Numbered from the stretch's first letter, positions 1-64,000 are shown. The stretch: 64,000 bases of DNA from Marinicella sp. (GCA_965230295.1 OZ246001.1:1856001-1920000), one strand, 5' to 3'. Notes: generated from the sequence alone by a model not told the origin. Translations and numbers: made by a program.

Positions 1-1
1 G

Positions 2-1093
2 AGTCAGAACATCACGACTGCCAACGAACCGTACCAAACCCTACCAGAAATCAATTTTTCATGGTTTGAATATAATTATCAGCAACAGTTGAATTACGGC
101 ATCACTTCGGAGCTGGTTAATTTTTATCGCGAGGATTCAGTCGGTGCTTGGCGCAGCGACATCACGCCCTGGGTTGAAAAACAGTGGTCCAATGCCTGGG
201 GTTATGTCAAGCCTAAACTACAATACCGAAGCACCCATTATCAGTTTGATGATGATCGCAATGATTTATCCAGGAACTTACCCATTGCATCATTGGATTT
301 GGGTGTGAGTTTTGAAAAAAGTGTGGATTCAGGTGGTTATAAATCAATTGAACCCCGTTTGTTTTATGTGTATGCCCCTGAACGTGATCAGACGGACATC
401 CCCATTTTTGACAGCCGTGAACTGACTTTTGGTTCATCTTTGTTGTTCCAAACCAACCGATTTTCAGGTGCTGATCGCCAATCGGACATGAATCAAGTGG
501 CTGCGGCAGTGACACACCGAAGTTTTGCTGCCAATGGACGTGAACTTTGGAACTTCACCATGGGTCAAATCAAATATTTTGATGATCAAATGGTACAAAT
601 CAACAATCAACCTGAAGATTTAACGAAATCTCCATTGGTGATTGAATACAATCACTTCCTGACTCGTTATTGGAATGCAGGATTGAGCCTGCATTATGAC
701 CAATCCAAATCAGAAATTGAAAGGGGCTTGTTCAGGGTACAAAGAAAAGGAGCCAATCAGAGTGTGTTCAATTTTGCGTATCGATACCGACGCAATCAAC
801 TGGAACAGTTTGACACTTCCTTTGTTATTCCAATCAAAGATCAACATCGGATCATTGCGCGCTGGAACTACTCCACCCGAGAAAATAAGACCATTGAAGC
901 ACTGTTTGGTTATGAGCGGAAAAACTGTTGTTGGGCTTTTCGTTTGATGGGCCGACATTACCTGACAGATGAGTCAGGTCAAAAGAACAATGGCATTTAT
1001 GCAGAAATAGAATTTAATGGTTTGGGTTCCATCGGTCGGAATCCAAGACGCATACTTAAACAAACCATATCAGGATATCAAGAGGCCTTATAA
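2..1093 (+). CDS. lptD: LPS-assembly outer membrane protein LptD, C-terminal part (5' end outside window)
   Basis: Frame open from position 2; IEPRLFYVY, NRFSGADR and CCW motifs; directly upstream of surA-pdxA-rsmA. Confidence 0.95.
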   Translation, partial: SQNITTANEPYQTLPEINFSWFEYNYQQQLNYGITSELVNFYREDSVGAWRSDITPWVEKQWSNAWGYVKPKLQYRSTHYQFDDDRNDLSRNLPIASLDLGVSFEKSVDSGGYKSIEPRLFYVYAPERDQTDIPIFDSRELTFGSSLLFQTNRFSGADRQSDMNQVAAAVTHRSFAANGRELWNFTMGQIKYFDDQMVQINNQPEDLTKSPLVIEYNHFLTRYWNAGLSLHYDQSKSEIERGLFRVQRKGANQSVFNFAYRYRRNQLEQFDTSFVIPIKDQHRIIARWNYSTRENKTIEALFGYERKNCCWAFRLMGRHYLTDESGQKNNGIYAEIEFNGLGSIGRNPRRILKQTISGYQEAL

Positions 1094-1094
1094 A

Positions 1095-2354
1095 ATGAAT
1101 AAATTTTTACTGTTGTTATTATTTTCTTCATTTGCTGTAACTGCAGCTGAAGAATTGTTAGATGAAATCGTGGCGGTTGTTGATGACAGTGTCATCATGC
1201 GCACCGAGCTGGATCGCGCTGTGGCGTCCATTGAAAGGCAAATCGAAGCCAGTGGTAACCAAATTCCTCCGGCGGATATTTTAAATGCCCAAGTGTTGGA
1301 GCGATTGATTGTTCAGGAAATTCAAATCGGTCGTGCCGAGTTGGTCGGGATCAGGGTTTCTGACGCTGAAGTGGATGCAGCGCTCAGTAACATCGCCAAC
1401 CAAAATGGTTTAACGTTACCGCAGATGCAACAAACCATTGAGCAAGACGGTTTCAACTTCGTGGATTTTCGACGTGACATGAAGCGTGACATGCAAGCAG
1501 AACGTGTCCGTTATGCCTATGCCAATTCCAATGTAAAAATCAGCGATCACGAAATTGATTTGTTTTTGGCTGACAATGAACTGGATCAAGGTGAAGTTGA
1601 AATCCAACATATTTTGATTGCCACCAGTTCAGACAACGATGCTGAGGCCACAGAAGCGGCACAAAAAAAGGCCAATGAATTGTTTGACAAAATCCAAGCA
1701 GGTGAAAACTTTGCAGGTTTGGCCACACAGTATTCAGATGGCCAAAAAGCCTTGGAAGGTGGTCGTTTGGGCTGGCGCCCAGTGAATCAACTGCCGCCAT
1801 TGTTCTCGGAACAAGTCAAATTAATGGATGCTGGAGAAGTGACCCGCCCAATCCGTTCACCCAGTGGCTACCATATTTTGAAATTGTTGGATAGGAAAAG
1901 CGAAACGGTAAAAAAGGTGGACCAATACAACATGCTACACATCATGGTTGAGACCAATGAAGTCATGTCTCCAAGAGCAGGCATGGATGTGGCCAATGAT
2001 TTACATGAAAAAATCATGGCTGGCGAAGATTTTTCTCAATTGGCTGAAGAACATTCGGATGACCACAGTTCAGCACCCTTGGGTGGAGACATGGGTTGGT
2101 TCGAGGCCAATAAATTTGGCCCAAGAATCGGTGATGTGTTGAAAACTTTAGAACTCAACGAAGTGTCACAACCATTCCAAACCGAAGCAGGCTGGCACAT
2201 CATCAAATTTCTGGGTAAAAAAGAATCTGATATCACCGAAGAGTTTAAACGAGCCCAAGCATCTAATGCCATCAGAGAACGGAAAGTTCAAGAACTCATT
2301 GAATCTTGGATACGTGAAATCCGTGGTGAGGCATTTGTTGATATCAGGATTTAA
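1095..2354 (+). CDS. surA: Periplasmic chaperone/PPIase SurA
   Basis: Signal peptide MNKFLLLLL; IVAVVD N-domain; two parvulin domains (GGRLGW, GGDMGW); start moved to ATG 1095. Confidence 0.95.
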   Translation: MNKFLLLLLFSSFAVTAAEELLDEIVAVVDDSVIMRTELDRAVASIERQIEASGNQIPPADILNAQVLERLIVQEIQIGRAELVGIRVSDAEVDAALSNIANQNGLTLPQMQQTIEQDGFNFVDFRRDMKRDMQAERVRYAYANSNVKISDHEIDLFLADNELDQGEVEIQHILIATSSDNDAEATEAAQKKANELFDKIQAGENFAGLATQYSDGQKALEGGRLGWRPVNQLPPLFSEQVKLMDAGEVTRPIRSPSGYHILKLLDRKSETVKKVDQYNMLHIMVETNEVMSPRAGMDVANDLHEKIMAGEDFSQLAEEHSDDHSSAPLGGDMGWFEANKFGPRIGDVLKTLELNEVSQPFQTEAGWHIIKFLGKKESDITEEFKRAQASNAIRERKVQELIESWIREIRGEAFVDIRI

Positions 2355-2372
2355 CAGAGACCCATCGCAGCC

Positions 2373-3305
2373 ATGATTGCAATCACAGTTGGGGAACCAG
2401 CAGGTATTGGAATTGAGCTGATAGGCCAGTTGGCAATCAACAATGAATTACAAGATTGTGTGTTGGTTGGTGACGAGCATTTGATCAAGCAGTCTTTGCC
2501 AGCGGCCGCAGAAGTGGCCATCCAGCATATACCTTTGGCAGCTCCGAGTACTTTGGGACAATTAGACCCCCGCAATGCGGCATATGTTTTAAAAACCATA
2601 GAAGCCGCAGCCATGGGGTGCTTGTCCGGATCCTATACAGCGATGGTTACCTGTCCCATTCACAAAGGTGTCATCAATGATGCGGGCATACCATTTTCAG
2701 GACACACTGAATACCTGGCTGAAATCACCAACACGGATAAGGTGGTGATGATGTTACTTAACGATGTGATGCGAGTTGCTTTGGTGACAACCCACATTCC
2801 TTTGAAGGATGTGGCTGCCCAAATAACGAAAACCGAGCTTCAACAAGTCACAAAAATTTTGCATGCTGACATGACCCAAAAATTTGGCATTTCAGACCCT
2901 AGAATTGGTGTCTGTGGACTCAATCCACATGCTGGAGAAGAGGGCCATTTGGGTCGGGAAGAATTAGACACCATCATTCCTGCATTGGAAGAGTTAAGAA
3001 CCGATGGCATGGATTTGGTTGGGCCAATTCCGGCAGACACCTTATTCACTCCTGTAAAAGTTAAACAATACGATGCCATTTTGGCCATGTACCATGACCA
3101 GGGTTTGGCACCGCTCAAGTATGCCGGATTTGGAAACTCGGTCAACATCACCTTGGGTCTACCGATCATACGTACCAGTGTCGATCACGGCACAGCATTG
3201 GACATCGCCGGTCAAGGTAAAGCCCAAGCAGGCAGTTTACGCGCTGCATTGCAGCTGGCCAAAGATTGTGTTTACAGAACACAACAAACCAGGTCTCTGT
3301 CATGA
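2373..3305 (+). CDS. pdxA: 4-hydroxythreonine-4-phosphate dehydrogenase
   Basis: GEPAGIG, GHTEYL, LNPHAGE, MYHDQG, RTSVDHGTA motifs. Confidence 0.97.
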   Translation: MIAITVGEPAGIGIELIGQLAINNELQDCVLVGDEHLIKQSLPAAAEVAIQHIPLAAPSTLGQLDPRNAAYVLKTIEAAAMGCLSGSYTAMVTCPIHKGVINDAGIPFSGHTEYLAEITNTDKVVMMLLNDVMRVALVTTHIPLKDVAAQITKTELQQVTKILHADMTQKFGISDPRIGVCGLNPHAGEEGHLGREELDTIIPALEELRTDGMDLVGPIPADTLFTPVKVKQYDAILAMYHDQGLAPLKYAGFGNSVNITLGLPIIRTSVDHGTALDIAGQGKAQAGSLRAALQLAKDCVYRTQQTRSLS

Positions 3306-4060
3306 AAGCCAAAAAAGGCTTGGGACAGAACTTTCTGCATGATGATGGGGTGATCAACAACATTGTTAAGATCATCAATCCCCAGGCAGGTGATAAACTG
3401 ATTGAAATTGGCCCTGGACATGGTGCCATCACCCGTTACCTGCAAGCCAGTGGTGCGGATTTACAATTGATAGAATTGGATCATGACTTGATCCCGCTGT
3501 TAGAGCAAAAGTTTGGTTCATTCGAGAATGTGCGGTTACATCACATGGACGCATTGCAGCTGATGCTTGAAAACGGGCCTTATACTGTGGTTGGCAATTT
3601 GCCCTATAACATATCATCGCCTTTGTTGATTAACATGCTGTATCAGTCGGATCAAATTGAACAAATGATTTTCATGTTACAAAAAGAAGTGGTGCAACGC
3701 ATTTGTGCAGAACCCGGGGCCAAACTGTTTGGCCGTTTGTCAGTCATGCTACAACACCGGTTTGATTGTATCGGGCATTTAACCATTCCACCGGAAGCTT
3801 TCAATCCTCGGCCCAAAATTGACTCTCAGATCATTCAATTGGTGACCAAAAAAGCCCCCACAAAAGTCGATCTTTCTGCGTTGGAAAAACTGGTCAAACA
3901 AGCCTTCGCTATGCGTCGCAAAACCATCCGTAACAACTTGAAAAAGATGGTCAGTTCAGAGCAGTTGGAGGCCGTGGGTATAGATCCAGGCCAACGCGCG
4001 GAAACCATTGCAGTTCATCAATTTGAACAATTGGCATTGGCCTTACAACAGTCACCCTAA
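3302..4060 (+). CDS. rsmA: 16S rRNA adenine dimethyltransferase RsmA/KsgA
   Basis: KKGLGQNFL, EIGPGHG, NLPYNIS; ATGA overlap with pdxA. Confidence 0.97.
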   Translation: MKAKKGLGQNFLHDDGVINNIVKIINPQAGDKLIEIGPGHGAITRYLQASGADLQLIELDHDLIPLLEQKFGSFENVRLHHMDALQLMLENGPYTVVGNLPYNISSPLLINMLYQSDQIEQMIFMLQKEVVQRICAEPGAKLFGRLSVMLQHRFDCIGHLTIPPEAFNPRPKIDSQIIQLVTKKAPTKVDLSALEKLVKQAFAMRRKTIRNNLKKMVSSEQLEAVGIDPGQRAETIAVHQFEQLALALQQSP

Positions 4061-4063
4061 ATC

Positions 4064-4663
4064 ATGTTAATCAAAGACCTTGCAGCGTTACCCAGTTGTT
4101 TCATTACGGCCACCGACACCGATGCCGGAAAAACCTTTGTCTCAAGTCAAATCTTATCAGCCTGGCAAGACCAGGGCTTGAATGTAGCTGCTTTCAAACC
4201 CATTGCTTCAGGTGCCATTTGGCAGAATGGCAAATTGGTCAGTGAAGATGCCATCGAGCTGGCGAAAGTGACCGGCCAGAGCCTGGATGAAATCAATCCA
4301 TTCACTTTTGAACAACCAGCCTCGCCGCACATCGCAGACACCAACGGTGAGTTCGTTTTGCATGAATGTGTGGCTCAACTCAAGGTGCTGCAAGACAAAT
4401 ATGATCGCGTGCTGGTTGAGGGTGTGGGCGGCTGGTGTGTGCCATTGAATGGTGAGTTGATGCTTAAAGATTTGGTACAAGCCGTCGATTTACCGGTGAT
4501 CATGGTGGCCAAAATCGGTTTAGGCTGCATCAACCACAGTCTACTGACCATCGACAAAATCAGGCAAGACACCAACTTATACCATGGCTGGATCGCCAAT
4601 CAGATCGACCCACATTTTGCTGACGCTGACGCCAATATTGAGGCCATCGAATCAAGGTGTTGA
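4064..4663 (+). CDS. bioD: Dethiobiotin synthase (C-terminus looks short)
   Basis: FITATDTDAGKT P-loop, FKPIASG, VEGVGG, LGCINH. Confidence 0.93.
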   Translation: MLIKDLAALPSCFITATDTDAGKTFVSSQILSAWQDQGLNVAAFKPIASGAIWQNGKLVSEDAIELAKVTGQSLDEINPFTFEQPASPHIADTNGEFVLHECVAQLKVLQDKYDRVLVEGVGGWCVPLNGELMLKDLVQAVDLPVIMVAKIGLGCINHSLLTIDKIRQDTNLYHGWIANQIDPHFADADANIEAIESRC

Positions 4664-4930
4664 CTGCGTTCAGCCAATGCTTTGTTCTGATATCTTCTGT
4701 CCGGGCATAAACTATGAACCCATAGCCATGAATTGAGTAAGGTCATCGGCGATCGGGACGATTGTGCTCCAATGATTGCCTATGGATGATTGATCTTGAA
4801 ACCATGAAGAAAATATCGAAGTTCATCAAATTGTCATTGTCCTGCCATAAAAACAAAACTTATTGAAATTACACTCTCAATTTTTCTTTGAGCGGTTGTT
4901 AAACCACGACACCCATATTTGGAGATTTTT

Positions 4931-6472
4931 ATGAAAGTGATTAATTGGTATACCATCAAAACAATTATTCTGTTGGCAGTAACGTGTGGCACCCATGCGA
5001 GCATCAAATTGGACAAAATCAACAGCCTGTCAACAGGATTAGGCGAGGGCTCTGGCGAGATCAGCAGTTATGATGCCGGCAGTCAAAAACTGTTTGTGAT
5101 TAACTCGGGCTTTGCTTCATTCAGTATCTTTGACTTGACTGACCCCGCCACATCCAGCGGCAGCACTGTCATCGACCTGAGTTCATTTGGCGCAGGGCCG
5201 AACAGCATCGCCAGTTACAATGGCCTGGTGGCAGTTGCGATTGAAGCGAACACAGTCACTGACAATGGCACCGTGGAATTTTTTGATGTTGATGGCGTAC
5301 ACCAGACCAGCGTTACCGTGGGTGCCTTGCCTGACATGCTGACCTTTAATCAAGACGGCACAAAACTCATAGTGGCCAATGAAGGCGAACCGGATAACGG
5401 CATTAATCCGTTGGGGTCAATCAGTATCATTGATATCAATAATGGTGTGCCCGCAGCCAATGCCAACAATTTAAGTTTCAGCGCTTTCAATGTGGGTCAA
5501 CCCAGGAATGGTGAATTACCAGTTGATGTCATCATTGCTCCTGGTGTTGCAGTTGCAGATGATTTAGAGCCTGAATATGTGGCCATCAGTGTGGACAATA
5601 CCCAGGCGTTTGTTACCTTGCAAGAAAACAATGCGGTGGCTGTCATTGACCTGGTAACACCAGCGATCAGCAGTATCCAGGCTTTGGGGTTTAAAGATCA
5701 CAGCCTAGCAGGTAATGAATTGGATCCCAGTGACAGGGATGGCAATGGTGGTTCTGGTGCCATCAATATCAACAACTGGCCAGTTAAAGGCATCTATATG
5801 CCCGATGCGATTGCTACAGTTAACATTCAGGGTACTGATTACTACTTAACGGCCAATGAAGGTGACGCCCGTGATGAGGATCAGAGAATCAAAGATTTGG
5901 TGTTAGATCCCACGGCTTTTCCTGATGCTGCAAACTTACAACTGGACGCTCAACTGGGACGATTGGATGCCCAAACCAATTTAGGCAATACGCCCAATGG
6001 TTTTTCTGAATTGTTTGTTTATGGCGGTCGATCATTCTCAATCTGGAATGGAATCACAGGTGCCCAGGTGTTCGACTCTGGCAGCGAAATAGCTTATAAA
6101 ATTGCAGAATTAACGCCGGGATTGTTCAATGCCAACAATGCCTCTGCTGCTGATTTTGATGAGCGAAGTGACAACAAAGGTGCAGAACCAGAAGGCATTA
6201 CCACAGCAAACATCAATGATAAAGTATATGCTTTTGTGGGTCTGGAGCGGGTTGGTGGTGTCATGGTATATGACGTGACCGATCCAGCACTGGCCAGTTT
6301 TGAAAGTTATCAGCCTGCCACCGATGGTGATGTGGCACCTGAAGGTTTGTTATTCATTGCAGGTAGTGATAATGGTTCAGGTCAGGACTTGTTATTGGTC
6401 AGTTATGAAGATACAGGAACCATTGGTATCTTTCGTTTGATCGATGTAATTTTTGAAAACAGCTTCGAGTAA
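4931..6472 (+). CDS. Secreted choice-of-anchor I / alkaline-phosphatase-associated beta-propeller protein ending in DVIFENSFE
   Basis: Signal peptide; GALPDMLTF, VANEGEP, DLEPEY, TLQENNA, YMPDAI, TANEGD, RSDNKGAEPEG, GLERVGG motifs; GGAGA RBS before ATG 4931. Confidence 0.85.
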   Translation: MKVINWYTIKTIILLAVTCGTHASIKLDKINSLSTGLGEGSGEISSYDAGSQKLFVINSGFASFSIFDLTDPATSSGSTVIDLSSFGAGPNSIASYNGLVAVAIEANTVTDNGTVEFFDVDGVHQTSVTVGALPDMLTFNQDGTKLIVANEGEPDNGINPLGSISIIDINNGVPAANANNLSFSAFNVGQPRNGELPVDVIIAPGVAVADDLEPEYVAISVDNTQAFVTLQENNAVAVIDLVTPAISSIQALGFKDHSLAGNELDPSDRDGNGGSGAININNWPVKGIYMPDAIATVNIQGTDYYLTANEGDARDEDQRIKDLVLDPTAFPDAANLQLDAQLGRLDAQTNLGNTPNGFSELFVYGGRSFSIWNGITGAQVFDSGSEIAYKIAELTPGLFNANNASAADFDERSDNKGAEPEGITTANINDKVYAFVGLERVGGVMVYDVTDPALASFESYQPATDGDVAPEGLLFIAGSDNGSGQDLLLVSYEDTGTIGIFRLIDVIFENSFE

Positions 6473-6492
6473 TTTTACTGGTCACAGGCCAA

Positions 6493-6562
6493 GAACGTTG
6501 ACTGAAGTCAACGCTCCAAATGAGTATTCAGTATCAACGGAGTGTCGGTTTCAGTCGATGTC
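6493..6562. repeat. Inverted pair of GGAG-type REP-like palindromes (REPIN-like doublet)
   Basis: 6493-6517 (revcomp GGAGCGTTGACTTCAGTCAACGTTC) and 6539-6562 (GGAGTGTCGGTTTCAGTCGATGTC); third relative at 23732-23756. Confidence 0.65.
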
Positions 6563-6574
6563 AGGTGGTTGAAT

Positions 6575-6954
6575 TTAGGAATGTTCTTGGGGCTTCATTC
6601 TGGTTCATGGTCTGACAGGTCTTCATATTTGCTGCGCAAATAAACCGACCTTTACAGACTATTGTCTGAGCAGTTGCTTCGCACTGCATGTCTGTTCCAG
6701 ACAAAAGTGAAAACGACTGCTTACATGGATGTAAGTATGCAGCGATAGCAGGCAGGAATTGTTCCCAACAATTCTCTGCATTCACCCCGTCCTGGGGATC
6801 GATGCGGTAGCTGCCGAGGCGAACATGACTTGCTACCTCGCACGCACTGCGGCATTCAAATCGGGCTTCTTCATCTTCGATGAAACCGCCAACCTTTCAT
6901 CACCTGCGCTGCCTAACCGGCTTGGTGGGTCAAGCTGCTCAGCAGCTTTCCTAA
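6575..6954. repeat. MITE-like modular structured repeat, copy 1
   Basis: 6578-6717 matches 41725-41864 at 136/140 nt; further blocks shared with 36933-37266; bounded by TTAGGAA...TTCCTAA. Confidence 0.85.
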
Positions 6955-7000
6955 GTACACCACCACTGTCAACATGTAAGCATCCGGGTCACTTGCCCCA

Positions 7001-8239
7001 TTAATTCTTTTGCAAGGCCTGGATCGGGTCCAGTTCAGCCGCTTGTTTGGCTGGATAATAGCCAAAGGCAATGCCAGTCAATAAACACACCCCAACGGCC
7101 AGTATGATGGAAAAAATGCTCCATGCCACTGGCCAGGCGGCAAACGATTGAATCAAGAATGACAAGGCTATGCCCATAATGATTCCTAAAACAGCCCCGA
7201 AGGCAGCGATGGTGGCACTTTCAATCAGGAATTGGTTTTTGATGTCAACCTTGCGCGCACCCAGCGCACGTAACAAGCCGATTTCTTTGGTCCGTTCCAG
7301 CACTGTGGCCAGCATGATGTTCATGATTCCAATACCACCTACCAACAAAGAAATGCCGGCAATGCTGGACATCACAATGGTGAAGATCTGTTGGGTTTGG
7401 TTTTGTTGATTCAACAAAGATGCCGGCACCACAATCTGGTAGTCATCAATGTTGCCATGGCGACGCTTGAGCAAACGGTCTATGGCCACTGAAGCCAATT
7501 GTGGTTTGATGGACTGATCGAGCCCAACCCGGATGGTGTCCAGCTGACTTTCAAGCATCTCCAGCTTCAGTCGCTTGAAAGCGGTTTCGACCGGGATGAA
7601 AATCTGATTGTGTTCAGCACCTAATTTGATGCCTTGGATTTCGTCTTTGCTCAATTCGTCTTTGCGCAAAATGCCGACCACTTCAACCCATAAGTGGTTG
7701 ATCTTGATGCGTTGTCCCAGGGCATTTTCTCCAGGGAACAGCTGTTCAGCCGCTTCAGAACCAATCACCGCCACCTGAGCAAATTCAGCGTTGGCCTCTG
7801 CACCAAATAAGCGACCTTCAGACACTTCCAGGTTTGACATGGCAAAACAGTTGGGAGACACCGCTTTAACGGCACCATCTGAGTTGGCATTGACAGAAAA
7901 CAAACTCCATGTTTTTAGGGTTTTTTCGCCACATGTTTGTTCAACAAATGGCAGGCTGTCCTGTATGGCACGCACATCATTCATCGACAAGCCCAAGGTG
8001 TCTTCGCGAATTTCTTTCAAGGTTTCCTGGTCAAAAGTTTTTTCTTCTATGACCAAATTTCTTAAGCCCATCTTTTCAATCAAACGGGTGGCCTCAGCTT
8101 TGGCACCTTCACCAATGCTGAGCATGGCAATCACCGCACCCACGCCAAAAACCATGCCCAATAGGGTCAACAAAGTGCGCAACTTGTGATGCATCATTTC
8201 AGAAATGGCGTGGCGTAAGTTGATGCTCAAGGTGTTCAC
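7001..8239 (-). CDS. MacB/FtsX-type ABC transporter permease
   Basis: LRTLLTLLGMVFGVGAVI, SLLVGGIGIMNIML, ERTKEIG, GYYPAKQAA motifs. Confidence 0.93.
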   Translation of the reverse strand: MNTLSINLRHAISEMMHHKLRTLLTLLGMVFGVGAVIAMLSIGEGAKAEATRLIEKMGLRNLVIEEKTFDQETLKEIREDTLGLSMNDVRAIQDSLPFVEQTCGEKTLKTWSLFSVNANSDGAVKAVSPNCFAMSNLEVSEGRLFGAEANAEFAQVAVIGSEAAEQLFPGENALGQRIKINHLWVEVVGILRKDELSKDEIQGIKLGAEHNQIFIPVETAFKRLKLEMLESQLDTIRVGLDQSIKPQLASVAIDRLLKRRHGNIDDYQIVVPASLLNQQNQTQQIFTIVMSSIAGISLLVGGIGIMNIMLATVLERTKEIGLLRALGARKVDIKNQFLIESATIAAFGAVLGIIMGIALSFLIQSFAAWPVAWSIFSIILAVGVCLLTGIAFGYYPAKQAAELDPIQALQKN

Positions 8240-9450
8240 AGGCGAGCCTCCAGAACCATGTCAACAGGTTGGGTCAAAGCCACCTCATCACCATCTGATA
8301 AGCCAGATTCAATGGTGCACATGCTGGAGCTACAAAAGCCGGTTTGGATCGACTGCTGTTTGAATTGTTCTCCATTTTTGACAAAAACCCAGGTTCGGTC
8401 TTCGACCCTGAAGACAGTTTGGATGGGTACTACCAACCCCTGGTTTTGTTCCACAACGCGGATACTGGCATCCAGTCTTTGACCCGGTTTGAGCCGTTCA
8501 TCACCGGTGGCATTAATGGCGACGGTCACGGTAAAATATTTAACCGGGTTGTCCCGCTCTTTGGGTTGAGCGGTTTGGCTGATTGAACTGACCGTGCCAT
8601 CGTAAATGGCGCCTTGAAATGCGTGTAAGGTAACTGTGACGCCCACACCTTCTTTGATGCCGATGGCTTCAACCTCAGGCACAAAAACCTTGGCTTGCAT
8701 GGCACTCAAATCGGGCAGTTTGGCCAGTTTAGCACCTGGGAAAACCGATTTTCCAGGTTCAGGCAGTGAGCCGTCCCAGCTGGGTTCGAGTACGAATAAA
8801 CCATCATGTGGCGCCCTGATTTCTAAAGCGCTTAAACTGGCGTTGTTCATTTCCAGTTTGGCCACCTGTTTTTGTTTAGAGCTCTCCAGCACTGCTTTTT
8901 CAGAAGCGGATTTTTCCTCATAGTTGTCCTCAACCTTATCAATGTGGTCAGATTTGGCTTTCAGAAAATCCTCGTTGTCACCTGCTTCAATCATTTCAAT
9001 CTTGGTGTACAGCAACGGATCGTCGATGTTGAATTGTTTGGCCAGTTCATACTCGTAATCAATGACTTGAGATTCGGCATCAAAACTGAACTGCGTGTTA
9101 TCAATTTCACGTTCTTTGGCCAACATTGAATACATGATTTTTTGAATCTCAAAACTGGTCTCATCCACTTCTAACTGAAACTTTGATCCATCGAATCGGG
9201 CCACCACCTCACCGGCCTTGACAGGCGTAAATTGTGGCATGATCCAGGCCAAGGTTTGTGGTCGTCTGGAAGCTGCTGGCGCAGTGATGGGAGTGGACTT
9301 AACGGCTTCTAATTCACCTTCGGCGTGGATTTCAAACACCACTTCACCTTGGGCAACAGTGATCACCGGAGTGGCTGTTTTTTCATCACTGCCACACGCT
9401 GACAAACCCAGTACCATGCCCATCAATATGATCTTTCTGTTCATGTTCAC
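8236..9450 (-). CDS. Efflux periplasmic adaptor (MacA/HlyD-type), lipoprotein
   Basis: Lipobox LSAC; VKAGEVV and IRAPHDG lipoyl halves; helical hairpin; C-terminal GLSDGDEV membrane-proximal domain. Confidence 0.88.
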   Translation of the reverse strand: MNMNRKIILMGMVLGLSACGSDEKTATPVITVAQGEVVFEIHAEGELEAVKSTPITAPAASRRPQTLAWIMPQFTPVKAGEVVARFDGSKFQLEVDETSFEIQKIMYSMLAKEREIDNTQFSFDAESQVIDYEYELAKQFNIDDPLLYTKIEMIEAGDNEDFLKAKSDHIDKVEDNYEEKSASEKAVLESSKQKQVAKLEMNNASLSALEIRAPHDGLFVLEPSWDGSLPEPGKSVFPGAKLAKLPDLSAMQAKVFVPEVEAIGIKEGVGVTVTLHAFQGAIYDGTVSSISQTAQPKERDNPVKYFTVTVAINATGDERLKPGQRLDASIRVVEQNQGLVVPIQTVFRVEDRTWVFVKNGEQFKQQSIQTGFCSSSMCTIESGLSDGDEVALTQPVDMVLEARL

Positions 9451-10394
9451 TCCGATAAGATGGTTGCTTTGATGCTCATTCCAGGGCGCATGATTTCCAA
9501 GTTCAAATCATCAATGGTGACGATCGCATCCAGGATTTTAGATGGTTGATTTTTCGATTTGGTGCGCACCACTTTCGACAGTGATTTGATGTTGCCAGTG
9601 AACTCAGTGTCTGGATAAGCGTCAAGCACAAACTTGACCTGTTGACCTTCAGAGACGCGTGACATGTCATTTTCCTTGATCTCTAACTGGGCGATGATCT
9701 TTTCAAGATCGGCCACTTCCGATACCCGCATGCCGCCCCACACCGAGTCGCCTACAGCAAATTTATTGTTGTTCCAATCGGTTTTGTGCATCACGATGCC
9801 TTTGCGTTTAGACATGATCCGCATGCGTTTGATCGAATCATTCAATTCATCCACTTCAGCTGACAGTTTGGCTATGTTGGCTTGCAAGATTTCAACCTCG
9901 GTAATTAGCTTGTCTTCGGTCAACCTTCGATCATCCAATGCATGCTGATACTCCAACTTGCCCAACTCAAAATTCAGTTGGTTTTCTTCATATTCATTCA
10001 AGGCAATCACACTTTTAGGAAGCTCGGCCTTGCGTTGGGCTTTGTCCAGCAGCATTTTCTTTTCTTCCACAGCCAAATCTTTATTCTGGATGGTTTCTAC
10101 CATCCCCACCTGGGTGTTTTTCAACTCAGACTGTTTGATGTTCAGCTCACCTTGTTTGTCTAACAATCGCTCTTTGAGCTGATCGGTCTTGAACATCAAT
10201 ACCGGTTGGCCAGGATTTACCTGGGTGCCATCTTCTGCCATGAAGGCAATGGTGTATTGCCAGATTCTGCGTATTTTAGGCGGTGAATAGTTGTCTGTTT
10301 CAAGTGCTTTCAGTTCGCCACTGGCCTTGAACTCACCTGCTTGGACGGTTGACCAAGAGCCAACCAACAACAAAATTATCATCACATGTTTCAT
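9447..10394 (-). CDS. Efflux periplasmic adaptor (HlyD-type), short form
   Basis: Signal peptide ending VQA; DGTQVNPGQ lipoyl half; coiled coil; MRPGMS end; start at MKHVM. Confidence 0.85.
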   Translation of the reverse strand: MKHVMIILLLVGSWSTVQAGEFKASGELKALETDNYSPPKIRRIWQYTIAFMAEDGTQVNPGQPVLMFKTDQLKERLLDKQGELNIKQSELKNTQVGMVETIQNKDLAVEEKKMLLDKAQRKAELPKSVIALNEYEENQLNFELGKLEYQHALDDRRLTEDKLITEVEILQANIAKLSAEVDELNDSIKRMRIMSKRKGIVMHKTDWNNNKFAVGDSVWGGMRVSEVADLEKIIAQLEIKENDMSRVSEGQQVKFVLDAYPDTEFTGNIKSLSKVVRTKSKNQPSKILDAIVTIDDLNLEIMRPGMSIKATILSE

Positions 10395-10395
10395 T

Positions 10396-11334
10396 TCACA
10401 CCTCAATTAGGTTAACCAAGGCGCTCATGCCAGGTAACAAATCGATGTCGTCTGCGCCATTCAGACTAACCTCTACTTCATAATACAAACCATCTCCCCA
10501 ATCCTTTTTGTCTCTTCCACCGGAAGATATTGAAATGATTTCGCCAGTCACTTGGGCTTTGGGCAAGGCATCAAACAACACATTGACAGACTTGCCTTGG
10601 GTTATTTTTGGGACATCAATGGCATTGACCCAGGCTTTTACTTTCATGTTTTGTTTCTTGGATACTTTCATGATTTCCATCCCGCTGTTGGCTTGGTCTC
10701 CCACTTGGAACTTACTGCCGGTAAAGGGATGGGTTCCATACACCACATATCCTGATTGTGTGGCTTTGATGCTCAAAGCTTCCAGCTGACCTTGCCAATA
10801 GGATAAGTCTTTTTGTTTTTGTTCGGTACCCAGTTTGACTTCCAGGACTTTTTCCCGTTGTTTTTGTTTGATGGCAGCCAAATCATTTTCTGCCTCATTT
10901 AAGGTCTTGATGGACTTTTTCAGGGCCAGTTGACGTTCTTTGTATTCCAATTCACCGATGAAATCGACAGGTACGTCGGCTTTCAGTTGGGCCACTTTGC
11001 GATCGACTTTGGCTTTTTCAAAATCCAGATTGGCATTGTTCAAGTCAATTTCGATTTGAATCATGTCTCTTTTGGCACTGGCTTTGAACACGTCCAATTG
11101 TTCAACTTTACTTTCAATGGTGCTGTCAATTTCACTGCCATCAATTCGAATGATGAAGTCACCGACCTCAACATAAGTGCCTTCATCGATCATTTCACTG
11201 ATTTTGCCTTGCCACCCTCTGACTTGTGGCATATTGATGACTTGTGTTTGGCTGGATTCAACCACGCCAGTAAACATCACAGCCTGAGCTGTTGTGCTTA
11301 AAATCAATAGAATGAGTGGAATCAATATTTTCAT
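10396..11334 (-). CDS. Efflux periplasmic adaptor (HlyD-type), short form
   Basis: Signal peptide ending AQA; EGTYVEVGD, IKATQSG, LLPGMSA. Confidence 0.85.
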   Translation of the reverse strand: MKILIPLILLILSTTAQAVMFTGVVESSQTQVINMPQVRGWQGKISEMIDEGTYVEVGDFIIRIDGSEIDSTIESKVEQLDVFKASAKRDMIQIEIDLNNANLDFEKAKVDRKVAQLKADVPVDFIGELEYKERQLALKKSIKTLNEAENDLAAIKQKQREKVLEVKLGTEQKQKDLSYWQGQLEALSIKATQSGYVVYGTHPFTGSKFQVGDQANSGMEIMKVSKKQNMKVKAWVNAIDVPKITQGKSVNVLFDALPKAQVTGEIISISSGGRDKKDWGDGLYYEVEVSLNGADDIDLLPGMSALVNLIEV

Positions 11335-11996
11335 GCGACTATCTTCCCGTCTAAGAAGTGGATGGTGCGACCAGCGTTTTCAGCAATGTCTGGTTCATGG
11401 GTCACCATCACAATGGTTTGACCTGCTTTGTTGAGTTCTACCAGCAGGTCAATGATTTGTTGTGATATGGCACTGTCCAAGTTACCGGTCGGTTCATCGG
11501 CCAACAGCACCGCAGGCTGGTTGATCAGTGAACGGGCAATGGCCACACGTTGAATCTGACCGCCTGACATTTCATTGGGCATGTGATGCATGCGCTCACC
11601 CAAACCGACTTGGTGCAGTAGTTTTTCAGCCCGTGCCTGACCACCTTGTTGCTTTTCAGGTGAAGCAAATCGCAATGGGACCATGACGTTTTCCAGGGCG
11701 CTCAATCGAGGCAATAAATGAAATCCCTGGAACACAAAGCCAATGTGATCATTACGAATCTTTGATAAGTTGTCATCATCCAGGGCACTGACATCTTGCT
11801 TGGCCAATTGGTAATGACCACTGGTGGGTTTATCCATGCAGCCCAGGATGTTGAGCATGGTTGATTTACCTGACCCCGAGCGCCCCATGATGGCCACAAA
11901 TTCACCCGTAGCAATTGATAAATCGACTTGATCCAATGCGGTGATGGTTTCACCCTGGGTTTGATAAATCTTTGATATTTTTGACAGTTCTAACAT
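11331..11996 (-). CDS. ABC transporter ATP-binding protein (MacB/LolD-like)
   Basis: Walker A GRSGSGKS, signature MSGGQ, LADEPTGNLD, VTH. Confidence 0.95.
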   Translation of the reverse strand: MLELSKISKIYQTQGETITALDQVDLSIATGEFVAIMGRSGSGKSTMLNILGCMDKPTSGHYQLAKQDVSALDDDNLSKIRNDHIGFVFQGFHLLPRLSALENVMVPLRFASPEKQQGGQARAEKLLHQVGLGERMHHMPNEMSGGQIQRVAIARSLINQPAVLLADEPTGNLDSAISQQIIDLLVELNKAGQTIVMVTHEPDIAENAGRTIHFLDGKIVA

Positions 11997-12204
11997 CCTT
12001 ATTGATGCCCCGTAATAATGTTATCAGCGTAATCTGAATCAGAGATTGGAAACAGTGTCAAAAGTATGGATGTAAAAAGATGATCTTGACCCCAAAATCA
12101 TAAGATTCAGCAGTGTTACAGTTATCAGTATAAACCACAATCTTTACAAAAAGTTCAACATATTCTAAGGATGAAATGTGGATGAATTGTGAAAACCCGC
12201 AAAG

Positions 12205-12921
12205 TCAGGGTATGCAAAGTGATAATACGGCACTGAGTTCAGTGAAAAACACATTGTTTTCAGGTATCAAGCCATGGGCAAACCAGGGTGTAATGAGAAT
12301 CCACAGCCCCAACAGAAAGATGAACAACCCTGAAGCGGTCCGCAACCACATCCCTTTTTGGGTGTTGATCAAGCGTTGCATGACGGTTTGAGAAAACAGC
12401 AAAGGCAGTAGGGTACCTAAGCCAAAAAACAACATGAAACTGGCACCCCTCAAGACATCGGCTGTGGTGGCTGCAATGATCAACATGCCGTACAACAAAC
12501 CACAAGGTATTAAGCCCCACAACATGCCTTTTAAAAATACTTGATGGGTGCTGTTGGCCTGCTGAATTTGCTTCAATTTGCCAGCAATTTTAGGCCAAAA
12601 GGGCAAGGGTTTCTGGATCACCAGCCACCGTGCCTTGTCTTTGAAAATGATCACCAAAGACGTAAGTACCAACATACCACCCATAAGTATCCTGAGGAAT
12701 CCGCCCCATGTGCCCAGTTCAAGGCGTAAACTGGCACCTTGAATCAAGCCGGCAAACACGGCTCCTGATAAAGTATAAGTAGCCACCCGACCCAAGTTGG
12801 TCATCAAAGTCTGCCGGGTGTTTTGATGCTGGCAGATGACGGCACACAATCCACCACACATGGCAATACAATGAAATCCCGAAAAAAAGCCAATCAATAG
12901 GGGTGTGATGGCTGACATCAT
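12205..12921 (-). CDS. Sulfite exporter TauE/SafE / DsbD-like cbb3 assembly membrane protein
   Basis: HCIAMCG and GLIPCGLLY motifs; last gene of the cco cluster. Confidence 0.88.
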   Translation of the reverse strand: MMSAITPLLIGFFSGFHCIAMCGGLCAVICQHQNTRQTLMTNLGRVATYTLSGAVFAGLIQGASLRLELGTWGGFLRILMGGMLVLTSLVIIFKDKARWLVIQKPLPFWPKIAGKLKQIQQANSTHQVFLKGMLWGLIPCGLLYGMLIIAATTADVLRGASFMLFFGLGTLLPLLFSQTVMQRLINTQKGMWLRTASGLFIFLLGLWILITPWFAHGLIPENNVFFTELSAVLSLCIP

Positions 12922-12924
12922 GAT

Positions 12925-13125
12925 TCAGTCCTCTTTGGCGTCTTTAGTTGAATTTTCCTTTGAGTTTTTAGCCTGGATTAAAGGTTCATTGTCATCATCC
13001 AAAATAGAATAGGCGGGGCTGTCCAAATCATCGAACTGATTTTTATTGATGGCCCAAATCAGTGCCCACACTGCAGCAACTGCCAAAGCCAGACTCAACA
13101 ATACCAAAACAAAAACCATGTTCAT
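12925..13125 (-). CDS. ccoS: cbb3 oxidase maturation protein CcoS/FixS
   Basis: TM helix then WAINKNQFDDLD; ATGA overlap with ccoI. Confidence 0.9.
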   Translation of the reverse strand: MNMVFVLVLLSLALAVAAVWALIWAINKNQFDDLDSPAYSILDDDNEPLIQAKNSKENSTKDAKED

Positions 13126-15572
13126 GAACTGCCCACCTGTGTTAACAAACGACGTGAATTCAACACCACCAACAAGGAGCTCAAGGACATTCCAATGGCT
13201 GCCATCCAAGGTGCCAACCAGCCCATCATAGCAATCGGTGTCACACTGAGATTATATACCAGCGACCAGATTAAGTTTTGTTTGATGATGCGGTTGGTTT
13301 TTTGTGAAATGGCCAGAACACCCACCAAAGGCTGCAGGGATTTGCCCAAAATAATTAAATCAGAGGCTGAGTGGGCCAAATAAGCGCCTTGTTTTAGGCT
13401 GATTGACACATCGGCTTGTGACAATACGGGCGCATCATTAACCCCGTCGCCCACCATCACACAGGGTTTTCCTCTGTCTTGTAACGCTGAAATGTGTTTG
13501 ATTTTGTCATTGGCCTGTAACCCGCCGTGGCTGTTTTCAATGCCCAGCTGACGGCCCCAATGCCTCACCGTGTCGGGCTGGTCGCCGCTGATGATACTGG
13601 CTGTTTTGTTTTGTTGCTGCAGTTGCTTGAGTAAAGTGAACACACCTTCTCTTATAGGCACCTCTAACTCATACATAGCAACCACCTGTGTTGAATTTGC
13701 GAGATACACTTGGGTCAGATTGGGGTCTGTTTCAAAGTCAGGCAGTTCGATGCCAAGAGAAATCAACCATTGGGCACTGCCCATGTACCACTGTTGCTGT
13801 TGGGTTTGACCAGACACCCCACAGCCAGGATGTTCTTCAGCGCCAGTCACGACATCGGCATGGTGGTGTTGAAATGCAGAAGCTATCGGGTGATTACTGA
13901 CTTGTTGTAATCCTGCAGTCAGTGATTCAAAGGACTTACCTGGCTCGATCGAGTGGGTGTTTTTTATGGTCAGCTTGTCTTCTGACAAAGTGCCTGTTTT
14001 ATCAAAAAACCAGGTCGGTATTTTTGCCAGTTGTGTAATGGATTCGGTGTTGTTTACCAGCACACCTTGGCGTAATAAATTGACTCCAGCCGCTGTCAGT
14101 GCCGTTGGGGTGGCCAGTGACAATGCACAAGGGCATGTGGCGATCAAGACTGACAACAAAGCCGTCATCAAGGCATCGCTTTGGTTGAGCCCGTACCAAA
14201 TGGCCGTTCCGGTGGCCAGCACCAAAACCACGGCCACAAAGTAACTGGCGATTTGGTCAACCAATTGTAAGCTGGCTGGTTTTTTACTTTGTGCCAATTC
14301 CATCAAGTCAGCCAGTTTGGCCAGAAAACTGTCATTGTTATTGGCCGTCGTGATAAAGGTCAGACTGCCTGACACCAGTTCAGATCCAGCATAAATCGCA
14401 CAGTCTAAATCTTTATCAATCAAACGTGATTCACCGGTTAAGATGGCCTCATTAACCTGGCCAGAACCAGCTGTCACCAACCCATCACAAGGGACGACTT
14501 CGCCGGCATTGATTAACAATTGGTCGCCTTTAGATACCTGGTTCAAAGGGATGGTCTCGGTGGAGCCACCATCGCTGAGTAAGCGCTGTGCACTGACTGG
14601 TACCAAGGCAAATAAAGATTCACGCACATTCATGCCCTGATGCCTGACTTGGGACTCAACAAAACGGCCCAACAGCAAGAAAAACACGAACATGGCCATT
14701 GAATCAAAATAGACGTGTCCTGATTGCTTGAAGCTTAAGTACAAACTGACAAAATAAGCCAGGCTGATCGACAGTGCCACCGGTACATCCATTCCCAGGT
14801 GTCTGTTTTTCAGATCCCTGATGGCATTGTTAACGAAGCCTTGTCCTGAGTAAAAGTACACCACCGTGGCAACCAATAAACTGATCATCAAAAAGAAGCG
14901 TTGGATGTGGGGTGCCACTGTAAATTGATCTGGAGCGTACAGAGGCACCGCTAAAGTCATGATAAACATCATGCCAAAGCCAGCCACAGCGATGCGTTTT
15001 AATTGTCGATTGCGGTCTTCGTTGCCGGTTTGGGTTGGGTTGCTTTGTTGTAAAGGGTGGTATCCCAGGGACTCAATTTGAGAGAAAATCTCACTCAGCT
15101 TAATTTGTTCAACGGCAAATTCGACTTGCATGTTTTTGGTCACAGAGTTGATGCGGATTTCTTTGATGCCAGGTGAATTAAGCAACACTTTTTGGAGCAG
15201 CCAACCACAGGCGCTGCAATACATCCCTTCAACTTTGATGGTGGCTTGACAACCACCATTTTCATTGGTTTGAACCAGTGCTCTGAACACCTCAGGGGAG
15301 TCTAAGTGGGACCAGTTTTGATGTTTGCTGCTGACTTGTTCGGTAGGCAGTTGATTCTGGCGGTATTGATAAAAGACTTCGTGGTCATTGTCAGACAGAA
15401 AGACCGCCACTGCCTGACAACCGATGCAGCACATGGGCTGATCTGTACCTTGAATATTGGCGGTTAAATCACACCCTTTGGGAACCGCTTCGCCACAATG
15501 GAAACAGGTCGTTGATTGTCGGGTTTTGCTGTTGTGGCTGCTCAGTGAACCGGCGGACTGAAAACTGTTCAT
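13122..15572 (-). CDS. ccoI: Cu-translocating P1B ATPase CcoI/FixI
   Basis: CFHCG, CCIGC, GMYCSAC, TGES, CPCALSLATP, DKTGT, GDGVND. Confidence 0.95.
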   Translation of the reverse strand: MNSFQSAGSLSSHNSKTRQSTTCFHCGEAVPKGCDLTANIQGTDQPMCCIGCQAVAVFLSDNDHEVFYQYRQNQLPTEQVSSKHQNWSHLDSPEVFRALVQTNENGGCQATIKVEGMYCSACGWLLQKVLLNSPGIKEIRINSVTKNMQVEFAVEQIKLSEIFSQIESLGYHPLQQSNPTQTGNEDRNRQLKRIAVAGFGMMFIMTLAVPLYAPDQFTVAPHIQRFFLMISLLVATVVYFYSGQGFVNNAIRDLKNRHLGMDVPVALSISLAYFVSLYLSFKQSGHVYFDSMAMFVFFLLLGRFVESQVRHQGMNVRESLFALVPVSAQRLLSDGGSTETIPLNQVSKGDQLLINAGEVVPCDGLVTAGSGQVNEAILTGESRLIDKDLDCAIYAGSELVSGSLTFITTANNNDSFLAKLADLMELAQSKKPASLQLVDQIASYFVAVVLVLATGTAIWYGLNQSDALMTALLSVLIATCPCALSLATPTALTAAGVNLLRQGVLVNNTESITQLAKIPTWFFDKTGTLSEDKLTIKNTHSIEPGKSFESLTAGLQQVSNHPIASAFQHHHADVVTGAEEHPGCGVSGQTQQQQWYMGSAQWLISLGIELPDFETDPNLTQVYLANSTQVVAMYELEVPIREGVFTLLKQLQQQNKTASIISGDQPDTVRHWGRQLGIENSHGGLQANDKIKHISALQDRGKPCVMVGDGVNDAPVLSQADVSISLKQGAYLAHSASDLIILGKSLQPLVGVLAISQKTNRIIKQNLIWSLVYNLSVTPIAMMGWLAPWMAAIGMSLSSLLVVLNSRRLLTQVGSS

Positions 15573-15623
15573 TTGGCAGGGTGGCTGACATGTATTGATC
15601 CGGCGAGATTAAACCAAACCATG

Positions 15624-15821
15624 TCAGTCTTTTTCGATTTGGAACTTGTTTTGTTTAGCGATCACTTGCGGTGCATTTTGTTGTGCAATATAAACCGTAT
15701 ACAGTCCAGCAACCACAGCTGAGGCCGGTAATGAAATCATGAACCAAACCCAAGGGTATTTGTACCAGGGTAATGATTTGCGGTTCTTATCGGCAGGTGT
15801 TTTTACTGTTGTTTTGTTCAT
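15624..15821 (-). CDS. ccoH: CcoH/FixH-like protein, only the N-terminal membrane segment (65 aa)
   Basis: PWYKYPWVWFMISLPASAVVAG matches the FixH N-terminus; lies between ccoG and ccoI. Confidence 0.7.
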   Translation of the reverse strand: MNKTTVKTPADKNRKSLPWYKYPWVWFMISLPASAVVAGLYTVYIAQQNAPQVIAKQNKFQIEKD

Positions 15822-17206
15822 TTGTTGTATCCAAAGTATTTAACTTGTTCTGAAGTAGAATCGCCTTGATCACCAGTGCTTGTCACTTTAACTTCGATGG
15901 TATGAATGCGTTTATTGGCCAGCTTTTTGGCGGCTTTGATTTTGATGGGAATGATCACCAATTCGCCGGGTTCTGCAGCAAGGCTGGTTTCATTCATTCC
16001 CAACTCAACTGACAAGCCTTCGATGCCTGAGGCAGTCACTTGATACAGGGCGCTTTTAGTACCTTTGTTCATGACTTTCAGAGTGTACACATTTTCAATG
16101 GTGTTTGCATCCACCACCCGGTAAAAGCTGTTGCGGTCATGTATCACATTCATGTCAATGGCACTGCGGTTGGCCAGTGACACACCGAAAGAGGTGACCA
16201 AGGCCAGCAAGATGATGAAATAAATCAAAGTTCTGGGTCTGAGGATGTGGGTCGGCTTGCCTTCCAGGGCATTTTCCGTGGTGTATTTAATCAGTCCCTT
16301 GGGCATGCCACTTTTTTCCATCACATCATCACAGGCATCGATGCAAGCAGCGCATGCGATGCACTCATACTGCAAGCCATCTCTGATATCGATTCCAGTC
16401 GGGCACACCTGAACACACAGCGTACAATCAATACAATCACCAGGTGCTTCTGATTCACGGCGTTTTTTGCCGCGCATCCGTGGTTCGCCGCGTTGTTCAT
16501 CATAAGATATGATCAACGTTTCTTTGTCAAACATGGCGCTTTGGAAGCGTGCATAAGGACACATGTACAAGCAGACTTGTTCACGCAAGAAACCGGCATT
16601 GCCGTAAGTGGCCAAAGCATAAAAGAACAGCCAAAAGCTCTCCCACGGCCCCAAAGTCCATTGCCACACGTGCTCGGCCAATTCTTTGATGGGGGTGAAG
16701 AATCCGACAAAGGTGAAACCCGTCCACAATGCAAAAGTGATCCATAAAAATTGTTTGCTGGTTTTGCGGATGACTTTTTCACTGGTCCAAGGGCCTTTGT
16801 CTAACTTCATCCGTTTATTGCGATTGCCTTCGGTCAACTGTTCCAACCAGATAAACACTTCGGTCCACACGGTCTGAGGGCAAGCAAACCCACACCACAA
16901 TCGACCCGCCAATGCGGTAAAAAAGAACAGGGCAAAGGCCGCAATGATCAGCATCAAAGCCAGAAAAATAAAATCCTGTGGCCACAAGGTCAGGCCAAAA
17001 ATGTGGAAACGGCGATGTGGCAGGTCAAACAAGATGGCTTGTTGCCCAGCCCAGGTAATCCAGGGCAAGACATAAAACAACCCCAACAACACCCAAACAG
17101 CCAATTTCCGCTTGAATTGAAAGCGGCCCTTCACTTCTCGAGGATACACCTTTTCATGGGCCTTGTATAAGCTTAACTCTACGGGCTTGGTATCTTGGTC
17201 GGTCAT
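15818..17206 (-). CDS. ccoG: cbb3 accessory ferredoxin-like protein CcoG/FixG
   Basis: GRLWCGFACPQTVW, CLYMCPYARFQ, CIDCTLCVQVCP, CIACAACIDAC. Confidence 0.96.
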   Translation of the reverse strand: MTDQDTKPVELSLYKAHEKVYPREVKGRFQFKRKLAVWVLLGLFYVLPWITWAGQQAILFDLPHRRFHIFGLTLWPQDFIFLALMLIIAAFALFFFTALAGRLWCGFACPQTVWTEVFIWLEQLTEGNRNKRMKLDKGPWTSEKVIRKTSKQFLWITFALWTGFTFVGFFTPIKELAEHVWQWTLGPWESFWLFFYALATYGNAGFLREQVCLYMCPYARFQSAMFDKETLIISYDEQRGEPRMRGKKRRESEAPGDCIDCTLCVQVCPTGIDIRDGLQYECIACAACIDACDDVMEKSGMPKGLIKYTTENALEGKPTHILRPRTLIYFIILLALVTSFGVSLANRSAIDMNVIHDRNSFYRVVDANTIENVYTLKVMNKGTKSALYQVTASGIEGLSVELGMNETSLAAEPGELVIIPIKIKAAKKLANKRIHTIEVKVTSTGDQGDSTSEQVKYFGYNK

Positions 17207-17239
17207 TTTTATCAGCCTTTGGTGGGTGGTGTGTGGTTC

Positions 17240-17554
17240 TTAACCGTTGGGGTTACGCTTGGCCAATCGGGTTCGGGGTAAGGCCATGACCACCCCGGCA
17301 AACAGGGCGGCCAGGAAGGTAAAAACCCAGAAAAAAGTGAAGCCCAAGGCGTAACCTTGCCATTGACTGATGTCAACAGCAAAGCTTGACAACTGCCCCA
17401 GGTATGCTGGATCGAAAAGCGCAAAAAACAACATGGACTCAACGGCAGCACAAAAGAACGAGACCCAAATGACAATGCCCATGCGACGGTAGAATATTCG
17501 CTTAATTTGGCGGTCATTAAATCCTTGATTCTTGATGATGGGTTCAGTAGTCAT
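17240..17554 (-). CDS. Small two-TM membrane protein between ccoP and ccoG
   Basis: WVSFFCA..FFALFDP..Y.LGF.FFW pattern; in-operon spacing. Confidence 0.75.
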   Translation of the reverse strand: MTTEPIIKNQGFNDRQIKRIFYRRMGIVIWVSFFCAAVESMLFFALFDPAYLGQLSSFAVDISQWQGYALGFTFFWVFTFLAALFAGVVMALPRTRLAKRNPNG

Positions 17555-17581
17555 GTGATTATTTTAGCAGTTATGTGGTTA

Positions 17582-18463
17582 TTATTGACTCAAAGAGTAA
17601 ACATAAGCAGCCACCAGCTTGATGCGATTTTCGTCCAAGATGTCTTTTTGGGCTGGCATGTTGCCATTGAAGCCTTCATACAAACCGGTTTCAATGATTT
17701 CATGGGAACCATACAGCCACACATCATCGGTTAAATCAGGTGCTCCAAACAGGTCTTGGCCCTTCCCTTCCGGACCATGACAAGCGGCACAAAACATGGC
17801 GAATTTTGATTCACCGGCAGATGCCAATTCTGCATCATGGTCAATACCTGATAAGCTGCGAACATAAGCGGCCACTTCTTTGCTGCCATCTTCACCTAAG
17901 GCGGGTGCAAAGGCGGGCATCACACCCATTCGGCCATTGGTTAATGTGGTTACAATGCTGTCATAGTCACCGCCCCAATTCCAATCATCATCAGCCAGGT
18001 TTGGAAAGCCAACAGCACCTTGAGCATCTGACGCATGACATTGGGCACAATTGTTGGCAAAGATTCTTTGGCCAATCAGCATCGCTTGTTCATCTTGAAT
18101 CATGGCATCGATTGGCTTGTTGATGAAGCTGGCAAACGATTTATTGCGGGCATCGGTAACGGCCGCATAATTGGCTTCAAATCGGTTGATCTGAGTCCAT
18201 TCTTTGCTGCCCTTGTAATTGCCCATACCTGGATAAAGATACAAATAGATCACAGAGAAGATGATGGTGATCACAAATAACCACAACCACCAACGGGGCA
18301 TGGGGTTGTCTAATTCCTGTAAGTCTTCATCCCATGTGTGCCCTGTGGTGTTGTCTGCGCGCTTATCAACTTTCTTTTTTGATGTGGCAAACAACAGCCA
18401 CAAATATGCAACGATGTGAGCTGCCACCACGATGATGACTGTCCAATGCCAAAAATTACTCAT
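17582..18463 (-). CDS. ccoP: cbb3 cytochrome c oxidase subunit III
   Basis: TTGHTWD, DNPMPRWW, two CxxCH motifs (CAQCH, CAACH). Confidence 0.96.
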   Translation of the reverse strand: MSNFWHWTVIIVVAAHIVAYLWLLFATSKKKVDKRADNTTGHTWDEDLQELDNPMPRWWLWLFVITIIFSVIYLYLYPGMGNYKGSKEWTQINRFEANYAAVTDARNKSFASFINKPIDAMIQDEQAMLIGQRIFANNCAQCHASDAQGAVGFPNLADDDWNWGGDYDSIVTTLTNGRMGVMPAFAPALGEDGSKEVAAYVRSLSGIDHDAELASAGESKFAMFCAACHGPEGKGQDLFGAPDLTDDVWLYGSHEIIETGLYEGFNGNMPAQKDILDENRIKLVAAYVYSLSQ

Positions 18464-18632
18464 GAGATTTCTCCTCGGTGTTTGATTCCAAGTTGTTGAT
18501 TAGTTGGTCGTCTTCTTTAAGTGCTGTATGAGAAAGCTCCTCAAAGGTGGACTTGTTGTGTTTGCTCCAGGCCCAAGCCACGATGCCCAGGAAAACCACG
18601 ATCATCAATGCTGTGTAAATACCACTGATCAT
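18456..18632 (-). CDS. ccoQ: cbb3 cytochrome c oxidase subunit IV
   Basis: MISGIYTALMIVVFLGIVAWAW..F; GGAGG RBS; position between ccoO and ccoP. Confidence 0.9.
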   Translation of the reverse strand: MISGIYTALMIVVFLGIVAWAWSKHNKSTFEELSHTALKEDDQLINNLESNTEEKSHE

Positions 18633-18642
18633 AATTACCTCC

Positions 18643-19257
18643 TTATTGGTAGCTCTTGGGCATCGCCGTACCCAGATCCTGTAAGTAAGCAACCAGCGCA
18701 TCTAACTGAGTTTTGTCAGTTAAGCTGGCGGCGGCACCCGCAATGTCTTCATCTGAATAGGGGTGGCCCAGCATGCGCAGAACTTCCATGCTGGCGACTG
18801 TTTCTTCCACATCAACAGGAAGGTCGGCCAGCCAAGGATATCCGGGCATGTTGGAGGTGGGGACCACAGCCCTTGGGTCGATCAAATGAATTTCATGCCA
18901 TTCATTGGAGTAGCGCCCGCCCACACGAGCTAAATCAGGCCCGGTTCTTTTTGAGCCCCACTGGAAAGGACGGTCATACACCGATTCTCCGGCCACCGAG
19001 TAGTGCCCATAACGCAAGGTCTCATCAACGAAGGGGCGCACCTGTTGTGAATGGCAGTTGTAACAACCTTCAGCCACATAGATATTCTGTCCTGCCAGCT
19101 CCAGTGCATTGCGAGGTTCTAAGCCAGGTACGGGTTCTACCACACTGGCTTGAGACATCAAGGGTGCAATTTCAATGATGCCAGCAAAACTGATGACCAC
19201 AGCCACCAGAACGCCCATCAGACCGATGTTTTTTTCTATTTTCTCATGCTTGCTCAT
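18643..19257 (-). CDS. ccoO: cbb3 cytochrome c oxidase subunit II
   Basis: [27 protein letters not shown]. Confidence 0.97.
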
Positions 19258-20687
19258 GCGTTCACTCCCACAGCATCTGCACTGTTGTCTTTTTCTGTAT
19301 GCGCATCAGGACTGGGTGCGCCCTTGATGGTTTTCCATGTGTTGTATGCCTGAATCAAAGCCCCAATCAAGAACAACACACCGCCAATCACCCGGATGAC
19401 GTAATAAGGGTAAGTGGCTTCTATACTTTCAACATGGCTATAAACCAATGAGCCATTGGCATCCACTTCACGCCACATCAAGCCTTGCATCACACCGGCA
19501 ATCCACATCGATGCGATGTACAGCACGATGCCTAAGGTGGCTATCCAGAAATGCACGTTGATCAGGTGGGTGCTGTACATGCCAGCTCGGCCCCACAAAC
19601 GCGGCACCAGGGTGTACATAGAAGCCATGGTCATTAAGGCCACCCAACCCAATGCGCCAGAATGCACATGGCCGATGGTCCAGTCTGTGTAGTGTGACAA
19701 GGCATTGACGGTTTTGATCGACATCATGGGCCCTTCAAAAGTACTCATACCATAGAATGACAGGGCCACAATCATCATTTTTATGATCGGATCAGATCGC
19801 AGTTTGTCCCATGCACCAGATAAGGTCATCATGCCGTTGATCATGCCGCCCCAGGAGGGTGCCAACAAGATCAAAGAAAAGACCATGCCCAATGACTGTG
19901 CCCAATCGGGTAATGATGTGTATTGTAAGTGGTGTGGTCCAGCCCACATGTAAGTCGAAACCAAGGCCCAAAAATGCACAATGGATAAACGGTATGAATA
20001 AACCGGGCGTTCAGCTTGTTTGGGAACAAAGTAATACATCATTCCCAAGAAACCGGCGGTCAGGAAAAAGCCTACCGCATTGTGCCCATACCACCACTGG
20101 GTTAAGGCATCAACCGCGCCTGAGAACACCGGGTAAGACAAGTGCCAATTCACCGGTATCGCCAGATTGTTGACAATGTGCAACACCGCGACGGTGATGA
20201 TGAATGCCGCATAGAACCAATTGGCCACATAGATGTGTTTAACAGTGCGGGTGGCGATGGTGCCGAAATAAACAATGGCATACAGCACCCAAACAACCGT
20301 CAAAAGTACATCCAATGGCCATATCAATTCAGCATACTCTTTGCCTTGAGTGAATCCGAATGGCAGGGTTAAAGCCGCACCTACTATGACCAATTGATAA
20401 CCCCAAAACACCACACTGGCCAAGGTGTTGGAATACAATTTCACCTGACAAGTTCGCTGTGCGATGTAAAAGGAGGTTCCCAACAGCGCATTGCCGCCAA
20501 ATGCAAAAATCACCGCATTGGTATGCAGTGGCCTGAGGCGAGAATACGTAAGCCAAGGAATATCAAAATTGAATGCCGGCCATGCCAGTTGAATGGCAAT
20601 AAAAACGCCAACCAACATACCAACAATTCCCCAAAATATTGTTGCAATGGTGAATTGCTTAACTACTCTATCGTTAAAATCAATCAT
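19254..20687 (-). CDS. ccoN: cbb3 cytochrome c oxidase subunit I
   Basis: [35 protein letters not shown]. Confidence 0.98.
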
Positions 20688-20726
20688 ATTTTCAATCTAA
20701 TGTTGCCCATTTAGTGATTGGCTTGA

Positions 20727-20769
20727 ATTATAATGACTGCAATAGCTTGGAGAGGTTGACCTATGTCAA
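20727..20769 (-). promoter_or_regulatory. FNR-type box (TTGAC-CTAT-GTCAA, 20756-20769) with TATAAT -10 (20732-20727) for ccoN
   Basis: Perfect 5-4-5 palindrome centred about 42 nt upstream of the inferred ccoN start site (class II geometry); divergent fnr-like gene adjacent. Confidence 0.8.
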
Positions 20770-20803
20770 GATTCGAGTACATAAGACCAGAAAAATTGAA
20801 AAT

Positions 20804-21526
20804 ATGCTGAACCCAAACATTCATTTACAAAAATCAAAAACCAGTAATTGTGGCGATTGTGAGTTGTGTACCCATGTGGTGGATAATCGCCGGGTGAGGA
20901 TACAGACCTCTGAAATAGAAGCCATCGAATCGATCATTGATTCACACATCATGATAGAAAAGAATCAAATTGTTTATGAGGCCGGTGCCACCTTTCAAAA
21001 TTTATATACGGTACATTCCGGGATGTTTAAATCGGTGTACTTGACCCACCAAGGTGATGAACGCATCGTTGATGTTTTTATCCCGGGTCAGATCATGGGA
21101 TTTGATGGCATCCATGAAGGTAAGTACAAAACCACCGTCAAGGCTGTCAGTTCAGGGTCTTATTGTGTAATACCATTTTACCCGCTGCAAGAGTTGGCCT
21201 TGAAACACCGGGATATTCAAACCCGCATCATGAAGATGATGAGTGAGAAAATCATCCAATACGAAATCACCCACAGTGAATACAATGCCAAACAAAAACT
21301 GGTCAGTTTCATTAAAGATGTTTCAAATTTATATTTCTCACGGGGGTTTTCTGCCAGTCAGTTTCCCTTTCAAGTGTCACAACGAGATTTGGCCAACTAT
21401 TTGGGTCTGGCGGAAGAAACTTTGAGTCGGGTGTTCACAAAGTTGAAAAAAAATGAAATATTATCTTTGGCAGACCATCAAATAACCATCATAGATATGC
21501 CAAAATTTTTACAAGTGCTGGAGTGA
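20804..21526 (+). CDS. fnr: Crp/Fnr-family regulator (FNR/Anr-like)
   Basis: N-terminal CGDCELC, central YCVIPF cysteine, GFDGI, HTH LANYLGLAEETLSR; start moved to ATG 20804. Confidence 0.8.
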   Translation: MLNPNIHLQKSKTSNCGDCELCTHVVDNRRVRIQTSEIEAIESIIDSHIMIEKNQIVYEAGATFQNLYTVHSGMFKSVYLTHQGDERIVDVFIPGQIMGFDGIHEGKYKTTVKAVSSGSYCVIPFYPLQELALKHRDIQTRIMKMMSEKIIQYEITHSEYNAKQKLVSFIKDVSNLYFSRGFSASQFPFQVSQRDLANYLGLAEETLSRVFTKLKKNEILSLADHQITIIDMPKFLQVLE

Positions 21527-21788
21527 GATTGAATTATTTAACTTCATCCCCATATTGGCACACTGGAGCAGTAAAGCCAGCAAGGTAACATGTTTTACCT
21601 CTGGTTTAGAATAGTCAACCACTCATTATATCCGACTTGTTAGGAATAACATCGGGGGACGAGCATCAGTCACTATTCAAGCATTGAACACACACCTTTG
21701 ACATACCAATGGCATCTTGTGCCGAGGACAAAAGGTGTTTTAAATCACTAATTATCCTTTTGACCAAAGGTATTAATGGAGAACATAA

Positions 21789-22115
21789 ATGAGCGAAAAT
21801 ATTATCCAAGCCACAGACGCCACTTTTGAAGACATCACCAACTCAGATGTACCGGTACTGGTGGACTACTGGGCAGAATGGTGTGGACCATGTCGCATGA
21901 TTGCACCTATTTTGGAAGAAGTTGCTGATGAATTAGATGGCCAGGTTAAAGTGGCCAAGCTGAACATTGAAGACAACAAGGAAACGGCCGTAAAAATGGC
22001 CATCAGAGGTATCCCTACCTTAATGGTGTTCAAAAATGGTGAAGTCATTGATCAACACGTGGGTGCGGTATCAAAAGGCCAGCTGATGGACTTTTTGAGC
22101 AAACACACTTCATAA
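21789..22115 (+). CDS. trxA: Thioredoxin
   Basis: [15 protein letters not shown]; upstream of rho. Confidence 0.97.
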
Positions 22116-22125
22116 ATCGGATAAA

Positions 22126-22158
22126 GCGCCTGAATTTCAGTCTATTCAGGCGTTTTTT
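22126..22158 (+). terminator. Rho-independent terminator after trxA
   Basis: GCGCCTGAAT/ATTCAGGCGT stem plus T-run. Confidence 0.85.
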
Positions 22159-22169
22159 ACTTTTCAGGC

Positions 22170-22198
22170 TGGACAGTCACAAACTAACATGGTAGTTT
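22170..22198 (+). promoter_or_regulatory. Putative sigma70 promoter of rho, followed by a ~160 nt C>G leader
   Basis: TGGACA-N17-TAGTTT with extended TG; long leader fits known rho autoregulation. Confidence 0.55.
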
Positions 22199-22361
22199 AT
22201 ACACCATCAATTCCGACAAGCCTTTTGTCGAAAGCTTAATCCTTAAAATTTAACTGGCTCACATCTCACATGCATGATGTCGTGTCGTTAATTAAGGGCA
22301 TTTATTAACTGACTAACAAACCTCAATCACCATACAGGCATTCTGCCACTAACCAAGTCTT

Positions 22362-23618
22362 ATGAACCTATCAGAACTTAAACAAATGTCGACACCTAAG
22401 TTGACTGAAATTGCCAAGAAAACCGGCGTTGAAACCCGTTCACGTGTACACAAACAACAAATGATTTTTTCTATTTTGAAAAAACATGCCAAAAAAGGAG
22501 AAGACATTTTTGGCGATGGTGTGCTTGAAGTGTTGCCAGATGGTTTTGGTTTTTTGCGAGCCCCGGAGGGATCTTATCAGGCAGGGCCCGATGACATCTA
22601 TGTCTCTCCCAGTCAAATCAGGCGATTTGGCTTACAAACGGGTGATACCATTGTCGGAAAAATCAGGCCTCCGAAAGATTCTGAGCGCTACTTTGCTTTG
22701 TTACAAGTCAGCACCATCAACTATGAGCCGCCTGAAAACACCAAAGGCAAAATTATTTTTGAAAACCTCACTCCACTGTTTGCCACAGAGCAATTAAAAA
22801 TGGAACGTGGGGATGGCTCAAGAGAAGACTTGACCACCCGCATCATTGATTTGGTGGCTCCCATTGGTAAAGGCCAGCGTGGCTTGATCGTGTCACCACC
22901 CAAAGCGGGTAAAACCATGATCTTGCAAAACATAGCCACTTCAATTGCTTTGAACAACCCGGAGGCCAAATTATTTGTGTTGTTGATTGATGAGCGACCA
23001 GAAGAGGTCACCGACATGCAGCGTACGGTCAAAGGTGAGGTGATAGCATCAACCTTTGATGAGCCAGCCACCCGACACGTACAAGTGGCAGACATGGTGA
23101 TTGAACGAGCCAAGCGCTTGGTCGAGCACAAACAAGATGTGATTATTTTGTTGGATTCGATCACCCGTCTGGCCAGAGCCTATAACACCGTAACACCGGC
23201 TTCAGGCAAAATCCTCACCGGTGGTGTGGATGCCAATGCCTTGCATCGCCCGAAAAAATTCTTTGGCGCAGCCAGGAACGTGGAAGAGGGTGGTTCTTTG
23301 ACCATCATCGCCACCGGTTTGGTTGAAACGGGGTCGAAAATGGATGAGGTGATTTTTGAAGAGTTTAAAGGTACCGGTAACATGGAAGTCCATTTGGATC
23401 GACGTGCAGCCGAAAAACGCATCTGGCCAGCCCTGAACATCAATAAATCAGGCACCCGTCGTGAAGACTTGATTGTGGATCCGGACTTCCTTGCCAAAGC
23501 ACACATCTTGCGAAAAATTTTGAATCCTATGGATGATTTGCAGGCGGTGGAATTTTTGCTAGAAAAACTCAAAGACACCAAAACCAACGAAGAATTCTTT
23601 ACTTCAATGAAGCGTTGA
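22362..23618 (+). CDS. rho: Transcription termination factor Rho
   Basis: [39 protein letters not shown]. Confidence 0.99.
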
Positions 23619-23624
23619 TACATT

Positions 23625-23756
23625 CACTTTGAAACAGCCTGTCCTGAGCCTGTTGAAGGGCTCAGTGGCCGCATCCGTTGGCTGAGTACTTCGACCAGCT
23701 CAGCACTGGCTGGAGTCGAAGCCACAACCTGGGAGCGTGAACTTCAGTCCACGTTC
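23625..23756. repeat. Cluster of nested CTTCGAC-N-GCTCAG / CTGAGC-N-GTCGAAG palindromes plus one GGAG-type REP
   Basis: CCTGAGCCTGTTGAAGGG, CTTCGACCAGCTCAGC, GGCTGAG...GTCGAAGCC; GGAGCGTGAACTTCAGTCCACGTTC at 23732-23756. Confidence 0.7.
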
Positions 23757-23857
23757 ATCGTTGAAACGAAGCGCACCGACCAAAACCGGCTTTCTGATCA
23801 TTCAGAGTAACCACAAAATCTAACCACATTCTCACCATCATTGGTTACAATAAACCC

Positions 23858-25375
23858 ATGCCCATTTCGTCCAGAAATACCTATGCAGCCATCGACTTGG
23901 GGTCGAATTCCTTCCACTTATTGGTCGCCACGTTCAAATCGGGTCAAATCTATCCAGTCGATTCAGTCAAGCAGATGGTCCGCTTGGCTGCAGGATTAGA
24001 TGCAGACAAAAACATTTCAACCGAATACCTGAATAAAGCCTATGAGTCGCTGGAATCCATGGCCGCCAGGATTGAAAACATCCCCATTGATCATATCAGA
24101 ATAGTGGGTACCAACACCCTCAGGGTGGCCAAAAACTCAGCTACATTTCTGGCTCGAGCAGAACACATTTTGCGGCATGAAATAGAAATCATTTCTGGCC
24201 GTGAGGAAGCTCGGATGTTGTACTTGGGTGTGGCCCAATCAACCAGTGACAGCCCGGCCAAAAAATTGGTGATGGACATTGGAGGTGGCAGTACGGAGTT
24301 GATCATTGGTGAAGGCATGAGGCCGGAAAAAAGAGAAAGTCTATACATGGGCTGTGTCAGTTACACCCGCAAATACTTCAATGATGGCGTGATCAATGAC
24401 AGCAATTGGAAACGGGCAGTCATCCATGCCTTGCAAGAACTCAACCCTTTTGTGCAAATGTTCAAACAACAAGGTTGGGAACACAGTGTCGGTGCATCAG
24501 GGACCATGCGGGCAACCGCCAAAATATTGGAGGCCAATGGTTGGTCTGATACGGGCATATCATTGACTGGATTGGAGGCATTAAGACAACGGTGCATGGA
24601 TTTGGGACACATTGACCAACTGGACCAACTCAATGGGTTGAGTGAAGAGCGGCGACCTGTTTTCATCGGTGGCTTGGCCATTGTGTATGCTTTGATGAAA
24701 GCCCTATCCATCAATAACATGGACGTTTCTATCGGGGCTTTGCGTGAAGGCTTGTTGTATGAGTTGTTGGATGGCCCCAAACAGATCTCAGTCACCCAGC
24801 GCAGCATCCGTAAACTCAGCGAGCAGTTCACCATCGACTCAGTTCATGCAGAAAGTGTGCATCGACACAGTGAAGACATACTGGGTCATTTGAATATCAA
24901 AATAAAAAAACGAATTCTAGCGTTACTCAATGGTGCCATCAGGCTGCATGAGTTGGGGCTGTCAATTGCCCACAGCCAATACCATAAAATAGGCGCCTAT
25001 GTGATTCAACATGCCGATATGCCAGGGTTTTCGAACCAACAAAAACTCATCATGTCGACCTTGGTTCGTTTGCACCGCCGTAAAATCAGCAAATCTGTCT
25101 TGGCACAATTAACCCAGCGCCAGTACAAACTGGTGGTTCCAGCACTGGTGGTATTGCGGCTGTCAGTGGTGTTTGCCCGCAACCGCCATTTTGAGCCAGT
25201 TCCTTTAGAATCTGTGCGTTGGCAAGGTGACACCATAGACCTTTGCATCAATCCCGATTGGTTGATCGATCATCCCTTGATCAAAGCCGATTTAAAAGAT
25301 GAAGTGAAGCGATTAAACGCGATCAACATTGAACTTAAGCTCAATCAACCGCAAACAGCTGTTGCAAGTCTTTGA
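23858..25375 (+). CDS. ppx: Exopolyphosphatase / Ppx-GppA family
   Basis: AAIDLGSNSFH, ISGREEAR, DIGGGSTE, ALREG, C-terminal HD-like domain. Confidence 0.9.
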   Translation: MPISSRNTYAAIDLGSNSFHLLVATFKSGQIYPVDSVKQMVRLAAGLDADKNISTEYLNKAYESLESMAARIENIPIDHIRIVGTNTLRVAKNSATFLARAEHILRHEIEIISGREEARMLYLGVAQSTSDSPAKKLVMDIGGGSTELIIGEGMRPEKRESLYMGCVSYTRKYFNDGVINDSNWKRAVIHALQELNPFVQMFKQQGWEHSVGASGTMRATAKILEANGWSDTGISLTGLEALRQRCMDLGHIDQLDQLNGLSEERRPVFIGGLAIVYALMKALSINNMDVSIGALREGLLYELLDGPKQISVTQRSIRKLSEQFTIDSVHAESVHRHSEDILGHLNIKIKKRILALLNGAIRLHELGLSIAHSQYHKIGAYVIQHADMPGFSNQQKLIMSTLVRLHRRKISKSVLAQLTQRQYKLVVPALVVLRLSVVFARNRHFEPVPLESVRWQGDTIDLCINPDWLIDHPLIKADLKDEVKRLNAINIELKLNQPQTAVASL

Positions 25376-25772
25376 ACGCTTTGAATTCCAAAGCATTGCC
25401 TGAAGGGTCCAAAAAAAACAAAGTGGCTTGTTCTCCAGCCAGCCCTTTGAAACGCACATAGGGTTCGATGATAAAGTCAGTACCAGCTGCGGTTAGTTTG
25501 TCGGCCAGTTGTTGCCAGTCAGACATGGACAAGACCACACCAAAATGAGGAACCGGTACGCCGTGAGCATCCACCTCATTGTTGATCAAGCGAACTTGCC
25601 CGTCATCTCCTAAGGACTCATCTAGATGACAGACCAATTGGTGACCATACAAATCCAAGTCTACCCACTGAGATGAAGAGCGACCGGGTTGGCAACCCAG
25701 GGTGTTGATGTAAAAATCTTTGGCTTCAGCGATGTTGCGCACAGGAATGGCTAAATGAAATGGATTGATCAT
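25341..25772 (-). CDS. VOC/glyoxalase family protein
   Basis: PFHLAIPV, GHQLVCH, VPVPHFG, DPSGNALEFK. Confidence 0.9.
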   Translation of the reverse strand: MINPFHLAIPVRNIAEAKDFYINTLGCQPGRSSSQWVDLDLYGHQLVCHLDESLGDDGQVRLINNEVDAHGVPVPHFGVVLSMSDWQQLADKLTAAGTDFIIEPYVRFKGLAGEQATLFFLDPSGNALEFKAFKDLQQLFAVD

Positions 25773-25828
25773 GGTACAAATTTGTTAGAATTAAACCACG
25801 CCACATCATAACAGCCAGAGTTGATCTT

Positions 25829-26959
25829 TTGAAAGTCATTTTAAACGTCGATGCCATCACCCACCCCATCACTGGAATTGGACAGTATGCCCTTGCGTTG
25901 GGGCAGCAACTTAACAAGCATGCAGAAATCGACGCCATCAAATTTTTTTCTGCTGATCGCTGGGTTGATCAACTGGACACAGCGGAGGCACAAAACCGCT
26001 GGCTCAGTCAATTGCGCCAATGGATCCCGTTCAAGTCCTTGGCATTGAATCTTTATGGGCATCGGCGAGCCAAAAAATTCAAACAACTGACAGAAGGACT
26101 TGAGGATCACGTGTTTCACAGTCCTAACTTTGTGTTGATGGCATTTGCAGGTCGTTCATTGGCCACTTTTCATGATTTGTCTTTTGTGCATTACCGCGAT
26201 ACCCAACCGAATTATCGCCTGCGGTATTTGGACCGTGAAATTCCCAAGACCTTGTCCCAGGCAGACGCCATACTGACACCATCTGAGCATGTAAAGCAAG
26301 AAATCATTGACCACTATGGTTTTCCGGCCGAACAGATTCAAGTCACCCCGTTGGGGGTAACCGCAGGGTTTCAAAAACGCAGCGAAGATGAAATAAAGCC
26401 CACATTGGCCAGCCATCAATTGTCATACAAACAATATATATTGTCGGTGGCTACCACAGAGCCCAGAAAGAACTTGCCTAGATTGCTGGCCGCCTATGGT
26501 CAGTTGCCAGATTCATTGAGATCAAGTCACCCTTTGGTTTTGGTTGGTTCGGCGGGTTGGTTAAACAATGATTTGAACAGTCAAATTCGTTCAATGGTCA
26601 GCCAAGGTCAAATCATTGCTCCAGGCTATGTCAGCCAACAACAACTCCAACACCTGTATGCCGGAGCCAAAATCATGGCCTTACCTTCCTTGTATGAAGG
26701 TTTTGGTCTGCCCATCATTGAAGCCATGGCTTCAGGTTCAGCGGTGCTCACCAGCTTCAACTCAGCCATGCAAGAAGTGGCAGGCTCTCATGCCATGTTG
26801 TGTGACCCACTGGATGTGGACAGCATTGAAGTGGGACTGAGGGCCGCCATTGAAGATGATGCTTGGCGACACCAGGCAGAAATCAATGGTCTGAGCCACA
26901 GCGCACAGTTCACTTGGCGACGTTGTGCGGAAGCAACGGTCAAAGCTTATCAAATGTAA
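25829..26959 (+). CDS. Glycosyltransferase family 4
   Basis: TGIGQY, TFHDL, EPRKNL, PSLYEGFGLPIIEAMASG. Confidence 0.93.
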   Translation: MKVILNVDAITHPITGIGQYALALGQQLNKHAEIDAIKFFSADRWVDQLDTAEAQNRWLSQLRQWIPFKSLALNLYGHRRAKKFKQLTEGLEDHVFHSPNFVLMAFAGRSLATFHDLSFVHYRDTQPNYRLRYLDREIPKTLSQADAILTPSEHVKQEIIDHYGFPAEQIQVTPLGVTAGFQKRSEDEIKPTLASHQLSYKQYILSVATTEPRKNLPRLLAAYGQLPDSLRSSHPLVLVGSAGWLNNDLNSQIRSMVSQGQIIAPGYVSQQQLQHLYAGAKIMALPSLYEGFGLPIIEAMASGSAVLTSFNSAMQEVAGSHAMLCDPLDVDSIEVGLRAAIEDDAWRHQAEINGLSHSAQFTWRRCAEATVKAYQM

Positions 26960-26976
26960 AATGACTGAACCACCTT

Positions 26977-27396
26977 TTACAGGCTCAGGAAGGTCTGTAA
27001 ATGTTCCAGTTCTTCTTGCCAGCCACCGACATTGTCTTGTCTGGACTCAGGTGATTTAAAGCCCGACTCAATCAACAACAACTCAGTACCGCCTTCGGGC
27101 AGTGCTGTTAACCGCCATTCAACCAAGGTAGATTCATCTTCACTGAAAGGGATGTCTTTGAATCGCATCCAGCGCCATGCAAAGTAAGTCATGGGCTCGA
27201 CAGCTTCGACCCGCATGGCAAACTGGCCATGATGTTCCCATCCTAACCAACCCAAAGCACCGGCTTTGAGTTCAAATTCAGCACTTTCCCCAAACCATTG
27301 TCCAATGCTGTCAGGGTCGGTGATGGCTAGCCAGACTTTTTCCTGGCTGGATTTTAGGGTCAGGGTACGTTCGATGTTTCTGGTTTCATGTGTCAT
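26977..27396 (-). CDS. SRPBCC/AHSA1 domain protein
   Basis: EKVWLAITDP..WF, TLVEWRL, ESGF, GW; coupled to an ArsR gene. Confidence 0.88.
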   Translation of the reverse strand: MTHETRNIERTLTLKSSQEKVWLAITDPDSIGQWFGESAEFELKAGALGWLGWEHHGQFAMRVEAVEPMTYFAWRWMRFKDIPFSEDESTLVEWRLTALPEGGTELLLIESGFKSPESRQDNVGGWQEELEHLQTFLSL

Positions 27397-27697
27397 CAGG
27401 TTCTCCCAAAAAAGTCTTTAATTTGTCCAGTCGCCGATCCCATAAAGCAGCATAGGGTTGCAACCAGTCGGCCACTTGTTTCAATGGTTCGGCATTCAGT
27501 TGGTGCAAGCGCTGCTTGCCTACCATCTGGGTTTGTACCAAGCCGGTTTTAACCAAAACGTTCAAATGTTTGGTCACAGCTTGGCGGGTGATTTGGCGGT
27601 TTTTGGTCAAGGTACTGATCGATTGTTTGGGCTGTTCTTTCAAACAGGCCAAAATGTCTCTTCTGACCGGGTCAGCCATTGCTTTAAAAATATCCAT
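27386..27697 (-). CDS. ArsR/SmtB-family regulator
   Basis: FKAMADPVRRDIL, TRQAVTKHLNVL, WDRRLDKL; start at MDIFK. Confidence 0.9.
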   Translation of the reverse strand: MDIFKAMADPVRRDILACLKEQPKQSISTLTKNRQITRQAVTKHLNVLVKTGLVQTQMVGKQRLHQLNAEPLKQVADWLQPYAALWDRRLDKLKTFLGEPDDT

Positions 27698-27710
27698 GAA
27701 TGAATTATAC

Positions 27711-27726
27711 GCAACCACATGGTTGC
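27711..27726 (-). promoter_or_regulatory. Probable ArsR autorepression operator GCAACC-ACAT-GGTTGC
   Basis: Perfect 6-4-6 palindrome 14 nt upstream of the arsR start, overlapping the promoter region. Confidence 0.7.
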
Positions 27727-27833
27727 ATGTAAAGTAAAACCTGAAGTACCTGGTTATTGAATGTGCCAATGTTCATTGGAAAACCAATTCAATTCATGAA
27801 AAAATATCTTGATCTAATAACCACACTATAGCT

Positions 27834-29036
27834 ATGCAAAACTGGAAAAAAACATCACTGCTTACCCTCGTTGCTTTTATGGTTGTACTGGCAGGAACGT
27901 TTTATTTTTTCAAAATTAACATTTCCTTTCCTTCTCATCAAATAACATTTTCACCAGAGCTGGATCGTGATCGCGACGAAATCAAATGGGTTGGTGAGCA
28001 ACCCAAAAACATCATTGTGTTCATCGCTGATGGTATGGGTTTTGGACATTTGACTTTGGCCATGCACACCCAACAAACAGAATCCACCCCTTCAGTCTGG
28101 CAGTCATTTGAGGTCAAAGGATGGCACGATGCCCGATCGAATTACGGACCTTTAACGGACTCTGAAGCAGGCGCAACAGCCATGTCAACAGGTGTTTCAA
28201 CACGATTTGGTTACATTGGTATCGATGGAGGAGCTCAGCCCGTATCCAATATTTTTGAAGTGGCTGCGGCCCATCAATATGCCACCGGCGTGGTGACCGA
28301 TTCTTATGTTTGGGATGGAACGCCAGCTGGCTTTGTTGCCCACTCCAACGATGAAGATGATGCCAGAGACTTGTTGACACAACTGGCCAACAGCGACTTG
28401 GATTTGGTTTTTGGTGAGCTTGAAGATTTGGGTGAGGGTGATGTACCGGAACTTGAAGAAAGCATAGACATTATGAGCACCCGGTTTCATTTGCTTGATG
28501 GGTCATTGGATTTGCCAACTGGGTCAGACCAATCTAAGCCTGTGGCTGTTTTGTTTGCAGAAGATGAAATCCAAGACCTTGATTCAAAGCCCAATCTGAC
28601 ACGGCTTACAGAAGTGGCTTTGACCTATTTATCTGCCAAAGACCAGCCTTTCTTGTTATTGGTAGAAAGTGAAGAACTGGATTCAGCTTCACACACCAAT
28701 GACGCTTCCAGGGTCATTAAAGGGTTGCAATCGATTCAGGATGCGCTTGCCTTAATTCTAGAGTTTGTCAAAAACAATGGTGATACTTTGGTGGTTTTTA
28801 CCTCTGACCATGAAACAGGTGGCCTGGCCGTTCTGGCAGATTATGATGATTATCCTGATATGCATTTACGCTGGTCTACTAAAGAACACTCGGCAGCTGT
28901 GGTACCGTTGTTTGCTTATGGCCCAGGTGCTGAATTGTTTGCCCAGGTTGAGAGAAACAATGAGGTTGGCATCATTCTGAAGTATTTGCTCCAAGACCAA
29001 TCACCTGTTGATACAGCAGAGGATGTTTCTGAGTGA
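27834..29036 (+). CDS. Alkaline phosphatase (PhoA family)
   Basis: IADGMG, TDSEAGATA (Ser nucleophile), DSASH, TSDHETGG; N-terminal TM/signal. Confidence 0.88.
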   Translation: MQNWKKTSLLTLVAFMVVLAGTFYFFKINISFPSHQITFSPELDRDRDEIKWVGEQPKNIIVFIADGMGFGHLTLAMHTQQTESTPSVWQSFEVKGWHDARSNYGPLTDSEAGATAMSTGVSTRFGYIGIDGGAQPVSNIFEVAAAHQYATGVVTDSYVWDGTPAGFVAHSNDEDDARDLLTQLANSDLDLVFGELEDLGEGDVPELEESIDIMSTRFHLLDGSLDLPTGSDQSKPVAVLFAEDEIQDLDSKPNLTRLTEVALTYLSAKDQPFLLLVESEELDSASHTNDASRVIKGLQSIQDALALILEFVKNNGDTLVVFTSDHETGGLAVLADYDDYPDMHLRWSTKEHSAAVVPLFAYGPGAELFAQVERNNEVGIILKYLLQDQSPVDTAEDVSE

Positions 29037-29196
29037 AGTTGCAAACGATATACCGGCCAATAATTTTCAAAGAGACCAGATGAATGCAGTTGGCCCTTAA
29101 ATGAAGTCCTGAAGACAATCCTATTTAATTGAATCAAGAACTGTAACTTTATTTAACAATCGAGATTTGTTTCATGGATTAACATGACTTGATTTA

Positions 29197-30102
29197 ATGT
29201 GTGGGAAAACCCTTGTGTATAAAGCGCTAACAGTTTTGGGTGTGGCAGTTTTTGCAACAGTCTTTGAATATCAAACCATGGTTCGGATTGAAAACATCAG
29301 GTGGGTCAATGCCTTGGTTGAAATCATCATTACCTTGTTGGGGGCCTATTTATTTATTTGGAAAAAGCCTGTCATCAACCGCAGAATCATCACTTCGCTT
29401 GACGTGGGTTTCTTTTTGTTTTTCTTATCCATGTTGGTTGATTCACTGGATCAATTCTTCATCCACAGTGAACTGTATACCGCAGTCTTTGAGAAATGCA
29501 CATTGTTGGTCAGTATTTATTGCATCATTTATGGCATAGGGAAGTGGTTTGTTTTGAACCAAGATTTAAACAACAAACTGGTGGATAAAACCATCACTGA
29601 TGAACTGACTCAGTTGTTGAACCGCCGAGGCATCATGAGCCACTTGGCTCAATTAAAAGAACAAAACCCACCCATTCCTTATTCTTTCATTGTTATGGAC
29701 ATCGATGATTTTAAAGAAATCAATGATCAATTTGGACATTTTGTGGGAGACCGGACTTTACAACAGATTGGGGTGTTTTTTAACGCTAAGGCCCAGGAAA
29801 ATTGGGCTGTTGGTCGTTGGGGTGGAGAAGAATTCATCATTGTACTATCAAATGTGAAACTCGAAGAAGCACAACAGATTGCTGAAGGTATCAGAACTGA
29901 AGTACAGGAAATTAAGCCGGTGAGGGAAAAGGATGAGTTTCGCATCACCCTCAGCATTGGAGTCAGTGTCTACAATGAAAAAGACCACTCCTATTTAGCA
30001 GCCGTTTGTCGGGCTGATAAACTGCTGTATCAAGCCAAAAGCCTTGGAAAAAATAAAGTGATCTCAGAATTAGATATGCAGGAAGTTGATTGTTGTTCAT
30101 AG
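29197..30102 (+). CDS. Membrane-bound diguanylate cyclase (GGEEF)
   Basis: TM helices; DELTQLLNRR, DIDDFKEIND, RWGGEEF; no obvious RxxD I-site. Confidence 0.92.
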   Translation: MCGKTLVYKALTVLGVAVFATVFEYQTMVRIENIRWVNALVEIIITLLGAYLFIWKKPVINRRIITSLDVGFFLFFLSMLVDSLDQFFIHSELYTAVFEKCTLLVSIYCIIYGIGKWFVLNQDLNNKLVDKTITDELTQLLNRRGIMSHLAQLKEQNPPIPYSFIVMDIDDFKEINDQFGHFVGDRTLQQIGVFFNAKAQENWAVGRWGGEEFIIVLSNVKLEEAQQIAEGIRTEVQEIKPVREKDEFRITLSIGVSVYNEKDHSYLAAVCRADKLLYQAKSLGKNKVISELDMQEVDCCS

Positions 30103-30217
30103 CTTTGGAACATCCGTTCAGATATCCATTTGTGTGTTGAGAAATCACCTCATGAGTTTAATCTGATTAACGAATCAGTTATAGTGGTGCCATTAGAATA
30201 ATCACGTGACCGGCTGA

Positions 30218-31132
30218 ATGAAATACTACACGCCTCTGATTCCTTTTTCTTTGGGAATTTTATTGCTGTTGCAACTGCCAATTTTTGCTGATCTGGTGTG
30301 GGCCAATGGCATCTTACAATTGTTGATATTCATTGCTTTGGCTTCTTTACCGGCGCTAAGAACAGGGCGTATGAGTTATGTCGATATTGCCTGGCCTTGG
30401 GGGTTGGTTCTATTGGGCTTAATTACCTTGATCAATTGTCCTGAGTTAAATTTACGGGTTTGGTTGGTGTCGACCTTATACATATTGATGGGATTACGTA
30501 TGGGGTTGGGGGCGATTAAACTTTGGCAGGCTGGTTATTTAAACAGTGAACTTCCTCGCTACCAGTACCAACGCAGGCGGTGGCGACGCAAAGGCAAGCA
30601 CAACACACCATTGGCCATGCAAGTTGAAATCCTGGTTCAAGGATTGGCCAATGTTTCATTTTTGGCCATACCAGCCTTTGTGATGGCCGTGAATCCGGAC
30701 CCTTCAATTGCGGTGATGACATGGGTCGGTTTGGTGTTGTGGATTGGTGCCTATGTGATGGAATCGGTTGCAGACATGCAAAAACTGAATTTCCTCAGGG
30801 AGATGAAAAAAGAAGGGGTTCGGCATCAGGTGTGCGATGTGGGCTTGTGGGCTTACAGCAGACATCCCAATTATTTTGCTGAATGGATGGCATGGAATGC
30901 CTTGGTCATCATGGCTGTACCCTCATGGTTTTATCTGCTGTCTACTCAACCGGTGGTTTTGTGGTTAACCATGGGTGTGGCGCTGGTGCTGGTCTCATAC
31001 ATCATGTACAGCACTCTGGTTTTTTATACCGGTGCTGTTCCTGCAGAATATTACTCAGTCAAGAAAAGACCTCAATACGAGTCGTATCAGAAAGCCACCA
31101 ACCGGTTTTTTCCGGGTTCAAAAAAAAATTAA
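30218..31132 (+). CDS. DUF1295 / steroid 5-alpha reductase-like membrane protein
   Basis: VDIAW, ESVADMQK, GLWAYSRHPNYFAEW. Confidence 0.87.
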   Translation: MKYYTPLIPFSLGILLLLQLPIFADLVWANGILQLLIFIALASLPALRTGRMSYVDIAWPWGLVLLGLITLINCPELNLRVWLVSTLYILMGLRMGLGAIKLWQAGYLNSELPRYQYQRRRWRRKGKHNTPLAMQVEILVQGLANVSFLAIPAFVMAVNPDPSIAVMTWVGLVLWIGAYVMESVADMQKLNFLREMKKEGVRHQVCDVGLWAYSRHPNYFAEWMAWNALVIMAVPSWFYLLSTQPVVLWLTMGVALVLVSYIMYSTLVFYTGAVPAEYYSVKKRPQYESYQKATNRFFPGSKKN

Positions 31133-31210
31133 CCCATAAAAGATTGACCGGCATCAATTAACCCAGGGGATTTTTGTTTCATAATATTTCTTTTGGTATG
31201 AATTATTGGT

Positions 31211-32836
31211 ATGGCATTTTGGCAGGCATTGGCTGGATTAGGGTTGTTTCTGTTTGGAATGAAACAATTGGAGGCTGCCCTGAAACTGATGGCCGGGGCC
31301 CAGTTCAACCGCTGGATCATTAACTCAACTAATCGCCCCATTCGTTCAGTTTCTACCGGCATCATTGCCACTGCAATGGTACAAAGCAGTTCTTTGGTTG
31401 GGTTGATTACCTTGGCGTTTGTGGGTGCCGGTATCATGCCTTTGGTCAATGGTATTGGGGTGGTACTTGGTTCAAATCTTGGCACCACTTTCACCGGTTG
31501 GATGGTGGCTACATTAGGCTTTAAAGTGGACATGTCCTTGTTGGTTTACCCTTTGTTAGGCCTGGGCGGATTAGGCTATGGTTTGTTGAAAGGAAAGAGT
31601 CAATCTGTGGCCTTAGCGATCTTGGGAATGTCCTTGTTGTTGATGGGGCTGGACTTCATGAAAGACAGTGCCACAGCTGTGTCAGACCAACTCAGCTTAG
31701 GTGTTTTGCAAGGTTACCCATTGATCGTCTATTTACTGTTTGGTGTGGTAATGACAGCAATCATTCAAAGCAGTTCGGTGATGATGATGTTGTCATTGGC
31801 TGCGCTGTATGCTGGCTTGTTGACGTTACCTGCCGCTGCTGCGGTGGTCATTGGTGCAGACCTGGGTACCACCAGTACAGTGATGCTGGGAGGCATTCAG
31901 GGTGCTGCTGCCAAACGCCGATTGGCCTTGGCCCATGTGATTTTTAATTTGGTGGTGGATGTGTTGGCCTTTGCCTCGATTCATTGGATTTTATCACTGA
32001 TCACACATTTGCAAATTGAAGACCCTTTGTTGGGCTTGGTGGCCTTTCACAGCTTTTTTAATTTGATGGGATTGTTGTTGTTCTTGCCTTTTATTCATGC
32101 CTTCAGCCGTGGTTTAGAAAAATTGGTCAAAACCAAAAAACTGGATCACGGGGTGGCATACATCAATGCGGTACCGGCCACAGTGACTGAAGCTGCAATG
32201 GAAGCCTTGTCATTAGAAACCAAACGGTTGATTGCTTTGGTCTTGTATTTCAACATGCGACAACTGGCGATTGATCATGAATCCATTACTGCCGCTGATC
32301 TGCCAGAAGTGTTCAGCAAGAAAAATGACATGGAATTTTATACCAGCCTCAAAGGCCTTGAAGGAGAAATCATCGCCTATGCCATGTTGGTGCAAAAGCT
32401 CAGCCAACCACAGCAAGATAACAGGGATTTCTCACATCAATTGGGCGGCAAAATAGACCACTATATGCAAGCCATAAGAGCGGCCATATATGCGGCCAAA
32501 TCAATCAAAGACATCCATGACAACATCCATGATTTCCAATCCACCACTGAACAAAATTCAAGAGGGTATTTCAAAGAAATCATGGCTTTCACAGAAACCC
32601 ATTATCAAACTTTGGCGGCCATGATGGCGATGGATTGTGAAATATTGAATGAAGAGTTGAACACATTAAAAGAACAAGCCAACACCAGTCGTCGCGAATT
32701 CAGGTCGAAAATCCATCAACACATGAGCAGCCAGGCATTGAATTCAGCTGATTTATCGACCTTATTGAATGTCAACAAAGAGGTATACAATTCCAAAAGT
32801 GCTTTGATCAAAGCGCTGAATGAGATCAGTTTATAA
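31211..32836 (+). CDS. Na+/Pi cotransporter family protein
   Basis: GLGLFLFGM, two QSSS repeats, GSNLGTT / GADLGTT. Confidence 0.92.
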   Translation: MAFWQALAGLGLFLFGMKQLEAALKLMAGAQFNRWIINSTNRPIRSVSTGIIATAMVQSSSLVGLITLAFVGAGIMPLVNGIGVVLGSNLGTTFTGWMVATLGFKVDMSLLVYPLLGLGGLGYGLLKGKSQSVALAILGMSLLLMGLDFMKDSATAVSDQLSLGVLQGYPLIVYLLFGVVMTAIIQSSSVMMMLSLAALYAGLLTLPAAAAVVIGADLGTTSTVMLGGIQGAAAKRRLALAHVIFNLVVDVLAFASIHWILSLITHLQIEDPLLGLVAFHSFFNLMGLLLFLPFIHAFSRGLEKLVKTKKLDHGVAYINAVPATVTEAAMEALSLETKRLIALVLYFNMRQLAIDHESITAADLPEVFSKKNDMEFYTSLKGLEGEIIAYAMLVQKLSQPQQDNRDFSHQLGGKIDHYMQAIRAAIYAAKSIKDIHDNIHDFQSTTEQNSRGYFKEIMAFTETHYQTLAAMMAMDCEILNEELNTLKEQANTSRREFRSKIHQHMSSQALNSADLSTLLNVNKEVYNSKSALIKALNEISL

Positions 32837-32880
32837 AGGCGGAAAGAAGGTTCAGCCAACTCAATTGGTATTAACTGGCC

Positions 32881-34032
32881 CTAATAATTCCCTATCAAAC
32901 ACTGAATCAGCACGTCAATGTCTTCTTTTTCTAGGTTGGCATTCAGGGTGATGCGCAATCGGCACTGGTTCTTGGGTACAGTGGGTGGTCTGATGGCGGT
33001 GGTTACGATGCCGCATTCCTTCAAGTAAGCTGATTTTTCCAATGCCGCCGCTTCTGTCTTTAACATGATGGGTTGAATCGGCGATTCTGTGAATTTGGCT
33101 TGATCGGCCAAGTCATATTGTTTACAGCCCTGTTGAAATTGATAGATCAACTCCAGAATTTTCTCGCGCCGCCAGGGTTCTGTGCGGATGATTTCCAAGG
33201 CTTTCAAAGTGGCCGCCACCACCGGCACGGGTAGGGCGGTGTTGTATTTATAGGTGCGGGCTTTTTGAATGATGGTCTCCACCAGTGTATCTGATGCGGC
33301 CACATAAGCACCCGCTGTGCCAAAGGCTTTACCAAAAGTACCTGATAAGATGGGCACTTCGGTTTCACTGAGGATCATGGTGTCTAATACCCCACGGCCC
33401 TGATCTCCCATCACACCCACGCCATGACAATCATCAACCCAAAGCAAAGCGTTGTAAGTGTGGGCACTGAGGGCAGCAGAAAACAAATCATGGCTGTCGC
33501 CATCCATGGAAAACACACCCTCGGTGGCCCACAATTTAAAGCGGTTGACATCTTCGGCCAAAATGGCTTCAGCCTTGGCGTTGTTCAAATGGGGGTAGCG
33601 TTTCAGTTCGGCACCAGACAATTGTGCCGCGTCGATCAAGGAGGCATGGTTCAGGCGGTCCTGAATGAACCAGTCTTTGCGTTTAAGCAGGGCTTGGGCT
33701 ACACCCAAATTGGCCAAATAACCCGCAGAAAATAACACCACACGAGGATACTTGAGGAAATCAGCCATGGCATATTCCAGTTCCTGGTGGATCGAGGTGT
33801 AGCCAGACATCAGGGGTGAACCGGTGGATCCAAAACCAAATTTACTGGCCGCATCCTGGGCCGCCATCAGTACTTCAGGGTGGTTGGCCAGGCCCAGATA
33901 ATCGTTGCTGTTGAAATTCAGCATTTGCCGACCTTCCATGGAGACATAACGCCCCACCATGGAAGTGCGGGTCATGCGTTCACGAAACAACTGTTGTTCT
34001 TTGAGTTTTTCCAGCTGCTGATCAAATTTCAT
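32881..34032 (-). CDS. bioF: 8-amino-7-oxononanoate synthase
   Basis: SNDYLGL, DRLNHASL, VFSMDGD, GTFGKAFG, IRPPTVP. Confidence 0.95.
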   Translation of the reverse strand: MKFDQQLEKLKEQQLFRERMTRTSMVGRYVSMEGRQMLNFNSNDYLGLANHPEVLMAAQDAASKFGFGSTGSPLMSGYTSIHQELEYAMADFLKYPRVVLFSAGYLANLGVAQALLKRKDWFIQDRLNHASLIDAAQLSGAELKRYPHLNNAKAEAILAEDVNRFKLWATEGVFSMDGDSHDLFSAALSAHTYNALLWVDDCHGVGVMGDQGRGVLDTMILSETEVPILSGTFGKAFGTAGAYVAASDTLVETIIQKARTYKYNTALPVPVVAATLKALEIIRTEPWRREKILELIYQFQQGCKQYDLADQAKFTESPIQPIMLKTEAAALEKSAYLKECGIVTTAIRPPTVPKNQCRLRITLNANLEKEDIDVLIQCLIGNY

Positions 34033-34180
34033 ACCAATGGGCCCCGTTCACCATATTGGTGATTCATTATAGCGATTTATTTAAACCAATGTGGGTCAGA
34101 AAATTCTCTCGGGCCATGATAAATCACAATTGTTTCGATTCCGTACGTTTATATCAAGCTTGATTGAACATTCTATACCC

Positions 34181-34293
34181 GTCATTGCGAGGAGCTTTGC
34201 GACACCCAATCGAGTTGAGTGCAGGCTTAAGCAATCTCATGAATTTGAAATTAATTCAGGAGATTGCCACGGCACTTTGTGCCTCGCAATGAC
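34181..34293. repeat. GTCATTGCGAG-type palindromic element (RPE/MITE-like)
   Basis: 12-bp inverted ends GTCATTGCGAGG/CCTCGCAATGAC; inner GCAATCTC/GAGATTGC stem. Confidence 0.8.
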
Positions 34294-34311
34294 AGAATCA
34301 TTTAATCATCA

Positions 34312-34591
34312 CTGCGAAGGAGTTACGGTTTTATGCATAGCAAAAAGAAGAGGCCTCGCAGCAAACCAGACCCATGTTGTCCCTTGGCAAGTACAGCGCG
34401 CCTAACAGGGCAACTCATCAATTTCTGCGGAGAGGTTATGGTTTGCATCGAAGATGCAAGAAGTGGCCTTGCAACAAACCAGACCGATGTTGTTCCTTGG
34501 CGAGCTAGCGAGTCAATTAGGACAACTCATTAAAGTCTGCGCAGAGGTTACGGTTTTTTGCATAGCAAAAAGAAGTGGCCTCGCAGCAAAC
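34312..34591 (+). repeat. Tandem array of 2.5 structured units of 112-113 nt
   Basis: Units start CTGCG at 34312, 34425, 34537; shared AGAAGTGGCCTCGCAGCAAACCAGACC and CAACTCAT; two hairpins per full unit. Confidence 0.9.
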
Positions 34592-34594
34592 TAA

Positions 34595-35560
34595 TTAATG
34601 ACGATGTGGCATGGGCTCTATACCCAACTTTTTGAACAGGGCCATGTCTTTGTTTTCTTCCGGGTTGGCTGTGGTGAGCAGCTTTTCACCGTAGAATATC
34701 GAATTGGCACCGGCAAAGAAACACATGGCTTGGACCGCTTCAGACATGTCATTGCGACCGGCCGACAAACGCACCATGGATTTGGGCATCATGAGGCGGG
34801 CCACTGCTATGGTGCGGACAAAATCCAATTCATCAATTTTATCGATGCCGTGTAAAGGTGTGCCTTTGACTTGCACCAAAGCATTGATCGGCACACTGCC
34901 CGGGTGTTGTTCCAGATTGGCCAGGGCCATCAGCATGCCGCCACGGTCACGTTGTGATTCACCCATTCCGACAATGCCACCTGAGCACACATTGATGCCT
35001 GAATCCTGAACATTTTTCAGGGTGTCCATGCGCATTTCAAATTTACGTGTGGTGATGATCTTGTCGTAGTATTCTTCAGAGGTGTCGATGTTGTGGTTGT
35101 AATAATCCAAACCGGCATCAGACAACTTCTTAGATTGGTCAGGGGACAACATACCCAAAGTCAGGCAGGTTTCCATGCCCAGGGCTTTGACACCTTTGAC
35201 CATATCAATCACCTGATCTAAATCACGGTCTTTGGGGCTGCGCCAGGCTGCGCCCATACAAAAACGGGTGGCGCCTTGTTCTTTGGCCAAGCCTGCTTGT
35301 TCAACCACAGTATCAACCGCCATCAAAGGTTCAGCTTCGACCTCGGTTTCGTAACGAACTGATTGGGGGCAGTAGTTACAATCTTCTGGACAAGCACCGG
35401 TTTTGATGCTCAGTAAAGTGCTGATTTGTACGTGATTGGGATTGAAATATTCACGGTGCATCCGGTGTGCTTGAAACAACAAATCATTGAAAGGTAAGGC
35501 AAATAATTGTTCGACTTCTTCGATGGTCCAATCGTGGCGAATGTGCTGATTTTCAGGCAT
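34595..35560 (-). CDS. bioB: Biotin synthase
   Basis: CPEDCNYC radical SAM motif, CMGAAWR, YNHNIDT, VRLSAGR. Confidence 0.98.
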
Positions 35561-35659
35561 GTTGATCCAGTGAAATTTCAAAAATATGAAGTATGCGATG
35601 TGCAGGCTAAATAGTCAATGTTTGTCGCAGTCAAATTATTTTCCAATGCTCACCAGGCT

Positions 35660-35691
35660 AAAAAAAGCAGCAAGGGTTGACGAATTGCTGC
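35660..35691 (-). terminator. Rho-independent terminator after the PQQ-type dehydrogenase gene
   Basis: GCAGCAA/TTGCTGC stem with 7 T on the minus strand. Confidence 0.7.
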
Positions 35692-35714
35692 CCCAGGTCA
35701 AATCAGGTTTTTAG

Positions 35715-36908
35715 CTATTCAAAATCATCCGCAAAAATCATGTCATCGGCTAAAGTTGGCCCAGTGATTTTCAGCAACCCAGACCAGGCCACTGCATACA
35801 ATTCGCCATCCTCGCTTTCGCCCATGCTGGTGACTGCAAAACCGCCAATCAACACACCCATATCAAAAAATTCCCAGCCATTGGTGGTTTCACGTGCCGC
35901 AAAATACCTGCCATCACACCAATCTGTAAACAAATACCAACCGTACAGTCCTGCATAATCTGAACCGCGGTAGCGATAGCCACCCACGGCGGTACAGAAA
36001 TTGCTACCAGGTTGGTCATGTTGTAGTGCTGCTATGGGTAAATCATTGGGGCCATTGCTGTCACAACCTCCTAGCCCTGAAAAGTCAGCCCCCTCAAAAC
36101 AAGGCCAGCCATAGTTTTGACCACCACTGCCAGCCGGTGTGTGATTGAATTCTTCCCAAGTGTCTTCGCCCACATCGCCAATGAACAGGTCTCCATTGAT
36201 TCGGTCATGGGATATCCGCCAAGGGTTGCGTAAACCACTGACCCACACTTCATCGGCACCTGTTGTATTGGCATATGGGTTGTCAGCTGGAATGGCATAG
36301 TTTCTGTCACCATCACCCGGGAAGTCATCGCCATCCACATCTATGCGCAAAATCTTCCCTAACAGGCTGTCTAAATCTTGTGATGCCATGGGGTCACCAC
36401 TGCCATCTCCAGAACTGATGTATAAAAAACCATCAGTTGGGCCAAAGCTTAAATCGCCGCCGTTATGAGCGCCAAAGGGCTGCACAAAGGTTAACACCAT
36501 TTGAGCGGAAGCGGGGTTGGCCACATTGATGTCACCTGCTGATACACTGTACCGCTCAATCACCGAATCACCGCTTAAGTCGGTGTAATAAACATAGAAA
36601 AAGCCGTTATTGGCGTAATTGGGATGAAAGGCCAGGCCGAGCAATCCACGCTCTCCTCCGGATGTGATGATGGCACTGATGTCTAAAAATGGCGTGGCCA
36701 AATGAATGCCATTCTCAACCACTTTGATTTGTCCACCTTGTTGAGTGACAAACAAGCGATCACTGCCATCACCCGCGTTGGTCACACTGACTGGATTGGT
36801 GAATCCGTTGGCCACATCTTCGGTACCTAAAAAGGCCGGCTGAGCGACGGCAACTCCGGTGAACAACATGGATATTACCCATGCGACAATCATTGATTTA
36901 TTTTTCAT
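35715..36908 (-). CDS. Secreted PQQ-dependent sugar dehydrogenase (GSDH beta-propeller) ending in DMIFADDFE
   Basis: Signal peptide; GERGLLGLAFHP, HNGG, LLGKILRIDVD, GLRNPWR, DVG, NYGWP. Confidence 0.9.
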   Translation of the reverse strand: MKNKSMIVAWVISMLFTGVAVAQPAFLGTEDVANGFTNPVSVTNAGDGSDRLFVTQQGGQIKVVENGIHLATPFLDISAIITSGGERGLLGLAFHPNYANNGFFYVYYTDLSGDSVIERYSVSAGDINVANPASAQMVLTFVQPFGAHNGGDLSFGPTDGFLYISSGDGSGDPMASQDLDSLLGKILRIDVDGDDFPGDGDRNYAIPADNPYANTTGADEVWVSGLRNPWRISHDRINGDLFIGDVGEDTWEEFNHTPAGSGGQNYGWPCFEGADFSGLGGCDSNGPNDLPIAALQHDQPGSNFCTAVGGYRYRGSDYAGLYGWYLFTDWCDGRYFAARETTNGWEFFDMGVLIGGFAVTSMGESEDGELYAVAWSGLLKITGPTLADDMIFADDFE

Positions 36909-36932
36909 ACCCCACCTTTTTTAAGGTTAATT

Positions 36933-37266
36933 ATTTAGGGATGCCCTTGGGTCTTCATTCATTTTTGTTACCGATAAAAATGAAAGCGACCTCGGCGAGC
37001 ATATCTCTCTACTTCGGACGAGCTACGGTATTCAAGTAAGGCTTCTTGGCTTAACGCCAAACCGCCATACTTTCATTGCCTGCTCTTGCCCCCTCTGACT
37101 GGCCTATATGGATGTAGGTCTGTCGCGCTAGCAGGATGCGGAAGCGACCAGTTTCACTTCACGGCTGATCGGCCATTACGTAATTACTTCTTTGCTCTGC
37201 AAAACCGCAATTACTTCATAGCCTGCCTAACCGAGTGCGCCGGTCGAACTGATGGCCCGTTCTCCA
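36933..37266. repeat. MITE-like modular structured repeat, diverged copy 3
   Basis: ATTTAGGGATGCCCTTGGGTCTTCATTC vs ATTTAGGAATGTTCTTGGGGCTTCATTC; TGAAAGCGACCTC; ATTCAA..GGCTTCTT..AAACCGCCA..CTTTCAT; GCCTAACCG. Confidence 0.75.
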
Positions 37267-37363
37267 TTGTTATGTACAGCTGAACTGCACTTGTTTTCCA
37301 GGCTGATCAGTCTAATTACAGTGTCATTGGTCGTCTAGGGGTAAAGGTATGAACGGTAAAAAA

Positions 37364-37780
37364 TTAAGGCTTAACGGTATTTGGTTTGGGATTCAATATG
37401 ACGAAAATATAGACGCCAACAAGCACGTCGAATGACACACAAGCCCACGCATACCAAATGGGTACCACCTCTTGAATGGGGCCGTAAAGGTGTAAAAACA
37501 CATCCCAAACAGGGTGTAACAACCAGCCGATTGCCAGCCAGTTGATGTGGTGTTTAAATGACAGCAGGTAGAACAGACCGTACACAACAATTCCACTGAG
37601 TTCAGTCAATAAGTGCTCATGTTGATTTTGTATGAGGGCCATCAATGGATAAATCAAGGCAGCTATGATCAAAGCCCTGCCCAACAGTTTGTGACTGGCT
37701 CGATTGGGTAGTTGTTTGGCATACCACAACAAAAAAATGGCCCCGATCAAACCCAGGAACAGGTACAACAATATCAGCAT
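37364..37780 (-). CDS. Membrane protein (DUF6010-like)
   Basis: Multiple TM segments; GWLLHPVWD..H and PIWY..AC..FD pattern. Confidence 0.75.
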   Translation of the reverse strand: MLILLYLFLGLIGAIFLLWYAKQLPNRASHKLLGRALIIAALIYPLMALIQNQHEHLLTELSGIVVYGLFYLLSFKHHINWLAIGWLLHPVWDVFLHLYGPIQEVVPIWYAWACVSFDVLVGVYIFVILNPKPNTVKP

Positions 37781-37878
37781 GTGTTTGGATGGAGCTGCAT
37801 GGATTCACTTTAACATAAACGCTTCGCAAGCCAGATGATTCTGTTAAAATCATCAGCTGTTCATACATTTTACCGCTC

Positions 37879-38505
37879 ATGGCAGTTCACGAAATCACCC
37901 ACCCTTTGGTGCAACATAAAATAGGTTTGCTGCGACACAAAGACATTGCAGTCCAGGACTTCCGCACCATCGTTTCTGAAATTGGCGTGTTGTTGACCTA
38001 CGAAGCAACGCGACATTTATCCATTAAAAAACGAACCATTCAGACTTGGGCTGGAGAAACAGAAGTTGAAAAAATAAGCAACAGTCAAATTTCAGTGGTA
38101 CCCATCCTCAGGGCCGGCTTGGGCATGTTGGATGGTGTATTGAAAATGCTACCTGGAGCCGGGGTGTCGGTGGTGGGCTTTGCCCGCAATGAAGAAACTT
38201 TAGAAGCCGAAGCCTATTATGAAAAATTGGTCACAAACATCCAGGATCGTGAAGTGATTGTGGTAGATCCCATGTTAGCCACAGGTGGTACTTTGGATGC
38301 CACATTGGATTTATTAAAACAAGCGGGATGTAAAAAGATCACCGGCATATTCTTGGTGGCTGCACCGGAAGGCTTGGCCCGGATTGAAGACAAGCACCCG
38401 GATGTAGATATCTATGTGGCGGCCATTGATGATCACCTCAATGACCAAGGGTATATCTTACCCGGGCTGGGCGATGCAGGTGATAAGATTTTTGGTACTT
38501 TGTAG
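37879..38505 (+). CDS. upp: Uracil phosphoribosyltransferase
   Basis: [36 protein letters not shown]. Confidence 0.98.
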
Positions 38506-38525
38506 CCTATTTAAGCCGACAATTC

Positions 38526-39239
38526 ATGTTGTTCACATCACTCAGGTTTTTACTTTTAAAAATTCTACTTGGGCCGGTTATGCTGATTCAAGGGTGGTGG
38601 GTGCGCAGAAACACACCTGTATTACCTGAACCTGTCATTCACAAAAAAGGTCAGGTTGGTACAGGACCACCATTTAGACTGTTGCTGGTAGGTGACTCTT
38701 CTGCAGCAGGTGTTGGAGCGCCCTGTGCAGAGCAATCTTTGTTGGGTGAGCTGCTGGCGTTGTTGAGAAAAGACCATCAAGTCACTTATCACATGCTGGC
38801 AGAAACAGGCAAAACAACAGCAGAAATATTAATGGATTTGGTGGATGAACCTGCTGAACATCATGATTTGGTTGTCACTGCTTTGGGTGTCAATGATGTG
38901 ACCTCACAAGTCCCACTGAACAAATGGTCAGAACAACAAAAAGCATTGATAAACACCATCAACAGTAAATTTTCACCCAATCAGTTGATCATGTCAGGGC
39001 TGCCACCTGTGCGGGAATTTCCTGCCTTGCCATGGCCATTGAATGCTTATATGGGCGCTTATGCCGATCAATTGAATAAGATGTTGGTACAAATAACAAC
39101 GGCACATGAAGGTGTTGAATTCTTGAGTTTACGTGGTTATCCAGATGAGGCAAAAGCGGCGACAGATGGATTTCATCCCGGGCCAACGGTGTACCGCCTG
39201 TGGGCACAAAACATCGTTGCTGCCATCGATATCAAATAA
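38526..39239 (+). CDS. SGNH/GDSL hydrolase
   Basis: VGDSSAAG, LGVND, DGFHP. Confidence 0.92.
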   Translation: MLFTSLRFLLLKILLGPVMLIQGWWVRRNTPVLPEPVIHKKGQVGTGPPFRLLLVGDSSAAGVGAPCAEQSLLGELLALLRKDHQVTYHMLAETGKTTAEILMDLVDEPAEHHDLVVTALGVNDVTSQVPLNKWSEQQKALINTINSKFSPNQLIMSGLPPVREFPALPWPLNAYMGAYADQLNKMLVQITTAHEGVEFLSLRGYPDEAKAATDGFHPGPTVYRLWAQNIVAAIDIK

Positions 39240-39261
39240 GCAGAATGTTATAATTTCTATC

Positions 39262-40317
39262 ATGTTGAACCAACTTCTCAGTCAAAAGACCCAACAACGT
39301 CTGGCAGAAATTTCTACAGCTTTTGCCACAGCTGAACCTTTCAAGCATGTGGTAATAGATGATTTTTTCGAGTCTGATTTTTGCCAACAATTGGTTGATC
39401 AGTTTCCTGAATTTAAAGCACGTGATGCGGTGGATGAAAACCAAACTTTGGGTAAAAAGGCAGTGGTACAAACGGTCAGCCAGTTGGGCAGTGCTTACCA
39501 AAAATTGGATCAGCTGGTGCAAAGTGAGGCGTTTTTATCTGCCATTGAGAACATAACGGGCATCCAACACCTGGTATACGATCCACATTATATTGGTGGT
39601 GGGACTCATAACAACATGGATACGCAAGAGCTGGATCCGCATGTAGATTTCACTCACCATCCGATAACCAGTCACCACCGCAGGCTGAACTTGATTGTGT
39701 ATTTAAACCACGAATGGGAAACCGAATGGGGGGGTAACATTGAATTTCACCGCAATCCGAGATTGCCGGTTGCTGAAGACCAGATCACCAGTGTAAGGCC
39801 GTTGTTTAACCGGGCTGTTATTTTCGAAACCCACAACCATTCCTGGCATGGTTTTCCACCCATTAAGTTACCCGCCGACAGAAAGGACATCAGCAGAAAA
39901 TCATTTGCCCTTTATTATTACACCAAGCAAAGAACCAAGGGTATTGAGCCGCATTCGACCATATATGTTGAAAGACACTTGGCAGAAAAATTCAAACCAG
40001 GCCGATCATTGAATGAAGCAGATGTCAGTGAGCTGCAAACTTTATTGAATCGAAGGGATCAACATTTGGAACGACTGTATAAGAACATCACCGCCCAAAC
40101 CAAACAAATCAGCCAGTTACAAGCTGAGGTTTCAACATTGAAATTTTTGGCAGGTGATTCCTCTCAACAAGAACAAGACATCATGCGAAAGATGAAACTG
40201 TTGAGTTTTGATGAAACCCGTTTATTGAACCGGGTCCAGGAATTGGAAAATTCCACTTCCTGGAAGATCACAGCACCGTTGCGCAAAATCAAAAGTTGGA
40301 TCAGCCGGAACCGGTGA
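39262..40317 (+). CDS. 2OG-Fe(II) oxygenase with C-terminal coiled coil and STSWKITAPLR tail
   Basis: PFKHVVIDDF, GGG.H, HVD facial triad, RRLNLIVYLN, SWHG, RKS.ALYYY; start at MLNQ. Confidence 0.88.
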   Translation: MLNQLLSQKTQQRLAEISTAFATAEPFKHVVIDDFFESDFCQQLVDQFPEFKARDAVDENQTLGKKAVVQTVSQLGSAYQKLDQLVQSEAFLSAIENITGIQHLVYDPHYIGGGTHNNMDTQELDPHVDFTHHPITSHHRRLNLIVYLNHEWETEWGGNIEFHRNPRLPVAEDQITSVRPLFNRAVIFETHNHSWHGFPPIKLPADRKDISRKSFALYYYTKQRTKGIEPHSTIYVERHLAEKFKPGRSLNEADVSELQTLLNRRDQHLERLYKNITAQTKQISQLQAEVSTLKFLAGDSSQQEQDIMRKMKLLSFDETRLLNRVQELENSTSWKITAPLRKIKSWISRNR

Positions 40318-40318
40318 A

Positions 40319-41647
40319 TCAATCCTCAATTGTTTTTTCATAGACTTGTGGTTGGCCCCAGCCCCTTAATTCCAGACTTTCAATGTGGCTTTGTTCATTG
40401 AGTTTGAACTGTATTTTGACTTTGGCCAGGTTCAGTTTGAAAGTGTCATCGCCGATGTAGGTCATGGCATATTTGGGTTGTTTGGGTGCAATGAAAAACA
40501 GGCGATCGTTGCGTCGTTCGATGGCTATGGTTTTGTCAGTTTCAGACTGTTTAAAACGTCCTGTGTACAAAGTCAGTTGATCCACATCGATTGAGACGGG
40601 AAAGTCGTGTTGTTTCATGGCTTGGTTGGGGTCCATCATGTGAATGACAATGTCATCAACGTTGGTGTTGTGGTTGGTCATGGCGGCCACCACTTTCTGT
40701 TGTTTTGGATCAATCATCAACATGGATCGGAATCCGCCCGTACCACCATTGTGCCAAAGGACACCATTGGGATTGAAGTGCCAACCTAATCCCACGCGCA
40801 AACGACCCTGTTCATAGTGTGAGCTGGTGGCTAGGTCCATGGCCTCACGCATGGCACCAGCAGGTTGGTTCAAATGAGCCACCCCATATTTGACTAAATC
40901 GTGAATTGAACTGCGGATGGAGCCTGCACCAGCCAAAGCTTTGAATTGCCAAGCATTGCTGGGCTTGTTACCCATATACCCTTGGGCCAAAATTGCTTCA
41001 GGCACTTCTTCCAGCAACATGTAAGTTTGCTTTAAATCCAACGGCTCAAGGATGTTGGTTTTGACCAATTCATTGAACGGTCTTTGGTCAATGACTGCCA
41101 TGGTTTCCCCCAATAAACCGGTCGCAAAATTGGAATAGGCATAGGTTTCTCCTGCATTGACCGGTTTGGCTTTGTTGATGCCTTCCAGCAAAGTTTCTCG
41201 ATCGTAGTCGGCATAGGGGTCGTTTGAAAAAGACGACAAGTTACTCGGTATTCTGGGCAGACCAGAGGTGTGGGTGGATAATTGTTTGAAGGTGATGGCT
41301 TGATGGTTGTTGTCTTCCAGCTTGAAAGGTTGGGGCCAGAAGTCCTGAACAGCATCATCTAAAGTCAACGCCTTGGCTTGGACTTTCTGTGCCAGTAACA
41401 GCGCAGTAAAAGTTTTACTGATGGAGCCAATTTCATAAACTGAGTTTTCGCTGGCGTGTAGATTCAACGCTTTGTTCTGCAACCCTTTTGTATAGAAATG
41501 CATGACTCCTTGGTCATAGACACCGACCACAATGGAAGGGTTTATTCCGTGTTCGATCCGTTGATCAATTTCTTTGATGACATCAGCAGGAATTTGAGCT
41601 GAGGCCATGCCACAGGTGAACAACATCAGTAAGATAATTTTCTGCAT
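40319..41647 (-). CDS. Secreted serine hydrolase (class C beta-lactamase-like) with C-terminal DUF3471-like domain
   Basis: SISK (SxxK), HTSGLP, YSN, HNGGTGG. Confidence 0.9.
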   Translation of the reverse strand: MQKIILLMLFTCGMASAQIPADVIKEIDQRIEHGINPSIVVGVYDQGVMHFYTKGLQNKALNLHASENSVYEIGSISKTFTALLLAQKVQAKALTLDDAVQDFWPQPFKLEDNNHQAITFKQLSTHTSGLPRIPSNLSSFSNDPYADYDRETLLEGINKAKPVNAGETYAYSNFATGLLGETMAVIDQRPFNELVKTNILEPLDLKQTYMLLEEVPEAILAQGYMGNKPSNAWQFKALAGAGSIRSSIHDLVKYGVAHLNQPAGAMREAMDLATSSHYEQGRLRVGLGWHFNPNGVLWHNGGTGGFRSMLMIDPKQQKVVAAMTNHNTNVDDIVIHMMDPNQAMKQHDFPVSIDVDQLTLYTGRFKQSETDKTIAIERRNDRLFFIAPKQPKYAMTYIGDDTFKLNLAKVKIQFKLNEQSHIESLELRGWGQPQVYEKTIED

Positions 41648-41722
41648 GTCTGTCAGGTTTGAGTGAATGAGTCAGTAATTTTAAACCAACATCGACCAGA
41701 AGGCATGGTGCTGAAGTCATAT

Positions 41723-41959
41723 ATGGAATGTTCTTGGGGCTTCATTCTGGTTTATGGTCTGACAGGTCTTCATATTTGCTGCGCAAATAAACCGACCTTT
41801 ACAGGCTATTGTCTGAGCAGTTGCTTCGCACTGCATGTCTGTTCAAGACAAAAGTGAAAGCGACCTCATCAAACATATCTTGCTACCTCGTGCGCTTCGC
41901 CTCTGATTCGCTTCGCTCACCAACCGGCTCGGCGGGTCAAGCAGTTAAACAGCTCTCCT
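41723..41959. repeat. MITE-like modular structured repeat, copy 2 (shortest)
   Basis: 41725-41864 about 97% identical to 6578-6717; shares CTTGCTACCTCG and AACCGGCT.GG.GGGTCAAGC. Confidence 0.85.
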
Positions 41960-42062
41960 TTGGTAGGCCCAGCAAATAACAAACGTGACCAACAGCACTA
42001 TATTTTCACTCCCCAGTGTTTAAAATGTTTGTTTTTTTAGATTTGAAATCGGAGCGTAAATT

Positions 42063-42821
42063 ATGAAGAGCAAATTATTAGCAGCAGTGGCCTTGGTCAG
42101 TACATCATGGATGTCACAGGCTGAGTTAACCCTGGACGGCGTGCTGGAAGCTTACATTGAAGCCAGGGGTGGTATGGAAGTGATTGAAAGCATGGACACC
42201 ATGAAAACAACCGGCAAAATGACCATGGGTGCGATGGAAGCACCTTTTGCATTTACTTACAAATCTCCAGACAAAATTTACACCACTTTCGAGATTCAAG
42301 GCATGAAAGGCATCCAGGCATACGATGGTGAAAAAGGCTGGCAAATCATGCCATTTATGGGCAAAACTGAAGCGGTTGAAATGTCTGAAGATGAGTTAAA
42401 GCAAGTCAAAGACCAGGCTGACATTGAAGGTCCTTTGGTGAACCACAAAGCCAAAGGCATCACCTTGGAGTTGGTTGGCAAAACTGAAATTGAAGGCACG
42501 CCAGTGATTGAAATCAAAGCCACCAAAAAGAATGGAGATGTGGTGGATGTGTATCTGGATGAAGAGTACATGATTGAAGTGATGACCCGCACCAAAATGA
42601 AAATGATGGGCCAGGAAGTTGAAGCTGAAACATACTTCAGTGACTACAAAGAAGTGGGTGATGCAGCGGTACCTGTGGCTCACTCTATGGCAATTAAAAT
42701 GAACGGTGCTGTGGTTCAAAACCTGACCTTGGAAAACATTGAAATTAACTTGAATGTGGATGACTCATTATTCGCTATGCCCGCAGCTGCAGAAAAAGAA
42801 GCTGCTGAAACCACTGAATAA
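42063..42821 (+). CDS. Periplasmic LolA-like / outer membrane lipoprotein-sorting family protein
   Basis: Signal peptide; YIEARGG, YDGEKGW, FSDYKEV, VDDSLFAMP typical of LolA-fold proteins. Confidence 0.75.
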   Translation: MKSKLLAAVALVSTSWMSQAELTLDGVLEAYIEARGGMEVIESMDTMKTTGKMTMGAMEAPFAFTYKSPDKIYTTFEIQGMKGIQAYDGEKGWQIMPFMGKTEAVEMSEDELKQVKDQADIEGPLVNHKAKGITLELVGKTEIEGTPVIEIKATKKNGDVVDVYLDEEYMIEVMTRTKMKMMGQEVEAETYFSDYKEVGDAAVPVAHSMAIKMNGAVVQNLTLENIEINLNVDDSLFAMPAAAEKEAAETTE

Positions 42822-42836
42822 TACGGAGTCATAACC

Positions 42837-45800
42837 ATGAAGATAACGACGTTATGCATGGTGGCAGGTGCTTTGTTGCCTGCCACTACCTGGGCCAAAT
42901 CTCCCAAAGTCGATTCATACACTTTTGGTGGTCTACAGGCACGCGCCATAGGGCCGGCAGTGATGAGCGGACGCATTTCGGCTTTGGATGCCACTGCCAG
43001 CGACACCCCGGTGATTTATGTCGGCACAGCCAGTGGCGGGATGTGGAAATCCAAAGACGGTGGGGTTGGTTTTGAAGCCATCTTTGATGACCACAACCAG
43101 TCCATAGGTGCAGTCAAAGTAGATCCCAACAATGAATCCAATGTTTGGGTCGGTACGGGAGAATCCTGGGTCAGAAATACGGTTTCTGTAGGTGATGGAG
43201 TGTACCTGTCAACCGATGCGGGTGAAAAGTGGCAGCATTTGGGTTTGGAAAAAACTGAGCGCATAGCCGCCATCGAAGTCAGTAGCCAATCCAGTGATAC
43301 GGTTTTTGTTTGTGCCACCGGTGCTTTGTGGAGTGATGCCAAAGAAAGGGGTGTCTACCGCACCACCGATTCGGGTAAAACTTGGGACAAAGTGTTGTAT
43401 GTAGATCAAACCACCGGTTGTTCTGATTTGGTGATTGATCCCAACAACCCCAACATCATTTATGCAGGAATGTGGGAATTCCGTCGTTATCCTGATTATT
43501 TCACTTCCGGCGGTGAAGGCAGTGGCTTGTACCGCTCAATCGATGGTGGAGACAGTTGGCAGGAGTTAACCAACGGTTTACCGGAAGGAGACAAAGGACG
43601 CATCGCTTTGGCGATAGCCAATTCTCAAAGCACCACCATTTATGCCACTGTCGAAGCCAAAGAAACGGCTTTGTACCGCAGTGATGACATGGGTAAAAGC
43701 TGGCAGAAGAAATCTGATGCTGGTATGGTGCAGATGCGACCCTTTTATTTTGGTGAGTTAAAAGTAGACCCCACTGACCCGGAACGGGTCTATAAACCCA
43801 GTTTCATCACAGTCACCAGTGTCGACGGTGGTGAGACATTTACATCCATGTTTGGTGGTGGTTTTAACATACCCATTCACCCAGATCACCATGCATTGTG
43901 GATCAATGACAACAACCCCAACCAATTGGTTTTGGGCACCGATGGTGGTGTTTACATCAGTTACAACAAAGGTGGTAACTGGCGCATGGTAGGCACTTTA
44001 CCTGTCAGTCAGTTTTATCACGTTTCACACGATGACCAGTGGCCTTATCACGTTTATGGTGGTTTGCAAGACAATGGTTCCTGGGAAGGGCCCTCAAGAG
44101 CGCCAGGTGGCATTAAACCAGGTGATTGGAATTCTATTGGAATGGGTGATGGATTTTGGGCATTTGTTGATAAACAAGATCACAACACCATTTATTCTGA
44201 ATACCAAGGTGGTAAATTGCTGCGCTTAAATCGCAACATTGGTGAATTGAAAAACATCCCGCCTGTCGCAGGTGAAGGTGAAGAGAAATTACGCTTCAAT
44301 TGGAACACCCCGTTGTTGGTCAGTGAAGCCAATATAGGCACCATATACTATGGCTCACAATATCTGCACAAATCAACCGACAAGGGTGAATCTTGGCAAA
44401 CCATATCTCCAGATTTAACCACCGATGATCCCAAGCGCCAAAGACAAGCGAGTACCGGTGGCATCACCATTGATAACTCAACGGCAGAAAACAACGCCAC
44501 CATCTACACCATAGCGGAATCTAAACTAGATCAGCAATTGTTGTGGGTGGGATCAGATGATGGCTTGATACATGTCTCTAAAAATGCCGGTGACAGTTGG
44601 CAAAATGTGGGTAAAAACATCAAAGGCGTCCCTAAAGGTACTTGGGTTTCTCGAATCACCGCCAGCCACCATGATGCCGGTACGGCTTTTGTGACTTTTG
44701 ACGGGCACCGCACGGGTGACATGAAAACCTATACTTTCCGTACCGATGACTATGGCCAAACATGGCAAGCCTTGGCTGCCAATGATTTGGGTTATGCCTG
44801 GGTCCTGAAGCAAGATCCTGTGAACCCTGACTTGTTGTTCTTGGGGACTGAGTTTGGCTTGTACATCAGTTTGGATGGTGGTGCCAATTGGGCCAGATTC
44901 AAAGAGAATTTGCCCAAAGTGGCGATTCATGATTTGGTTATTCATCCCACAGAACACGATGTGATTTTGGGTACCCATGGGCGGGGTGTTTACATCATTG
45001 ATGACATTTCTCCATTGCGTGAACTGACCCAAGAGAAGTTGACAGAGAATGTGGTGATGTTGCCTTCAAGGGCAGCAGTGATGGTTGAAGGTGGTGCGTT
45101 ACAGAGCTTTTCTGGTGGCGATGATTTCATTGGTGCCAATCCTTCAGAAGTGGCTGTGATCACCTACTATTTGAAAAAGCGCCACATGTTTGGTGACATG
45201 AAAATCAATATATTAGATGAAAACGATCAAATCATCACCACCTTGGTGGCTGGTAAAAGACGCGGGATTAATCGCGTGGATTGGCCAATGCGATTGAAAG
45301 CACCTAAATTCCCACCATCAACTTCATTGGTCCCTGGCTTTTTAGGCCCTCGGGTTGCAGAAGGAACTTACAAAGTAGAACTCGTCAAAGGTAAGAAGAA
45401 GTATTATTCTACGGTTGATTTGGTTCCTGACCCACGTTCTGAGCACACCGCAGCAGATCGTCAAGCACAACAACAATTATCGATGCAATTGTACGATGCG
45501 ATCAATGATTTGACCTTCCAATTGAGTCAGTTGAAAGACGTGGTGACTCAGTTGAACGAAAAGGAAAACTTGCAGTCTTCGGTACAAAAGAAAGCCGATC
45601 GATTTGAGTCAGCCTATAAAGACCTGAATGCCAAATTCACCGCCACCAAAAAAGGCCTGATTACCGGTGAATCAAAACTGCGAGAGCAATTGGGTACCTT
45701 GTTTGGCAATGTGGTTGGCTACAACGGTAAACCCAGCCAAACACAGTATCAAATGGCAGATAACCTGGTTGATGAAGTCGCTGTGGCCCTCAAAGAAGGT

Positions 45801-45968
45801 CAGGCCTTGCTTGATAAGCAATTACCTGGCTTGAACAAAGCGCTGGGTGATGAACATGGCATCAAGTTGTTAGACCGTGCCACCTGGAATGAGAAAAATG
45901 GCATGGGTTTGGCTTCACCACCAGTCAATAAAGCCTGGTTGGTCAATGGCATGCACATTCACCATTGA
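42837..45968 (+). CDS. Large secreted BNR/Asp-box (VPS10/sortilin-like) beta-propeller protein
   Basis: IGPAVMSGRI; many S/T-x-D-x-G-x-T/S-W Asp boxes; GGLQDNGSW, RFNWNTP, GTHGRG. Confidence 0.88.
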   Translation: MKITTLCMVAGALLPATTWAKSPKVDSYTFGGLQARAIGPAVMSGRISALDATASDTPVIYVGTASGGMWKSKDGGVGFEAIFDDHNQSIGAVKVDPNNESNVWVGTGESWVRNTVSVGDGVYLSTDAGEKWQHLGLEKTERIAAIEVSSQSSDTVFVCATGALWSDAKERGVYRTTDSGKTWDKVLYVDQTTGCSDLVIDPNNPNIIYAGMWEFRRYPDYFTSGGEGSGLYRSIDGGDSWQELTNGLPEGDKGRIALAIANSQSTTIYATVEAKETALYRSDDMGKSWQKKSDAGMVQMRPFYFGELKVDPTDPERVYKPSFITVTSVDGGETFTSMFGGGFNIPIHPDHHALWINDNNPNQLVLGTDGGVYISYNKGGNWRMVGTLPVSQFYHVSHDDQWPYHVYGGLQDNGSWEGPSRAPGGIKPGDWNSIGMGDGFWAFVDKQDHNTIYSEYQGGKLLRLNRNIGELKNIPPVAGEGEEKLRFNWNTPLLVSEANIGTIYYGSQYLHKSTDKGESWQTISPDLTTDDPKRQRQASTGGITIDNSTAENNATIYTIAESKLDQQLLWVGSDDGLIHVSKNAGDSWQNVGKNIKGVPKGTWVSRITASHHDAGTAFVTFDGHRTGDMKTYTFRTDDYGQTWQALAANDLGYAWVLKQDPVNPDLLFLGTEFGLYISLDGGANWARFKENLPKVAIHDLVIHPTEHDVILGTHGRGVYIIDDISPLRELTQEKLTENVVMLPSRAAVMVEGGALQSFSGGDDFIGANPSEVAVITYYLKKRHMFGDMKINILDENDQIITTLVAGKRRGINRVDWPMRLKAPKFPPSTSLVPGFLGPRVAEGTYKVELVKGKKKYYSTVDLVPDPRSEHTAADRQAQQQLSMQLYDAINDLTFQLSQLKDVVTQLNEKENLQSSVQKKADRFESAYKDLNAKFTATKKGLITGESKLREQLGTLFGNVVGYNGKPSQTQYQMADNLVDEVAVALKEGQALLDKQLPGLNKALGDEHGIKLLDRATWNEKNGMGLASPPVNKAWLVNGMHIHH

Positions 45969-45995
45969 TTCAAGCCAATAATTGTCAATAGCATG

Positions 45996-46019
45996 AGGGG
46001 CTGAACCAGCCCCTTTCTT
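45996..46019 (+). terminator. Probable intrinsic terminator after the BNR protein gene
   Basis: AGGGGCTG-AAC-CAGCCCCT followed by TTCTT. Confidence 0.6.
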
Positions 46020-46478
46020 ATGAATATTCGTATTGTCCAAGCCAAGCAAGAACAAGCTCAGTTACTGAGTGAATTGGCCCTTCGGTCCAAAGCCTACTGG
46101 AATTATTCGGGTTCATTCATGCAAGCTGTGACTGCTGAACTCACCTACACGGCAGAAGACCTCAAGATTCACCCCACGTTTGTGGCAGAGGAGGGTGAAC
46201 GTGTTGTTGGTTTTTATCAATTGGTGGCACTTGATTCAAAGGAAGTTGAATTGGAGGCGATGTTTGTGGATCCGGATTACCTGAGAAATGGGGTTGGCGT
46301 TCAGTTGTTCACCCATGCCACGCAAGTGGCCAAAGGACATGGGTTTAAAATCATGAAAGTTCAATCAGACCCCAATGCAACAGATTTTTATCTGCGGCAA
46401 GGCTGTGATCAATTGGGTGAGTCGGCATCCCTCAGTATCCCTGGTCGTTATTTGCCTTTATTAGAATATAAGCTCTGA
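46020..46478 (+). CDS. GNAT family acetyltransferase
   Basis: RSKAYWNY, MFVDPDY..NGVG..L, SDPNA..FY. Confidence 0.9.
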   Translation: MNIRIVQAKQEQAQLLSELALRSKAYWNYSGSFMQAVTAELTYTAEDLKIHPTFVAEEGERVVGFYQLVALDSKEVELEAMFVDPDYLRNGVGVQLFTHATQVAKGHGFKIMKVQSDPNATDFYLRQGCDQLGESASLSIPGRYLPLLEYKL

Positions 46479-46486
46479 ACGGAAGG

Positions 46487-47077
46487 TCAGTATTCCAGAG
46501 CATCAAATTCCTGGATGTTTTTCAGCAGCAACAGGGTACTTTTTTCAATTTGTACACGGTCTCCTGAGTCAGCCAACTGTCGCATGGAGTCGGTGATGGC
46601 AATCCACCAACGCATGTGACCGGCGCTCAGTTGAGCTGCCACTGGCACCAGATCACGCACCAGCGCCAAGGAATGGATACAGGTTTTTTTCAAGAACACC
46701 ATGCTTTCCAAGTCCAATTCATTGTTTTCGACTTGTTCTATGAAACGGGTGATGATGGTTGGGTCTTTTTCCAGTGCAACCGAGGGCATGGGTTCGGCAT
46801 GTTGATCCAGAAAACCTATGTCTAAATAAGACAAAAAGCTCCTTAAAGAGCCACGCAGGGACAACCACAACTCATTTTTACGTTGCATTTCCCGAGATTT
46901 CTGGAAGTAGCTTAACAGTCCAATCCAGAAAAAGCCTTCTAAACAAAAGCCAATGAGTTCAGGAACCAGGTTGTCTCTGAAGGCATGCTCGGTGTTTTGT
47001 GCCATGAAATACTGAAACAACAAAAAGGCAGCCAGACCAAACACCGCCATGGGGGCGTACATCAGGTATTTACTCAT
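46487..47077 (-). CDS. Hypothetical protein with two N-terminal TM helices and a helical cytoplasmic domain
   Basis: 196 aa ORF; GGAG RBS; 8-nt overlap with the upstream ORF. Confidence 0.75.
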   Translation of the reverse strand: MSKYLMYAPMAVFGLAAFLLFQYFMAQNTEHAFRDNLVPELIGFCLEGFFWIGLLSYFQKSREMQRKNELWLSLRGSLRSFLSYLDIGFLDQHAEPMPSVALEKDPTIITRFIEQVENNELDLESMVFLKKTCIHSLALVRDLVPVAAQLSAGHMRWWIAITDSMRQLADSGDRVQIEKSTLLLLKNIQEFDALEY

Positions 47078-47633
47078 TTCGTTCTCCGTCTACCTGGCCT
47101 TCCTGAACATAGGCTTTGACCACATCAACGATCTTTTTGGCTTCAACGGCAGTCAGGTTCAGGGGCAACCCCTGTAAATAAACAATCAAACCATCACGCA
47201 ATGGAATGGGGATGATGTCATCCTGCGTGCCTGCATGATGAAGGGCAATGGATTCCAGGGCTTTTTGTTCTTCTTGATCTCTTTTTTGCACCTGCTTAGC
47301 TGGAGCCAGGTTGCTACCGGTTGAAGTGAATGTTTCCGGATCCCTGAGCCAGCAAAAATAATCATCCAGAGCCGCTTTGAGCCGGGAGTTATAAAGATTC
47401 ATGGCTTCTTCTCGAATCGATGAATCTTCCAATTTATGAATTCTGGAACACAGCTCGTCGATATCCAACTGCCGCAGGTTGATGCGTTCCTCGGCATTGA
47501 GGTGATCCAGCAGCTTTTCTGCTGCGGTTTTTCTGCTGCGGGCTACACCAGGATTCATGATGCCAGTGACGGCAGCTTCCTTGAGAAAGTTCAGTAAGCC
47601 ATTTTTGCTGTAATCCAGGTCGCCCATCTTCAC
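47070..47633 (-). CDS. Hypothetical protein, helical N-domain (possibly recombinase core-binding/SAM-like) plus small C-domain
   Basis: 187 aa ORF (start may be ATG 47627); domain guess from helix pattern only. Confidence 0.7.
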   Translation of the reverse strand: MKMGDLDYSKNGLLNFLKEAAVTGIMNPGVARSRKTAAEKLLDHLNAEERINLRQLDIDELCSRIHKLEDSSIREEAMNLYNSRLKAALDDYFCWLRDPETFTSTGSNLAPAKQVQKRDQEEQKALESIALHHAGTQDDIIPIPLRDGLIVYLQGLPLNLTAVEAKKIVDVVKAYVQEGQVDGERNE

Positions 47634-47692
47634 ACTCGTATCGAAAAATTAGATTATAATCCTAACGATCATGCAACACAAAAGTTATCAAT

Positions 47693-49387
47693 ATGTCGAA
47701 AATTACCTTAATCTCATTGTTCTTATTCTTATCCGCGAGGCCTGTTTTGGCTGCTGACCGAGTCACTGGTTATGACTTTGCAACCCGGTCCCCGGTGTTG
47801 GCCAGTCAAGCAATGGCCGCCACATCACAACCTTTGGCCACCCAAGTGGCTCTTGATGTCATGAAACAAGGAGGCAATGCCATTGATGCGGCCATAGCTG
47901 CCAATGCCATGCTGGGCTTGGTCGAACCGACTGGTAATGGTATCGGTGGAGATTTATTTGCCATTGTGTGGGATGCAAAAAGTAAAAAACTGTATGGTTT
48001 GAATGGGTCTGGACGGTCTCCTAAATCCCTCAGCCGGCAATGGTTTATTGACAACGGGTATGAAAAAATTCCTTCTCATGGCCCCCTGCCTGTCTCTGTG
48101 CCAGGCACTGTGGATGGCTGGTTTATGCTGCATGATAGGTTTGGAAAATTGCCCATCAAACAAGTGTTACAACCCACCATTGAATATGCTGAACAAGGGT
48201 TTCCTGTCACACAATTAATTGCCTATTACTGGAACCGATCGGTACCCATTCTAAGCAAGTACCCTGGATTTACTGAGCAGTACACCCTATCAGGCCGAGC
48301 ACCCAAAGAAGGTGAAATTTGGCGCAACCAGAATTTGGCCAACACCTTGAAAGCAGTGGTTAAAGGAGGCAGGGATGCTTTTTACAAAGGTGAAATAGCC
48401 CAAATCATCAGTGCCTATATGCAGGCCAATGGCGGGTTCCTCAGTTATGAAGACCTGGCCAGCCACCAAGGTGAGTGGGTGGATCCGTTGAGCACCAATT
48501 ACCGAGGTTATGATGTTTGGGAGTTGCCCCCCAATGGACAAGGTATTGCGGCACTACAAATCCTCAACATCATTGAACAGCATGACTTGAGTGGCATGCG
48601 ACAAGATTCAGCAGAGTATGTTCACTTGTTTACTGAAGCCAAAAAAGTGGTGTTTGAAGATCGGGCTAAATATTACGCAGATCCAGCTTTCAATGACATC
48701 CCAGTGGCGGCGTTGATTTCTAAGGCATATGCCAAACAACGTGGTGCCCTGATAGACCTGAATAAAGCCGGTAAACATTTTCCTGCCGGCAATCCGGCTT
48801 TGGATCACGGTGACACCATTTATTTAACCACAGCAGACAGTGAAGGCAACATGGTCTCATTGATTCAAAGTAATTACCGAGGCATGGGTTCAGGCATGAC
48901 ACCAACGGGGCTTGGATTTATTTTGCAAGACCGGGGTGAAATGTTTTCATTGGAAGCGGGGCATTTCAATGAATTTGAAGGTGGTAAAAGACCGTTTCAT
49001 ACAATCATCCCGGCCTTCATCACCAAAGACAACCAACCCTGGGTCAGTTTTGGCTTGATGGGTGGCGCCATGCAACCGCAAGGTCACGCCCAAATTGTGA
49101 TCAATATGGTTGATTTTGGTATGGATGTACAGGCCGCTGGTGATGCACCACGCATTCACCACACCGGTTCATCTGAGCCCACAGGTGAAGTGATGAACAA
49201 TGGCGGTATTTTGAACCTGGAAACCGGCTTTCCCTATGCGACCATCAGGGCCTTGATGAGAAAAGGGCATAAAATCCAGTATGCCAATGGCCCATACGGT
49301 GGCTATCAAGCGATCATGAGGGCGCCCAATGGGGTTTACTGGGGGGCATCTGAGTCCAGAAAAGATGGGCAGGCAGCGGGTTATTAG
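47693..49387 (+). CDS. ggt: Gamma-glutamyltransferase
   Basis: GGNAIDAAIA, GIGGD, SVPGTVDGW, GDT nucleophile, KRPFHTIIP, MGG.MQPQG, SESRKDG. Confidence 0.95.
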   Translation: MSKITLISLFLFLSARPVLAADRVTGYDFATRSPVLASQAMAATSQPLATQVALDVMKQGGNAIDAAIAANAMLGLVEPTGNGIGGDLFAIVWDAKSKKLYGLNGSGRSPKSLSRQWFIDNGYEKIPSHGPLPVSVPGTVDGWFMLHDRFGKLPIKQVLQPTIEYAEQGFPVTQLIAYYWNRSVPILSKYPGFTEQYTLSGRAPKEGEIWRNQNLANTLKAVVKGGRDAFYKGEIAQIISAYMQANGGFLSYEDLASHQGEWVDPLSTNYRGYDVWELPPNGQGIAALQILNIIEQHDLSGMRQDSAEYVHLFTEAKKVVFEDRAKYYADPAFNDIPVAALISKAYAKQRGALIDLNKAGKHFPAGNPALDHGDTIYLTTADSEGNMVSLIQSNYRGMGSGMTPTGLGFILQDRGEMFSLEAGHFNEFEGGKRPFHTIIPAFITKDNQPWVSFGLMGGAMQPQGHAQIVINMVDFGMDVQAAGDAPRIHHTGSSEPTGEVMNNGGILNLETGFPYATIRALMRKGHKIQYANGPYGGYQAIMRAPNGVYWGASESRKDGQAAGY

Positions 49388-49576
49388 AAAAAAATAAAAC
49401 TCAGTCAGGAAACCAATGGATGAACAAACTGTTTGATTCATGAATTTATTATTGTCTTTTACGTACATTTTCAGTAGTATGGTTAAAAAGAAATACTAAA
49501 ACGAATTAACAAGGATGTTCAATTTTGATTTTCAATTTGGCTCACCTTAATAATTCCTTTATCAGCCAATCAAACC

Positions 49577-50221
49577 ATGAAAAAAATAATCACAACAGTC
49601 AGTGCCATGACGCTGACCATTCCTTCTGGATCCTCCACAGCTGCAGATTCAAGTTATGAGCCCATCACAACAGAAGACATCGAGTTGATCTATGCCGAAG
49701 GTGAAAACTTCAAAGGCAGTGGCTTCATTGACTTAGACGTACAAAAGACGGTGTTGTTGTCCTATGATGCGGATGGCAGCGGTGATGTGACGTTAGGCGA
49801 TGAGTTGAAATATTCAGTACTGGTGACCAATCTTGATAGCGTTGAAGCATCTGATGTGGTATTGCTGGATTTTCTCGAAAGTAAAATTGAGTTGAACTTA
49901 GGTACTGTGGCCATCACCCAAGGATTCGTCGTTTCTGGTAATGGCATGTCTGATGACAGCAGCTTGGTACATGTTGACTTTGGCAACATAGCGCCCAATT
50001 GGTTTGCTTTGGTCGACTTTGATGTAACGGTTACTGATTTGCGACCTGGGTATAATTTGATCGAAAATTCTGCTGAAGTTTATGGCCCATCAGGATCCTT
50101 CTTCGTTTCTGATGATCCAACAACACCCTTATTTGACCCCACCCAAATAGATGCTTATGGCGCTTATCCGGATTTGATTTTCGAAGGCGGTTTCGAATTC
50201 AATGGCAGTGGTGGCTTTTAA
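49577..50221 (+). CDS. Exported single DUF11 (Ig/pilin-like) domain protein with DLIFEGGFE near the C-terminus
   Basis: LDVQKT..GDELKYSVLVTN..ASDVVLLD..G.I....V.FDVTV..IENSAEV..SDDP pattern. Confidence 0.8.
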   Translation: MKKIITTVSAMTLTIPSGSSTAADSSYEPITTEDIELIYAEGENFKGSGFIDLDVQKTVLLSYDADGSGDVTLGDELKYSVLVTNLDSVEASDVVLLDFLESKIELNLGTVAITQGFVVSGNGMSDDSSLVHVDFGNIAPNWFALVDFDVTVTDLRPGYNLIENSAEVYGPSGSFFVSDDPTTPLFDPTQIDAYGAYPDLIFEGGFEFNGSGGF

Positions 50222-50256
50222 GTAATGTAAATATGGGTCGTTACCATTAACAGCTG

Positions 50257-51126
50257 ATGGAAAGGTATGATGCAGAAAACAGATTTCATGCTTGGTATGA
50301 GCATTGGCATCGTTACCATTGGTTAGCCCCCCTGATCAAAGATCAAGTTGTGGCCGATTTGGCTTGTGGAGAAGGTTATGGCAGTGCCTTATTGGCACAA
50401 CATGCCAAAGAGATTTTTGCCATTGACATTGACCAGACAACCATCGATGCGGCCAGCAGGAACTATCCAGTAAGCCACTTGAAGTTTCTGCAAGCAGACG
50501 TTCTGGAAACGCCCCTTGAACAAAACAGCCTGGATGTGGTGGTTTCATTTGAAACCTTGGAGCACCTGGTTGAACAGCAACAACTTTTGGACGAATTCAA
50601 CCGCATATTAAAACCCCAAGGTGTCCTGGTTTTGTCCACTCCGGATAAAAATGTCTACTCCGGTGAGCACCACCACAATGAATTTCATGAGAAGGAATTG
50701 AGTGCCGATGAATTCACCGCATTGGTTGAGAAAAACTTTACCCATGTGCATTACTTTGGTCAGGAATTACAGACCGTATCTTTGTTGTCACCGATGAACA
50801 CAAACTCAGGGTTGCAACAAACAAAGCCAGTATATGTTGACCAAGACAATGCCTTCAAGCCTCATGCCAAATTAAGCAAACCCACTTATATGATTGCTGT
50901 GGCCAGTCACAATGAGTCGGCCTTGTTGCCATTTCAGCAATTAGGTGCCAGCTATTTCAACGATGTGAATAACAGTTTGTTTCAACATTATGAAAAGCAG
51001 GTTGCGGATTTTTTGTCAACCGATCAACAACTTATTGAAGCGAAACAACAATTGGTTTCATTGAAAAATCAAGTCAAGCAACAAAGTATGGTGATCAGTC
51101 AGCTTCAAGCCAGGTTGGGCCTTTGA
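50257..51126 (+). CDS. Class I SAM-dependent methyltransferase with C-terminal coiled coil
   Basis: EHWHRY, DLACGEGYG, SFETLEH, STP, NEFHEKE. Confidence 0.92.
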   Translation: MERYDAENRFHAWYEHWHRYHWLAPLIKDQVVADLACGEGYGSALLAQHAKEIFAIDIDQTTIDAASRNYPVSHLKFLQADVLETPLEQNSLDVVVSFETLEHLVEQQQLLDEFNRILKPQGVLVLSTPDKNVYSGEHHHNEFHEKELSADEFTALVEKNFTHVHYFGQELQTVSLLSPMNTNSGLQQTKPVYVDQDNAFKPHAKLSKPTYMIAVASHNESALLPFQQLGASYFNDVNNSLFQHYEKQVADFLSTDQQLIEAKQQLVSLKNQVKQQSMVISQLQARLGL

Positions 51127-51128
51127 GG

Positions 51129-54100
51129 TCATTCATCGATTTGTAACAGCTCTAGCCATTGTGCTGTGTGATCTTCAAGCCAATGATGGTCTGACACCCA
51201 GGCCCTCATGGTCTGACCATTGTCATACAACAATTGTCGGTCATTGTCATAAGCCTCCAATTGGTCCTTCCACAGTTTGGGCTGGTTGGGCAAAAGATCA
51301 GCAGGACTGTTTTGATAACAAGGCAAATCAGAAGCCAAAACAGGAATGCCCAGCGCGCCATACTCCAATAGTTTCAAGGCGCTCTTGGCTGCATTAAAGG
51401 CATTGTCCACCAGCGGCGCGATGGCTAGGTTCAAACCAAGTTGTTGTAGTTTTGCTGGATAATGAAGCAAGTTTACTGGCGAATGAAACTCAATCATATT
51501 GAGGTCAATGCCCTCAGGATGATCACCAAAAAACACCCAATCAAATTGATGATGGGTCTGTTCAACCAGTGGTTTGATCCAAAGTAAATCTGCTTGGTGT
51601 TGCCCTGCACCAGCCCAGCCTATCCGTAATTTCTTTTCTGTAGGAATGGCGTTTTGGACTTGAGGCCACAGGGTTTTGGATAGCCGGTTGGGTATCACTT
51701 TGATGTTTCTGTGCCAATTTTTACATTGTGTTGCAAGTACATCAGAACTGACCAATAAAGTGTCTGCCAGAGAACAGGCCAGTTTGATGCGGGTACCCAC
51801 ATCATCGGGGACTTTATTGGTCATTGGGCTGTAATCAGGAATTTGGGTCAACAAATCATCAAGACTGATGATGGTGTGGATGTTGAGTTGTTTGTGGTAC
51901 TGGTGTAAAGCCTTCAGTTGTTTATCGGCATAAAACCCGTGTAACAACAATGCATCAGGTTGTAACCTTGCCAGCTCATGCGGAGAGGGCACCCAATGTC
52001 GGTGTTTCGTGGACATGAATTGCACACTGATTTTGTTTTCTGCAGCCAACACATTCAGTGGTGATTTAACCCGGTAAAAACCGCTGGCCCAGTCATCTTG
52101 GGCATATGCGACCACTCTGGGAAGGGTTTTGGGTGTTTTAAAAACGACATGAACCAAATCCAGGTTGCAAGGGTATGTACAGCTCAGTGCTGGTGAATAA
52201 TTACTGTGAGTGGGCTGATGTAAACTGGCATCAATGATGTCCATTCTTTCGCTGGCCAGGGTGGTCTTGCTTTGAGTAAACTGCAAATAAGGGATGCCAT
52301 GTTTATGCCAGCCTGGATCATTGCTGATACCGATTTTAAATCCTGCTTGCTGTAAAGCCTGGGAGCACCTCAGTGCTTGATAAAACCCGTTTGGCGTTAA
52401 AATTTCTGAACGAACCGTTTGCCACGCTGCTTGCGAAAATAGCATCATGTCATCATCGAGCAGTTCGTGTTCTGTGGCCGATCCCGGCCAATCAAATCGA
52501 ATGTCCCTGATGCGGCCTATGCCATGAAAGTGAAGGTCGCTGCCATACTTTTTTGCCAACAAGTGGTTCCGGTTGCCCTCTGTGGCAGCAGGCATACTGA
52601 TGGCATCCAGTTCTGAGTCTTGTAAGGAGGTGATGAGTTTTTCTATGCAGTCATCATTGGACATGCGCACATTGTCATGCAATAACATGAAGTGGGTATA
52701 AGCTTTTTCATCAATCGTTGGGGTTTCATCTTGTTGGTTTTCCACATCAAGGTGTATCACATCGGTCAGGCCGTTGATGACGGTGTTTTGCTGACTGATC
52801 AGTTTAACGACCCCCTTGATTTGTGACTTTGGTAATTGACTTGCTAACAAAATCAGCAGTTTATATGGTTTACTTTTAACCTGTTTTTTTTGTGGGGCTG
52901 ATTTCCATTTCTTGACCCAAAGTTGATCCAGAATGGTGTGGCTGAAGTGAGGAAAGTAACTGACCTGATTGGTTTGGTGGGCTTTTCTGACCAGCTGTCT
53001 TAATGGCTGTGGTTGTTGTAGGGTTTGTTGTAACAAATCTGCCTTCCAAGCTGATTTTTTCAGCAATAAACAGCCAACTATTTGATGTCCGGCATCAAAG
53101 TTTGTCCAGGAAAAGCCAGCTTGAAACTGAGGTGCGTAGATTTGCTGTGTTTGGTTATGTAAGGCAAAATCAGCCAATCCCAGTTTGGCATTTGTGGCGG
53201 TGAATGAGGACATCCAGTTGCCGATGTTTTCATTGATGTGAGCCCCGGCCTCAATGATCAAAACGGTGTCAGCGTCTGTGTGTGCCAAGTCTTTAGCATC
53301 AATAAATTTTGGTGATTGTAGGTGTGTTTTGATGTTGTTTTGCGACTTTAAAAAAAGTTCATCAATCGTTCCCAACAGCAAAACAGGACAACCGCTGGGA
53401 GGTGTCAGCCAATCAGCACCTGCTTCCAGAGTTTGTGGAGCTTCAATCCACATTTGCATGGATTGATAGGCATTGGATCTTGGTGGAGGAAGTAAACTCA
53501 ATTCAAGACCACCGGGTTTTACCCATGTGCGGCTTTGTTTTGTGGTTATTGATTGGTGGTATTGACGTTCCAATACTGCGGTTAAATTTTCATTGTCTTG
53601 CACGAATTCGATTGATCTGATGGCATCATTTTGTTGTTGTTTCTTAATGAAATTTTCAATGGCATTAACCAAACTTGCTAAGTTGTTGTTTTGATATAAA
53701 AATCCGTTAACGCCCTCAGTGATGCGTTGACCATAGGCGCCCAAATCAGGCGCCACCACAGGGACACCATGTATCCAAGCTTCTGTCAGTGTGATGGAAT
53801 AGGTTTCTGGAATTTGGGCAGTGAAAACCACCAAGTCAACATCTTTCAGCAGTTTGCCCAGGTTGTCTTTATCATAACTGCCAGTGATGGTTATGTTGGT
53901 GTGATCCAATTGATCTTTGTATTTTGGATCAACCCCCCCGATGATTTGCCATCCAATGGCAGGGTTGTTTAAACGATGGTAAAGATCAATGAACAATTGT
54001 GCCCCTTTGAGGACGCCGAATTGACCCAGGAATGCCAACCGCAATTTACCCGGGTTAAGGGGTTTGAGTCGAGCGACTTGACTGGGGTAGTAGCAAGGAG

Positions 54101-55616
54101 AAAACACTTGGGAATGCTCACTGATTTCTGGAAAGATTTTTAAGTAGGCATTGCGTAAATAATGGCTGGCGAACTGTATTTTTTCTGCACCAGTGAGTGT
54201 TTTGTGCCATATTTTTTTTCTGATTTGCAAAAATGATTGGGTGGTTAATCGTGTTTTTTGCGTTTTTTTGCTGAGGCATTTGAGGCATTGTTCACTGGTT
54301 TCGTCACTTTGATTGTTGCCACAAAAAACTTCTTGTTTATTGTTGGTGGTACTCAAGCTGAAAATCTGGCAAAGGCCACTGTGGTCATGAACAAAGAAAA
54401 AATACGGGATGTCCAATTGTTGACAAATCAAGGGCCAAATCTGACTGCCAACGCCAACCAGAGAGTGAAAGTGAACCATTTGGAAATTTCCTAACAACAG
54501 TAACTGATGGAAAAATTGATCCATGCTTGTTTGGTAGAGGTCCGCTGGTAAATTAAAAATGATGTGTTCAGGTTGGTTTAAGCCAACTGGTATCTCAATT
54601 ATTTTCAACTGTTCATCGACTGGAGATTCATTAAGAAACTTCTTGTTTCTGGGGGGCATGATGATTGTATGTTGTAATTCGTTGCTGAATTGCGCGATCA
54701 ACTCATGGGTGAACAATTCAACCCCACCTTTGTTATCAATTCCGTGCACCACATGTAAAACTTTCGATTGTCTGGTGTTTTTGGCTGCCAGCCAATGTTG
54801 AATGAGGTGGGTGGGGTTTTTGGTATGGAACGCTTCCACTTCACCACTGTACAGAGGCCACCGCAAATCCAGTAACTTTTGGTGTTGGGTTTGTAAATCT
54901 GTGGCTGTCGCTCTGAAGCTTTGTGATCCTTGGTGTTTGACATAGGCTGCCGGTGCACAAGCGACTTGCCATCCAGCTTGGCGGATCAGCATCGAATAAT
55001 CACATTCCTCTCCATAACCTGGGTCATAGAACGGATCAAACCCGCCCAGTTGTTGTAACACAGCTTGTTTGATCAATAAACAAAAGCCCACTGCAGTTGG
55101 TATGGGGTACCACATTCCTTTTAACGCTGTTAAATGTTCGATCTGGGTTGGGTCTTGGGTGGGTAGTGTCAGTATGGTTGCGTTGTTGGAAAGAGGGCAA
55201 ACCGCACCGACTTTTTCATCGCGGGCAACACACAGCATTGCGGCCAACCAACCATCAGTGACTTGGGTGTCAGCATTCAACAACAACACATGGTGGTCGA
55301 CTGTAGTCAGGTATTGGTTGACATTCTGTAGATACCCTAAGTTTTGTTTGCGATTGATTACAGTGACCTGGTCATGAACGGCCAAGGTGGACAAATATTC
55401 ATTAACCCGATGATCGGTGCTGGCGTCATTTAATAAGGTGATGAATTGGTACTGATCGGTGTACCTCAATAACGCATCGAGGCATTTAACCAATGCATCA
55501 AAACCATTGTAAACGGGTACAATGATTTCGACTTCAATCACCTCATCAGACTCATGGGCAGTATTCAGTATCTGATGCTTGGATAAGTTATTGAGGTATT
55601 GGTCGATGCGGGTCAT
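51129..55616 (-). CDS. Multidomain glycosyltransferase (GT2 + GT4 + degenerate GT2-like + C-terminal GT-B)
   Basis: IIVPVYN, LLNADT, GYGEECD; GGVE, ETYSITLTEA; D.WASGFYRV, RIGWAG, FNAAKS.LKLLEYG. Confidence 0.9.
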   Translation of the reverse strand: MTRIDQYLNNLSKHQILNTAHESDEVIEVEIIVPVYNGFDALVKCLDALLRYTDQYQFITLLNDASTDHRVNEYLSTLAVHDQVTVINRKQNLGYLQNVNQYLTTVDHHVLLLNADTQVTDGWLAAMLCVARDEKVGAVCPLSNNATILTLPTQDPTQIEHLTALKGMWYPIPTAVGFCLLIKQAVLQQLGGFDPFYDPGYGEECDYSMLIRQAGWQVACAPAAYVKHQGSQSFRATATDLQTQHQKLLDLRWPLYSGEVEAFHTKNPTHLIQHWLAAKNTRQSKVLHVVHGIDNKGGVELFTHELIAQFSNELQHTIIMPPRNKKFLNESPVDEQLKIIEIPVGLNQPEHIIFNLPADLYQTSMDQFFHQLLLLGNFQMVHFHSLVGVGSQIWPLICQQLDIPYFFFVHDHSGLCQIFSLSTTNNKQEVFCGNNQSDETSEQCLKCLSKKTQKTRLTTQSFLQIRKKIWHKTLTGAEKIQFASHYLRNAYLKIFPEISEHSQVFSPCYYPSQVARLKPLNPGKLRLAFLGQFGVLKGAQLFIDLYHRLNNPAIGWQIIGGVDPKYKDQLDHTNITITGSYDKDNLGKLLKDVDLVVFTAQIPETYSITLTEAWIHGVPVVAPDLGAYGQRITEGVNGFLYQNNNLASLVNAIENFIKKQQQNDAIRSIEFVQDNENLTAVLERQYHQSITTKQSRTWVKPGGLELSLLPPPRSNAYQSMQMWIEAPQTLEAGADWLTPPSGCPVLLLGTIDELFLKSQNNIKTHLQSPKFIDAKDLAHTDADTVLIIEAGAHINENIGNWMSSFTATNAKLGLADFALHNQTQQIYAPQFQAGFSWTNFDAGHQIVGCLLLKKSAWKADLLQQTLQQPQPLRQLVRKAHQTNQVSYFPHFSHTILDQLWVKKWKSAPQKKQVKSKPYKLLILLASQLPKSQIKGVVKLISQQNTVINGLTDVIHLDVENQQDETPTIDEKAYTHFMLLHDNVRMSNDDCIEKLITSLQDSELDAISMPAATEGNRNHLLAKKYGSDLHFHGIGRIRDIRFDWPGSATEHELLDDDMMLFSQAAWQTVRSEILTPNGFYQALRCSQALQQAGFKIGISNDPGWHKHGIPYLQFTQSKTTLASERMDIIDASLHQPTHSNYSPALSCTYPCNLDLVHVVFKTPKTLPRVVAYAQDDWASGFYRVKSPLNVLAAENKISVQFMSTKHRHWVPSPHELARLQPDALLLHGFYADKQLKALHQYHKQLNIHTIISLDDLLTQIPDYSPMTNKVPDDVGTRIKLACSLADTLLVSSDVLATQCKNWHRNIKVIPNRLSKTLWPQVQNAIPTEKKLRIGWAGAGQHQADLLWIKPLVEQTHHQFDWVFFGDHPEGIDLNMIEFHSPVNLLHYPAKLQQLGLNLAIAPLVDNAFNAAKSALKLLEYGALGIPVLASDLPCYQNSPADLLPNQPKLWKDQLEAYDNDRQLLYDNGQTMRAWVSDHHWLEDHTAQWLELLQIDE

Positions 55617-55745
55617 CTGCTGGTTTTGTTGCTTGATGGGTGTTTAGATTTGACGTCGGTGATGATTTGCAACGTGGAAAGTGTGGTAAAAGACCTTAAA
55701 ATAGCTGTTTATCAGCAAATTTGAAATATTTATTATATCCATATA

Positions 55746-55758
55746 TATCAATAACTTA
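55746..55758 (+). promoter_or_regulatory. IHF-binding consensus TATCAATAACTTA
   Basis: Exact WATCAANNNNTTR match in an AT-rich intergenic region. Confidence 0.5.
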
Positions 55759-55801
55759 AATTGTTTTGTTAAAAAAACATTCAAATAATTTTACTTAAAA
55801 C

Positions 55802-55831
55802 TTGCATTAAAAGTATTCTGTATGTTATTGT
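55802..55831 (+). promoter_or_regulatory. Putative sigma70 promoter for the candidate sRNA
   Basis: TTGCAT-N18-TATTGT with extended TG and AT-rich UP region. Confidence 0.5.
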
Positions 55832-55838
55832 TTTACTT

Positions 55839-55921
55839 AGCAAATGTGCCCTATAACCGATTTCTCAAACATTCGGTTTATACCTCTTAATCCCAAACCG
55901 CATTGGATTGGGATTTTTTTT
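55839..55921 (+). ncRNA. Candidate ~83 nt small RNA
   Basis: TATAACCGA/TCGGTTATA hairpin, then AATCCCAA/TTGGGATT terminator with T-run; both neighbouring genes are on the opposite strand. Confidence 0.55.
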
Positions 55922-56051
55922 GCCTATTTTATCAGTGATTTTATATGAATCATCGAATGCTTTCAGGTTTTTCACAAAGTGCTGTTCAACAATACAAGTT
56001 CCTGGTTTCACTGCCATAAAAAGCTTGGTAGCTGACTTTTGCTGATGGCGT

Positions 56052-58571
56052 TCATGGTGCTGTTTTTTTGATCAGATTTGAGAGGAAAATGGCATTGATA
56101 ATCCAGCGTTGGGTGCCATACCAGAAAGCCCTGAAGTTTGGGTTGAATCCAAATTTTATGTAGGTCCCTTGCCCTGACTTTTGTGCCACAACCAAAGGAG
56201 CCTGTTGTAATTTTTCATGCCAATAGTCAGAGACATAACCGGCGGCTCGAACTTCTTTGGTGATTTGTAACGGGGTGTGGTAATAGTCATTTGTATCTGG
56301 TTTGACTCCTTGTAACACGGCTTTACCTTTGAGCAATACATGCTGGGTTGATAAATGGGTGCCAAAAGCCAGCGGATGGGTCAGGTCGGCATTGGCGCCA
56401 ACGATAGCGCCACCCAGTACTTTCTCGGCGGCATTTTTTTCATGGTCGCCATAAGCCTTGCGTTCTGCTTTTTCCGGTTCTTTGTTGTCTTTTTTGGCTT
56501 GTGAATCGGTTTCTTTTTCCGGGTTTTGTAAGTGATTTTCTACCCAATTGGCTGCTTTTTGCATGGCGATCAGATGGCCTCCCTTGTTAACCCACTGGTT
56601 GAGTTTTTGGGCCATTTTTTCATCCAGCTTATTTTCGTAGTCCCCGTTGGGCATGATGATGTGGGTGTAATCATTGAGGTTTACCCTTCTGACATGTGAT
56701 AGCCTGATTTTACTTACGGGCAAATAAACCTGGGTGTCAAATAAATGCCATAAACTACCGGCTTGATAGGCATCAACACCTTGTCCAACCAACATCATGA
56801 CTCGTGGCTGATTCAGTTTTTTGATCGCAGGTGAGCCCAAGTCCACCCCTTGGTCAGCCAATGACGTGTTCAAAGGATACCATTGAACACCAAAGGCATC
56901 GGTGATGGTGCTGAGTATAGAGAACAATTGGTCTTCATTGCTTTGTTGGTTGACGGGTAACACAAAACTACCTGCTGGCACTTGGTGGCCGTTGATGCTT
57001 AAGGGTTTTCCGGAAATCAGTACATCGTCATGCTGTTGGCTTAAGTAATGCAACGCAGCAGGTGCGTTACCACTGTGCCAATCAAAAACATAGGCAATGG
57101 CATTTTTGTTGTAACTGTTGTTTGGACCAAAGGCAGGTGCATTGCTGTGGGAGTCCAAGCTGGATTTGACCGCTGACCAATGGAAACCCCATGCCATGCC
57201 CAGGTTCCACGCGGAAACGTCATAAAAGGTGTTGTCCTGGAATGAAGTGTCGGTATTGAACAAAGACTGGATCAAGGTTGTTTGCATCTGATCCAGTGGA
57301 ATGTATACAGCTTGATCTTTGAGGTATTTATGACCGTCAATGGTTTTGTCGGTGGCCAAAAAAGTATAGGTGATTCTGTGTTGCTGCAAAAAACCCAGCA
57401 GTCTGTTGGCATCATGATCTCGACCAGCTATATCCAGTAGATAGCCTTTGGTGGCGAGTTTGGCTGCTGTTTGTCTGGCGAGTTTGAAGAAATTCTTTTT
57501 GTATTTGATCAGCTCTGCTCGGATTTGTTGGGATCCTGTAAAGGTGGAGCGTGCTGTGAGGAATTGGTTTCTGATACCGTCGGCCAATGAACGTTGACCA
57601 TTGTTGGTATCGATCACCCCGCCCATGGCCCTGGCTTGTTCGAACAAGATCCCAATGCTGCCTTGTAAGTCAGGGTAGGTAGAACCCTTGCCAGGATAGA
57701 AATCATCAAAACTTTCTTCATTGTAATAATATTGTCCGACTTGATCCAATGCCTGGGCGTGGAAGTTGGCCAGTTGGTTGGTCAACTCGACGTTTTTGTC
57801 ACTGATCAGCGGGTTTTTTCTGCTGGGTACCCCGGGTTGAAAGAAGAAAGTGGCCGCTGAACCCATTTCATGGTGGTCTGTGAGGACATGTGGTTGCCAG
57901 TCATGGAATTGTTTCAGTCTGGCTTTGGATTCGGTTTGGGTCAACAGCAACCAGTCACGATTCAGGTCAAACCAATAATGGTTGGTGCGACCACTGGGCC
58001 AGGCTTCAACATGTGACATGTCATTGGCATCGGTCACCGTGGTTAAAGAGCGGTTGTTGTTCACATAGGTGGTGAATCTGGACAGACCATCCGGATTCAT
58101 ACTGGGGTCAATCAACACAACGGTGTTGGCAAAACTGTCTTTGATGGCCGCATTGTTGGTGGCCAACAAGTACCAGGCAAATAACACCGAGGCATTGGAG
58201 CCACTGGATTCATTACCATGTATACTGAAACCATTCCAAATTTTAAGTACATCAGCATCGTTTTTTATCTGTTCCAGGTTGGCAATGTTTTCTGCCGAAC
58301 TGATGGCCAATAACACCAAGCGGCGACCTTCGTTGGTTTGTCCATAGTCAATCAACCTGGCTTCTGGTCTGGAGGCAGCCAATACGCTTAAATAGCTGAT
58401 CAGTTGATCATGACGCAAATGGCGGTCTCCTAACTCCTGCCCCAAAACAGCGGTGGGTGAAGGGATGCTGGCATCATACATTTCACCCTGTGGCAAATAG
58501 AATTCGAGGGGTTTTGCGATCAACAAAACGGGAGCCCATAACAAGGCCAAAACGGCAGTGGATTTTTTCAT
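56052..58571 (-). CDS. Secreted M14-family zinc carboxypeptidase
   Basis: IHGNE, NPDG, GRTNHYWFDLNRDW, DHHEM, GILFEQA. Confidence 0.92.
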   Translation of the reverse strand: MKKSTAVLALLWAPVLLIAKPLEFYLPQGEMYDASIPSPTAVLGQELGDRHLRHDQLISYLSVLAASRPEARLIDYGQTNEGRRLVLLAISSAENIANLEQIKNDADVLKIWNGFSIHGNESSGSNASVLFAWYLLATNNAAIKDSFANTVVLIDPSMNPDGLSRFTTYVNNNRSLTTVTDANDMSHVEAWPSGRTNHYWFDLNRDWLLLTQTESKARLKQFHDWQPHVLTDHHEMGSAATFFFQPGVPSRKNPLISDKNVELTNQLANFHAQALDQVGQYYYNEESFDDFYPGKGSTYPDLQGSIGILFEQARAMGGVIDTNNGQRSLADGIRNQFLTARSTFTGSQQIRAELIKYKKNFFKLARQTAAKLATKGYLLDIAGRDHDANRLLGFLQQHRITYTFLATDKTIDGHKYLKDQAVYIPLDQMQTTLIQSLFNTDTSFQDNTFYDVSAWNLGMAWGFHWSAVKSSLDSHSNAPAFGPNNSYNKNAIAYVFDWHSGNAPAALHYLSQQHDDVLISGKPLSINGHQVPAGSFVLPVNQQSNEDQLFSILSTITDAFGVQWYPLNTSLADQGVDLGSPAIKKLNQPRVMMLVGQGVDAYQAGSLWHLFDTQVYLPVSKIRLSHVRRVNLNDYTHIIMPNGDYENKLDEKMAQKLNQWVNKGGHLIAMQKAANWVENHLQNPEKETDSQAKKDNKEPEKAERKAYGDHEKNAAEKVLGGAIVGANADLTHPLAFGTHLSTQHVLLKGKAVLQGVKPDTNDYYHTPLQITKEVRAAGYVSDYWHEKLQQAPLVVAQKSGQGTYIKFGFNPNFRAFWYGTQRWIINAIFLSNLIKKTAP

Positions 58572-58579
58572 TTTTTAAT

Positions 58580-59821
58580 TTAAGTCAAATTTCGTTTAAC
58601 AGATTTTATGGCAGCCACGCGCAATTGTCTAATTTGATTACCCAGCTCAACACCTTCATAACCTTGGTCGAACAGTGGTTGCTTGTCCACATGCCTTGCG
58701 GCCTGGAAGAATTGTCTGATGTAATCGGCTTGTGGATAGGTCTTGAATTCATCTCCCCAGCGGCCAGTGGCGTCAGCTTCACAGGCCAGTATAAACTTTT
58801 CCAACTGCTTGGGTTGTCGATAGGCATTCAAACGACTGAACAGCTTTTCTATGGTAACAGGTCGCAACTCCATGATGGTGTGGGCGTGCAGGTGCCATTG
58901 GCAAACCAACACCGCCAGTTTTTTGTAGTGATTAGGTACTTTCAGGCGATTGCTCACCGCTTTAACCAGTGGGACGCCAGCCAATTCATGGCCACGATGA
59001 CTGGGCAAGACGTCTTTAGGGGTGATGCCCTTACCCAAGTCGTGGACCATAACTGCATAGGCCACATCATTGTCCAAGTCTTTGGCTTGATCAATGGCCA
59101 ACATGGCGTGGAGTCCAGTATCAATTTCAGGATGCCACATTTCCGTTTGTGGGATACCAAACAAACAATCGATTTCAGGCAGTAAAATTTTTAATGCACC
59201 ACAGTCGCGTAAGGTCATGAAGAAAGCCGATGGTGTGGTCTGATTAAGGCTGTTTTTAATTTCCTGCCACACCCGTTCGGTTACCAAGGCTTCAATTTCA
59301 CCGGCATTGACCAACCCTTGCATCAAGGCCAATGTATCAGGGTGAACCTGGAAGCCCAAGTGAGCCAAACGGCTCATAAAGCGCGCGACTCGTAAGACCC
59401 TGACGGGATCTTCAGCAAATGCTGGTGAAACATGTCGCAGTATTTTATTGGCCAGATCTTGTTGACCGCCATAGGGGTCGATGATGTGGCCTTCATCATC
59501 CATGGCCATGGCGTTGATGGTGAGGTCTCGACGCATCAAGTCATCTTCCAGTGACACCTCAGGACCGGTATTAAAACTGAAGCCATGATAACCTCTGGCG
59601 GTTTTTCTTTCGGTTCGCGCCAAGGCATACTCATCATTGCTGTCGGGGTGTAAAAAAACCGGAAAATCTTTACCCACCGGTTTAAACCCTTGGGCCACCA
59701 TTTGCTCTGGATTGCTGCCTACCACCACATAATCTTGGTCTTTGATGGGCAATCTCAACAAGTGGTCTCGCACCGCCCCACCAACCTTAAAAGTACCTGA
59801 GTGGGTGGTTGATGTGCTCAT
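58580..59821 (-). CDS. cca: Multifunctional CCA tRNA nucleotidyltransferase
   Basis: VGGAVRD, DQD, VGKDFPVFLHP, RRDLTINA, EDPVRVLRVARF, HDLGK; ATGA overlap with slt. Confidence 0.97.
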   Translation of the reverse strand: MSTSTTHSGTFKVGGAVRDHLLRLPIKDQDYVVVGSNPEQMVAQGFKPVGKDFPVFLHPDSNDEYALARTERKTARGYHGFSFNTGPEVSLEDDLMRRDLTINAMAMDDEGHIIDPYGGQQDLANKILRHVSPAFAEDPVRVLRVARFMSRLAHLGFQVHPDTLALMQGLVNAGEIEALVTERVWQEIKNSLNQTTPSAFFMTLRDCGALKILLPEIDCLFGIPQTEMWHPEIDTGLHAMLAIDQAKDLDNDVAYAVMVHDLGKGITPKDVLPSHRGHELAGVPLVKAVSNRLKVPNHYKKLAVLVCQWHLHAHTIMELRPVTIEKLFSRLNAYRQPKQLEKFILACEADATGRWGDEFKTYPQADYIRQFFQAARHVDKQPLFDQGYEGVELGNQIRQLRVAAIKSVKRNLT

Positions 59822-61803
59822 GGATGACAGACCGCTTGGGTGGTTTGGTGGTGGGTGGTTTTGTTTGGCCAGGCTTTGATTGGGCTTTGGTTGATTGGGA
59901 TGGTGGGCATCCAGGTTGAGATGCGCCGTGGTGTTTGGTTGATCAACCAATCGTAAATGGTGACATTGGACAAAATGCGGGTTACATAATCACGGGTTTC
60001 ACGGTATGGAATGGTTTCCAGCCAAATGTCTGGTGAGCGTGGAAAGTCTTGGCTCCAATCCATGGACTTTCTTTCGCCAGCGTTGTAAGCCGCCGCCACC
60101 AAAATGGGGTGGTCAAATTGTTTGAACAGGTTTTTTTGATACTGGACACCGAGTTGGATATTTAATGATGCTTGGTGTAAATCTCTGGGTTGGTTGATTG
60201 ATACGCCCAGTTGGCTGGCCACTGCATTGGCCGTGGATGGCAGCAATTGCATCAGTCCGTGGGCGTTGGCATGTGAAACGGCATCTTTGGTCCAGGCGCT
60301 TTCTTGCTTGATGATGGCCATCACCCATTGGGGCATGGGATCGTTGCTGTTGGCCTGGGCTCGAATCACTTGTTCATGTGCGACAGGATAGCGCCAAATG
60401 TAATTGTCCCATAATCCCAGATCAGCCATAATGGCAATCGATTTGGCATACCAGTGTTCTTGTAAAACCCGTTCGGCCAAAGCTATTTTTTCATCACGAT
60501 TCAGTGATCTGTATGCTGTGTTCCATTCACGACGTGCCATCACCAACATACCCGCATGGTGTAACTCAATGGCCCTTTCAATGGCCGCAGGTGGGTTGAA
60601 TTGTGTCAGGGTTGTGTTGGCCGGCTTTTGACACAAGTGGTAGGGCTGTCGTAAGTGATCAGCCGCCAAAAAACCGTAGTAATTGGTTTTTTTTCGCAGC
60701 CCTTCAAAAATGGTTTTGGCATCATTCTTCTTGCCAACTTTGGCCATTGCCCTGGCCGTCCAATATTGCCATCGATCTTGTCCCAGTTGGCGTAAACTCA
60801 TCTTCTTTAAGGCATCCAACACATTGTGCCACTGCTCATGGTACAAGTAGTATCGAACGATCCAGGCATGGATTTGATCGTCTTTCATGCTGGCAGGCAG
60901 TTTTTTCATGGCATCGATTGAGAAGGCCTCATAATCAGTGGCAGCAAATAGAGCCATTTGTCGTTCAACCTGATCGATGTGTGATTGTTTTAACGGGTGA
61001 GCCGATTTGACCTTGGGCCAAATTTTATGCAATGTGGCTGGCATGCTTTTGGCCATGCGCATACCCGTTTTATAGATCAACCAGGGCAATTCAGGGTTGA
61101 TGGTCCAATTCACTGATTGTTCAATGGCCGTTTCGGGGTCTTGCATCAGGTCAATCGCCTGATCGACCCAAACCGGTTTGGTTTGTAATTGTTTTTTGAG
61201 GTGGTTGGCCAATGAAGAGTTGTTGCTTTCAAAGGTTAACTTGATGCGACTCAATAACAATGGGTCAGTCAGGTGGCCTTGTTTTTTCCACCATTTGAAC
61301 GCCACATTACAGGCATCAGGTGCTGATAAGCCTGACAGCCACATGGCTTCTATCAATGGCGGGAGTCCCTGGGTTTTTTGTTGGTCAATCCTCGCATTCA
61401 AATACCAGCATTGGCGTTTACCTTGATCAAAACCATTGTGATGGTTGAGGTATTTGGCCCATTGTTTTTGCCACCCCAATTGATCCAGTAAATGTCGGGT
61501 CAGCTGTTTGTTCAACGGGCTGCCTGGGTGTTTTTGCTGGAAATCGGCAATGGCTTGTTCGGGCAAATTGGCCATGTCACTGCGGATCAGTGCATAATCT
61601 AAATAATGAGTGATCGGGTAGTTGTCCAATGGCTGACGACGTTGGGCCACTTGCGTGGACTGGCCTTGTAATGCCAAGGCATACAAAGTGCGAAAGAGTT
61701 TACGTTCTTTTTTGGACTGTGCTGCAACAACCACATGGCTCAATAACAAACACAGTGTGATCAGAATGCGTGTATGAATGGTGTGGTTGTTTGCCGATTT
61801 CAT
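59818..61803 (-). CDS. slt: Soluble lytic murein transglycosylase
   Basis: Superhelical N-domain; NYYGFLAA, IIKQES, GLMQL, AAYNAG, IPYRETRDYV. Confidence 0.92.
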   Translation of the reverse strand: MKSANNHTIHTRILITLCLLLSHVVVAAQSKKERKLFRTLYALALQGQSTQVAQRRQPLDNYPITHYLDYALIRSDMANLPEQAIADFQQKHPGSPLNKQLTRHLLDQLGWQKQWAKYLNHHNGFDQGKRQCWYLNARIDQQKTQGLPPLIEAMWLSGLSAPDACNVAFKWWKKQGHLTDPLLLSRIKLTFESNNSSLANHLKKQLQTKPVWVDQAIDLMQDPETAIEQSVNWTINPELPWLIYKTGMRMAKSMPATLHKIWPKVKSAHPLKQSHIDQVERQMALFAATDYEAFSIDAMKKLPASMKDDQIHAWIVRYYLYHEQWHNVLDALKKMSLRQLGQDRWQYWTARAMAKVGKKNDAKTIFEGLRKKTNYYGFLAADHLRQPYHLCQKPANTTLTQFNPPAAIERAIELHHAGMLVMARREWNTAYRSLNRDEKIALAERVLQEHWYAKSIAIMADLGLWDNYIWRYPVAHEQVIRAQANSNDPMPQWVMAIIKQESAWTKDAVSHANAHGLMQLLPSTANAVASQLGVSINQPRDLHQASLNIQLGVQYQKNLFKQFDHPILVAAAYNAGERKSMDWSQDFPRSPDIWLETIPYRETRDYVTRILSNVTIYDWLINQTPRRISTWMPTIPINQSPIKAWPNKTTHHQTTQAVCHP

Positions 61804-61806
61804 GGG

Positions 61807-62460
61807 TTAAGAAACTTCCTGTTCCAGTTGGTGTAAAAATTGTTGCATAAATTGGTGTCTTTGTAATGCTTCCTGTTGGGCAGCTTGGGTTTGGAACGAA
61901 TCTTTCAGTTTCAGCAGTTTGGTGTAAAAGTGGTCGATGATGGCCGCCTTGTCATCTGGGGTTCTATCATAACAAAAGGGGTCTTCATGAAATGTTAAGG
62001 GGTTGCCAAAGCTGGCACCAACCAACAGGGTTCTGGCAATACCAATGGCGCCCAAAGCATCCATGCGATCGGCGTCTTGCACCACTTGAGCTTCCAGTGT
62101 TTCACACGGTACGTTGGCACTGAAGCTGTGCGCCACGATGGCATGATGGATGTCAGCATGGTGAGACTCAGGGTATTGCCATTGTTGTAACAGTTGGACC
62201 GCATGATCAGCTGCCAGTTTTGATGCTTGTGCCCGCAGCGGAGAATCCTTGGCCACTTGCACACAATCATGTAGCCAGGCAGCAGGCAGTACCACCCACA
62301 TGTTGGCAGCTTCAGCATGACAAAACTGCTTGGCTGATTTAACCACCCGTTTGATGTGATTCAGGTCATGTCCTTGATCTGCGGCTTCTATCCCAGCCAC
62401 ATGTCGAGTAAAGATCGATTCCCAGTGATTGGTGTCATTTTTTGTCATCGGTGCGATCAC
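61807..62460 (-). CDS. HD-domain phosphohydrolase (YedJ-like)
   Basis: HDLNHIKRV, AWLHD, HSFS, QDADRMDALGAIG, HFYTKLLKL. Confidence 0.92.
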   Translation of the reverse strand: MIAPMTKNDTNHWESIFTRHVAGIEAADQGHDLNHIKRVVKSAKQFCHAEAANMWVVLPAAWLHDCVQVAKDSPLRAQASKLAADHAVQLLQQWQYPESHHADIHHAIVAHSFSANVPCETLEAQVVQDADRMDALGAIGIARTLLVGASFGNPLTFHEDPFCYDRTPDDKAAIIDHFYTKLLKLKDSFQTQAAQQEALQRHQFMQQFLHQLEQEVS

Positions 62461-62463
62461 GTG

Positions 62464-63363
62464 TCAGTTTCCAGAAAAAATTTCAAACAATGATTTTAAT
62501 AAAGCACGCAATTCTAAACTGAATAAAGTGAAACGGCTGTCAAGCAATTGCCATTCTGATTCGATCGATTCATCGTCCAGTTGATCCAGAACCACGTCAG
62601 TGAATTTCACCTTCTTGATGCCCATGTCATGGCCCAGCACCAGTTCGACCCGATCGTTGAATAACAAACCCAATTGGGTCACCAGGTAACCGTTGTCAAT
62701 GTGCTGTTTCATCTGGTCATCCAGATGAGCAATGTTGCGCCCCCTGACCACGCCTTTGCTGTCGTCCAGAGTTTCCAAAACGATTTCATTGTCTAATTGG
62801 AAGCCGCCATCACCTGTGGCGTGCAATACCCATTGTGTCAACACTTGAGCCATCGATGAAGAAGGCCCAAAAGCAGATGCTTTAAATGAACCCAGGGTTT
62901 GACGTAATTGAGAGACCAAATCTTCCGCTGCATTTTGGCTGGCACAATCAACCACCAATAAACCCAGTTTCAAATCGATGTAAGCACTGATGGCCTTGGG
63001 TTTGACAAAGGCCTGCGGTAGCATTTCCAGCATCAACTGTTGTTTCATGTCGGTTTGTTGTTTGCGTCCGGGCTTTTGTCCTGACTCTGCTTTGATGGAA
63101 TCGAGTTGTTGGCTTAATTGGTGGTTGACCACGGCTGCCGGCAATACTTTTTCTTCAATACCCAAAGTGAACAACATGGCATCGCCACTTTGTAAGACAA
63201 ACAACTCACTGTCAGAGCCAAAGGGAGAAACCCAGCCTTTAGAGACAGCTTCCATCGGTGCGCAAGCTTTCAGGGCGTCGCCTTTCAAGGCCTCTGAAAG
63301 TTGCTCCGCATTCATGCTGAAAGCTTCGTTGAGCTGGAACAAGCGGGCATTTTTAAACCACAT
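62464..63363 (-). CDS. rdgC: Recombination-associated protein RdgC
   Basis: MWFKN, GWVSP, EEKVLPAAVV, LPQAF, LRQTLGS. Confidence 0.95.
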   Translation of the reverse strand: MWFKNARLFQLNEAFSMNAEQLSEALKGDALKACAPMEAVSKGWVSPFGSDSELFVLQSGDAMLFTLGIEEKVLPAAVVNHQLSQQLDSIKAESGQKPGRKQQTDMKQQLMLEMLPQAFVKPKAISAYIDLKLGLLVVDCASQNAAEDLVSQLRQTLGSFKASAFGPSSSMAQVLTQWVLHATGDGGFQLDNEIVLETLDDSKGVVRGRNIAHLDDQMKQHIDNGYLVTQLGLLFNDRVELVLGHDMGIKKVKFTDVVLDQLDDESIESEWQLLDSRFTLFSLELRALLKSLFEIFSGN

Positions 63364-63592
63364 AAATCATCCTGAAATAAAAATCCATATTTTAATAAAT
63401 TCTGCAGATAATAACTGAATTAATATGGGATATTTAATGACTGTATTCAGCCTGCTTGATGTGGCTGGATCAGATCGGTTGCTGTGGGTAAATTATTATT
63501 TTTTTACTGCAGAAAAAATTGAATTGTGGTATTTTTATCTTTGTATATAGATTAAAGCACAAATTAGTAACACAGTTTATTAGGTGGTAGGC

Positions 63593-63775
63593 ATGTTTGG
63601 TTTTTTTAAGAAAAAGAAAAAAGAAATTAAAAGGGTGGATAAGCGGAAAAAACAACGCAGAAGCAATGACAGCCCGAGGCGCAGTGTGGTTCGCTGGGAG
63701 CCTGATAAAGATGATCGCAGAAGCGGAGAGGACAGAAGAAAAGAAAACAATACATGGGATGGAACCAAGAAGTAA
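63593..63775 (+). CDS. Small Arg/Lys-rich protein with [DE]RR repeats
   Basis: 60 aa MFGFFKKKK...RR..VRWEPDKDDRRSGEDRR...W; GGTGGTAGG before the ATG. Confidence 0.7.
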   Translation: MFGFFKKKKKEIKRVDKRKKQRRSNDSPRRSVVRWEPDKDDRRSGEDRRKENNTWDGTKK

Positions 63776-63913
63776 AAAACACTTTGTAAGGACAGATCAG
63801 CCCAAAACCACCTGAATTTGCTGAAATTTCTCTGCCGATATGCTATTTTTATGATGTGTGGGAAGACTAAGACATGACATCAAGTCATATATAATGAAGA
63901 CAAAGGGCTAAAT

Positions 63914-64000
63914 ATGTTTGAGAACAGTACAGTCTATGGTTCTGATACCGGCAGAAAAGTCAGGTATGAACCCATTGAAAGACGACGCAACAACCGCCGC
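63914..64000 (+). CDS. Start of a second [DE]RR-type small protein (runs off the window)
   Basis: MFENSTVYGSDTGRKVRYEPIERRRNNRR; AAGGG RBS. Confidence 0.55.
   Translation, partial: MFENSTVYGSDTGRKVRYEPIERRRNNRR

Follow-up and report, generated by a model that had tools for sequence, protein, structure and literature searches.

C-terminal sorting tags have repeatedly led to envelope machineries, e.g., sortase, exosortase, rhombosortase, and the T9SS. The nine-residue tag described here shares with the PEP-CTERM/exosortase, GlyGly-CTERM/rhombosortase, LPXTG/sortase, and MYXO-CTERM/myxosortase systems the presence of a short C-terminal signature on many unrelated signal-peptide proteins, and, like these tripartite sorting signals, it is lineage restricted, occurs in dozens of copies per genome, and is found on choice-of-anchor and DUF11-type families. 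The tripartite signals, however, have a transmembrane helix and a basic C-terminal cluster. Both are missing from the tag, as had been stated in the initial annotation of the locus and is borne out by the present analysis: the proteins end 0 to 8 residues past the motif and their termini are acidic, so that the known mode of action of intramembrane or membrane-bound sorting proteases is not applicable to them.

The C-terminal domain of the T9SS (Por_Secre_tail, PF18962/TIGR04183) is comparable as an anchor-free C-terminal signal of Sec-exported, folded diderm cargo that is read after export, but it is a folded beta-sandwich domain of about 70 to 100 residues in Bacteroidota, whereas the tag is a peptide of nine residues in Gammaproteobacteria. 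The beta-signal of outer membrane proteins (OMPs), which is read in the periplasm by the BAM complex, resembles the tag as an aromatic-rich C-terminal peptide of about 10 residues on Sec-exported proteins. It ends in Phe, Trp, or Tyr and constitutes the last strand of a beta-barrel, while the tag ends in Glu or Asp and is carried by soluble propellers, repeat proteins, and enzymes. Ligands of PDZ and TPR domains (DegS/OMP YxF, GspC-PDZ, and eukaryotic PTS1/PEX5) are likewise very short C-terminal addresses on folded proteins; the tag departs from them in that many of its copies are followed by a tail and that GspC, the sole PDZ candidate tested, does not track its distribution.

Direct searches of the source genome yielded no match to exosortase (PF09721) or to the T9SS tail (PF18962), and the best match to rhombosortase (TIGR03902) reached 60.9 bits against a cutoff of 84. 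A profile built from 18 tags produced only chance matches (E > 3) against the PDB. No relevant description of the tag was found in the literature searched, which comprised titles and the openings of abstracts and had subscription journals and supplements outside its scope, and in the same material there was no match for Marinicella or Xanthomonadales together with C-terminal sorting or secretion signals.

The tag was recognized in a stretch of 64,000 nucleotides, hereafter the window, from Marinicella sp. (GCA_965230295.1, OZ246001.1:1856001-1920000), a member of the family Marinicellaceae in the order Lysobacterales (NCBI taxonomy). The relevant features are as follows:

4931 to 6472, plus strand: gene of an exported choice-of-anchor I beta-propeller; ATG at 4931, with an in-frame TTG at 4919 upstream that is also open
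6443 to 6469, plus strand: tag DVIFENSFE, with the stop codon (6470 to 6472) immediately after it
35715 to 36908, minus strand: gene of an exported propeller of the glucose/sorbosone dehydrogenase type (GSDH, PQQ-type; PF07995, 6e-35)
35718 to 35744, minus strand: tag DMIFADDFE, with the stop codon (35715 to 35717) immediately after it
49577 to 50221, plus strand: gene of a small DUF11-repeat protein (TIGR01451, 25.3 bits at a cutoff of 24) with a weak signal-like N-terminus
50171 to 50197, plus strand: tag DLIFEGGFE, followed by the seven-residue tail FNGSGGF (50198 to 50218) and a stop codon

Translation of the three genes showed the C-termini to be as originally claimed, all of the form D-x-[ILV]-F-x-x-x-F-E: the choice-of-anchor I protein terminates in ...FRLIDVIFENSFE-stop, the GSDH protein in ...LADDMIFADDFE-stop (last residues DDMIFADDFE), and the DUF11 protein in ...YPDLIFEGGFE, after which FNGSGGF-stop follows. 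The family assignments hold against Pfam and NCBIfam, in the case of DUF11 at a borderline score (PF01345, 22.8 bits against a cutoff of 24.6, residues 52 to 169 of 214). With respect to the signal peptides, the earlier view is upheld by eye for the choice-of-anchor I protein (N-terminus MKVINWYTIKTIILLAVTCGTHAS) and the GSDH protein (plain signal peptide MKNKSMIVAWVISMLFTGVAVAQ); the third N-terminus, MKKIITTVSAMTLTIPSGSSTAA, is only a weak leader and is negative in the heuristic signal-peptide test described below. A loose DNA pattern matched six sites in the window, compared with 2.3 expected; three of these are the tags and the other three are internal or noncoding, so that exactly three tagged genes are present.

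The initial annotation had left room for an existing profile that already accounts for the tag, but Pfam and NCBIfam contain no model over it, and none extends to the last residues of the three window proteins. The choice_anch_I match (NF038117/PF22494) spans residues 39 to 501 of 513, with a score of 496 bits for NF038117 over residues 43 to 493, and the match to PF07995 spans residues 37 to 279 of 397; in both proteins the tag lies outside the model. Solved structures in the PDB align with the GSDH protein over residues 17 to 275 only, and its C-terminus lies beyond the alignment.

The source of the window is a complete contig of 4,008,074 bp (44% G+C), for which a crude gene set of 3,424 open reading frames (ORFs) of at least 80 amino acids was compiled from the longest ORFs, with overlaps removed greedily; the set covers 91% of the genome. 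The 7-mer [ILVMF]F...F[ED] occurs 187 times in these ORFs: 64 times exactly at the stop, 46 times at a distance of 1 to 8 residues, 9 times at 11 to 21 residues, and 68 times at 30 residues or more. ORFs with the 7-mer no more than 8 residues from the stop were counted as tagged, which amounts to 110 of the 3,424, i.e., approximately 1 in 30 proteins or about 3% of the proteome. The density of internal occurrences (77 in about 1.22 million codons) predicts approximately 0.2 exact ends and 2 ends within 8 residues, so that the C-terminal excess is roughly 50- to 300-fold. Typical amino acid frequencies predict roughly 85 internal 7-mers. The 77 counted are close to this estimate, so that the motif stands out at the C-terminus only. 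A 9-mer DNA pattern without a stop codon gave a concordant picture, with 27 of 28 matches no more than 8 residues from a stop and the 28th, at C1:3178406, left out of the check. The C-terminal tag is genuine and far beyond chance at the scale of the genome. The earlier observation of a shared tag on unrelated exported proteins was correct in kind, but the three proteins on which it was based were a great underestimate, given approximately 110 in the genome and a spread across the order.

The sequence logo of the 110 tags corresponds to the consensus D-[LV]-I-F-x-[DNS]-[GD]-F-[ED]. The counts by position are listed below; the search pattern itself prescribed both F residues (+1 and +5), a hydrophobic residue at 0, and E/D at +6, and the counts there are not independent evidence:

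Position -2: D in 86 of 110
Position -1: L in 36, V in 22, and P in 11 of 110
Position 0: I in 93 of 110
Position +1: F in 110 of 110
Position +2: free
Position +3: D in 53, N in 25, and S in 21 of 110
Position +4: G in 58, D in 23, S in 10, and Arg in 2 of 110
Position +5: F in 110 of 110
Position +6: E in 68 and D in 42 of 110

Only these nine positions are conserved, and the residues upstream carry less than 0.5 bit per position. No residues follow the motif in 64 of the 110 tags, while 1 to 8 extra residues are present in the other 46 (42%). Such tails are a poor fit to a PDZ domain, a PTS1-type receptor, or any other reader that depends on a free carboxylate at a set distance.

The carriers are diverse. 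After removal of the last 20 residues, the 110 proteins fell into 65 single-linkage BLASTP clusters (1e-5), including 54 singletons and a largest cluster of 16. Sampled carriers comprised FG-GAP propellers, DUF285, leucine-rich repeat (LRR), and CotH+LTD proteins, choice-of-anchor I and Q proteins, DUF11 proteins, and GSDH; a protein with trypsin and MAM domains has a degenerate version at its C-terminus (...DLIFINGFGEV, with G for E). The enrichment of signal peptides that had been suggested as a check was found, as 85 of 110 tagged but only 1,064 of 3,314 untagged proteins were positive (odds ratio, 7.2; p = 1.6e-21) in a home-made heuristic that is liberal on the background (32% of the untagged proteins flagged) and conservative on real leaders. 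Among the 25 carriers that were negative, approximately 17 have a plain leader by eye, and the others are fragments, proteins with doubtful starts, or a 3,682-amino-acid protein cut by the end of a contig. In one case (C1:3398354-3399637), the leader is of the twin-arginine type (NRRAFLQ), which suggests that the tag is read on the folded protein after export. The carriers thus have Sec-type leaders, in one case Tat-like, which is at odds with type I secretion, whose signature is the absence of an N-terminal signal peptide and one-step export by an ABC/MFP/TolC system. In line with the original statement that cytoplasmic proteins of the window lack the tag, no clear cytoplasmic carrier was seen among the 110 tagged proteins.

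Whether the peptide is an integral strand of the fold was examined for one family, the choice-of-anchor I proteins. The closest loci (L001 to L007, all from Marinicella) match the query through its final residue, while in most of the 73 other loci the alignment ends at approximately residue 501 to 506 of 513, so that the homologues outside Marinicella stop before the tag. Some end directly past the last propeller strand (Thiohalocapsa, Psychrobacter, and Marinobacter), and others run on into other modules: the Lusitaniella protein has RTX-like repeats, and those of a Saprospiraceae metagenome-assembled genome and of Aerococcus have long extensions. In the choice-of-anchor I family, the one in which this was tested, the tag is added beyond the end of the fold, and the proposal of a lineage-specific C-terminal tag of exported proteins is supported circumstantially in that it fills the slot where relatives have other modules or nothing.

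The tag is retained in all eight Marinicella orthologues of the choice-of-anchor I protein, as DVIFENSFE, DVIFNNSFE (three times), DVVFKSSFE, EVLFGNGFE, DVIFKNNFE, and DVIFSNGFD. Synonymous changes occur at the conserved positions (TTT/TTC at F+1 and F+5), position +2 is free, the position of the stop codon is constant, and DNA similarity collapses immediately 3' of it. On this comparison of orthologues, the tag is under selection at the protein level. Across the genome, 40 strictly defined tag sites vary in their codons and between them employ each of the three stop codons, which shows that the tag is not a repeated DNA element.

An AF2 model of the choice-of-anchor I protein, computed from an alignment of 38 sequences (mean pLDDT, 87.7; pTM, 0.89), places D505 to F508 of the tag (DVIF) in the last strand (residues 497 to 508), while residues 509 to 513 (ENSFE) have a pLDDT below 50. 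The first four residues of the tag extend the last beta-strand in this model and may have a partly structural role. A strand in the first half of the tag is also what would be expected of an orphan first strand of a lectin/MAM-type jelly-roll that completes a strand-less receptor domain at the cell surface, which is the mode of docking proposed in the initial annotation. F-x-D-[DG]-F-E appears to resemble the opening strand of ConA-like/MAM folds, and several carriers have, directly ahead of the tag, a MAM-like domain that ends in W-x-[IV]-D-D-[IV], an arrangement like that of tandem arrays. Such docking by a strand is nevertheless unlikely in our view. The internal matches to the motif are close in number to the composition estimate, and the lack of enrichment inside proteins means that no common domain in this organism opens with the motif strand; moreover, the search found no strand-less receptor, and the tag profile did not rise above chance in the PDB.

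The spread of the tag was assessed with a strict pattern, I-F-x-[DN]-[G/D/..]-F-[DE]-stop, which has 40 matches in the source genome and none in the reversed control. Matches were present in all 24 other Marinicellaceae genomes (9 to 60 in each) and in eight other Lysobacterales families (1 to 17), while none were obtained in the families f2, f6, and f7. The apparent absence from f6 and f7 was rejected, as both contain variant tags that the strict pattern misses: the GSDH homologue of genome G030 (f7) ends in ...GLIFQDRFEQ and that of G029 (f6) in ...PLFSDGFESP, and a protein neighboring the GSDH homologue in G030 has the C-terminus ...QIFLDRFEAPPAP. A looser pattern, independent of the stop codon, gave 31 matches in G030 (control, 0), and 10 in G029 (control, 1), but it had no match in any of three complete genomes of f2. 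The variants differ at position +4, which is Arg in 24 of 31 tags of G030 and Ser in 7 of 10 tags of G029, compared with G or D in 81 of 110 tags of the source genome. The tag was thereby found in 11 of the 12 Lysobacterales families sampled, with a lineage-specific residue at +4.

Outside the Lysobacterales, the strict pattern had a single match in 13 of 400 genomes and two matches in none, and single control matches occurred in four genomes. A loose pattern gave at most 5 matches per genome in 99 genomes from other orders (controls, at most 7), compared with 83 in the source genome; the unpublished genome G076 is among the 99 and serves as a single background entry. All of these counts are based on samples of each group, in which variants outside both patterns would be missed. 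Judged by the two patterns and within the samples searched, the tag is confined to Lysobacterales and is most abundant in Marinicellaceae.

With respect to a possible reader, the genome encodes three secretins, namely, PilQ, that of a complete Xps-type type II secretion system (T2SS) operon (xpsE-N, D), and that of a second cluster:

C1:654373 to 659829: second T2SS cluster gspC-gspD-gspE-gspF, in which GspC has a PDZ domain

PDZ domains bind C-terminal peptides, and the carriers are folded Sec/Tat substrates in a genome with both an Xps-type T2SS and this cluster; the tag could hence be a type II secretion signal that is read by the PDZ domain of the second GspC, and the family f2, which lacks the tag, lacks GspC as well. 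Searches over 41 relatives, in which f6 and f7 have to be read as tag carriers for both the GspC and the T2SSM_b profiles, led us to reject GspC as a general reader. It was not found in G031 or in G032, a 96% complete genome with 13 strict tags in which neither a protein query nor the Pfam family T2SSC retrieved it. The tails beyond the motif also speak against a PDZ ligand, and while many other Gammaproteobacteria have a GspC with a PDZ domain, no tag above background was detected in the sampled genomes of other gammaproteobacterial orders. A GspC-read secretion signal is therefore very improbable. Two further candidates were discarded: T2SSM_b, the marker of the Xps-type T2SS, is present in 38 of the 41 genomes, including the tagless G036, and is uninformative either way; the rhomboids, which are expanded to six copies in the source genome, do not follow the tag in copy number, with none in G032 and five, one of them a true rhombosortase, in the tagless G036.

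Gene neighborhoods did not point to a partner either. A tag-rich island of about 70 kb (3.78 to 3.86 Mb) consists of an expansion of FG-GAP, DUF285, LRR, and CotH paralogues with transposon-like genes, and no shared partner gene or sorting enzyme was found in its neighborhoods; in G028, where tags are few, the three tagged genes have no neighbor in common. Another gene of the island encodes a Sortilin/Vps10-like BNR protein that might bind C-terminal peptides. Since members of this family are common outside Lysobacterales, the protein was set aside as a reader candidate. In addition, a hybrid sensor kinase is located inside the island (L081:5668-9522), and the sensing of C-terminal aromatic OMP peptides by DegS-type proteins is an established precedent for exposed tails that report the envelope load to a protease or kinase, without any sorting. 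We give hardly any credence to such a quality control signal for the tag: the adjacency of the kinase is a single case in an island of paralogues, and the choice of surface-type carriers (choice-of-anchor, DUF11, and FG-GAP) would be left unexplained.

The fact that several tests turned up no reader would also suit an intramolecular or protective cap, perhaps Ca2+ binding via Asp/Glu, that stabilizes the carrier or shields it from carboxypeptidases and needs no dedicated reader. The tag is acidic and aromatic with a D-G pair suggestive of a turn, and the AF2 model shows its first half packed as a continuation of the last strand. One identical cap is, however, unlikely to pack on 65 unrelated folds without more conservation upstream of the tag, and the same model leaves the final five residues of the tag without structure. 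Moreover, a shared partner would account more readily for the lineage-specific, proteome-wide change to Arg or Ser at +4, which leaves the cap quite unlikely.

Taken together, the tag is probably a recognition tag that is bound after export by a coevolving partner directing secretion or surface docking. According to this scheme, numerous unrelated proteins that leave the cytoplasm by Sec or Tat, in Marinicella and in most other Lysobacterales, would have acquired the nine-residue peptide. Once the carrier has reached the periplasm and is folded, a lineage-specific partner, coevolving with the tag, would bind the exposed tail and direct the protein to its final place, either across the outer membrane or to the cell surface, where it would be retained or docked. 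A residue at +4 that differs by lineage is the pattern that a coevolving partner would produce. Since the tag lacks every feature needed by the known machineries, the reader should be something that has not yet been described. A more far-reaching proposition, which we put forward tentatively, is that the tag serves as address label for a so far undescribed post-Sec/Tat pathway of the Lysobacterales, with a dedicated reader that coevolves with position +4 (Gly/Asp, Ser, or Arg, depending on the lineage) and moves about 3% of the proteome either through the outer membrane or onto it.

Compared with the initial annotation, the current study adds the count in a complete genome, the contrast between order and class based on two patterns, the tests for an add-on and for selection, the Arg and Ser variants, and the rejection of three reader candidates. 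The best handles on the partner are family f2, in which the tag is missing, and the variants with Arg or Ser at +4. If the reading as an address label is true, it would represent a new diderm system of secretion or surface attachment that needs neither a transmembrane anchor nor a folded signal domain nor any known sortase-type enzyme. The tag is also a candidate portable label for protein display or secretion, and it would offer a simple predictor of the secreted and surface proteome in Lysobacterales, including environmental Marinicella and Dokdonella.

The source Marinicella genome (G000) carries two type II secretion gene sets on its complete 4.0-Mb contig C1, examined as possible partners of the C-terminal nonapeptide tag:

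G000:C1:857482-867919 (L088:9483-19920), minus strand, complete Xps-type type II secretion operon in the order E F G H I J K L M N D, with T2SSM_b
G000:C1:654373-659829 (L089:6374-11830), minus strand, gspC(PDZ)-gspD-gspE-gspF cluster, separate from the Xps-type operon

No pseudopilin genes were found in the surroundings of the second cluster, which is followed in their place by ftsE/ftsX-like genes. Rhomboid proteases were considered as well, and the genome encodes six rhomboid-family paralogues of about 200 to 240 aa each (G000:C1:1100914, 1147186, 1640901, 2232849, 2961789, and 3944852), none of which reached the rhombosortase cut-off (TIGR03902). Complete Marinicellaceae genomes contain three to six such copies, and in a comparison across the order, copy number did not track the distribution of the tag. 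One copy (C1:2961789-2962250) is flanked on both sides by tagged genes.

Further C-termini and a neighbor of the DUF11 gene, the third tagged gene of the window, were located as follows:

G000:C1:3997021-4008072, minus strand, giant ORF, 3,682 aa or longer, whose upstream side reaches to a few bases short of the contig end
L098:1495-4091, two neighboring genes for exported proteins in the Lysobacterales genome G030 (family f7), one a GSDH homologue and the other MAM-like
Window 51129-55616, minus strand, putative multidomain glycosyltransferase-like ORF of 1,495 aa, as read from the sequence only

Since the giant ORF runs almost to the contig end, its N-terminus is probably encoded beyond the junction at which the circular record begins; its C-terminus consists of the tag plus four residues (...YIFKDGFEGVVP). 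Both G030 proteins end in an Arg-type variant, i.e., IFQDRFEQ in the GSDH homologue and IFLDRFEAPPAP in the MAM-like protein. In the window, the DUF11 gene and a methyltransferase-like gene immediately precede the glycosyltransferase-like ORF.

A tag-rich island and two genes inside it have these coordinates:

G000:C1:3783000-3857000 (L081-L084), tag-rich island, 70 kb
L081:5668-9522, plus strand, hybrid sensor kinase of 1,285 aa with receiver and AraC-type HTH domain
L081:15806-19060, plus strand, Sortilin/Vps10-like BNR propeller protein of 1,084 aa with signal peptide, without the tag

The tag is present on most of the island's FG-GAP propeller (about 16 paralogues), DUF285, LRR, CotH+LTD, and choice-of-anchor Q genes. 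A gene for a tyrosine recombinase and a set of transposition-like genes of the TniB/AAA_22 type break up the island. The N-terminal 790 aa of the kinase are periplasmic and propeller-like, with no Pfam family match at 1e-4. Eukaryotic sortilin binds C-terminal peptides, and the Sortilin/Vps10-like protein of the island may therefore be a candidate C-terminal peptide binder.
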